A stretch of DNA of 63,778 nt, counting the filler, from Octopus bimaculoides (Eukaryota): the NCBI RefSeq assembly GCF_001194135.2. It is 8 parts of 8 records of this genome, joined end to end, with 100 filler letters (N's around TTAATTAATTAA, not from the genome) between each part and the next. Parts side by side here need not be neighbours in the genome. Positions count along the whole stretch, not along the records: positions 23,351 to 32,430 come from NC_069005.1; 7 more parts are not named here. The stretch is one strand, 5' to 3'. The position numbers and the translations under genes are program-made. Shown here in pieces: positions 1 through 63,778 of the stretch; position 1 is the first letter of the stretch; each line of letters starts with the position of its first letter. Under the pieces are notes generated by a model. It had not been told where the DNA came from and did no database searches. It worked only from the letters and a program-made list of their open reading frames with translations.

Positions 1-14204: not shown

Positions 14205-15408
14205 CGTAAATGTTATGTATGTATATTACATATTGTTTGGCTACAGCATGGCCACATGTGTCAACTCTCATTTCAGCTTAAGCGCTTGTCATTCTATTAA
14301 ACAAAATCTATGGCTCTCGATAAAAAAAGTCGGGTGGGAGGCAATTTAAAATGGACAAGTTTTGCGGCCGAGATTATAGAAACAAAGAAAGTAAAACAGA
14401 AAATAACGTATAAAAAGAAAAACAAAAAAAAACACGACTGAATAAAGAATGAAAGTAAATGACTAAAAAATGACAGAGACGAATGAATGAAGAGAGGGTG
14501 ATGTCGGAAGGAAAAGATGAGGAACATCAGAAACAGATGCAAGCGGAACACAGGAGACTGAGAAGCTTGAGTAGAGAAAGCACAGATTAGTAAGGAAATA
14601 TTGGTAAGTAAAAATGGTGCGGCGATTTCTACTTAGTTTCTACTTACTTGTACATGTATCCTTAGCGCACATACTGCACCCACCACCCACTTCACTTCCG
14701 ACCTTCTTACCCTCTTACTTGACGATGTCTTTAGAGTATCCGTTATATATCGGTTTCTCCTCCTAACCACATGAGCATCAATATAATTTACCTACCTTTG
14801 TATTTATTTATTTTGTTCTTATCTGTCAGCTTTATATAAACGAAGTCCATTGCCCCGGTTGTCTTCAGGGTAGAATACTTAAACATGGACAATCTGAAAT
14901 GGTCGCGTCGAAGAATTGCTCAAAAAACAAAAAAGAAAAGAAAAGAAGAGAAAAGAAAAACAATAACAAAAATGAAACTTATCTGTTTGCTTTACAAAAG
15001 GAAGCCAGGAATGTGTTTTGCCCTCAAAGTATCGACCAGAAAACTGAAGGAAATGTCTGAACTTTGGGTATCGATCCGTTTCGCAGTTATTAAAAACAAT
15101 CGCAAGAGGTTGCTCAAGTTGTTACATGAGCTGAAGGCAATTCGGCTGAACAAAACGCTGACGAAAGAGGCGTTGAATCAGCTTAATATGGAATATACAG
15201 AAAACGGAATACAGGTCAAGTCTAATAGATGTTATGGAGGCACATGGCCTAGTGGATAGGGTATTTGACTCATGATCGTAAGATTGCGGTTTCGCTTCAT
15301 GGACCGGACGATGCTTTGTGTTCTTGTGCAAAACGATTTATTTTATGGTGCTCTACTCTATTCAGCAGGTAAAAATGAGTAACCTGGCGACAAACAAGCC
15401 TCTTGTCC

Positions 15409-15453
<45 letters not shown>

Positions 15454-16197
15454 NNNNNNNNNNNNNNNNNNNNNNNNNNNNNNNNNNNNNNNNNNNNNNN
15501 NNNNNNNNNNNNNNNNNNNNNNNNNNNNNNNNNNNNNNNNNNNNNNNNNNNNNNNNNNNNNNNNNNNNNNNNNNNNNNNNNNNNNNNNNNNNNNNNNNNN
15601 NNNNNNNNNNNNNNNNNNNNNNNNNNNNNNNNNNNNNNNNNNNNNNNNNNNNNNNNNNNNNNNNNNNNNNNNNNNNNNNNNNNNNNNNNNNNNNNNNNNN
15701 NNNNNNNNNNNNNNNNNNNNNNNNNNNNNNNNNNNNNNNNNNNNNNNNNNNNNNNNNNNNNNNNNNNNNNNNNNNNNNNNNNNNNNNNNNNNNNNNNNNN
15801 NNNNNNNNNNNNNNNNNNNNNNNNNNNNNNNNNNNNNNNNNNNNNNNNNNNNNNNNNNNNNNNNNNNNNNNNNNNNNNNNNNNNNNNNNNNNNNNNNNNN
15901 NNNNNNNNNNNNNNNNNNNNNNNNNNNNNNNNNNNNNNNNNNNNNNNNNNNNNNNNNNNNNNNNNNNNNNNNNNNNNNNNNNNNNNNNNNNNNNNNNNNN
16001 NNNNNNNNNNNNNNNNNNNNNNNNNNNNNNNNNNNNNNNNNNNNNNNNNNNNNNNNNNNNNNNNNNNNNNNNNNNNNNNNNNNNNNNNNNNNNNNNNNNN
16101 NNNNNNNNNNNNNNNNNNNNNNNNNNNNNNNNNNNNNNNNNNNNNNNNNNNNNNNNNNNNNNNNNNNNNNATGTATATATGTATGTATATATATGTG

Positions 16198-16246
<49 letters not shown>

Positions 16247-16850
16247 GTATTTATATGTATGCATATGTATATATACGTATGTTAAGGCGGTACTTTTAGT
16301 GGGTGTTACCAAAATATTTCTGCAATTTTATTTTACTTTTCTCCATTTCCCTTCTATTTATATATCTTTTAGTATCATATACGACTACGTATACATAATC
16401 GTATATCATATTATATTATATTGTATTATGTATTGCAAAGAAGCAGATACACAGTTATGTTGATAGATAGATACCTCGATACGTACATAGGTAAATGGCC
16501 AAACAGGGAAAGAGTAAAGGGCGGAAATATTGTAGACTGACAGACAGAGAGACAGATAGATAAACAGATAAACAGATATATAGATAAATAGATAGATAGA
16601 TAGATACTTTGTTTTTACTTTTCATTAAATACGTGATTTTGACAGGTGACACATCATGCTTGTATTTGAAGACAATATGAAGCAGCACTTAGGAAGATTT
16701 TCACTAAAGAAATATGCAATAACTTTTGTGGTAATACACGCGTACATGCTTATGCATTTATATACATATATGCGCGCGCGTGTGTGTGTGTGTGTGTGTG
16801 TGTCTGTGTCTCTGTGTATTTGTGTGTGTATATATATATATATATATATA

Positions 16851-16950
16851 NNNNNNNNNNNNNNNNNNNNNNNNNNNNNNNNNNNNNNNNNNNNTTAATT
16901 AATTAANNNNNNNNNNNNNNNNNNNNNNNNNNNNNNNNNNNNNNNNNNNN
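16851..16950. other. Artificial 100-bp join spacer
   Basis: 44 N + TTAATTAATTAA + 44 N. Confidence 0.95.
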
Positions 16951-16972
16951 TGTTCATATAGAAGTATAACTT

Positions 16973-17020
<48 letters not shown>

Positions 17021-18226
17021 AGATACACACGTACACAAATATATATATGTGTGTGCATTCATACGTGCTCGCACATTTTGTTTGTTTATAAATTCATGTT
17101 AAATATTTTGTCAAAGTATTTCTTCTCTGTGGAGTAAAATAAATAAAATAAAATGTTTCAAAGAAGTAAAAAAAAATAAAAAAACACAACTCTTTAAAAT
17201 ATAAACCAAATAATAAAAATGTGGAAAAAAAAATCAACAACTTTTCATCATATAAACGCTAAATAAACGGGTATTCACTTGAACATGGATGTTTGTTGTG
17301 TTTTCGTTTTTTGTGTGTTTTTTGTTTTTGACCTTCCTTTAATTTTTGTTATTCTCACAATGTTTGGACACCAACAATTAAATATATGGTCAATTATATG
17401 TATCTTATATTTATGTTGATATATATATATGAGAGCTTTGGTTCACTGAGTAAGTGCTGTGGTTTGTTGACCGTTAGGTTCCAAAGTCATATAAATCCAG
17501 GTGGTATTTTGGCAGTATTTTGAATGAGGTCTTCATACTGTAAACGATGGTAGTTTCTCCCACCAAACAACCGTTCTCTCGTCAGTAAGCGCCCTGAAGG
17601 TGGTCCTCTCTTGTGATACAAGAATAAGCATAATGATAACTTCAAGAGCTGTAATATCGGCATCGACTCTTGGGGAGGAAAACTCTGCTGAGAAGCGAAA
17701 AAGACGGTGACGGGCGTCGGGTGTTAAAGCACCTGAAAGTCATGGACAGGTGAGTTAAGCCACCTTTAATGCCATCCAGAAGTGATGGACATTGATGTTT
17801 CGTCATTTTTGTGGCTTATCAACATCATCAAATGCCCCGACGCTTTGAGAGAGTGTTCTCCACCACGCCACACACACACAGCCTCCCGCCAAATGCACAG
17901 AAGCTAGACGTGGAGCATATGTGGTTGATAGTGTTCATTACAGGAGCACTTGAATTTGTTTATTACGTATATATGTAAGAATACATATCGTCAGAATTTC
18001 TGTCGCAGCGAGCGGCAGCCTCGTGCGTTGGCACTCACCATCAAAGTCTGACAAGTCTGAACGCACGAAACTGCCGGCCTTTGAGTCTCTTTGTCTCTTT
18101 GTCACCATTAAATTATCAAATATATGTTTACGCTTGTTATGAGTTCTACTTTTATTACAAATGTACTGCCAAAACTGCCAACTCAATCAACCCACCCACC
18201 CATCCACCTACTTATATATACATACA

Positions 18227-18267
<41 letters not shown>

Positions 18268-18335
18268 TAATAAAAAACGAAGAAAAAAGACAAGAAAAAA
18301 CAACGCGAAGACGTGGTACATACATATGTAAGTGG

Positions 18336-18367
<32 letters not shown>

Positions 18368-18944
18368 GTATATATACATATGTATATATATGTATATATA
18401 CATACACACACACAGAGACATACATACATACATACATACATACATACATACAGAGAGAGAGAGATTGAGAGAGAGAGGGAGGGAGGGAGAGTGATAGAGA
18501 AAGAGAGACAGACCGACAGACATATTTTTAAGCCCTTTGTATATTTTTGTTAAAGTGGAAAAAAAATATATATATCTGCATAATTAGTTTCTGTTGAAAT
18601 AAAAGGGAACAATCGTAATAGAAGCGAGAGAGAGAGTGTGTGTTTCGTAGCATAAAAGTGTAATTTATTGAACATCAGCTGTTGCACGGCATTGTTTTGC
18701 GAAAGAAGAGTTATTTAGTTTCAACCTAAGCGACCAACGAAATCCTTCCGTTCGCACACACAACAGCATCAACACCACACATGCACAGCCAAACAGAGGC
18801 GGGCGAGCAGCGGTGGCGGGTGGCGAGAGGCATACGTACACATATTGATTGTTTATCGATTGATTAGTAATTAGTGTAACAGCATGGGTTTCAAGTATCT
18901 ACAAAACCTTTGAAGCCAAAGAAAGATTATTAAATAATACATAC

Positions 18945-18977
<33 letters not shown>

Positions 18978-19289
18978 CACACATGAATACATACACACAC
19001 ACACACTCACTCATATANNNNNNNNNNNNNNNNNNNNNNNNNNNNNNNNNNNNNNNNNNNNNNTATATATAACTTCCTTTTGTTTCAAATGTTTTGCGGA
19101 TGTTTAAGTACATGGATATATAAATGTATATATCTACATATATATACATGTATATACATATACACACGTGTACACGCAAACACGTACACTCACGCACACG
19201 TGCAGCACCCTCTAAATACACACGCACACGCACACACAATTTCATTTTATACTTCAACATAAAAAAAACAGCGTCGCTGGATACAATTT

Positions 19290-19452
19290 TCCCAGTCACA
19301 GGTGTAGCATGTGTAAGGGGTGGCACGGTGGGCAATTCTCTTTTTATGGGAATGGCACTTTTGGGTCTGCTGTATAAACCTGTACAGGGGGCGGCAGGGA
19401 AGAGCAAAGTCCAGAGCTGTCACGGGTGGCACGCCCTCTAGCTGTGCCATTG
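19290..19452. mobile_element. Degenerate hAT-like MITE; second copy at about 60255-60460
   Basis: Both loci share ttttatg..tggcacttttg..tctgctg..gggtggcac..ctctagct(a/g)tgcc; ends resemble CAGGGGCGTAGCTAG-type TIRs; no TSD seen. Confidence 0.4.
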
Positions 19453-20299
19453 ATAACAAACTAAATAGTTGACAATATTTCTGACCTCAAGAATAACAAG
19501 GAAGTGTTGCAGCGTTCGTATATCGATGGACTTCATCCGAGAAGAATCGGTTTTTCGCAAGATTTCTGTCATTTGCCTATTTATATTTCATTGACGAAAT
19601 GTATAAACATGCATACAAGCATAAGCGAAGTTTTGAAATAGCTGTCCTTCGAAATCCCAAAGCATATGGGAAAAGAAAACGGTACGAAATTGCGAAAAAG
19701 GCGAAAATTGAAATTTTTGGAAAAAATTTTCAGGTTTGTATTTTTGCATGAATGACAGGAATTAGTTGGGAAATAAATCTGTCGTCTTTCTTTCCAATCA
19801 TGGATGAGATTTCGAAAGACATCTACATCAAAACTCTACCTAAACATGTGTACAATCTCTACACACATACAATAAACACATTCCTTCATTTATTCACGAT
19901 GATTGCTTTATCCTCTCAAGTGATTGCCGTCCAACATTCCTCTTGATTCTTCTGACTTTCTCCCTTACATGTTTGTCGATATGACTTCTCATCTCACACA
20001 TCCTTTACCTTAGAGCTTTATAAAATACAAAACGGATCAAGAAATGAAATGAAAGTGAGACATCTGTAGGTCTTTGGATTTAAATAGCTAAAAAGCTTGA
20101 CCAGCATTTTTGTCAGTCTCTCAGTCGCCAAATTAGGTTCCACTGACAACAAGCATTGCAAGATGGCGGCTATTATTTTGACTGCAGGTTTTATATCTGG
20201 GTATCTTTCTCCCAGAAGAGCTGCCTTCCCATGGCTTTTCTCCAAAATAATGGAAGCCTCGCCTATCTCTGGAAAATTTGTTTAACTCATTGGCGGGAT

Positions 20300-20615
20300 C
20301 TCATATCAAGATAAACAGCGCATGACCTCGCAGATGGGGTCCAGTTAGAATTTTCTTCAGGTCGAGAAGCCCATCCTGCTCAAATGATCTCTGAATAAAA
20401 TTGGTTTAAGGATGATGAACGAAACACTCATGTTTCCAGAAGTGAATTATTCAAACCCCAAAGAATTCCTCTCAGCACATGGCTATGATAATATGCCCCC
20501 ACTACTTCTGCTCGTGATCAGAGATGTACATATCGTCAGCCACCAAGGGACACGCTCAACTGGTTAAAGTCAAACAACTGACAAGCAAATCTATGGTACT
20601 GAGCAGAATATTTGT
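20300..20615. repeat. Interspersed repeat shared in inverted orientation with 63070-63390
   Basis: ctcgtgatcagagatgtacatat(c/t)gtcagcc..gtactgagcagaatatttg occurs at both sites. Confidence 0.7.
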
Positions 20616-20715
20616 TGTAGCCCATCTTTTTATACCAAAACAAAACAATGTCCATGATAAGACTTCCAATCAGTTAAGACCAGAAGCCATGATAGCCATT
20701 GCCTGGTACTGCATC

Positions 20716-20947
<232 letters not shown>

Positions 20948-21260
20948 ATATACTATGATTGAGACACTCTAATTACACGAAGAGATCAGGTGACACAGAT
21001 AGATATATGAATAAGTTAATATTTATTTACATAATAATAATAAAGCACATAGATTATGAATATATTTCATTAAAGTGGAAACATAAATTTACATAATTAG
21101 AATGTGCTGAAGTGAACGAGAAACTTGTAAATGTAAAGACCATCGATGAATATTTGGGAGAAGAAGAAGTTTTCCAGTTCAGCTGTTACTACATCGTTGT
21201 TTTGTAAAATATTAGGTATTTAGTTTCCCAATAAGCAAACAATACAAACACACCACACGC

Positions 21261-21305
<45 letters not shown>

Positions 21306-21464
21306 CACACGTACTCACTTATACACATATATCCAGAGTAATCGTTAATCATTGATTAGTAATTAGCATTAATATCAGTTTGGGAAACATCTACAACACT
21401 TAATGTAACAAAACAATGCACAGGTCTATCTATATGTCTGTCTGTCTGCCTGTTTGTCTGTCTG

Positions 21465-21532
<68 letters not shown>

Positions 21533-21959
21533 GTTGAAATTTACAGAGAAACAAAAGACGAAGACAGGTGTATGAACACCAAGCAGGTGTATCAGTTTAA
21601 CGATCGGGAAAGTGAGAAAGTGTTTTACGTTTCGAGCCTTCGATCTTCATACTGGCACTCCGTCGGTTACGACGACGAGGGTTGCAGTTGATCCGATCAA
21701 CAGAACAGTCTGCTCGTGAAATTAACTTGGACGTGGCTGCGCATTCCACAGATACATAGTTTTCAGGGAGATTCAGTGTGACACAGAATGTAATTAAGCT
21801 CCCGCGTAAATGGACGTAAATAGACATATTTCTAACTACAGAAATCAATCCAAAGGATAAAAATAAATCGTTTCAAAACGAATCTATATTTTAATATACC
21901 ATATTTTCTTAAATAATGCAAGAAATTTTATAAAAATATACCATGAGTAAAATCGGTGG

Positions 21960-22790
21960 CAGAGAGTTAACCTTATTAGAGCCAAATGTAACTTTAAATA
22001 GTGAACTCCACTATTTGTACAGAAAGCCGAATGAATTGCTAGACTATATCAATAAAGTGTCTAACCATCCAAAATCTAAAATTAAATAATTTGTTAAGCA
22101 TATATCCCTTAAATACATTAATGAATGAACAAAGTTACTTGAACTATAATGAAACCGTGCATAGAAATCAATTTTAGGATAAAACTTCGTATATTCCAGC
22201 ATCTAGGAATTCGAGGTCTAGGAATTTTGGTAGAGTCCTTCTCATAATTCTGATATTGCTACTCCTAATGCTGAGATGTTCTTCCTTTATTCAGTAAGCA
22301 TTCCTCTTCCTCCCCTCACACTCAAAACAAATACCACAAAATATTTAATATAAATACTGTAGAACAAATTAAAACACCTAGATGAATTATAGAAGATTTT
22401 GTAGCAGTAATAATTGTAACTGTATGAACCTTATTAATTGTTCCATAAACGCCAATTAATTAACTGTGGAAATTGTCAATAAATGTTTAATGAGAACTAA
22501 TACTTTACTTAAGACATATATTGGTTCAAGCACAAATAAAGTCCGGAACTACCAGTATATAGAAACCTTTACGAACCCTGTTATACGAAATGCTAAACCA
22601 TTCTCTGGATATTTACGTCAGCTGAAAACCTGACGCCGTCATCATGATTTGAAATAAAGTATTCTACGAGTAACAGAATAGATGGAGATTCTATTTACAA
22701 AGGTCTCTTTCATAAATAAGAATCCAGAAATCATTGTAGGTGACCCTAAAAAATATACGACAAATACATTTATTATTATCAGCGAATTTT
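21960..22790 (+). mobile_element. Decayed Penelope-like element ORF (RT thumb, Cys-rich linker, GIY-YIG endonuclease)
   Basis: NVTLNSELHYLYRKPNELLDYINKVSNHPKS matches the PLE YRKP..Y....SNHP motif. CNCMNLINCSINAN*LTVEIVNKC..KTYIGSSTN..RNAKPFSGYLRQLK matches CNC...CP..G.CL...VY.C..KTYIG. In-frame stops are present. Confidence 0.75.
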
Positions 22791-23250
22791 GTACCCGGTA
22801 AGTCTATTACATCTACATTTTTATTGTTTGCTGCTTAAAGCGTCACATTGTATAATTTCGTAATAATTACTCCGACTTCCTATTCTTACCGCTTCGGTTT
22901 TGTACTCTTAATACAAAAGGTAAAATTTTACTGTTTCAACAATACCTGGGATGGTTCACTTTAATACCTTCTCTCTCTCTTTCTTTTTTTTTTTTTTAAT
23001 ATTTCGTTCTTCAAGTTCAACGGATAATTATGTCTAGTTTTACAGCAGGTTTATCGAAATATTATTATTGCTATTGTTGTTGTTGTTGTTGGTGTTATTA
23101 TTATTATTATTATTGTTGTTGTTGTTGTTATTATTATCATTAATAATAATAATAATGGTGGTGGTTTAGAATACTGTTTCATTATGTGTTACTCAAGTGG
23201 ATCTTGATTCTCGCCACAAAATTACAATCTCTCTCTCTCTCTCTCTCTCT

Positions 23251-23350
23251 NNNNNNNNNNNNNNNNNNNNNNNNNNNNNNNNNNNNNNNNNNNNTTAATT
23301 AATTAANNNNNNNNNNNNNNNNNNNNNNNNNNNNNNNNNNNNNNNNNNNN
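23251..23350. other. Artificial 100-bp join spacer
   Basis: 44 N + TTAATTAATTAA + 44 N. Confidence 0.95.
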
Positions 23351-23590
23351 GCTCTGGCAGGGGATGGTGGCGAACCCTGCTGTACTCTTTCACCACAACT
23401 TTCTCTCACTCTTACTTTCTGTTGTGCCTGTAATTCAAAGGGTCAGCCTCGTCACACTGTGTCATGCTGAATATCCCCAAGAACTACGTTAAGGGTACAC
23501 ATGTCTGTGGAGTGCTCAGCCACTTGCACGTTAATTTCACGAGCAGGCTGTTCCGTTGGTCAGATCAACTGGAACCCTCGACGTATTGTG

Positions 23591-24063
23591 TTGGGACAAA
23601 GCTGTGTTTAGTTTTAATTTCTTTGGTTCCACGACTCGATAGATCCTACCATACATCTCCATTGCCCTCACCCACATGCACAAGGATTTTGCGGCACCGG
23701 ACACACGACCAATAATATCAGGAGTGAAGTCTGCTTGGGAAACGTATTTACCAATTTTATTCAACACACGATCGCTGATGTTATCTTTGTCGAAGTTTAC
23801 CAACATATTGTGTGTGTATGATCATCATCATGATTTAACGTCTGCTTTCCATGCTAGCATGGGTTGGACGATTTGACTGAGGACTGGTGAAGCCAGATGG
23901 CAACACCAGGCTCCAATCTGATTTGGCAGAGTTTCTACAGCTGGATGCCCTTCCTAACGCCAACCACTCTGAGAGTGTAGTGGGTGCTTTTACGTGTCAC
24001 CCGCACGAAGGCCAGTTGAATAAACATTGTTGAATAAACTACGCATTCAGTTTTATGTACATC
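23591..24063 (-). pseudogene. Inverted partial copy of DNAH2 intron E-F (30007-30261) and exon F (from 30491)
   Basis: 23809-24063 is the reverse complement of 30007-30261. 23629-23803 is the reverse complement of 30491-30665. No mismatches seen by eye. The copy extends 38 nt further (EPKKLKLNTALSQ). It has no splice acceptor. Confidence 0.9.
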
Positions 24064-24145
24064 CATATTGTGGATGGTCAATGTCTAATATTTGTCCATT
24101 TTTTTTTTTTTTGATACTTTGTATTGATTTTATTTGCTTGTGTAG

Positions 24146-24285
24146 GTGAAGAATGCCCTGTCAGATTTGGCCAAAAAAGAAGGTTTGGAAGACACTCCTC
24201 AAAGTATTTTTGCTTTCCTCATTGACCGAGTACGTACCAACCTCCATGTGGTGATGTGTATGAGTCCTGTAGGAGAACCATTCCG
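24146..24285 (+). CDS. DNAH2: Dynein axonemal heavy chain 2, internal exon A (end of AAA4 region)
   Basis: tgtag| acceptor and |gtaag donor; VKNALSDLAKKEGLEDTPQSIFAFLIDRVRTNLHVVMCMSPVGEPF(R) matches the dynein RVxxNLHxVLCxSPxGxxFR motif; 140 nt, phase 0 to 2. Confidence 0.93.
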
Positions 24286-24609
24286 GTAAGGATTCTTCAA
24301 GGGAACACTTTCATTCTTTTTCATTTTTATGTTCACTTGGAAGTTCAATATTTTGTATACATGAGTGATTCTCAACCAAAGTCCGTATAACCCTTGAGGG
24401 TCTGTATAAGATTTTGTTCTTAAAACTTATCTGCAATAAATTGGTTGTACTTCTGCAATGCACTAAATATTTTAACGATTTTTTTAATACAATTCGTCAT
24501 CTTCATCATCATCATTTAACATCTGTTCTACATGCTGGCATGGGTTGGAAGGTTTGACAGGGGCTGGAAAGCCAGAAGATTGCACCAGGCTTCCTTGTCT
24601 ATTTTGGCA

Positions 24610-25098
24610 TTGATTACTCATTGCTGACCCTCTTTAATACTCATTATTTAATACTAACTGCTGAGCCTGTGCAATACTGTTTGTTGATTACTCAATGCTG
24701 AGCCACTTCATTACTCATCATTGAATGCTCATTGCTGATCCATTGTAATACTAAACATTGATTACTCATTGCTGAACCCCTCCAATGCCCATTACTTAAC
24801 AGTCATTGCTGAGCCAGCCCAATACTCATTTAGTATTCATTGCTGAGTCACTGTAATATTCATCATTGAATGCTCATTGCTGAGCCACTGTGATGCTGAT
24901 TGTTGATTGCTGAACCACTACAATACTTATTATTCAATACTCATTGCTGAGCCAGTGCAATACTCATTTAGTAATCACTGTTGTGCCTCTATAATACACA
25001 TCGTTGAATACTCATTACTGACCAACTGTAATACTTTTATTGAATACTCTTCAGTGATACTCATCCTTGAATAGTCACTGCCAAACCATTAATACTTA
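24610..25098. repeat. Degenerate minisatellite, about 14 units of about 37 bp
   Basis: Consensus is approximately ttgaatactcattgctgagccactgtaatactcatca. Confidence 0.85.
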
Positions 25099-25556
25099 GA
25101 AATTTTCAATGCCGCCAAGCAGTTCTTCCCATCTTCTAGCTCCACATCTCAAAGAATCTATTAAAAATATAGAACTGGATGTAACTCTGAAAAGTTAACT
25201 AAGAATAAACTGGAATCTCCAAGGGGGCAGGGATGGTTCTTGGAAGGTACAAATGCTCTAAAAGAAAGAAGCATGACAGAGAAGATGGAATAGTCCGACA
25301 GTCCAGTGACCCTGGGAAAATAGTTTGATGTTGAAGTTTCAACAGCCTACCCACACTGATTTAAGTGAACAAATATGTTTTATTTCTTTACTACCCACAA
25401 GGGGCTACACACAGAGGGGACAAACAAGAGTTGACCTCGGCGGAATTTGAACTCGGAACATAGCGGCAGACGAAATACTGCTAAGCATTTCGCCCGCCGT
25501 GCTAACGTTTCTGCCAGCTCACCGCCTTAAATATGTTTCATCTCTTTTATTTGCAG

Positions 25557-25689
25557 GAATCGCATTCGAATGTACCCAGCTTTTGTCAATTGTACAACGA
25601 TTGATTGGTTTAGCCACTGGCCACAAGATGCCCTTTTAGAAGTTGCTGACAAATACCTCGTTGATATGAAAACTTCAAACGAAGAAGAG
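25557..25689 (+). CDS. DNAH2: DNAH2 internal exon B
   Basis: ttgcag| and |gttagt; NRIRMYPAFVNCTTIDWFSHWPQDALLEVADKYLVDMKTSNEEE (dynein YPALVNCTTIDWF..WP motif); 133 nt, phase 2 to 0. Confidence 0.95.
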
Positions 25690-25749
25690 GTTAGTGCTCC
25701 ATTTATTTACTCAGAGACTGAGTTGATTGGTGGCATTTAGTAGTCAAAT

Positions 25750-26173
25750 ACCTTATAGTATTCAAACTGGCATATCAGGCCCAGATATTTTGTTTTATGG
25801 TCAAATTGATCTGATCAGGCCTCTCACTCTACAATGTCATTCTAAAAATAAATAATCACATTATTAAAAACCTCAAAGTTATAAGATAATGTGTGATTAA
25901 TTTAAATTAATGTGGATAAATAAGAATTACATTTGACAGGGTAATATGAATGCTAAAGGGTTAAACCAGCCATGTCTGGCTCAAATATTCTACTTGTTTT
26001 ATGTTTAAACTGACCAGATCTCACTCCTTGCACTTACCCTACAATGTCATTCTAAGAATAAACAATCACATCATTGAAATCTCAAAGCTATAAGATAATG
26101 CAGGATTAACTTAAAGCTATGTGAATAAAGAAGCATTACATTTGACAGAATAATCTGATGGCTTAAAGGATTA
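25750..26173. mobile_element. Two tandem copies of the piggyBac-like MITE
   Basis: Both carry ctacaatgtcattcta...tacatttgacag..gctaaagggttaa. Confidence 0.65.
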
Positions 26174-26589
26174 AATGAATCTGATTGAAATATGAGGTGT
26201 CAAGGAAGCATTTCTGCTCAACCTGTTAGAACAAGCAGCCACATTTTTCCTCAAATCATACTTTGGTATCTTAACAAAAGAGAACTTATATTAGATCAGT
26301 GGTCACCAACCTTTTTTGCACCATGGGCCAGTTTCATGCAAGACAGTTTTTTTTCACAGATCAGGGAATCATGCACAGAACAAAATACAATAAAGAGCAT
26401 AATATATGATTTTTACACATCTATTTAGCCTAGAAAAATGATGATTAACAAATCATCGATGGTGCAAATAGCTGGTGAGTTGGATAAAAATTCATTATTT
26501 GCAATGGAAGTAGTATATTTGCTCAAGGAAGCAGAAATCTGAGTTAGCAATTCCACCACCACTGTTGGATGCTTTCCATATGCTACTGA

Positions 26590-26980
26590 TATACTTCCCT
26601 GCAGATGGTTGGTATTCTGGGAAGGAAGGAAGGACATAGGCAACCCTTTTCAAGAAGCGGACCACATGAGATATGACTCGTCATCAAATGAACCAGGCTA
26701 CCAAAAAAATAATTCAAAGTAATTTTTTTTTTGTTTGGTGGGCCATTCAGGAAGTTCCATGGGTCACAGTTTGTCTTTGACTGGTTTTGTGTGAGGGCCT
26801 TTGAGTATGGATTTTGTGCACCAATTCAGAAGGACAGTGGTTATTGTAATAGCAGTAGTGATAGAGGAAGTGAGGGGTGATACATCTGTGAGTAACATGG
26901 ATTGTAGTTGGATAGAGATGGCCTTCTGTTATAGAAGTGATTCATTGTGAATCAGCTGGGTGACCTTCTTTTAGAAAGTG
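26590..26980 (-). mobile_element. CR1/L2-type LINE reverse transcriptase C-terminal fossil
   Basis: Frameshifted KKVTQLI..LQSM..DVSPL / LYHYCYYNNHCPSELV / SFLPR resembles the LQPL.HRRDVASL.LFYRYY.G.CS.EL...SFFPRT tail of CR1/L2 ORF2. Confidence 0.55.
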
Positions 26981-27287
26981 ATTTAACTATTTCTATACCA
27001 CCCCACCTGAGACCACCCTTGACTCTGTGACACAAAGATTTGAAGCAACCCAAATTAATAATGACAAAAATGTTATATAATTTCTTCATTATTTTCACAA
27101 TTAATTTAGATAAAGGCAGTATATTTTAACAGAAATATGGTAACGAAAGGGTGAAAAATGACAAAGTTATTTCACTTTCACTAAATTCTTTGTTATTTTC
27201 AAAATTAATTGAAGCAAAGGTAATGTATTCCAACAGAAATTTGGTAACAAAAATGTTAAAGGATCCAACAATCTTCTCTTTCTACAG

Positions 27288-27433
27288 GAAAAACTGAAAC
27301 ACAACATTGCCAAGATGTTCTCTCAGATACATAAATCAGTCTTTGACTATTCGGCTCGAATGACAGCTGAACTAAAGAGACACAACTATGTGACACCAAC
27401 TAATTACTTGGAGCTTGTTTCAGGTTATAAACT
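27288..27433 (+). CDS. DNAH2: DNAH2 internal exon C
   Basis: ctacag| and |gtacgt; EKLKHNIAKMFSQIHKSVFDYSARMTAELKRHNYVTPTNYLELVSGYK (dynein RHNYVTPTNYLEL motif); 146 nt, phase 0 to 2. Confidence 0.95.
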
Positions 27434-27536
27434 GTACGTATTCTTCAAAAACATTTAACTGTTTCGTTACTGTTCTCTGTAAAACTCTTGGTACAAGACC
27501 AACATTTACTTGGGATGAGTATAGAGTCAAACTGAG

Positions 27537-27584
<48 letters not shown>

Positions 27585-27589
27585 TCTTT

Positions 27590-28100
27590 CTACTGGAAAC
27601 ACAAGGCCTCAAATTTGGAGTAAGAGATTAAGTCAATTACATTGACCCCAGTGCATAACTGGCATTTATTTAATCAAACCTGAAAGGATGAAAGGCAAAG
27701 TCAACCTCAGCAGAATTTGAACTCAGAACATAAGGACGGACGAACTACCAATAAGCATTTTGTCCAACACGCACACATAGAGACATACACACACACACTG
27801 GCACATAGACTCACATGTAAACATACACAAGTATATACACTCTTGCAGACACACGCACACACATACAGACGTGGCAGCGAGCTGGCAGAAACGTTAGCAC
27901 GCCGGGCGAAATGCTTAGCGGTATTTCGTCTACCACTACGTTCTGAGTTCAAATTCCGCCGAGGTCGACTCTGCCTTTCATCCTTTCGGGGTCGATTAAA
28001 TAAGTACCAGTTACGCACTGGGGTCGGTATAATCGACTTAATCTGTTTGTCTGTCCTTGTTTGTCCCCTCTGTGTGTAGCCCCTTGTGGGTTGTAAAGAA
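27590..28100. mobile_element. SINE family 2, two copies in opposite orientation; further copies near 4720, 25390, 49340, 53760, 54010, 62780, 63580
   Basis: gagctggcagaaacgttagcacgccgggcgaaatgcttagc..ctgagttcaaattccgccgaggtcgac..cctttcatcctttcggggtcg. Confidence 0.8.
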
Positions 28101-28255
28101 ATAACACACTTACGCATGGATACATACAGACACGCTCACACAAGAACATTCATAGACATAGTCTCTCTCTCATTCACTCACACGCACGCATGCACACACA
28201 CACACACACACACACACGAACACAGAAGTTCACACAAAAACGTCCACTGACATAG

Positions 28256-28302
<47 letters not shown>

Positions 28303-28410
28303 GACGTGTGCACACACATGAACACATACACATGTTCACACAAAAATATCCACAGACAGCCTCTCACACACTTTTTTTTAAAAGTTAGTTTTCGTTGTTA
28401 ATTCTTGTAG

Positions 28411-28621
28411 ATTGTTGCTTGAAAAAAAGAAAGAACTTGGTGATGCTGCCAACAAACTTAAAAATGGTCTCAGTAAAATTGATGAGACACGGGAGAAGGT
28501 GCAGAAAATGTCTGTGGAATTGGATGAAGACAAAATAAAAGTGGCCCAGGTACAGCAGCAATGCGACGAGTATTTGTCGGTGCTGTTCCAACAAAAGAAA
28601 GAAGCGGACGACCAGCAGAAG
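28411..28621 (+). CDS. DNAH2: DNAH2 internal exon D (start of stalk coiled coil)
   Basis: ttgtag| and |gtaaac; LLLEKKKELGDAANKLKNGLSKIDETREKVQKMSVEL...EADDQQK; 211 nt, phase 2 to 0. Confidence 0.95.
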
Positions 28622-28670
28622 GTAAACTTTTTGAAATTGTTCAGTGTATGATACACATTCCCAATTTTAA

Positions 28671-29276
28671 TTCTATATTTAAGAGATGAGGAATTATTTA
28701 CATTATTTACAATTGACAGATATTTGTCCTCATCTTGTTTGTTGTTAACACAACGTTTCTGCTGATATACCTTCCAGCCTTCATCAGGTGTTTTGGGGAA
28801 ATTTCGATCCTGGGTTCTCATTCCTGAAGTATTTTTCAATGATGTTGTTGTTGTTCAGGTCACTGCCTGGAATCGAACTCAGAATCTTGAAGTTAGTAGC
28901 CCGCGCTCTTAACCACTACGCCATATGCCCGTTGGCAATTATGGAGTGAATTTTTAGGGCTTATAAATCTTATATTTTCCTATCCTTCCTTAATACCGGT
29001 TCCCATATGCTACTCATATCTGTACTCGGTCTGCTTAGGAGGTTTTTGTGTCCTAGCGTATGTGCTGCTTCTTTTAGTTTTCATATTTTCCAGTGGTATT
29101 CTCTGTCTATTATTTTAACTTCATCCCACAGGGGGAGGTGGTCTCCCTTTTTCCATACATGATCAGCTCTGAAGGCTGGAGGGGGTATATCAGCCAAAAC
29201 GTTGTGCTAATAACAAACAAGATGAGGACAAATATCCGTCAATTGTAAATAAAGTAAATAATTCCCAATTTTGTTT
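28671..29276 (-). mobile_element. 5'-truncated Penelope-like retroelement with inverted 5' pLTR
   Basis: 29167-28970 reads ADHVWKKGDHLPLWDEVKIIDREYHWKI*KLKEAAHTLGHKNLLSRPSTDMSSIWEPVLRKDRKI*, a GIY-YIG endonuclease C-terminus typical of PLEs; about 100-bp inverted repeats at 28690-28787 and 29168-29276. Confidence 0.8.
28747..28792 (-). ncRNA. Minimal hammerhead motif in the PLE 3' pLTR
   Basis: AACAC-CUGAUGA-A-GGCUG(GAAGGUAUAU)CAGC-A-GAAA-CG-UU^-GUGUU; a more decayed inverted copy lies at 29165-29208. Confidence 0.6.
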
Positions 29277-29709
29277 TTCAACCATTAGAGTAATTTGGGA
29301 CTCATGAAAGAAAAGGTAAGTAAAATCACATGCAGGTGATGGTACCATTTAAAAAGCTCTCCTGCTGGTGCTGCATAAATGCACCCATGCCAGTGACATG
29401 TAAAAGGCACCCAGCACACTCTTAAGGGGTTGGTATTAAGAAGGGCATCCAGCTATAGAAACCATGCCACAACAGACAGTTGGAGCCTGGACAGCTCTCT
29501 GCCAGCCAGCTCCATGTCAAACGATGATGATGATGAAAGCTTTGTCTTACTCAGAATGTCTGAGACAAGGGCTAAATTAAAACTCTGAAAACAGACGTTG
29601 GCATTTAAGACAAACCTTATGAAAATGCTTTGGACAGACGAAGGGTTAATCCATCCTGTGTTTGTTGTTTGTTAATCTTTACTAATCCTCTCTCTCTCTG
29701 TTATTACAG

Positions 29710-29968
29710 TTTGTTGCCCAGAAAAGTGAGAGAATATCTGAAGAAGAAATTAAATGCAAGCACATGGCCGACCTTGCCCAGCAGGATCTTAGCGAAGCTA
29801 TGCCTGCCCTTGAAGAGGCTATGTTAGCTCTGGAAGCCCTAAACAAGAAGGATATTGGTGAGATTAAATCGTATGGTCGGCCCCCAGCTCTTGTGGAGAA
29901 AGTAATGGAGGCTGTGATGATATTGAAGGGAAGCGAACCAAACTGGGCAGAAGCAAAACGGCAACTCG
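29710..29968 (+). CDS. DNAH2: DNAH2 internal exon E (stalk / microtubule-binding domain)
   Basis: ttacag| and |gttagt; ...DLSEAMPALEEAMLALEALNKKDIGEIKSYGRPPALVEKVMEAVMILKGSEPNWAEAKRQL, very close to vertebrate DNAH2 as I recall it; 259 nt, phase 0 to 1. Confidence 0.96.
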
Positions 29969-30467
29969 GTTAGTGTCAGTGATTTGGTTTGGTTTCTGTT
30001 TTTATAGATGTACATAAAACTGAATGCGTAGTTTATTCAACAATGTTTATTCAACTGGCCTTCGTGCGGGTGACACGTAAAAGCACCCACTACACTCTCA
30101 GAGTGGTTGGCGTTAGGAAGGGCATCCAGCTGTAGAAACTCTGCCAAATCAGATTGGAGCCTGGTGTTGCCATCTGGCTTCACCAGTCCTCAGTCAAATC
30201 GTCCAACCCATGCTAGCATGGAAAGCAGACGTTAAATCATGATGATGATCATACACACACATTTATATGTATGTATATACCCATACATATATATGTGTGT
30301 GTTTCAGTGTATTTGTCTCTCTGTCTATTTATGTTTCTGTTTACCTATTTAATTATCCCTCCATTTTATCTGTCTGTATATCTAATCGTCTAATTATCTT
30401 TAATGTTTTTCTCACTCATTTTGGTAAATGCATGAAGTACCTTTGTTTTCTCTTCTTTTGCGTTCAG

Positions 30468-30665
30468 GGGACCCCAACTTCATCAAGTCTTTGGTAAACT
30501 TCGACAAAGATAACATCAGCGATCGTGTGTTGAATAAAATTGGTAAATACGTTTCCCAAGCAGACTTCACTCCTGATATTATTGGTCGTGTGTCCGGTGC
30601 CGCAAAATCCTTGTGCATGTGGGTGAGGGCAATGGAGATGTATGGTAGGATCTATCGAGTCGTGG
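30468..30665 (+). CDS. DNAH2: DNAH2 internal exon F (MTBD); 3' end lost in N gap 30666-31165
   Basis: gttcag| acceptor; GDPNFIKSLVNFDKDNISDRVLNKIGKYVSQADFTPDIIGRVSGAAKSLCMWVRAMEMYGRIYRVV; in phase with exon E. Confidence 0.95.
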
Positions 30666-31165
30666 NNNNNNNNNNNNNNNNNNNNNNNNNNNNNNNNNNN
30701 NNNNNNNNNNNNNNNNNNNNNNNNNNNNNNNNNNNNNNNNNNNNNNNNNNNNNNNNNNNNNNNNNNNNNNNNNNNNNNNNNNNNNNNNNNNNNNNNNNNN
30801 NNNNNNNNNNNNNNNNNNNNNNNNNNNNNNNNNNNNNNNNNNNNNNNNNNNNNNNNNNNNNNNNNNNNNNNNNNNNNNNNNNNNNNNNNNNNNNNNNNNN
30901 NNNNNNNNNNNNNNNNNNNNNNNNNNNNNNNNNNNNNNNNNNNNNNNNNNNNNNNNNNNNNNNNNNNNNNNNNNNNNNNNNNNNNNNNNNNNNNNNNNNN
31001 NNNNNNNNNNNNNNNNNNNNNNNNNNNNNNNNNNNNNNNNNNNNNNNNNNNNNNNNNNNNNNNNNNNNNNNNNNNNNNNNNNNNNNNNNNNNNNNNNNNN
31101 NNNNNNNNNNNNNNNNNNNNNNNNNNNNNNNNNNNNNNNNNNNNNNNNNNNNNNNNNNNNNNNNN

Positions 31166-31487
31166 GGGCAAGTGTCTTCTACTATAGCCTTGGGCTGACC
31201 AAAGCCTTGTGAGTGGATTTGGTAGATGGAAACTGAAAGAAGCCCGTCGTATATATGTATATATATGTATGTGTGTGTATATGTTTGTGTGTCTGTGTTT
31301 GTTCCCCCAACATCGCTTGACAACCGATGGTGGTGTGTTTACGTCCCCGTAACTTAGTGGTTCGGCAAAAGAGACCGATAGAATAAGTACTAGGCTTCCA
31401 AAGAATAAGTCCTGGGGTCAATTTGCTCGACTAAAAGGCGGTGCTCCAGCATGGCCGCAGTCAAATGACTGAAACGAGCAAAAGAGC
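31166..31487 (+). mobile_element. SINE family 1 in DNAH2 intron F-G
   Basis: Core and tail match. Confidence 0.85.
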
Positions 31488-31931
31488 AACCCTGTAGCAT
31501 TTAAGCAGGCTATATCCAGCTAAAATATTCTACCTGTTTTATACTCAAATTGGCCAGATTCAACCTCTCACACCTACCCTACAATGTCATTCTAAAGATA
31601 AATGAGCACATCATCGAAATCTCCAAGCCATAAGATAATATCCGGTTCATTCAAAACAATGGGAATAAATAAACAATACATTTGTAGGAATAATGTGATT
31701 GCTAAAGGGTTAAATATTATTAGGGATTGCATAAAAAAAATCAAACCATTTTGTGTATTGTAGAAGCAGAAGTAATTTATTACGCATAGATTTTAACAAC
31801 AAAATCTTATATGGAAACCCAAGGGTTATATGGACCCTAGTTGAGGATCATTGGTTTAATTAAACATTTGTACATCTAATCACGCACACTGCAAACGTCT
31901 TGTGACCCTGCGAATGTTTATTATTTTCCAG

Positions 31932-32096
31932 GTGGAAGCCAACATGTTGGCACTGCGTAACCAATATGACGAAAGAATTGCTCAGAAAGAGGAGCTGAGA
32001 CTAAAGGCAGAACGTACTGAAATGATGTTGGACAGGGCCCATAAACTGGTGTCTGGTTTGGCCGGAGAGAAAGTTAGGTGGGAAGAAACAGTAACA
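31932..32096 (+). CDS. DNAH2: DNAH2 internal exon G (stalk return coil)
   Basis: ttccag| and |gtgagt; VEANMLALRNQYDERIAQKEELRLKAERTEMMLDRAHKLVSGLAGEKVRWEETVT (dynein LVSGLAGEKxRW motif); 165 nt. Confidence 0.95.
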
Positions 32097-32381
32097 GTGA
32101 GTATTATTATTATTATTATTGTTCAGTAGTTTTATTTTTATAACGTGCTTTCACTTCACTACCGAACGCAGCTCTGTGTGCCTTGGGTATGTGCTGTGGT
32201 TTGCTGTGGTGCTCTTATGTTTACTGTATTGAAAGTGTTTTGCGTAGGATGTGTGCAGTGCCCAGTAGTGCAATTTTCTGTATGTTATATATATTTGTAA
32301 GTCCTGGTGTTTTTGTTATGTATTTGTCTGAATATTTTTTTATTATACCTAAGGCACCTACTATGATACGAATTGCTTCTG

Positions 32382-32416
<35 letters not shown>

Positions 32417-32430
32417 CATCATCATCATTA

Positions 32431-32530
32431 NNNNNNNNNNNNNNNNNNNNNNNNNNNNNNNNNNNNNNNNNNNNTTAATTAATTAANNNNNNNNNNNNNN
32501 NNNNNNNNNNNNNNNNNNNNNNNNNNNNNN
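32431..32530. other. Artificial 100-bp join spacer
   Basis: 44 N + TTAATTAATTAA + 44 N. Confidence 0.95.
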
Positions 32531-33010
32531 ATATATATATTAATATTTAGCAGAAGTAACAGAGTGGCTAAAGGTACGTGAGTTTCGTGCGTTGGCAATA
32601 TATATACACACACACATACACGGCATTTCTGTTTGAGTACCAGAATATTCACAAATGTTTTTCGTGCATGATTCTATCATCTTTTCGATACTTTATTCTA
32701 AGTCGGAGGTTCTGAAGTAGTGCAAGTTTTCCTTCTGTGCATGATTATTCTAAAAGACCATCTCGATCACCATTCACTTACTCTTCGACACACATACACA
32801 GTATCCCCTTGTGATTTGTTTCCTTTTCATTTTACATGAAACTGAGAAAAGCAGCCATGTGATGTCTCATGTATGTGTGTGCGTGTGAAAATTCTTGAAA
32901 TAAAGACCAAGGAAACCAGAAATCCGAAAAGGACTCTGTACTGTACAAGTTAACTATAAATGTAGAGCAACTGTTATATAGAGTTAATGTTTTAGCAACG
33001 GTCGACTCAC

Positions 33011-33153
33011 CCCAATTACAGCAAGTCCGCCCCATAATCGTGTTATTCTCCGGGTTATAAATAAACAGCTTCATTCTTTTCTGCCATTTAGGCTTAACAA
33101 AATTAGTTTCAGGTTTACTCCCAGCATTACTAGGTTCCGTCATGCTTGTGTTT
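33011..33153 (-). CDS. ATP1B: Na+/K+-ATPase beta subunit, N-terminal cytoplasmic exon (ATG at 33143)
   Basis: tttgcag| acceptor and g|gtgagt donor; MTEPSNAGSKPETNFVKPKWQKRMKLFIYNPENNTIMGRTCCNWG carries the beta-subunit FxxNPxxxxxxGRTxxxW motif; the downstream TM exon is not found in the window. Confidence 0.85.
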
Positions 33154-33477
33154 CTGCAAATGTCACTTCAACAAGAGTCGGAAAGACTATGGTTATTGTC
33201 TGATTCTGGTCAGAGATTCCACTGGATTCTAATGACGTAACGTCAGCTCTAACAATACTCACCTTACCCCGTCACCCAACTTCTCGATTAAATTTTCTTA
33301 AAAGGTATTTACAAAACCAGGATGAAATACAATTTATGGCAATGTTGTATCTTTACGTATTGACTGTCTTTCACAACCGGTACAAAACTGAGCTCAAAAA
33401 CATCTATTTTCCAAATGAAACTTCGTTTTATGTGAGTAACCGTTAAAGTTAAACTGAGTTAATATTCTGTATCTTTT

Positions 33478-33850
33478 ATTTATTCTTTTTACTCGTTTCA
33501 GTCATTAGACTGCGGCCATGCTGGAACACTTCCCTAAAGGGTTTAATCGAACAAATCGAACCCAGTATCTATTTCTAATCCTGCTACTTGATCTATCTGT
33601 CTGTTTTGCCGAATTGTTAAGTTACAGAGATGTAAATAAACCAACACTGGTTGTCAAGAGGCGGTAGTGGTGGTGGTGGTGGTGAGGGGGGACAAACGCA
33701 AAGAGGCACACACATCTACACATATGTTGGACTTCTTTGAGTTTCTGTCTACCAAATCCCTTCACAAGATTTTAGTCGGCCCAGGGCTATAGTAGAAAAC
33801 ACTTGCTCAAAGTGCCACGCTGGGGGATTGAACCCCAAATCATGTGAAAT
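33478..33850 (-). mobile_element. SINE family 1
   Basis: Core and tail match, diverged. Confidence 0.75.
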
Positions 33851-34134
33851 AGAACACCATACTTAGAATTTTTGCAGACATTGACTTTATGAGCCAATAA
33901 GGGAGCTTGTAGCTATTAGGATTAATTCAACTGGCTTCATTACAATTTTATTGTATATTTTATAAACATAAACCATCATACCTTACAATTTTTGAAGAGA
34001 TTTGGTGATTTCAGTATTTTTCCTTATTTGAGGAGGGCTACAAGAAGAAGTGCTACTTACCACACAGCCACTCCTGCGCTTATTAAATATTTATAAATTT
34101 CATCCTAGAATTATTGTTATTATTATATATAGCA

Positions 34135-35050
34135 CAGGAGTGGCTGTGTGGTAAGCAGCTTGCTTACCAACCACATGGTTTTGGGTTCAGTCCCACTTCA
34201 TGTCACCTTGGGTAAGTGTCTTCTACTATAGCCTTGGGCTGAGCAAAGCCTTGTGAGTAGATTTGGTAGACAGAANNNNNNNNNNGTGTGTGTGTGTGTG
34301 TGTGTGTGTGTTTGTTAAACACACTTATTTGTAAATAATGTAAGTATGTATATGAAGGTATGTAAGCACTAATGTGTATATAAGCATGAATGACAATGAA
34401 TACATGTACATGAATGTACAGATACATGTATACATGAATGAATATGTACACACACACACACACACACGTTTTCATCATTTTATGCTCATTTTTCCATGCT
34501 AGCATGAGCTGGACAGGTCACCACACTTCAAATCACTTTCTTAGATTTACTGCTCACCTCAATGAGCAATAACTGTTGAGCTTAAGATCACATGGTTGCA
34601 GGTTCAATTACCAGACTAGACAGCGTAGTGTGTCTTTGAACAAGGAATTTCATTTCAAGATGCTCCAGTTTGCTCAACTGCAAAAGAGTTCCAGCCAAGT
34701 GCTGATGCAGGTCTCTTTGTCACATCCACAATATTCCACTGGGTCAAAGGCAGGACGGTGTCCATGCTGGAGCACCGCCTTTAGTCGAGCAAATCGACCC
34801 CAGGACTTATTCTTTGTAAGCCTAGTACTTATTCTGTGTATGTGTTTGTGTGTGTGAGTGTTTGTCCCCCCCAACATTGCTTGACAATCGTTGTTGGTCT
34901 GTTTACACCCCCGTAAATTAGCAGTTCGGCAAAATAGACTGATAGAATAAGTACTAGACTTACAAAGAATAAGTCCTGGGGTCGATTTGCTCGATTAAAG
35001 GCAGTGCTCCAGCATGGTTGCAGTCAAATGACTGAAACAAGTAAAAGAAC
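34135..35050 (+). mobile_element. SINE family 1 pieces, including an inverted tail (about 34760-34835 versus 34944-35015)
   Basis: Head at 34135, reverse tail at 34760, forward tail at 34850-35050. Confidence 0.7.
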
Positions 35051-35689
35051 ACACACACACATGGATATTTGTGTTGCTTTATTAAATAGATGCTTAGATA
35101 TACACTCACATCCATACAGAAATAGACAGGCATGTAATTAGATAGATTAATAACATACAACAAAACAAAGTGAGAATGAAAAAAAATTGAGACAACAGAA
35201 TGAAAAAAATTATATATCTAACAAAAAAGGTGCTGCAAAAGTATGTAGAAAACCACTCCCCATTTCATATAATTGGGTCCAGATCATTAGAATCTAGGTC
35301 AAACATCTAAAATATTTCACAAAGCCTTTTTAATGCAATCAATGAAGATTTCAAGCATACAAGACAGTGTCGTGTGTGAACTTCCATATGGCCGATTTCT
35401 TGAGAAATATAATTTACCAGAACCAGCAGACAGTGTTATGTTATTCAATGAAAATGTTTTCATTTCTTCAGTTCTGTTTCTCTCCTCTTGTAGAATTTCA
35501 GCCTTGAACTGATTATGGCAATGTTGTTTAATGAATAGCATTGACTAAGCATAGCAAACATGTGTGTGTGCATGCATATGTGTTTGGGCGGTGTGACAGT
35601 GTGTCTATGCAGATGTTTGCACACATGCATAAGTATGTAGATGTATGCATGGATCTTTCTCTCTCTCTCTCTCTCTCTATTTATATATA

Positions 35690-36062
35690 CTCTTTTATTC
35701 TTTTACTTGTTTCAGTCATTTGACTGTGGCCATGCTGGAGCATCACCTTTAGTTGAACAAATCGACCTCAGGACTTATTCTTTGGAAGCCTAGTACTTAT
35801 TCTATCAGTCTCTTTTGCTGAACCGCTAAGTTACAGGGATATAAACATACCAACAATGGTTGCCAAGTGATGGTGGTAGGACAAACACAGACACACAAAC
35901 ATATATATACGACGGGCTTCTTTCAGTTTCCGTCTACCAAATTCACTCACAAGGCTTTGGTCGGCCCGAGGCTATAGTAGAAGACACTTGCCCAAGATTC
36001 CATGCAGTGGGACTGAAACCAGAACAATGTGGTTGGGAAGCAAGTTTCTTACCACACAGCTA
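35690..36062 (-). mobile_element. tRNA-derived SINE family 1, near full length
   Basis: Head ggctgtgtggtaag..gggttcagtcccactg, core ctactatagcctcgggccgaccaaagccttgtgagtggatttggtagacgg, tail ggagcaccgcc..cagtcaaatgactgaaacaagtaaaaga; many copies in the window. Confidence 0.85.
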
Positions 36063-36291
36063 TTTAGATAGATACATAATTATTACAATTAAAAGCTAAT
36101 TATTCACTCCCTGATAGTAAACCGCAGATTTTCTGCGGTATTGCTTGTGACGCACATGGTAATTCTTGAGGAGGGATAATGGACTGGCTGGCCTATGTAG
36201 GTTCGGAGATGGTTTTGAGTTGTGCCAATGCATGATGTTCGTTCGGTCATGCATGCACAATTGCTAGCATCGTCGAATTTGCAACTGGAAT

Positions 36292-36350
36292 ATCATACTG
36301 ATGAGGAAATGGAGAGTTGTTCGCTCCTAAGCCAGAAATGCGTCTATGAT
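36292..36350 (+). ncRNA. Degenerate type-I hammerhead motif
   Basis: AUCAUA-CUGAUGA-GG..GGAG..CUCC..CC-A-GAAA-UGC-GUC^-UAUGAU; perfect 6-bp stem I; AUGCGU is one CpG-type transition from the palindrome ACGCGU. Confidence 0.55.
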
Positions 36351-38282
36351 TAACTACGACTGGTTAGTTTTCGTTGTTTTTTCTTCTTGTTTTGCCTTTG
36401 TGAGTTACAAGTAATGCCATCTGTTGGAGTTTCAGCATTTTAGCTGCTATTTCTGAACTTCAGTATGTGGTGAAGCAACTGTTGCTGATCCTTTAATTAT
36501 GTTTATAGATAGATACATACATAGATTGACCAATGCATGTTGTAAAGTTAGTTTATAATCATTCACAGTCGACAATTCACATTGTCATTTTTCTGGATAG
36601 CAGACACATTCTTTCAGATGTCTGTAAGAACACACACACAGAGAAACTCTGGAGTAGCAGCAAAGGGAATCACCAGCTTTGAACAAGTAGTAAAGTATCA
36701 TGTTCATAATTATTAAGTTACGGGTTCAATTCTTAAGCTAGGCTGCATTTTGTGTCTTTAAATAATGAGCTTCATTTCTCAATGATTCGGTCCACTCAGA
36801 TGAAAATAAGAACAAGCAGCAGTTGGGATGGGTTTAACTCTGCAATGACCTAGTGCTTTCATTCAAGAGGGGTATGTACTCCTTTGCTTAAATGCCAGAG
36901 AATCTGGGAGAAGTTCCATCCTTAATGGGCCTGTGAGCTCAACAGACAGCTAGAATTCTCTCCAGAACAATCTGAGCCAGTACATTTTGGTTTGGTTATA
37001 TTCCCAGCATTTTTCCTTTTGAACATTAGTGATCTTCAAGAAGTTCTAATGGTATTACTCTGATATAAATAATACCATCTTTCACTCCTTAACTCTCTGT
37101 ACAGTTGTGATAACATTATAATATATCATGAACACTCCCATTGTTAGATGATGGATGAGGGTTATGCAATTTCTTACTGAACAACCACACAGATGGTTTG
37201 TTTATAATGTTGAAATGTTTGTGTTCATTTAAGCTCACTCCCTCTATCAAACTGATGTTGCCTGTGTAGGTGCACAAATGTGCCACATGTCAAATGCTGA
37301 AATGATTGCAGAGCAATGTGAAATGAAATAGTTTGCTAAAGAACACAATGCAACACGCAGTCTTGAAATTGAAACTGTGATCAGGAGTGTAACACCCAAA
37401 CCACTTGGCCATGTTTTCACCATACACACACACAAAACTCACATGCTATATTAGCTATACAAATAAACTCCATTCAAAGGAGTAGTCAGTTCATTTATTC
37501 ACTCAAGACTGTTAATCCACTCTTTCATGAAATGCTCAGAGTTTCTCACTTCAGGCTTTGAAAACAATGTTGTCTGAAGGACTGCTTATAGAGAGAAACT
37601 ATGTAGCAATGGAGTGAATCATCAACTTCAAACAAATGATGTGGATGTGTGTGTGTGTGTACAGAGGGAGAGAGAAATAATAGCTGTATATATAGATGCG
37701 TACACATACATATATGTACATATGCACAGGTATACATATTTACATATAATTTTTATTTTTTTCATTTAGACTAGTGAGATCAGAAGTCACTTTTCCATTT
37801 GAACCTGTGTAGTTTGTTGTGAAAATACAGACTAGGAGAAAGTTCCATCAGACTTTGGTTATGAGGAGTAAAGTTTGAGCAAAGTGCTGAGTGGAGATTT
37901 GTAACAGGAGACATAGTAGGTAGGTAGAGAGAGAGAGAGAGATGGTGGTAATGAGTGTACTGGAGCAAAGATGTCATGTAGTTTGCTATTCCATATGATG
38001 AGATGCCATTAGAGTCACAGTCAAAGAGACAGAGAGGAAATAGGATTTGTTTTTGTTTAGCTGCATGTCACTCCTTATCAAGATCAAAATCTATGATAAA
38101 AACTATACCAACCATGATTACTTCATCTATCCTTTAAAACGGAGGTTCTCAACAGAAGTCCATATGAGGTTTTGTTGTTAAAATTCATCTGCAATAAATT
38201 GGTTATACTTCTACAATACGCAAAATATTTCAATAATTATTTTTATGTAATTCCTAATAAAATTTAATTATAAAAATATAAG

Positions 38283-38526
38283 ACAATTGCAGTGTGGAAA
38301 GTGTTTATAAGTCATTTAAAAACACACAAAAAAACCATTGGATTCACTTCAACATTTAAATTTAATTTGCCAAAATATTTTCATCACTTTGAATTTTGTC
38401 AGTGAACAGGTCGCGGTCTCAAAGTGATGAAAATATTTTGGCAAATTAAATTTAAATGTTGAAGTGAATCCAATGGTTTTTGTGTGTTTTTAAATGGCTT
38501 ATAAATATCTTCCATGCTGGAATTGT
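38283..38526. repeat. Foldback inverted repeat, about 110-bp arms and 26-nt loop
   Basis: 38283-38392 versus 38419-38526; the inner 60 bp are nearly perfect. Confidence 0.9.
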
Positions 38527-41500
38527 TTTTGTTTCAGCACACGATCTCAGATCAGGTCACTTGCTATACAAGTACATCTCCGTAACATAGTAAAATTTTT
38601 TTAAATATTGAAAAATTATGAATGGCAGAAGACACGAGCCCATGGTACTGCCTAGTGGACTTGAGCCTACAACCACATCATTGTGAACTGAACATCTATG
38701 CAACACAGCCAAGCCTACACCTTTATTTAATACTGAGACTTAAATTACACTACAAACCTTTTACAATAAAAAAAAAAACAAGGATTTTCTTCATAACTAT
38801 CAGGTATCAACTAAGTTTATTGTGTCAAGTCTTTGTTATAAACTAAGCCAAGGGCTGAAAGTCACAAAAAAGTTTTTTTTTAAATGGCACACGCCCCTCC
38901 CCCCACCTCCAGCTTGTCATTCCCTGCAGTGCCACACTTAGACGATGTAGAAGGCATCAGGATCATATTAATGTCCATAGCATATCAAAAAACAATACTG
39001 ATACACACAGAAATATATTGGACAACATCCAAGAGGGAACCATTTAACTGATTTGTAAAGATTCATGTCCCAACTCAAGACAACCTGTATGTGGCTACAA
39101 ACTTTCCTAGAAATAGATGACAAACCTCTCTCAAACTGAACTCTTACTATCTTAAATGATGAGAAGTCACACTGAATAATGTAGCCTTAAGTTTACTTTT
39201 TAAAGCTGTGGTTCACAACCATTTTTCTTTTCTGTGGGCCCCTTTTCAGTTTCCATCTACCAAATCCACCTACAAGGCTTTGGTTGGCCAGAAGCTGTAG
39301 TAGAAAGCACTTGCTCAATGTGCTATGAAGTGGGACTGAACCCAGAACCATATGGTTGGGAAGCAAACGTCTTACCACATAGCCATGCCTGTACTTATGT
39401 TGAGGAAAACAACATTGCATTCACAAAATTTCTTGAAAGTAGGAGCCTACTGGTTAGTAATATAGGAAAGTAGATCTCCAACAAAGAGCTAACAGCAAAA
39501 ATAAATGTTTTCTCTTTACGAATATTGCTTAGAACCATAATGGTTGTTGAAAAATGGAAGAAAGGAGGATTCCACACAGTTTTTAAAGATCCTTTTGGTA
39601 AATGACTAAAAAGATCAGCCACAGTTTAGAAGTCAGCTGTGTGTGTGTATGATACATGGAGACATCCTTCATAGTTTGGATGAGGGTCTGCAGGACCTTC
39701 AGTGTTGGATGATAAGAGCTGTCTTTATATCAAATTCCTTCTGGTACATGTTGTATGCCACTGAATGATTCACTGGAAACCTGTAACCAGTGATGGTATT
39801 ATTCTCAAAATACATGATGTAAAATATATAAAGTGTGACAATTCATGTTGAAGCTTTTCTTTTTCTTTGGTGTTCTTCTGTATTTTGCATTTGATAAGGG
39901 CAGATGGAAGAAATTGATTGATTTTGTTTTGATATGAAAGGACAAAAAAAAAAAAGCAAATATTTAAATACAAAGAAAAAGAAAACATTTGTTCCTCACC
40001 TGGATTTGATTTTTTTGTATTTGTATTTGTTTGTTGATAGTTTACTTTAATAGCAATTTCTGTGTTTGCGAACATGAGCATGCAAACCACACAACTACAG
40101 ACACACTTAAGCATACATAAACATGTACATAGGAAGAAAAAAAATCCAGATACATATATTGGCATATTTGAGATAAATAAGCCTAAAAATCGATTAAAAC
40201 AAACTTTACATATATTACTTTAAAAAAAATAAATCAATATGAAAAAATTGATTTTTGTTATAAAACATTTATTCTTTTCATGCTTTTTTATTGTTTTATT
40301 TATCTTTTAAAATATTTTTAATGTTTTGGTTTCAGTTTTTACATTAGTTGGAAAGAAATCAAAATATATTGAAGACTTATTGTATTGCTCAGGAAATTTA
40401 AACATGAACTTGGAATCTTGCATTTTTGACTTTGTAATTTCATTTTTCTGGTAGACTCCATTACAATATTAATGTAGACATTTAATGCTATTCATATCGA
40501 AAAAGGTAACACAATCCTTTCTAAACTGACATATGGTACTAATTTTCATTAATAGCGTACGTAATCTTTTAAACAACTCATGAAGAAAGAAAAAAAATTC
40601 ATTATAATAAATAATTTTATGTTAATTTGATTAATCCGAAAGATAGAATTAACAACTTTAAATTAACACAGAAATATATAGCTTAAAAGATTTTCTAAAA
40701 AATATGGGGAAAATTAAATCATTTCTCCCCACCTATTTTTTATTTAAGAGTTTTTGTTAAAAAATAATAAACTGGAGAATAAGTCAGTTAGAAGTGTTGA
40801 GCTCTTTTATATACCATTAAACATATTTCATAAAATGATATCTCTTCCTGAAAAACTGAACTGTTTTGATTTTTCTCTCTTCATAATTATGTAGTTAATT
40901 ATTTGAAAAGCAAAAAGTCACGTAAGATCTTTTCCTATAGATCTCATTATCTCATTTTTTTCTTTTAAGATTGCAGTACTTTTGTTTGTTGTATCATAAT
41001 GGAGCAGGGGGGGAATAAGCTGATATTCATAAGGCCTCAAGGGATAAAGAACATTTTGATAGATATTGCACCCATTTCCATAACATTTCTGGAAGAATTC
41101 CATAAGAAATTACTACAGGTAGAACAAGATTCGAAACGGCAATTATCCCATTCCTAATTGGAGTCTTAAAAATTGAATTAAATACATAATGGATACTTGA
41201 AGAAGAATATGTTTAGACTTGAAAGGGTTTTCTGTTGCTCAGGAGCCTTGGTCAGAAATATTTCAGTTTAACCATTATATTATGCAAAGACAGAGAACTG
41301 AGATTTGTTACCATCATTAAATCTCTCCTTTTTTTTTTCAATAACTTTGGTATATTGAGATACATTTTTTAGCATATAATATAATTTTATATGATATAAT
41401 TAAAATTATAATATGTTGTGTATTATAATGTATAATTTTACAATATTATATATTATAATAATATATAACAGACACAAGAAATTATTTTCAATTACATATA

Positions 41501-42310
41501 AATCTTTTAAATTTGCAAGTTGTCTTAAAAGACCGTTTTCTCTGTAGAATTCTTTTTAGGTGACATATTTGCTTCTGTCACAAAGACCATTTGTTGTGTG
41601 TTTTTCTGATGTATAAGCATCATAAAACTTAGCTTATAAAACTTTAACAGAAGGAATAGTCTGTTTAATCTTCAGTTAATGTACAGATATTTCTCTGATG
41701 ATATTTGTTCCATTTATCAGTTATATTATTTAAAGAAAAAAAAAACATGACAGAAAACAATAAATAACCAGTTAATCAAAATGAAGACCTTATACATCTA
41801 AAATGATATCGATAATATTGTTTTATACCCCTTTATCCATTGATTCAAAGGAGTTAGGGATCTTTTTGCCATATATATAGTAAACCAGTGTCTTCTTATT
41901 TATTCTTTGTATCTCTTGATATAAAATGACATTTGTAAGAAGCTGCTGATGGTTAAATATCTTGGGGAAATAAATAGACGTGCTTCCTCTACAATTACAT
42001 TTTTAATTAAAAAACATATATGATGGCTAAATATTAATGAGTTAAATATAATAAAGCTACTTTATAATACTTTGTGTTGATTATGGATTGTTTGAATTAA
42101 AAAGGTATGACATTATTGTCATATCATATGCATCAGTCTTAACTGATGGTTCTATCTTATATACTTATTACTTTTCTGAAATGATAACCTTATAATTGTT
42201 CTACTATAAGGATATCTTTAAAAAAATAAATATCAGCAGTAATAGTAATAATAACGATAATGATAATAATAATAATAACTGTAATAAAGGCTTAATTGTT
42301 TTTGAGAGTC

Positions 42311-42441
42311 CTATACAAAAACAGTTCCATTTGAATTATCTGTATATGTTGGTTTCATTTTAGCCACATTGTCACTTTGTTCAGTACTTGTTGAGGAGGA
42401 CATTGCCAATGATTGGTCACTTGGTTCACCAATACTGCCTT
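42311..42441 (-). CDS. Probable terminal coding exon of the unidentified acidic-protein gene
   Basis: Strong T-tract + ccag| acceptor; phase 1 matches the end of the 47491-49239 exon; (E)GSIGEPSDQSLAMSSSTSTEQSDNVAKMKPTYTDNSNGTVFV*; followed by about 2.5 kb of repeat-poor AT-rich DNA. Confidence 0.6.
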
Positions 42442-43024
42442 CTGGACAAGACAAAAAAAAAAAAAATTAAATATCATCTTTATATTTTTCAGACAACAAA
42501 ACTCAACATCTCTTAGAATATCGAAAAAATATTTGGTACATAATACACTGTATTTGAAGGCATAAAAGACACATGGGCATATTAGATGCACTACAATTTC
42601 AGTAGTGCATATTTATAAAAAAAAAAGTGAGTATAAGGGACAAAATTAACTTATGAGAGGCCCAATTTCACATTTTGGCCCCAGGGTGACATTTTGAAAC
42701 TTTTTTTTTAAAAGTGTATCTTCTATGCCATCAAATATGATAATATATAAATTAACATTTCAATAAACTTCTTTTGGTTATAAATTGAATTTTCCAATTT
42801 AAAATACTTTTATCACACATACCCTATTTATAATACTTTAATATAATAAAGCTACTTTAATACAATTAAGCATATGTTGATTACACAATGATTTTTCTGC
42901 ACATGGTGAGAAATTCTGAATAACAATGAAGTGAGTCATTGACTTTAAACAATTAAATAAACTCAGTTACATATATCAAATATTTGATCTTGTGTTTTCT
43001 TACCTAAACTTAATACCTATATAT

Positions 43025-43310
43025 ACTTTTATCTTTTACTTGTTTCAGTCATTGGACTGTGGCCATACCAAGGGTTTAGCTGAACAAATCAACCCAGTAC
43101 TAGCTTTTTATCACCAATAAGTTTTTAACCAGTAAGTTATGGGGATGTAAATAAACCAACACTGGTTGTCAAGCAGTGATGAGAGAAAAACATACATACA
43201 TGCTTTCACAGTTTCTTTCAAACTCACTCACAAAGCATTGGTCAGCCCGAGGCTGTAGTAGAAGACACCACAGTGGGATTGAACCTGAAACCATATGGTT
43301 TGCAAGGCAG
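43025..43310 (-). mobile_element. SINE family 1, diverged
   Basis: Tail and core match. Confidence 0.7.
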
Positions 43311-44514
43311 GTTAACAAAGACAAATAAAGGTATATTGAAAATACCAGACAAGATGAATTGTTGATTTATTGAAATTATTTTTAAGAGAAAGTAAACAAA
43401 TGCTTAGTAGCAATTGCAATTGACTTCAAAGGAAAAATGGAAGTAAACTCCACTTGTTTCATTTTAATTCTATAGCAATAAATAAATCTATCCTGGTTAA
43501 GATGTCAATTCAAATAACATAATATTCCTAGATAATCTGGTACCTGCTATGAACAGCAAATACAATCCAGCTTTGTAGAATTTAAGTGTTGCACTCAAAT
43601 ACACAATAAAACATAAGTATTGGATTTTAACTTAATACTTATGAGGGGGTAGGTTAATTCCATAATCACCTGGAATGGCGCTTCTACTATACATAGAGAC
43701 AGATATGAAAACAAAAGGTTGCTACCCAACTTATTGGCATGAAATGACTCACTGACACAAATTACAGGGTGTCTCTTAAATGTGCTTCTTTATCTACTGA
43801 TGGTGCCAAAGTTGGACAGGAGATACATTGAGGTAAGAAGTGTAAGTAACATTCAAAGTAGTATGGGTCACCTGACCATCAAACATGAAGCAAACCACTC
43901 CAGGAGTCAAACCAAACTGGATCAATAAATGCTCTGGCTAAAGCTTCTAAATGAAAATCATTATATCAAGATGCCTCTTTGCCAGAGGAGATGTTGAAAA
44001 AACTGCAGGTTTTGTGACTTAATCCAAATGAGGAGACCGATTTTAAAATTTATGAAGTGTAAGTTAAGATTGAATGTCTATGATTAAATAATAGTCAGTG
44101 AAACCTGTAAGCAGGCTTTCACATCAGTGTGTGGGGACCCTTGCACTGTAAAGCTGTCGAGAAAAAAGTCCCAAAATGGTGCACATGCTCTCTTGATGAC
44201 CCCTGAAGCCTAATGGAGTTTGGTATGTGAAGCTTTCAATTGGCAGTATTTGCACAAACAAGGTTTTTGCAAGTCACCCTTCAGCTCCTCAGAACTGAAT
44301 GATCTCAGGACACCTCTACTCGGACTCAGCTGACTCACTTGTGTTTTGTCTTATCATCATTCATATTGTGTTCACTCACAAAGCACCATAAATCTAGTCC
44401 ATCCGTCTTTCTCAGAATGTTGTCCCTCTTGAAATTTCTTCCTTGCTCATATTTTTTCCTACAGTGATCAAATTCATAAATTCTTTATGTATTGATTTTA
44501 CATTTCCTTTGAAA

Positions 44515-45120
44515 TGTAGTGGCAGTGTGGTAAGTACCTTGCTTACCAACCACATGGCTCCAGGTTCAGTCCCACTGCCTGGTACCTTGGGCAAGTGTCT
44601 TCTACTATAGCCTCAGGCTGACCAAAGCCTTGTGAGTAGATTTGGTAGACAGAAACTGAAAGAAGCCTGTCTTATATATATATATATATATATATNNNNN
44701 NNNNNNNNNNNNNNNNNNNNNNNNNNNNNNNNNNNNNNNAAAAACAAATAGTAAATGAGTATATGCATATATACGTACAAGTATGTGCATACCGACATCC
44801 ACCTGTATGTATAGGTGCATATCTGGGTACAGGACATTGCAAACAAAACATAGACGAGAAAACACACAAGCCACATAGAGAACATTCTACTTCATCAGCT
44901 ACCCCCGTTTTAACACCGGCGGTGTGTCGGTCTGTCTGTCTGTCTGTCCCCCAACAATCACTTGACAACAGATGTTGGTGTGTTTACATCCCCATAACTT
45001 AGCAGTTCAGCAAAAGAGTCCAATAGAATAAGTACTAGGCTTACAAAGAATAAGTCCTGGGGTTGATTTGTTCAACTAAAAACAGTACTCCAGCATGGCT
45101 GCAGTCAAATGACTGAAACA
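44515..45120 (+). mobile_element. SINE family 1, split by a gap and an insertion
   Basis: Head at 44515-44670 and tail at 44940-45120. Confidence 0.75.
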
Positions 45121-45205
45121 AATGTTTGGTGACAGATGTGACCAACTTTGAAAAGGGGAGATAATTTACAAGATCAAAAACTCTCTGTAATTGACATGCA
45201 ATTAA

Positions 45206-45270
45206 GGATAAGACAGCTGTGGACATGTTTCTGCCTCAATAAGCATCATCAGCACAGCAGTTGTCTTACC
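45206..45270 (-). ncRNA. Minimal type-I hammerhead ribozyme, apparently intact
   Basis: GCUGUG-CUGAUGA-UGCUU(AUUG)AGGCA-GAAA-C(AU)G-UC^-CACAGC. Stem I is 6 bp with a further distal helix, stem II is 5 bp, stem III is the palindrome ACAUGU, and the GUC cleavage site falls between 45222 and 45221. Confidence 0.8.
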
Positions 45271-47490
45271 TTGATTCCAGTAGACCTAAGACTTATACAT
45301 ATACTGAAAGAATGTGTATGCATACATACACTTTGAGTGTGTGTGTGTGTGTGTTAGATAATTACGCATAAATTCTCTTACAAATAGTTAAATTGAAAAG
45401 TGATCCTATTTGAACAAACAAAACTAAAAGAGAACATTAACTAAGTTCATTAAGTTATTCTTAGACAAACTTCAAATGCCATGGGCTGAGCCCACTCCTT
45501 CATACCAAACAATACCAAAAAAGATAATAAAAACTTGGCCATGCTGCTGTCACTAATAAATGTGATGATAAAGGTCAGTTCATCATTTTAAGTGCAACTG
45601 GTGATTAATATATTTTTTAAATGTTATATTATTTTGTATTTCTGAGTGCATATTATTTGATATGTCTAGTTTAAAGAGAAAGATCAACTCCACTACGGTT
45701 ACTCATTTCAGGTATACTGCAACTACAGCTAATGCTACATGAAGACAGACTTCTGTGGTGATCCAACAGTCCAATACACTACAATAGATTATAATGAACT
45801 CACCATTATGTTATGTGTGTATATNNNNNNNNNNTTGCCTTTTGCCAACTTATAACAAAAACAATTTAGCATTAAACTGAAGAATTACTCAATACTTTTT
45901 GTAGAGTACATATTTCTTATAGTTTTATAAGAAGTGGAGTAATATTGACTTTGAAGTTATGGCCTGCTAGTCTTTGTCAGATGAAGGCCAGCAGGCCTAA
46001 ACTTAGAAGTTACTATCACCCCTCTTCTAAAAATATTATCTATCTATTTATTTATCTACATGTACTTTATTTAAGGTTTAACAAGGCTACCATTGGTTTC
46101 ATGCAATTATCAAGCCGTTCACATGGAACATTGGTACTTGCCTCTATTTTAGATGAGAATATATATATATAATTTACATTTTGACCAAATACTACAAGAA
46201 GCATTAGAATCAAATTTGAAAGGTACAAAATTATGATAAAATAGGATTTTAGTGAATGTTTTATATAATTCAGGATTTTAATAAACACAATAAAAACTTA
46301 TTAAAAATATTGCAGCTTCATATATTGGATTTTCCTTTTCTTTTTTCCTGAGGAAATAGAAATGTTGTATTTGTAAATAAAATTAATTAAATCTGGATGA
46401 AAACTTTCTCAAGTGCAGTATTAAGTAGAAAAGCCTGTTGTAAATATTACCACAAAAAGAACATGTTAAAAGCCAATATAATATATTTAAAAAATAAAAA
46501 GTAATAGTAACTATAATTTATTTCTTTTCAGTGAGAAGATGATAAATACAACTATTAATGAGGTGAGGAAAAAAAGCCAATTTATAGCCAAAGCAGAGTT
46601 GAAATTTGTGAAAGCATTGAAGCTAGGTGTGAAGCTGTGAAAAGCTTAGCTAAGCAAAGAAGCTGAAGAAGAACAAGGAGAATTAAGCAAAGCTTGTGTC
46701 TTGTAGAAATAAAGTGAAAAAGAAAAAAAAAACAGACAAAAAAATCCCAGACAAAAACAAAAAAAAAAACAGACAAAAACAAAAAAAAAACCTATATTTT
46801 TCTAGGACGCTATACCTAGGCAAGGCATTGACAAATGTTACAGAGACAACAATGGTGATCAATTGTTATTGATATATTTATGTTCCAGCTTGAGTCATTC
46901 TTTTATAATACACTGTATGTACATATGTATACTACATTGACATATAAATGTGTGTGTGTGTGTGTGTGTGTGTATACATACATGTGCATGTATTACTGTC
47001 AGTCATTCTATAGGAGAATGAAGAACTGGTGAATAGACTCTAGAAAGGCTGTCATGAGTAATACAAAGTTCCAGTTAATAATATTTTGGCGGTCCTGCAA
47101 CTCTACTTGACAAACTCTTTAAAGTTTGGGTCAAGGAAGTCAAAATTATTTGAGGCTAATTAGTTTTTACAAATTCCCCACCACCAGCTTAAAAATCAAC
47201 TCTTAGTAAGTTGGCAATTCTTGGAAATCAACTAAAACTATGATATACTTTAAAAAAAAAAATGTTTACCAGCTGAAAATATAGACAATTAATGAGATAA
47301 AACCTGCTAATAAATAAAGCTGGAAGTATTATTTTGTTGATATGTTAGCATTAATGTAATTTAACCTTTAATCCTTAATAATACATAAATCATTCACAAA
47401 TAAAGAGAGACAAAAACAAAAAATATACAAATAAACCTGTTGTGTAACTAAATAACAATTATATAAATATAAAGTGTTTGTATATCTCAC

Positions 47491-49239
47491 CTTCATCGTT
47501 GGTATTAGAATTCTGGAAATTATTAATTTCTATATTGTTCACCTTGCTTTCTTCAGTATTATTTACTGGATGCAGTGTTGTCTCCCCTGAGAGATCTTCT
47601 GCATCTAAGTCTGTTGTCATTATTTCTACAGATGGTCCCTTTGCTTTAGCTTCCTCCATCATCCGAATGGTTTCCAGTAAAATTTCTGGGTCAGACATAT
47701 TTCTTTCATTAAGGTTAATCTTATATTGTGGTTCCTTGTTATCTGTATTTTCAGTTAACTCTGAATGATTCAAACCTTCATTGACTGAACTGTCTGGTAC
47801 TAATTCCTCAACTGTTGCATCCATTACTTTTGTAATATCCTCTTCTATTGCTGCTTCATCAGAGCACGTCTCACCTGAGCGATCTTGATGGTTTGATTCT
47901 ACAAAACATACCGTTTCACTTGCAGATAACATTGATGAGATATGATGGATGTCCTCATCCAGATGATCTCTTACTTCATTAATGCTTTCATCAAATTTTG
48001 ATGTTTTGGAATCTAATGAGACATCGTCATCATTTGGTATTTGCATCTGATGTGTGATTTCTTGATCGACAATCTGACCGTCACTCTCCTCTAATGCACA
48101 CACAGTTTTGTCACCATTGTTCAAAATGGTTTCTTCTGAATTTACATCTTTGATTTTAAACATCATCTCAGTTTGGATGACCAGATTAGATGGTGCTACT
48201 TCAGGTTCGTTTTTAATTTCACTCTCTACCTGCTCTGTGGTATATTCAATTTCTGTTACTTCAGCTACTTCTTGTTTTACTGCATCTTGTATTTCAATCT
48301 CATCTTTTCTGCTATCTTGTAATGGAGAGCTAGCATCAAGAGATAAAGAAGAAATTTCACACTCATCATCTTTGGGTTCATGACTTTCAAGACTTTCCAA
48401 ATTTGCTGAAGTCTCTTGGGCGTTAGTAAATGTAATGTCAGGATTGGTCTGGGTACTAGCAATGAAATCAGTGTTTGTTGTATGTTCATCTTCTTTGATG
48501 TTATGACAGTCATCTACATGTACAGCCACTCCAACTGTTGATTCTTCTGTCTCTGATTCTCCTTTACTCTCAAGATTTAAAGCATCATTATCAGATGACA
48601 CAACTATTTTATTATCATTTTCTTCTTCAGTTTGATTGACAGGGACGACATTTTCTGAATGTTCTACCAAATCCTCATCTTCTTTGAAGTTCGGACATAC
48701 CTCTGTAACTTCAACAGTTGATGTATGAATAATTTCATTTATTCCATCCCCCTTTTCATTACAATCCTCTTGTGATTCTTTTAAGTCATCTTTCTTTTCA
48801 TTTAAATCTATTTGTGCTTCTTTTAAATCATCCAGTTTTACATCTTCACTTTCTTTTAAGATGTCCTGTTTTTCATTTATCATTTCTTTTAAATCATCAT
48901 GATTTTCTTTTAAGTCATCTTGTTTTTCAATTAAGCCATCCTGCTTTTCAACTGATTCAACTTGCTTTTCAATTGAGTCATCTTGTTTTTCATTGATGTC
49001 TCCCTTTATTTCTTTCAAGTCATGTATTTCATCATCTAATTTATCATGTTTCTTGCTCAGGTTACTTTCTTCTTGATCCTTATTTTCAAGTGGTAGGTCA
49101 GATGTATTATTCAAGGGTTCGCTACCATCCTTTGATATACTGTCAGTGAGATTATTAGCAATGCAGCTACTGGAGCTACGATCTGCTGTAGTTGAATTGT
49201 CATCAGAAATAACATCTTGTAAATGATTTTCAACATTTT
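47491..49239 (-). CDS. Large internal exon (1749 nt) encoding an Asp/Glu-rich low-complexity region with 7-aa repeats; gene unidentified
   Basis: Stop-free frame of about 583 codons in very AT-rich DNA; ttttacag| acceptor at 49240 and g|gtgaga donor at 47490; phase 1 at both ends; EKQDDLK-type heptads near the N-terminus. Confidence 0.85.
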
Positions 49240-50185
49240 CTGTAAAATAATTGGACTTTTAATAAAACAATCTCAGGTTATAGCTGAAGAAATAATGTTA
49301 ACATCTAAATTTGGCACAAGTTCACACATAAAAAAAAAAAATCAATTTGCTTGATCCAAACACATTACTGGTACTTATTTTACCAGTCCTTAGGAGGATC
49401 AAAGGTAAAGCTGACCATGACTATTTGAACTCAAAATATAAAAAGAGATTTAAATAATGTCACAAAACATTCTGTGTGGTACTTAACTGACTGTGCTATT
49501 CACCTTTCTATAAATATGAAAAATGATAATATTGTATACAGTGCTCAGATGCACATCAGAAAAATAGCTGAAAGTGCATGAACAGTATACAGAAAAATGC
49601 ACAGGAAGAGAACAGTGGATGAGTCATTAAAAAAAGTAAGGGGTGACATCAGGTGTACTGCTGGCGGATTTCAGGAGTATGGAAGTTTTGAAGGATGTAG
49701 TGTCTCAACAGCTAACAACTGATGTAGGTAGTTTATTTTGAGCATGAAAAAATGTTTCTGAAAGTCATGGGTGCTGTGTTGTTTTTTTTTTATTTTGTAA
49801 GCATGTCCGTGAGTGTTAGAGATACTGGAATTCAAAAAAGGTGCCCAAGGGTGTTCATGGAAAGATGGTGGATAATCTTGTGCGTGTCTACCAAGTCAGT
49901 TCTGAGCTTTAATGTAAAGTCTTTTGTTACCATATTTCTGTTAAAGTGTATTTGCCATTCAATTAATTTTGAAAATAATAAAGAATTCATTAAAATAACT
50001 ATGTCATTATTAAATTTATTTAAATTAAGTATTTAGAACATAAATTAGCATAAAATTTTCGAGGAAGATTTTTTTTAAGTGAAGGTCACTTAAAAGCAGG
50101 GAGTTTGAATCATAAAACTAGGACTGGTTTCAAAAAGGTTAAGAATGATTTTCAACATCTTAGACATAATACCAAAAATTTCGAT

Positions 50186-50230
50186 TGAACTAGTACTTTC
50201 ATGCATTAAACTATGCAATCTTCAGGTTCA
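50186..50230 (-). ncRNA. Minimal hammerhead motif (left arm of 76-bp hairpin)
   Basis: UGAAC-CUGAAGA-U-UGCAU(AGUUUA)AUGCA-U-GAAA-G(UA)C-UA^-GUUCA; palindromic stem III AGUACU; U.U in place of the usual 10.1-11.1 pair. Confidence 0.6.
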
Positions 50231-50297
50231 TGTAGTAGTGGTGATAGTTATGTTTTACTATTTACAACTGTAAAACATAACTGTCACCACTACTCCA

Positions 50298-50342
50298 TGA
50301 ACCTGAAGATTGCATAATTTAATGCATGAAAGTACTAGTTCA
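50298..50342 (+). ncRNA. Minimal hammerhead motif (right arm of 76-bp hairpin)
   Basis: UGAAC-CUGAAGA-U-UGCAU(AAUUUA)AUGCA-U-GAAA-G(UA)C-UA^-GUUCA. Confidence 0.6.
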
Positions 50343-50504
50343 ATCAGAATGGACATTTAATATTCTATCATTTCATTATATAATCTTATATTATATTATA
50401 TTAATATAAGATTGTAAATAAAATGTGAAAATCAGACAAGGTTGGAATTTCTTTGAGTAATATATTCTTCTATACACAATCATACACACCCGTGTGTGTG
50501 TCGT

Positions 50505-50780
50505 CATTGTTTAACGTCCGCTTTCCATGCTAGCATGGGTTGGACGATTTGACTGAGGACTGGTGAACCAGGTGGCTACACCAGGCTCCAATCTTATTTG
50601 GCAGAGTTTCTACAGCTGGATGCCCTTCCTAATGCCAACCACTCAGAGAGTGTAGTGGATGCTTTTACGTGTCACCCGCATGAAGGCCAGTCAGGCGGTA
50701 CTGGCAACGGCCACGCTCAAAATGGTGTATTTTATGTGCCACCTGCACAAGAGCCAGTCCAGGGGCACTGGCAACGATCA
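50505..50780. mobile_element. Interspersed repeat family 4 (LINE-tail/SINE-like); relatives at 24510-24600, 29360-29530, 30055-30250
   Basis: tttaacgtc(c/t)gctttccatgctagcatgggttggacg..ctacagctggatgcccttcctaa. Confidence 0.75.
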
Positions 50781-50874
50781 TATATATATATATGTATATG
50801 CATGCATGTATGTATGTATATGTATGCATGTATGCATTATGCATGTATGTGTGTGTGTATGTATGTATGTATGT

Positions 50875-50974
50875 NNNNNNNNNNNNNNNNNNNNNNNNNN
50901 NNNNNNNNNNNNNNNNNNTTAATTAATTAANNNNNNNNNNNNNNNNNNNNNNNNNNNNNNNNNNNNNNNNNNNN
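50875..50974. other. Artificial 100-bp join spacer
   Basis: 44 N + TTAATTAATTAA + 44 N. Confidence 0.95.
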
Positions 50975-51029
50975 ATATATATATATATATATAAATATAT
51001 ATATATATACACACACACATATATATATA

Positions 51030-51234
51030 CACTCTTACTTGTTTCAGTCATTTGACTGTGGCCATGCTGGAGCACCGCCTTTAGTGGAGCAAATCAACCC
51101 CCAGAGCTTGTTCTTTGTAAACTTGGTACTTATTCTACCGGTCTCTTTTGCCAAACCGCTAAGTTACGGGGACATAAGCACACCAACATCAGTTGTCAAC
51201 TGATGGTGCGGGGGACAAACACAGACACACAAAC

Positions 51235-51267
<33 letters not shown>

Positions 51268-51736
51268 CGACGGGCTTCTTCCAGATTCCATCTACCAAAT
51301 CATATATAAGAAGCCCATCGTTTTTATATACACACATATATATATATGGGAGAATGTACGAAAAACAACAACAGACGAGGACTGGTGGTGTAAACAACAA
51401 AAGGATGTATTAGTTTAACGCTCGGGAATACAGAAAGTCTTTAACGTTTCGAGCTACGCTCTTCAATGGAAAGAATAAGGAGAAAAACAAGGAGAAAAAC
51501 AAGGAGAAAAACACGGAGAAAAAAATTGAATGGTGTTTGGTCAAAGATCTATCATGATGTATATAAATAAATAAACAATGGGATTTTTTCAGTTTCCATC
51601 TACCAAATCCACTCACAAGGCTTTCGTCGGCCGAAGGCTATAGTAGAAGACACCTACCCAAGGTGCCACGCAGTGGGACTGAACCTGGAACCATGTGGTT
51701 GGGAAGCGAGCTTCTTACCACACAGCCACTCCTGCA
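51030..51736 (-). mobile_element. SINE family 1 (tail 51030-51300, head 51575-51736) with a PLE pLTR-like fragment between
   Basis: Family match on both sides of 51340-51570. Confidence 0.75.
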
Positions 51737-51809
51737 CACACACACACACACACACATATAGATATATACACATATATAGATATATACACATATATAGATA
51801 TATATATAA

Positions 51810-51952
51810 TTAGGAATGGTATTAAAAAAAATTGTTAAAATATTTTGCGAATTGTAGAAGTACAACCAATTTATTGCAGGCAAATTTTGACAAAATATAT
51901 CGTATATGGACCCTGCCTAGGGTCATCCGAACCCTGGTTGAGAACTGCTGCA
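51810..51952. mobile_element. hAT-like MITE fragments (CAGxGGTTCTCAAC end); relatives at 3180-3272, 24362-24495, 31740-31855, 38140-38280
   Basis: Shared gaagtacaaccaatttattgcag..aaaatcttatatggacc..gttgagaaccactg sequence. Confidence 0.5.
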
Positions 51953-52791
51953 CTAGACTATGCAGTCAGTGCCAGATTTACAAAAGAACAAAAAAAAAAA
52001 ACAAAAAAAACACAGGATGGGCATGGTTGGAGAGCCTTTGATTTCTTTTTCAGGTCTGTGGGATCAGGACTATCCCGGGGTTAAATAACAAACAACACAA
52101 TTATTTTTAGGGAGTAGTCGATGATCAAGAGGACAAAACAAAGAGAGAGAGAAGAGGGTCTGGAGGGGGCAGGGAGGGAGGTGTCTTTTTAAAATATTTA
52201 TTTATATTTTACTTCTTGCCCCCTGCTTCCCGCCCAACCCCACTCTTCCCTTCACACACTGACACTTCTCTAACAGACATAACAACAACNNNNNNNNNNN
52301 NNNNNNNNNNNNNNNNNNNNNNNNNNNNNNNNNNNNNNNNNNNNNNNNNNNNNNNNNNNNNNNNNNNNNNNNNNNNNNNNNNNNNNNNNNNNNNNNNNNN
52401 NNNNNNNNNNNNNNNNNNNNNNNNNNNNNNNNNNNNNNNNNNNNNNNNNNNNNNNNNNNNNNNNNNNNNNNNNNNNNNNNNNNNNNNNNNNNNNNNNNNN
52501 NNNNNNNNNNNNNNNNNNNNNNNNNNNNNNNNNNNNNNNNNNNNNNNNNNNNNNNNNNNNNNNNNNNNNNNNNNNNNNNNNNNNNNNNNNNNNNNNNNNN
52601 NNNNNNNNNNNNNNNNNNNNNNNNNNNNNNNNNNNNNNNNNNNNNNNNNNNNNNNNNNNNNNNAGAGAGAGAAACGTTGAGGGGTGAGTGAGTTCATAAG
52701 ATGTTGAGAGACGAGAGAGACAATTGGTGAGAGTGAATTAACGAGAGAGAAACAGAGATGAGAGACTGTGAGCGAATAAACTGAAAGAAAC

Positions 52792-52837
<46 letters not shown>

Positions 52838-52971
52838 TCTATTTTGCCACATTAGATCTAAAACAACATAAAGTGATAAACAATAACAGCAAGCAAATAT
52901 TGGGTTGAAAACCCTTTTTTTTTGTAGGGGATAGGAAAACACTGAAGGCTGACCATAGGACTCAGACAGAC

Positions 52972-53017
52972 CTCTCTGTAGACAAGAGTCCCACAGGCAC
53001 CCTTCAATTTTTTCCAC
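52972..53017 (-). CDS. Candidate small exon (W)WKKLKGACGTLVYRE
   Basis: ttccttttag| acceptor; phase 2 matches the 55241-55294 exon; donor gtctgt is weak, so the 3' end is uncertain. Confidence 0.3.
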
Positions 53018-53710
53018 CTAAAAGGAATTTCCACACCAATATTTACAGCTTTATGTTGCTCCAAGATCCGATGTTCAAAAAATGAATTATTTCACATTCT
53101 TTATGACTTCAATAATATATACACAACGCTGCTAAGATTTTCACTTACAAGGCTAAATAGTCTAGAAATAAGCAAAAACAAAATCTCTGGCTTTGCTAAT
53201 GCTGTGTTGGAATTCCCTCCTAGAGAGAGGTGTTGAAACAAAGACTAGTGGAGGGGTCACTCATTTCCAGCTGTTGGGAGATCATTGACTCTACTGGGTT
53301 CATCCATACATTGATAGGTTGTGGCTTTCATCCTGCTCAAGGGTTCAACACAATCTGCCCTCCTTACCAAGCAAGTTTGATAGGGTTCCCGGTTTAGTTA
53401 GCAACAGCCTGACCATCCAACGGGTTGTACAGGGTAGCCTGATATACACATGTAATTGCATATATTCTAATAATTGTATATGCGTGCATATATACATATA
53501 CATATATGTATATATATGGCTCAGAGTTTAGGGTATTGGATTCACAGTCATGAGGTAGTGAGTTCGATTCCCAGACCGGGCTGCGCGTTGTGTTCTTGAG
53601 CAAGGCACTTTATTTCACGTTGCTCCAGTTCACTCATCTGTAGAAATGAGTTGCGACATCACAGTAATAATAATGCCTTCACCTTTGCTAAGGCGGAGGT
53701 AATAATAATG

Positions 53711-53742
<32 letters not shown>

Positions 53743-54473
53743 TATTATTATTATAATTATTATTAAGCCGGCAAGCTGGCAGAATCATTAGCACGCCGGG
53801 CAAAATGCATAGCAGCATTTCTATTGGCACTTAATGTTCTGAGTTCAAATTCTGCCGAGGTTGACTTTGCCCTTCATCCTTTTGGGGTCAATAAATTAAG
53901 TACCAGTGGAACACTGGGGGTTGATGTAATCAACTAGTCCCCTCCCCCAAATTTCAGGCCTTGTGCCTATAGTAGAAAGGATTATTATTATTACTATCAT
54001 TATTTGGTACATGGCCAGAAATCATTAAGGGGGAAGTCAATTACATGAAGCCCCGACAATATATGATTGGTACTTTATTTTACCAACCCCCCAAGTGGAT
54101 GAGAGACAGCCTGAAGAAATACCACAAGGCACTCTAGTTTGCCCCCTTTCACAATGGTTTCCGATCTAAGTATGAGTCCATCAGTTTTTGAAGTGAGGCG
54201 GGAGTTGTGAATACTTATTGACCCCTAGGAAGTGGGGATAAAAAGCAAATATTAACGAAGGTGGGATTTGAACTCAGAATGTAGAAATTTTAGGAAATAT
54301 GCTGCAAGGCATTCTGTTTGACAATCTAACAAACAATTCTGCCCGCTGAGGACACCAGCTACAACAACAACGAAAGCAATGCCAATAAAAACTACAACAA
54401 AAACAAACAGCAGCACAATTGCACTTTCCATATATAAACATGAAGTGAACAAATTACTTTGTTTTATGGAAAA

Positions 54474-54509
<36 letters not shown>

Positions 54510-54702
54510 CGTGTGTGTGCGTGTGGGGGGGGGGCGTTATGTGTGTTTATGTAAGTATTATTAAATGAGTCACACTCTGTGCGTGTGTGTTTGTATGCGT
54601 TCCATAAATGTCAAAAAGAAGTTCCAGATCATATAGCCAATATCTTTTAGCGGTTGCCAACCACCTTCCCTCCAATTTAGAAAATTCACGTAACCATGTG
54701 TG

Positions 54703-54766
<64 letters not shown>

Positions 54767-54837
54767 GATGTATGTGTGTCTGTATACACACACATATACA
54801 GAAACACACACACATATAGACACATACCCAAAAATAT

Positions 54838-54886
<49 letters not shown>

Positions 54887-55027
54887 TAGATAGATAGATA
54901 TACAAACAAACATATACACAAACACACACAAATATATATATACATATATACATACAGACACAGATATATATACATATATACATACACAGATATAGACACG
55001 CAAACACACACGTATATACACCCACAC

Positions 55028-55065
<38 letters not shown>

Positions 55066-55240
55066 GCACACACATATATACACAAACACACCACATACTC
55101 ATATACGTAGGCAAAGATGGACATAAACATATATATATATATATAGGTATGCTTATACATATACATTTACACATACTTGTGCACAAATGCATACACACAT
55201 GCATACATACATGAATACACGCATTCTGTTATAGACATAC

Positions 55241-55294
55241 CAAGTGTCAAGATTTTGAATATTAACAGTTAACCATTCTTCCACTCGAAACTTC
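55241..55294 (-). CDS. Candidate 54-nt exon KFRVEEWLTVNIQNLDT(W)
   Basis: caacag| acceptor and |gtatgt donor; only one frame is open; phase 2 to 2. Confidence 0.4.
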
Positions 55295-55580
55295 CTGTTG
55301 TTAGAATCAAGCAATGTAAAAGGAACAAAATTTGGTGATAAGAGAAAAATATAAGCCAAAGAAAATGTGAAAAATTTTAGTGGTTTGGAACCTAAAATTG
55401 TTTTTGCCTCAACCAGTCAGCAGTTACTTATTTTTTTTTTTGAGAAAGAATAAGTAAATTAAACAACCAATCAATTAAGAGTGTTATTACCATTATAGAA
55501 GAAATTAAGGCTTCTAGTCTGAATCCAGTCTGGCACTATAAAGCATAACATTGTTATTACCATGTGAAACACACCAAACA

Positions 55581-55768
55581 TTAACCCTTTACTATTCAAA
55601 CTGGCCATATCAGGCTTCTCACACCTGTCCAACAATGTCATTCTAAATGTAAGCAATCACATCAGTGAAATCCCAAAGCTACAAGATAATAATATACAAT
55701 GAATTCAAGATGATGTGAATAAACAAGAATTACATTTGACAGAGAAATATGAATGCTTAAAGGGTTAA
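55581..55768. mobile_element. piggyBac-like MITE (TTAA target site, CCCTTT terminal repeats)
   Basis: TTAA-CCCTTTA...TAAAGGG-TTAA around a 180-bp body; related copies at 25750-25964, 25965-26173, 31490-31713 and 58627-58822. Confidence 0.7.
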
Positions 55769-55823
55769 AGAAAAAATGAAACAAATAAATAAACAGATAT
55801 GAATAAATAAAAGATAGGCTTAC

Positions 55824-55958
55824 CCCAAGCTCAGCATCCGGGTCAGGTGAAGCAGGCCTTTTGCCCTCCATCCTGCCACCACTGGCACCGAGTTGAGTTC
55901 CACACTTGAACTGTCTGTGAAGTTTACTCTAAGACTTGTGAGGAATACATTCCATCAC
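55824..55958 (-). CDS. Candidate exon ending ...GWRAKGLLHLTRMLSLG (phase 2) or MEGKRPASPDPDAELG (phase 0); 5' boundary uncertain
   Basis: gg|gtaagc donor; pyrimidine tract + cag acceptors at 55968 and 55959; GC-richer than its flanks. Confidence 0.35.
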
Positions 55959-56191
55959 CTGTAATAACTGAAAAAGAGAGAGAATTGGTTTAGTAAGAAT
56001 ATGCATAGCAACATGTGGTAAGTAACTTGCTTCCCAACCACATGGTCCCGGTTTCAGTCCCACTGCGTGGCACCTTGGGCAAGTGTCTTTTACTATAGCC
56101 TTGTGAGTGGATTTGGTAGATGGAAATTGAAAGAAGCCTGTCGTAAGATCCCTATGGATCACACAGGTTGTAATCCTTTGAAACATATGTA

Positions 56192-56291
56192 NNNNNNNNN
56201 NNNNNNNNNNNNNNNNNNNNNNNNNNNNNNNNNNNTTAATTAATTAANNNNNNNNNNNNNNNNNNNNNNNNNNNNNNNNNNNNNNNNNNNN
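56192..56291. other. Artificial 100-bp join spacer
   Basis: 44 N + TTAATTAATTAA + 44 N. Confidence 0.95.
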
Positions 56292-56356
<65 letters not shown>

Positions 56357-57355
56357 GATTTTTAGTAACCGCGTGTCTGTATTCTCTGAATCAAATGTTT
56401 TATTTAAATAATCCCGTAAAATGATATTTTATTCATTTCCTCTCAAAACTGTTTATATTTAAACTTCAGGTGTATTCCCGCTTACCTTTTATCTTTCATC
56501 TTTTGTTTCAGTCGTTATCCTGCGGTGATACTAGGATACTTCCGATAAAATTTACTGATGATTTTAAATTTATGACGTATTGTATGATTAAATATCATGT
56601 AGAAGTATATGGAAACATCGCCTTATTTTCTACAGTATATTGTAATGGCGATATTTTAGTTTGTGTTTTTATTGCATTGTGCTTTTATTCATGGAATTAT
56701 TATGAGTTTCAGCTTTGTTTATGTGAGTGAATTTATATTTTTGAATTGTATTGTTCGCAAATCCTTTCTTTGCATATTTCTTCCCATGAAAAGGAAATCA
56801 ACCTTTTAAACTGAATAATAACTAATAAACTGCCAAAAATATTTGTTGGGCTATGCTTTAGAAACATTCTTTCCAATACATATATTAGTTGGAAATTACT
56901 TGATAGGAATATAAAACCAAAGAAACAAGTGACATTCAACTTATTGCTTTCATCTGAATTTCATTGCTTACGCTACATAAAAACGTAATATAATTCATAA
57001 ACATTTTCAAATGTCACTTTATAATGATAATATATATATATATGTATGCATATATAGGTACGGGACGTCACCAACAGTAAACAATATGAAATACGAAAAC
57101 AAATGAGTTCAATACGCAAACAACGAGAGAAACAAATGGAAAACAGGACAAGTAACACAAAGAACGACCTTCATCAGTTGTCGGCTGTCTATCTACTCCT
57201 CGTTTCGAACATTGAACGACAATATGAGTCTTCGAAGACAGTTGCTTCCATAAGTACGAAAATAAAATTTTGGATTTATGGAGGGTCAAATGTTTTCTAT
57301 TTGTTTCTCTCGTTGTTTGTTTACTATTGGTGGCGTCCTGTACCCATATATGCAT

Positions 57356-57403
<48 letters not shown>

Positions 57404-57961
57404 ATATGTATATATATATATATTGATAGAAAAAGTAAGACAACAAAAGAAGGAAAGAGACCTCGTGATTATGTAAATAGAGGGATTTATCTGTAAATAA
57501 TATGTGACAATTATTCGGTAGCCATGTTAAAACTCCGAGTTTCATACACACGTCTATATACGCACGTGCACAAGGAAAAACAGGGCTAAAGGCAAAATAC
57601 AGAAAGAAGTGTAAAAAACCTTTTTTGCGCGCGTGTGAGCGTGTTGCGCACGTGTGTGTGTGTGTGCGAAAGAGTATGCGGGTATGCATATATTTTTTGG
57701 CGAATATGTGGGTGAGCATGTGTGTGTTTCAAGTGAGGTTGGATGAGGATATACATATAGGCGCATGTACGTGGGTGTGCAGGTGCGCATGTGTACGTAT
57801 GAACTGGTACGCTTACGCAAATACTATGGACATTCTTACTCCCTTACCTTTACTCTCTTTTCTCACTTAGCAGCCATTCTAATAGCTCTTTTGTCTTAAT
57901 AACGGTCAATCACACAGTAATTTCCTTTTGTTTAACGGTCATTTTCATAGCATTTTTTCGA

Positions 57962-58034
57962 TGGCCAGATAACTGAAGAGATGGCGGCGTAGGTTTCCGC
58001 CCGACATCCGAAACTCGGAGTTTTATCATGGCTA
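57962..58034 (+). ncRNA. Type-I hammerhead motif with extended stems I and II
   Basis: UGGCCA-GAUAA-CUGAAGA-GAUG..GCGG..CCGC..CAUC-C-GAAA-CUC(G)GAG-UU^-UUAUC-A-UGGCUA; one unpaired C before GAAA. Confidence 0.65.
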
Positions 58035-58077
58035 CCGAATAATTGTCACATATCATATATATATATATATATATATA

Positions 58078-58177
58078 NNNNNNNNNNNNNNNNNNNNNNN
58101 NNNNNNNNNNNNNNNNNNNNNTTAATTAATTAANNNNNNNNNNNNNNNNNNNNNNNNNNNNNNNNNNNNNNNNNNNN
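58078..58177. other. Artificial 100-bp join spacer
   Basis: 44 N + TTAATTAATTAA + 44 N. Confidence 0.95.
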
Positions 58178-58339
58178 ATATATATATATATATGCATGTA
58201 TATATATACTTACAGATAGATAGATATAGATATATATCCTCTTTCTTCTATTGTAAATTGGTATTACAAAAAAGACAAAAAAACAGTATTACAAACACAC
58301 ACCAAAGAAGTATAAGAAACTTCATCAGGTCAGTATAAG

Positions 58340-58498
58340 TTACGTATCATCAAGGCTGACTGGAGCTATTTCTTGCTCATCCACAAACAGAGAATAAACA
58401 ATACCAGACCTACGATTGCCACTACTTGATGCTCGGATGTATGCAGAATGGTCACAAATTTCGAAGTGGGTCTCTGTTCCACCATCCACAAATTCTGC
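58340..58498 (-). CDS. FAIM: Fas apoptotic inhibitory molecule, last coding exon
   Basis: ttaag| acceptor; AEFVDGGTETHFEICDHSAYIRASSSGNRRSGIVYSLFVDEQEIAPVSLDDT* parallels FAIM GEFVDDGTETHFSIG..CYIKAVSSGKRKEGIIH. Confidence 0.93.
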   Translation of the reverse strand, partial: AEFVDGGTETHFEICDHSAYIRASSSGNRRSGIVYSLFVDEQEIAPVSLDDT

Positions 58499-59826
58499 CT
58501 TAAGTAGACAAAGAATGAAACAGTATTAAGCTTAAATGTTTAATAATTTTCTTTTTAAACATGACAGGAAACTACTGCATTAAATATTGTTTTTACTTTT
58601 CTCAGAATTGCCAACATCAATATTGTTTAACTCTTTAGCATTCAGATTACTCAGTCAAATGCAATGCTTATTTATTTACATTGTTTTGAATTAGGCATGT
58701 ATTATCGTATAACATTAAAATTTCAATGATGTCCATGTCTGTTTTAGAACAACATTGTAGGGTAAGTGACAGAGGCAATATATTTTGGCCGGATTTAGCC
58801 AGTTTAAATGCTAAAGATCTAATGTTCACTTTTCCATGCTTGCATGGGTCAGACAGAATTTGCTGAGGCAGGTTTTCTACAAGCAAATACACTTTTTGTT
58901 ACGAACCCTCTGGGAAGAGGTGGTCTGTATTTATTCTGGCCTCTATCCTTTGATCTGTCCAGCATAGGAGGTCCTACCAGTAGCTGGTGCTCCACTGACA
59001 TAACCGTCAAGGTCATTGAGGCATTCAAACTACCGCATTGCAACAAGTACTGGCCCATGTGGTGGACATATCTGTAGCAGGAATATTTAGCAACCGAATC
59101 CAAATACAAATCAAGAATACGATTGTGATTTGCTAGAATATTACCAACATCTGACTTTACTGACATGGGAGGTGAGAAAGACAGGTCTATAATTTTTAGC
59201 ATCCACTCTGCTATCTCCCTTATGGATAGGACATTTCATGCCTTCCTGTGAAACCGGGTCTAACAACAATTGGTGTGCTTTTTCTGAGCCAGACCACCAC
59301 TATACATCCAGCGCATTTTAGCCACCACCAACAGATGAGAGATATCAGACTGAACACAAAAAACAATAGCAGAAGCACCAGCTGGCCAGAGCGCTGTGAC
59401 AGCACAAAAACAATGGACAGATGGTGACCACAACACACAATGACCAGCTAATACCTTGACAACTACTGCTATCATATTTAGTCCAAGAACAATAAGCTTC
59501 AAACTATTTTGGTGTTTGTTGTTCATAGTAATAACAACGTTTTTTTGTTTACAAGAATAAATATTTTTTTAATCAAAAATCTCAAACAGATTTCTGTGCT
59601 CTATTATAACATATCCATACTGTTGTAGCTATATCTTCTGAACACATTAGCTGATAAAATTAATATCTATCTCTTCAGTTAGAGTGGTGTCCACCTCTCA
59701 TGAAAGTAAACCTTACATAGCCAATGGATCATACACAACTCTTTTCCCTCTAGCCTTTGCAGAGCTTTCACATTTGACAGAAAGAGAACATGGAAAAGCC
59801 ATGGAAAATACGAAAGCAATACTAAC

Positions 59827-59876
59827 TGTTGGGTTGGCTTTTTCTCCATTGATCCAGATTTCAAGAGTGTCCTTTT
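59827..59876 (-). CDS. FAIM: FAIM short internal exon
   Basis: tttcag| and |gttagt; (E)KDTLEIWINGEKANPT parallels EKDAMDVWCNGKKLET; phase 1 to 0. Confidence 0.9.
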
Positions 59877-59972
59877 CTGAAATTATGAAAATAAAAGGAA
59901 ATCTTGGTATTTTAATCATGTGACGTACAGGTCACGTTGTGGAACCAACAGCACAACAAGAGACAACAAGAT

Positions 59973-60200
59973 TGTAAGAACAAGTATAGATGGGCTGGTC
60001 ACATCGGTCAACCAAAGGTTAACAGATGGACAATGAGAGTGATGGAATGGACATCAAGACAATGGACATAACCAAGAGACCAACTAAAGATAAGATGGTG
60101 ACATGATCTCATCATGTAAGCCCCATTACCTGGCCATGACTAACCAGAGATGGACAACAGTGGAAAGAGTGCAAGGAGGGGTTTCTCCTTCAGGAGTGAT
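59973..60200 (+). mobile_element. RTE-type LINE 3' end fossil
   Basis: KYRWAGHIGQPKVNRWTMRVMEWTSRQWT*PRDQLKIRW resembles the RTE KWRWAGHI.R..DNRWT..V.EW.P...KR.RGRP..RW tail. Confidence 0.7.
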
Positions 60201-61669
60201 GAAGCCCTGGATGTGGACATACAGGTCAAGGTATAGATTACATCATTGTTAATACTTGTTGGTGTGTAGCATCAGGAGAAATCCGATCGAGCAGACCAAT
60301 GGCCTGTCGTGTAGCTGATGGTGGTGGGACAGTCTGTCTTGGGCGATGCTTTTATGAGGGTGGCACTTTTGATTCTGCTGAATAAGCTGTATAGAGGAGG
60401 GGGTGGGGGAGAAAAACTCAGGGGTAACTCTGGGTGGCACATACTCTAGCTATGCCCCTAACATTAAAATGCACATAGTTGGCCAAATGTGAAGCTGTGA
60501 CCACAGGATCATATAGCTAAAAATATACCACACATTTCTATCAACCTGAGTACCATACAGTGTCACTGCTCTTCTCCCCTCTGGCCAAGATATCATTAAC
60601 TACCCTAAGCCTACCCAAACATGGCATCTTTCTTCTCTCACCTGTATTAACAATATCATTACTATCCTACAGGTAGCATACCTGTAGTTACTCCATCTTG
60701 TGCACCCCCTCTCCTCAACCCTTTCCCAATCTTTATTACCGTCCTCTCCCACTTCCCTTATCTCTTCTCCCATGCATTCCAGCAACCTCCCTAACTCACC
60801 CCAACTGTTACTGCTTCTGCTACCTGAAGTGCCACCTGGATGCCTCATCACCACTGTCTATTGCCTTGGAGATACCTCTTATCCATTCCTCCTCTCTCTC
60901 TCCTGAATGTGAGTAGCCATGCAGCACGTCTATAAGAACTTACTTGACCCCAGTCTCTCCCTTTATACCTTAACCCCCATCGAACATAAGGATGCAATAT
61001 CTTCCCTCCCTGGGTTTGTAGATTTGTTAGCGACATGGTGACATCAGTAGTGCCAGCGACATGATCCTTGTCTAACTGTCCAACACATACAAACACAGAA
61101 CGTAGATAACATAGATATTAAATGATGATGACTACAACATGGTACTCTGTTGCTATATATCTATACATCCTAGTGAAGGTCATAGCAGAAATAAGCAAGA
61201 TGTACTTGATCAAAGCCTAGTAATTACTGTTCCTTAGCATTTATCACTGGGTGAGTGCATTTACACAATGTTGTATGTGTGAGTGATGCTGAGGGGGAAA
61301 GGCTCTTGATGCTACTTGGACTGCTAGAAATGGGAAGAAAATCTTCCACAAATCACACTATGCTGCATCAAAATTGAATCAATAACTCTAATTATTTAAT
61401 TAGATATTTAATACCAATTTGCTCTAAAGCAGCCATATTAAAGTGTTCCTATTTGAATTGAAATTTCATTTAAAATCTCGTTGCTGCGTGAATAGCAACA
61501 TGAGATTAGATTTTTTCAACATCAACATGAGAGCCCAAGGCAATGAAGGGAACCACTATGTGATCACTTGATCTGCTAGAAAGAACAACCAACTCTTCCT
61601 TAGATCTCACTGTATTTCCTTGCATACAGGAAAAAGATGAAAAATAATTTTAAACAAATAGGAACATAC

Positions 61670-62035
61670 ATAGCTCCGTGGTAAGAAACTTGTTTTGAAA
61701 CCACATGGTTTTGGGTTCAATTTCACTCTGGACCTGTGTCTTCTACTATAGGCCTTGGTTGACTAAAACCTTGTGAGTGGATTTGGTAGATGGAAACTGT
61801 AAGAAGCCCATCGTGTCTGTTTGTATGTATGTCTTTGTCTTGATGCCTGCCTCTGCCCACTACTTGACAACTGGGTGTTAATTTGTTTATGTTTCCACAA
61901 CTAAGTGGTTTGTCAAAAAGAGACTGATACCATAAGTACCAGCCTTAAAAAAATAAATACAGGGGTCAATTTGTTTGACTAAACCTTTCAAGGCAGTGCC
62001 CCAGCATGGCTGCAGTCCAATGACCAAAACAAGCA
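61670..62035 (+). mobile_element. SINE family 1 in FAIM intron
   Basis: Head, core and tail match, with CpG decay. Confidence 0.8.
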
Positions 62036-62053
62036 ACAGACGAAATTACTCAC

Positions 62054-62276
62054 CGAGGGTAATTCTGATAGGGTTTTCAGCAACGTTGACAATCCATGAT
62101 TTCATGATCTTGCGTTGGTTTTCCATGAAGTTTTCATAGTCTTGTCCATTCACTTGTAAGGTGTATTGGTAAGAAAATCCATTGGATGCATCGATGTTAA
62201 TAACACATTTGGTCTTACCAATGTTGAATTGGACTCCACCGACCAGCTTAAACAACCAGTCCACACGGTAAATCTC
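62054..62276 (-). CDS. FAIM: FAIM internal exon; first coding exon not found in the window
   Basis: cctccag| and g|gtgagt; EIYRVDWLFKLVGGVQFNIGKTKCVINIDASNGFSYQYTLQVNG...SWIVNVAENPIRITL parallels EWMFKLVG..F.VG..KATINIDA..GFAYEYTL.ING. Confidence 0.95.
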
Positions 62277-62429
62277 CTGGAGGAGGAAACAAATATAAAA
62301 AAAAAGGGATAAAATGACCTATGTGAAGAAAAATATATTCTCATCACTTTTGTTTTAACAACTACCTTTCTAATGTTTGCAGATACATACATACATACAT
62401 ATATATATATATATATCTATATATATATA

Positions 62430-62529
62430 NNNNNNNNNNNNNNNNNNNNNNNNNNNNNNNNNNNNNNNNNNNNTTAATTAATTAANNNNNNNNNNNNNNN
62501 NNNNNNNNNNNNNNNNNNNNNNNNNNNNN
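62430..62529. other. Artificial 100-bp join spacer
   Basis: 44 N + TTAATTAATTAA + 44 N. Confidence 0.95.
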
Positions 62530-63778
62530 ATCATAGTGGGCGCATTAGGTATGATAAAAAAAATATTCAGACAAATATATAACAAAACACCAGGACTAAC
62601 AGGTATATGCAACATACACAAAACAGCACTATTAGGCACCGCATACATCCTACGTAAAACACTTTCAATACAGTAAACATAAGAGCATCACAATAAACCA
62701 CAGTACATACCCAAGGCACAAAGAGCTGAGCTCGGTAGTGCATTGAAAGCACGTGATAAAAATCAAACCACTGAATAATAATAATTGCTGCTAAAGGCGC
62801 AAGGCCTGAAAATTTAGGAGAGGGCACTAATCGATTACATCGACCCAAGTATTTCACTGGTACTTAATTTATCGACCCCGAAAGGATGAGAGGTAAAGTC
62901 GACTGCAGCGGAATTTGAACTCAAAACGTAAAGACGGACGAAATACCGCTTAACATTCTACCCAGCATGCTAGCGATTCTACCAGCTCGTCGCTTTAATA
63001 ATACTACTAATAATAATGATGATAACAATTTTTTTTTACATGTCTTGCTTTAAAATAGAAGAGCTACAGCAAATATTCTGCTCAATACCACAGATTTGCT
63101 TGTCAGTTGCTTGACCTTAAACAGTTGAGCATGTCATGTCCCTTTAGTGGCTGACAATATGTACATCTCTGATCACGAGCAGGAGTAGTGGGGGAGAATC
63201 ATAGCCATGTGTTGAGAACAATTCTTTGAGGGTTTCGCTAATTCATCTCTGGAAACATGGGTGTTTCGTTCATCATCGTTAAACAACTCTCATTCAGAGA
63301 CTTTTTGAGCGGGATGGGCAACTCACCATGAAAAAAATTCTAACTGGACTCCTCCTGCAAGATCATGCCGTATTTATTTTGATATGTGGTCAACATGTTG
63401 CGCACAATTGGTTGTGATGCATGTGCCTGGTGTGTGTCACTTTGGTGTCATGCATTGCTATCTCACTCAATGATTATGATGATGATGATGATGATGATGA
63501 TAATAATGACAATAGTTGAAATAATCTTTTCTTTTATACGGATAATGCCTAAAATATCAGGGGAGAGTGCTTAACTGTTACCTATTTCATCGACACCGAA
63601 GGATGAAAGGCAAAGTCAACCTCAGCAGAATTTGAACACAGTGCATAATTAGTAGTGAAATGACGCTAAGCATTTTGTCCAACGCGCTAAGTATTTTGGC
63701 AGTTCACCGAGTAATAATATTAATAATATGGAGGCGCAATGACCCAGTGGTTAGGGCAGCGGGCTCGCGGTCATAGGA

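What the first reader, a model, noticed from the sequence alone, without database searches (positions are those of the whole stretch)
23584..24072. Inverted copy of DNAH2 intron and exon pieces with the same motif at all three junctions
Seen: 23809-24063 is the reverse complement of 30007-30261, and 23591-23803 is the reverse complement of exon F from 30491. The 229 bp between them (including the splice acceptor) are skipped. TATTGTG (23584), CATATTGTG (23804) and CATATTGTG (24064) mark every junction, with 4-nt TGTG microhomology at one and a truncated SINE at the left end. The copy supplies 13 codons (EPKKLKLNTALSQ) missing from the N gap in the real exon. Inference: serial template switching (MMBIR or Pol-theta-type templated insertion) that returned twice to the same 9 bp, or two TSD-flanked insertions of pre-mRNA-derived DNA at one site. 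Full identity implies a very recent, perhaps polymorphic event.
Basis: partly seen in the sequence, partly recalled or inferred. Interest (0 to 1): 0.7.

Follow-up and report, generated by a model that had tools for sequence, protein, structure and literature searches.

The report
Inverted DNAH2 fragments inserted in intron
An intron of a mollusc dynein gene (DNAH2) holds a backwards, perfect copy of two pieces taken 6-7 kb further down the same gene, stitched with the same short motif at every joint; this looks like one DNA-copying accident that jumped between templates, a known kind of event, and its reality cannot be checked without the sequencing reads.

Summary
23809-24063 is the exact reverse complement of 30007-30261 (255 nt). 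23629-23803 is the exact reverse complement of 30491-30665 (175 nt), and that match stops only at a 500-N gap. The next 38 nt of the copy encode EPKKLKLNTALSQ, real DNAH2 exon sequence hidden by the gap. TATTGTG occurs three times in the 9-kb piece, each time at a junction.

Best reading: one compound templated insertion, 73 nt upstream of exon A. A 3' end left the site twice to copy, in antisense, exon F and then an intronic repeat. Each time it returned to the same 7-9-nt pad, (CA)TATTGTG.

New support: the entry into the intron piece sits on CACA-TTT-ATATG, which is the pad with a 3-nt bulge (p about 0.007). The exit sits on the first TATA met. A strong (CA)n/(TG)n hairpin starts at the entry.

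DNA-templated switching (MMBIR-like) is favoured (0.4). An RNA-templated, reverse-transcriptase version (0.22), an assembly artefact (0.2) and two separate insertions (0.07) remain possible.

No other assembly, reads or sister-species sequence could be reached. It is a new member of a known kind, of moderate interest. Possible consequences: 213-bp and 255-bp perfect duplexes within the pre-mRNA, and a probably spurious 89-aa gene model.

The parts
23351..23583 (.). Left flank of the insertion. It ends ...CCCTCGACG.
   Evidence: No second copy in the piece; no tRNA; no Rfam hit. From memory only, it resembles a common octopus repeat. That is a lead, not a test.
23584..23590 (+). Motif copy 1: TATTGTG, preceded by CG. 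It is the 3' end of the priming strand, or the left copy of the target-site duplication.
23591..23803 (-). Antisense copy of an internal fragment of DNAH2 exon F. It corresponds to source 30491 to about 30703. It starts 23 nt inside the exon and ends about 51 nt before the exon's expected end.
   Evidence: 175 nt are identical to 30491-30665. The remaining 38 nt encode EPKKLKLNTALSQ, which is conserved. Relatives continue with 17 more residues, LKEKQDALADAKAKLAEV, before the intron.
23804..23812 (+). Motif copy 2: CATATTGTG. Its last 4 nt (TGTG) are shared with the intron piece.
   Evidence: The 5 nt CATAT come from neither adjoining source end.
23809..24063 (-). Antisense copy of the intronic repeat unit at 30007-30261.
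   Evidence: 255/255 identical.
24064..24072 (+). Motif copy 3: CATATTGTG. It is the resident landing pad, or the right copy of the target-site duplication. The right flank GATGGTC... follows.
   Evidence: A 7-nt direct repeat flanking a segment has a chance of about 2e-4.
24146..24285 (+). DNAH2 exon A. Its acceptor lies 73 nt downstream of the insertion.
30001..30006 (+). TTTATA direct repeat on the left of the source unit. It contains the first TATA met when copying leaves the unit.
   Evidence: (6-nt flanking repeat, p about 7e-4).
30007..30261 (+). Source of the intron piece: a 255-nt unit in the intron between exons E and F. Its 3' 200 nt belong to a repeat family with a (GAT)n tail.
   Evidence: Two other copies of the family are 83-84% alike over the 52-61 nt stretches that match, at 24503-24563 and 29425-29476. 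No A or B box.
30253..30302 (+). (CA)n...(TG)n hairpin. The entry breakpoint 30261/30262 lies in its 5' arm. CACA-TTT-ATATG at 30258-30269 is the pad with a 3-nt bulge.
   Evidence: dG -18.7 kcal/mol, z -4.4. Bulged match p about 0.007.
30262..30490 (+). The 229 nt skipped by the copy: the rest of the intron, the acceptor, and the first 23 nt of exon F.
   Evidence: It is 31% G+C and holds five T-runs of 4 or more.
30491..30665 (+). The visible part of the source of the exon piece (exon F starts at 30468).
30666..31165 (.). A 500-N assembly gap. It hides the last 89 nt or so of exon F, its donor site, and the source side of junction 1.
23537..23806 (-). An 89-aa ORF that starts at the ATG inside motif copy 2, reads the exon F fragment and runs into the left flank. 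It exists as a UniRef protein and is probably a spurious gene model.
   Evidence: P0001, 100% identity; UniRef only, 1 member.

Best explanation
This is one compound templated insertion in the DNAH2 intron, 73 nt upstream of exon A, made by serial template switching guided by microhomology.

Reading the window's + strand as the growing strand:
1. A 3' end at ...CGACG(TATTGTG) left the site.
2. It copied 213 nt of exon F in antisense (about 30703 down to 30491).
3. It came back and filled the short pad CATATTGTG, stopping at the 5' end of the resident strand (GATGG...).
4. It left again and landed on the source where the + strand reads CACA-TTT-ATATG, at the foot of a (CA)n/(TG)n hairpin.
5. 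It copied 255 nt (30261 down to 30007) and left at the first TATA.
6. It filled the pad a last time and was sealed.

I think the template was most likely DNA of the same chromosome or its sister, during replication-associated break repair (MMBIR/FoSTeS-like).

Shown: the segments, their order, orientation and identity, the motif at all three joints, and the homologies at the entry and exit of the intron piece. Inferred: that it was a single event, the direction of synthesis, the polymerase, and that the copy is real in the animal.
For: - Both pieces come from one 697-nt source stretch. They keep its order and orientation and are 430/430 identical where comparable.
- All three occurrences of TATTGTG in the piece are at junctions.
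- The two full 9-mers are followed by different sequence. Both stop at the same base, as expected if a fixed gap is filled up to a resident 5' end.
- The entry into the intron piece sits on the pad's homologue CACA-TTT-ATATG at 30258-30269, p about 0.007.
- There is no TATA or ATAT inside 30007-30261. The first one in the direction of copying is 30003-30006, at the exit.
- A hairpin at 30253-30302 (dG -18.7, z -4.4) lies at the entry and inside the skipped stretch.
- A source 6.2-7.1 kb away in cis, copied in inverted orientation, is typical of replication-based switching (established knowledge of FoSTeS/MMBIR).
- No RNA hallmark is present: no tail, no splice junction, and exon breakpoints 23 nt and about 51 nt inside the exon.
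- A shared 7-9-mer is too short to mislead a k-mer or overlap assembler (inference).
Against: - No reads, second assembly or sister species could be examined, so reality is untested.
- The source adjoins a 500-N gap, and the contig ends inside the duplicated exon segment. The assembler therefore had trouble here.
- Microhomology is absent where copying leaves the exon piece (CCAA|CATAT against source CCAA|AGACT). It is unknown at junction 1 because of the gap.
- The left motif is preceded by CG and the other two by CA. This needs an added assumption: a T at this CpG on the pad template, mismatch extension, or a later substitution.
- A perfect 7-bp flanking duplication is also what a staggered endonuclease cut would give.
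- Three visits to one pad are unusual for MMBIR.
Confidence: 0.4

Rival explanations
1. Same topology, but the templates were RNA and the polymerase a reverse transcriptase. One version is target-primed reverse transcription (TPRT) by a LINE (for example an RTE-class element) at a staggered nick with a 7-bp target-site duplication. The other is RNA-templated break repair. Either would use the unspliced DNAH2 pre-mRNA made at this very locus, with template jumps back to the overhang.
For: - A perfect 7-bp flanking duplication, chance about 2e-4.
- The + strand of the insert reads as cDNA of the host gene, and copying runs 3' to 5' along the transcript.
- The pad's TGTG is complementary to the ...CACACACA end of the repeat unit.
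- The source unit itself has TTTATA direct repeats, p about 7e-4.
- Expressed, apparently active RTE LINEs are reported in Octopus (PMC9115989).
- LINE reverse transcriptases make bi- and tripartite chimeras flanked by TSDs through template jumps (PMC2104539).
Against: - There is no poly(A) or element tail at the 3' end of the insert, which ends ...GTCCCAA inside an exon.
- There is no splice junction, and intron sequence is retained.
- Known chimeras are fused directly, without a copy of the TSD between the parts (PMC2104539).
- The 255-nt unit has no A or B box. Five T-runs lie between it and exon F, so a Pol III transcript covering both pieces is unlikely.
- That the organism is an octopus is my recollection and was not tested.
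Confidence: 0.22
2. Assembly, gap-closing or scaffolding artefact. The 489-bp block does not exist at 23584-24072 in the animal, or exists only in chimeric library molecules.
For: - The real exon F runs into a 500-N gap 38 nt before the end of the duplicated segment.
- Perfect identity is what polishing or a collapsed repeat would give.
- The only outside trace of the chimeric ORF is a single UniRef entry, which may come from the same assembly (its source is not shown to me). It was seen on no contig on record.
Against: - The block is not flanked by N.
- It is inverted, carries an internal 229-nt deletion, and has the same 7-9-mer at all three joints. Haplotig duplication or a misplaced contig would give none of these.
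- Homologies of 4-9 nt are too short to join k-mer or overlap graphs.
- The bulged homology at the landing site points to a polymerase, not software.
Confidence: 0.2
3. Two separate insertions at one hot spot. First the exon piece went in, with a 7-bp TSD (TATTGTG) and two untemplated bases (CA). Later the repeat unit went into the right-hand TSD copy, with a 9-bp TSD (CATATTGTG).
For: - It explains CG against CA with no extra assumption.
- Each piece is flanked by direct repeats.
- The repeat family is abundant, with 4 copies in 9 kb.
Against: - It requires two rare events at the same phosphodiester bond.
- It requires the second insert to be 100% identical to the copy lying 229 nt from the source of the first insert, whereas the other family copies match at only 83-84% over short stretches.
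- It does not explain the ATATG homology lying beyond the unit's end in the source.
Confidence: 0.07

Closest known systems
MMBIR / FoSTeS complex templated insertions (Lee, Carvalho and Lupski 2007; Hastings et al. 2009; cited from memory)
   Same: Several template switches in one event. Segments of tens to hundreds of bp are copied from nearby sequence in cis. Inverted orientation occurs. There is microhomology at joints, and secondary-structure-forming repeats lie at breakpoints.
   Different: Here the strand returned three times to the same 7-9 nt, leaving a copy of it at every joint and a TSD-like flanking duplication. One joint has no microhomology, and one cannot be read because of the gap.
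Polymerase theta end joining with templated insertions (PMC2895639; mismatch extension PMC3315306)
   Same: Repeated abortive copying of a few bases from the break's own flank. The result is reiterated flank motifs, minimal microhomology, and tolerance of a mismatched primer end (CG primed on CA).
   Different: By my recollection, TMEJ inserts are usually under about 50 nt and templated within tens to hundreds of bp of the break. Here 213 and 255 nt were copied from 6-7 kb away.
Chimeric retrocopies made by LINE reverse-transcriptase template jumps (U6-L1 type; tripartite chimera with a 14-bp TSD, PMC2104539; PMC4476161)
   Same: Two transcript-like pieces in the same orientation, flanked as a whole by a short direct repeat. 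The 5' part is a complete unit and the 3' part is a truncated fragment.
   Different: There is no poly(A) or LINE tail. The pieces are an unspliced intron segment and an internal exon fragment of one gene. A copy of the TSD sits between them, and they lie in the same gene as their source.
Templated-sequence insertion polymorphisms (Onozawa et al. 2014, PNAS; cited from memory, not retrieved)
   Same: Insertions of some tens to a few hundred bp are copied from distant genic sequence. Some have TSDs, and an RNA intermediate has been proposed.
   Different: Those are mostly single segments from other chromosomes. This one is bipartite and intragenic, with a reiterated junction motif.

Membership tests
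MMBIR/FoSTeS-type templated insertion | Inserted segments are copies of sequence elsewhere, often nearby in cis and in either orientation | tested here: met
   255/255 and 175/175 identity to sequence 6.2-7.1 kb downstream, inverted.
MMBIR/FoSTeS-type templated insertion | Microhomology (about 2-15 nt) at the switch points | tested here: inconclusive
   Entry into the intron piece: 4 nt exact, or 9 nt with a 3-nt bulge. Exit from the intron piece: ATA after one mismatch. Exit from the exon piece: none. Junction 1: the source side is hidden by the N gap.
MMBIR/FoSTeS-type templated insertion | Origin at a collapsed fork or one-ended break | not testable with these tools
   This would need population or experimental data.
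Pol theta (TMEJ) templated insertion | The insert is templated from the immediate flanks of the break and is usually short | tested here: not met
   Only the 7-9-nt motif copies fit. The 213-nt and 255-nt segments come from 6-7 kb away.
LINE-mediated chimeric retrocopy | Target-site duplication flanking the whole insert | tested here: met
   TATTGTG at 23584-23590 and at 24066-24072. Chance about 2e-4.
LINE-mediated chimeric retrocopy | Poly(A) or an element-specific tail at the 3' end next to the TSD | tested here: not met
   In sense orientation the insert ends ...GCTTTGTCCCAA, inside exon F.
LINE-mediated chimeric retrocopy | Parts fused directly and derived from mature RNAs | tested here: not met
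   A 9-mer copy of the target site lies between the parts. One part is intronic, and neither breakpoint of the exon part is a splice site.
Ordinary SINE insertion (for 23809-24063 alone) | Member of a repeat family, with its own flanking direct repeats | tested here: met
   The 3' 200 nt match two other copies in the piece, at 83-84% over 52-61 nt stretches. The unit is flanked by ATATG/CATATTGTG here and by TTTATA at the source.
Ordinary SINE insertion (for 23809-24063 alone) | Internal Pol III promoter (A and B boxes) | tested here: not met
   No A-box match, and no B-box-like match within 3 mismatches, in the 255-nt unit. No tRNA-like hit.
Assembly false duplication | The copy is bounded by gaps or contig ends and is colinear with its source | tested here: not met
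   The copy has no N at its borders, is inverted, and lacks 229 nt. Only the source touches a gap.
Assembly false duplication | No junction-spanning reads, and single-copy depth on the source | not testable with these tools
   No reads or independent assemblies were reachable.
DNAH2 (axonemal dynein heavy chain 2) orthologue, the host gene | Best match to DNAH2 rather than to other dynein heavy chains, across AAA4 and the stalk | tested here: met
   9fqr_D0 and 8j07_k9 score 540/534 bits, against 368 bits or less for other heavy chains. Pfam AAA_8 plus MT.

The most novel reading that the evidence does not exclude
If the insertion is real, it places perfect antisense copies of a coding exon (213 nt) and of a downstream intron segment (255 nt) inside the same pre-mRNA, bracketing exons A-E. 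It could therefore be a newborn editing-complementary sequence. It might drive ADAR hyper-editing of DNAH2 exon F, which matters if the animal is a coleoid cephalopod, where recoding is extensive (PMC5705066). It might also drive back-splicing of exons A-E into an 889-nt circular RNA, or exon skipping. That would show how template-switch accidents create long-range dsRNA structures in genes.
Probability: 0.12. Interest if true: 0.6.

Novelty: new member of a known kind. Interest (0 to 1): 0.35.

Why it matters
If it is real, this is an unusually legible record of a multi-step template-switch event. Every joint keeps a copy of the landing pad. The landing and leaving points on the donor can be matched to that pad, and a hairpin marks the skipped stretch.

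It also has practical uses. It recovers 13 codons of DNAH2 that the assembly gap hides. It flags an 89-aa database protein as a probable artefact of annotation. It predicts long intramolecular dsRNA in a ciliary motor gene, which can be tested by RNA-seq.

If it is an artefact, it is a warning about apparent duplications next to gaps in draft assemblies.

Tried and rejected
- **Chimeric 89-aa ORF.** An exact look-up found no contig on record. Its cluster has one member, from UniRef only. So there is no independent assembly.
- **Protein searches for cephalopod relatives or junction-bearing ORFs.** Exon F plus the junction gave nothing above 81% identity. The ORF across the left junction gave no candidates at all. 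A 430-aa query returned only distant fragments. So I could make no sister-species or empty-site comparison, and no nucleotide check of the sequence after 30703.
- **DNA scans with repeat-core patterns.** Metagenome contigs (twice) and genome contigs gave 0 hits. I therefore could not build a family consensus to fix the true ends of the 255-nt unit or of the left-flank repeat.
- **Pol III SINE transcript starting at 30007 as the template.** Rejected as unsupported. There are no A or B boxes, and five terminator-like T-runs lie before exon F.
- **Spliced or mis-spliced RNA.** Rejected. The skipped 229 nt start with TT and end with CT, and the real acceptor lies 23 nt inside the skipped stretch.
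- **Circular microDNA re-insertion.** Rejected. The copy is not permuted and lacks the TTTATA joint.
- **Tn5 or mate-pair adaptor origin of the 9-mer.** Rejected from memory of those adaptor sequences; no tool test was made.
- **The CATCCA/TGGATG palindrome at junction 3.** Judged not clearly beyond chance.
- **Rfam miRNA-like hits at 30245-30314.** These are far below the gathering scores and only reflect the (CA)n/(TG)n hairpin.

Full report
**1. What is in the sequence.**

The piece (23351-32430) carries seven + strand exons of an axonemal dynein heavy chain:

| Exon | Coordinates |
|---|---|
| A | 24146-24285 |
| B | 25557-25689 |
| C | 27288-27433 |
| D | 28411-28621 |
| E | 29710-29968 |
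| F | 30468 into the gap |
| G | 31932-32096 |

All have AG/GT borders and one continuous frame.
- The 375-aa conceptual product matches DNAH2 in PDB entries 9fqr and 8j07 (E about 1e-160, residues about 2854-3226). It matches DNAH2 far better than any other heavy chain.
- It contains the Pfam AAA_8 and MT-stalk domains.
- The best short-ORF relatives are molluscan, 78-81% identical, for example Magallana gigas DNAH2-like.
- From memory the interspersed repeats look like those of an octopus. I could not test this.

**2. The observation.**

- The repeat finder and an exact extension give two perfect inverted matches: 23809-24063 <-> 30007-30261 (255 nt) and 23629-23803 <-> 30491-30665 (175 nt).
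- The second match stops only because 30666-31165 is exactly 500 N.
- The copy runs on for 38 nt (23591-23628) in the exon F frame, giving EPKKLKLNTALSQ. Human DNAH2 has EPKRIRMNAALAQ at that place. Mollusc ORFs have EPKKQRLNAAMSQ.
- So the copy does reveal 13 codons that the gap hides.
- The relatives continue with 17 more residues before their intron, and exon G begins at the matching point. The copied fragment therefore starts 23 nt inside exon F and ends about 51 nt before its end. Neither end is a splice site.
- The 229 nt between the two source segments (30262-30490, including the acceptor) are absent from the copy.
- TATTGTG occurs three times in the piece and never on the other strand, against about 0.9 expected per strand. 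The three sites are the three junctions: 23584, 23806 and 24066. The last two are full CATATTGTG 9-mers starting at 23804 and 24064.
- The left copy is preceded by CG instead of CA.
- The insertion ends 73 nt upstream of the acceptor of exon A.

**3. Is it more than chance, and is it one thing?**

- A 7-nt direct repeat exactly flanking a segment of this size occurs with frequency about 2e-4 in this piece. A 6-nt repeat occurs with frequency about 7e-4.
- The two inserted pieces come from one 697-nt stretch of the same gene. They keep its order and orientation. They are identical at all 430 comparable positions.
- Other members of the intronic repeat family in the piece match it at only 83-84%, over 52-61 nt stretches.
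- Independent origin of the two pieces is therefore very unlikely.

**4. New anatomy at the donor.**

- (a) The donor unit 30007-30261 is itself bounded by TTTATA/TTTATA.
- (b) Immediately at its 3' end the + strand reads CACA-TTT-ATATG (30258-30269). This is the junction 9-mer CACAATATG with a 3-nt bulge. Such a match lies within 14 nt of a random point of the piece with p about 0.007.
- (c) Inside the 255-nt unit there is no TATA or ATAT. The first one met when copying leftwards is 30003-30006, right at the exit. After one mismatch, ATA is shared with the pad.
- (d) 30253-30302 folds into a (CA)n...(TG)n hairpin (dG -18.7 kcal/mol, z -4.4; no shuffle folds as well). Its 5' arm holds the entry breakpoint, and the rest of it lies in the skipped stretch. 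The weak miRNA-like Rfam hits there only reflect this hairpin.
- (e) The unit has no A or B box. Five T-runs of 4 or more lie between it and exon F.
- (f) Family similarity to the copy at 29340-29530 begins only near 30062. So the first 55 nt of the unit are not shown to be part of the repeat.

**5. Mechanism.**

Read on the window's + strand, the structure is:

primer ...CGACG-TATTGTG | exon F antisense | CA-TATTGTG | intron unit antisense | CA-TATTGTG-GATGG...

My reading:
- One 3' end made two excursions to the donor. It read the donor in one direction, exon F first and then the upstream intron.
- After each excursion it returned to the same short single-stranded pad.
- Each return filled the pad up to the 5' end of the resident strand. 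This explains why both fills stop at the same base.
- The second excursion was guided by the freshly made CATATTGTG end pairing with CACA(TTT)ATATG next to a fork-stalling hairpin. It ended at the first TATA, which shares homology with the pad.
- This also explains why the breakpoints coincide with the TTTATA repeats, without needing a SINE transcript.
- The CG/CA difference can be explained in several ways: both fills copied one template carrying T at this CpG; the first priming extended a mismatched CG on CA, which Pol theta can do (PMC3315306); or there was a 9-bp duplication and one later change.

I favour DNA templates in a replication-associated repair (MMBIR/FoSTeS-like), at 0.40.

**6. 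Rivals.**

An RNA-templated version (0.22) has the same topology.
- For: the 7-bp TSD-like duplication; the cDNA polarity of the insert; reported active RTE LINEs in Octopus (PMC9115989); known double template jumps of LINE reverse transcriptases that give TSD-flanked chimeras (PMC2104539).
- Against: no tail, no splice junction, no promoter boxes, and a pad copy between the parts.

Two separate insertions (0.07) would explain the CA neatly. But this needs two rare hits on one bond, and by coincidence a second insert identical to the copy lying 229 nt from the first insert's source.

An assembly artefact (0.20) cannot be excluded.
- For: the donor exon runs into a 500-N gap 38 nt short of the duplicated segment's end. 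Identity is uninformative after polishing. The only outside trace of the chimeric ORF is one UniRef entry with no contig on record.
- Against: the inverted, internally deleted block bounded by a motif and not flanked by N, together with the bulged homology at the landing site, looks like the work of a polymerase and not of software.

About 0.11 is left for explanations I have not thought of.

**7. Comparison with known kinds.**

It works like an MMBIR/FoSTeS complex insertion with Pol-theta-like reiteration of a flank motif.
- It fails the defining size and distance features of plain TMEJ insertions.
- It fails the tail, direct-fusion and mature-RNA features of LINE chimeras.
- It meets the cis-templated, multi-switch and inverted features of MMBIR. 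Microhomology is met at two joints, absent at one and unreadable at one.

I file it as a new member of that known kind. The triple reuse of one pad is its unusual trait.

**8. Consequences.**

- The pre-mRNA would contain perfect 213-bp and 255-bp duplexes spanning 6-7 kb and bracketing exons A-E.
- These could be substrates for ADAR editing of exon F, for back-splicing, or for exon skipping. This is speculative.
- The 89-aa minus-strand ORF begins at the ATG inside the middle motif. It reads 71 exon F codons and then runs into the flank. It exists as a database protein and is probably a spurious gene model.

**9. Limits.**

- All three homology searches, both metagenome scans and one of the two genome-contig scans gave no cephalopod sequence.
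- So there is no empty site, no read support, no family consensus and no view of the donor side of junction 1.
- The verdict rests on internal sequence logic.

Noticed in passing
window 28690-29265: A 576-bp foldback or MITE-like element in the intron between exons D and E. It has 82-nt terminal inverted repeats that are 93% complementary (28690-28771 / 29184-29265). Its interior looks tRNA-like on the reverse strand (GGAATCGAACTC...). CCCAATTTT occurs near both ends (28660 and 29264).
   Followed up: partly
window 24609-25049: A tandem array of about 12 copies of a 37-nt unit, with a 138-nt higher-order period at 76% identity. It directly abuts a 5'-truncated copy of the same repeat family as the donor unit (24491-24608, minus orientation).
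   Followed up: no
window 25376-25526 and 27873-28108; also 27622-27765 / 27904-28047: Inverted pairs of another SINE-like family, 82-96% complementary. One pair brackets exons B and C. They are further candidates for intramolecular dsRNA or back-splicing in this gene.
   Followed up: no
window 30666-31165: An assembly gap of exactly 500 N. It removes about 89 nt of exon F, about 30 codons of which 13 are recoverable from the inverted copy, together with the donor site. Any gene model here will lack about 17-30 residues of the dynein stalk.
   Followed up: partly
window 25823-26174 and 31501-31714: A third repeat family, present as two adjacent direct copies (about 210 nt apart) and a third copy 5.5 kb downstream. 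The copies are 75-87% identical and all in the same orientation.
   Followed up: no
window 24337-24483 and 31733-31879: An old inverted repeat pair, 147 nt and 71% complementary, lying in the introns after exon A and before exon G.
   Followed up: no
window 24060-24076: The right junction forms a small palindrome, CATCCA-TATTG-TGGATG. It is made of donor, filler and flank bases. It is probably chance (roughly 1/256 for the donor/flank part).
   Followed up: partly
window 27538-27584, 28175-28342, 32102-32123, 32383-32430: Pure (ATA)15 and (TTA)n microsatellites, and long CA/TC tracts, lie in the introns. The tracts next to exon G's donor (32102-) and at the end of the piece are of the same ATT type.
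   Followed up: no
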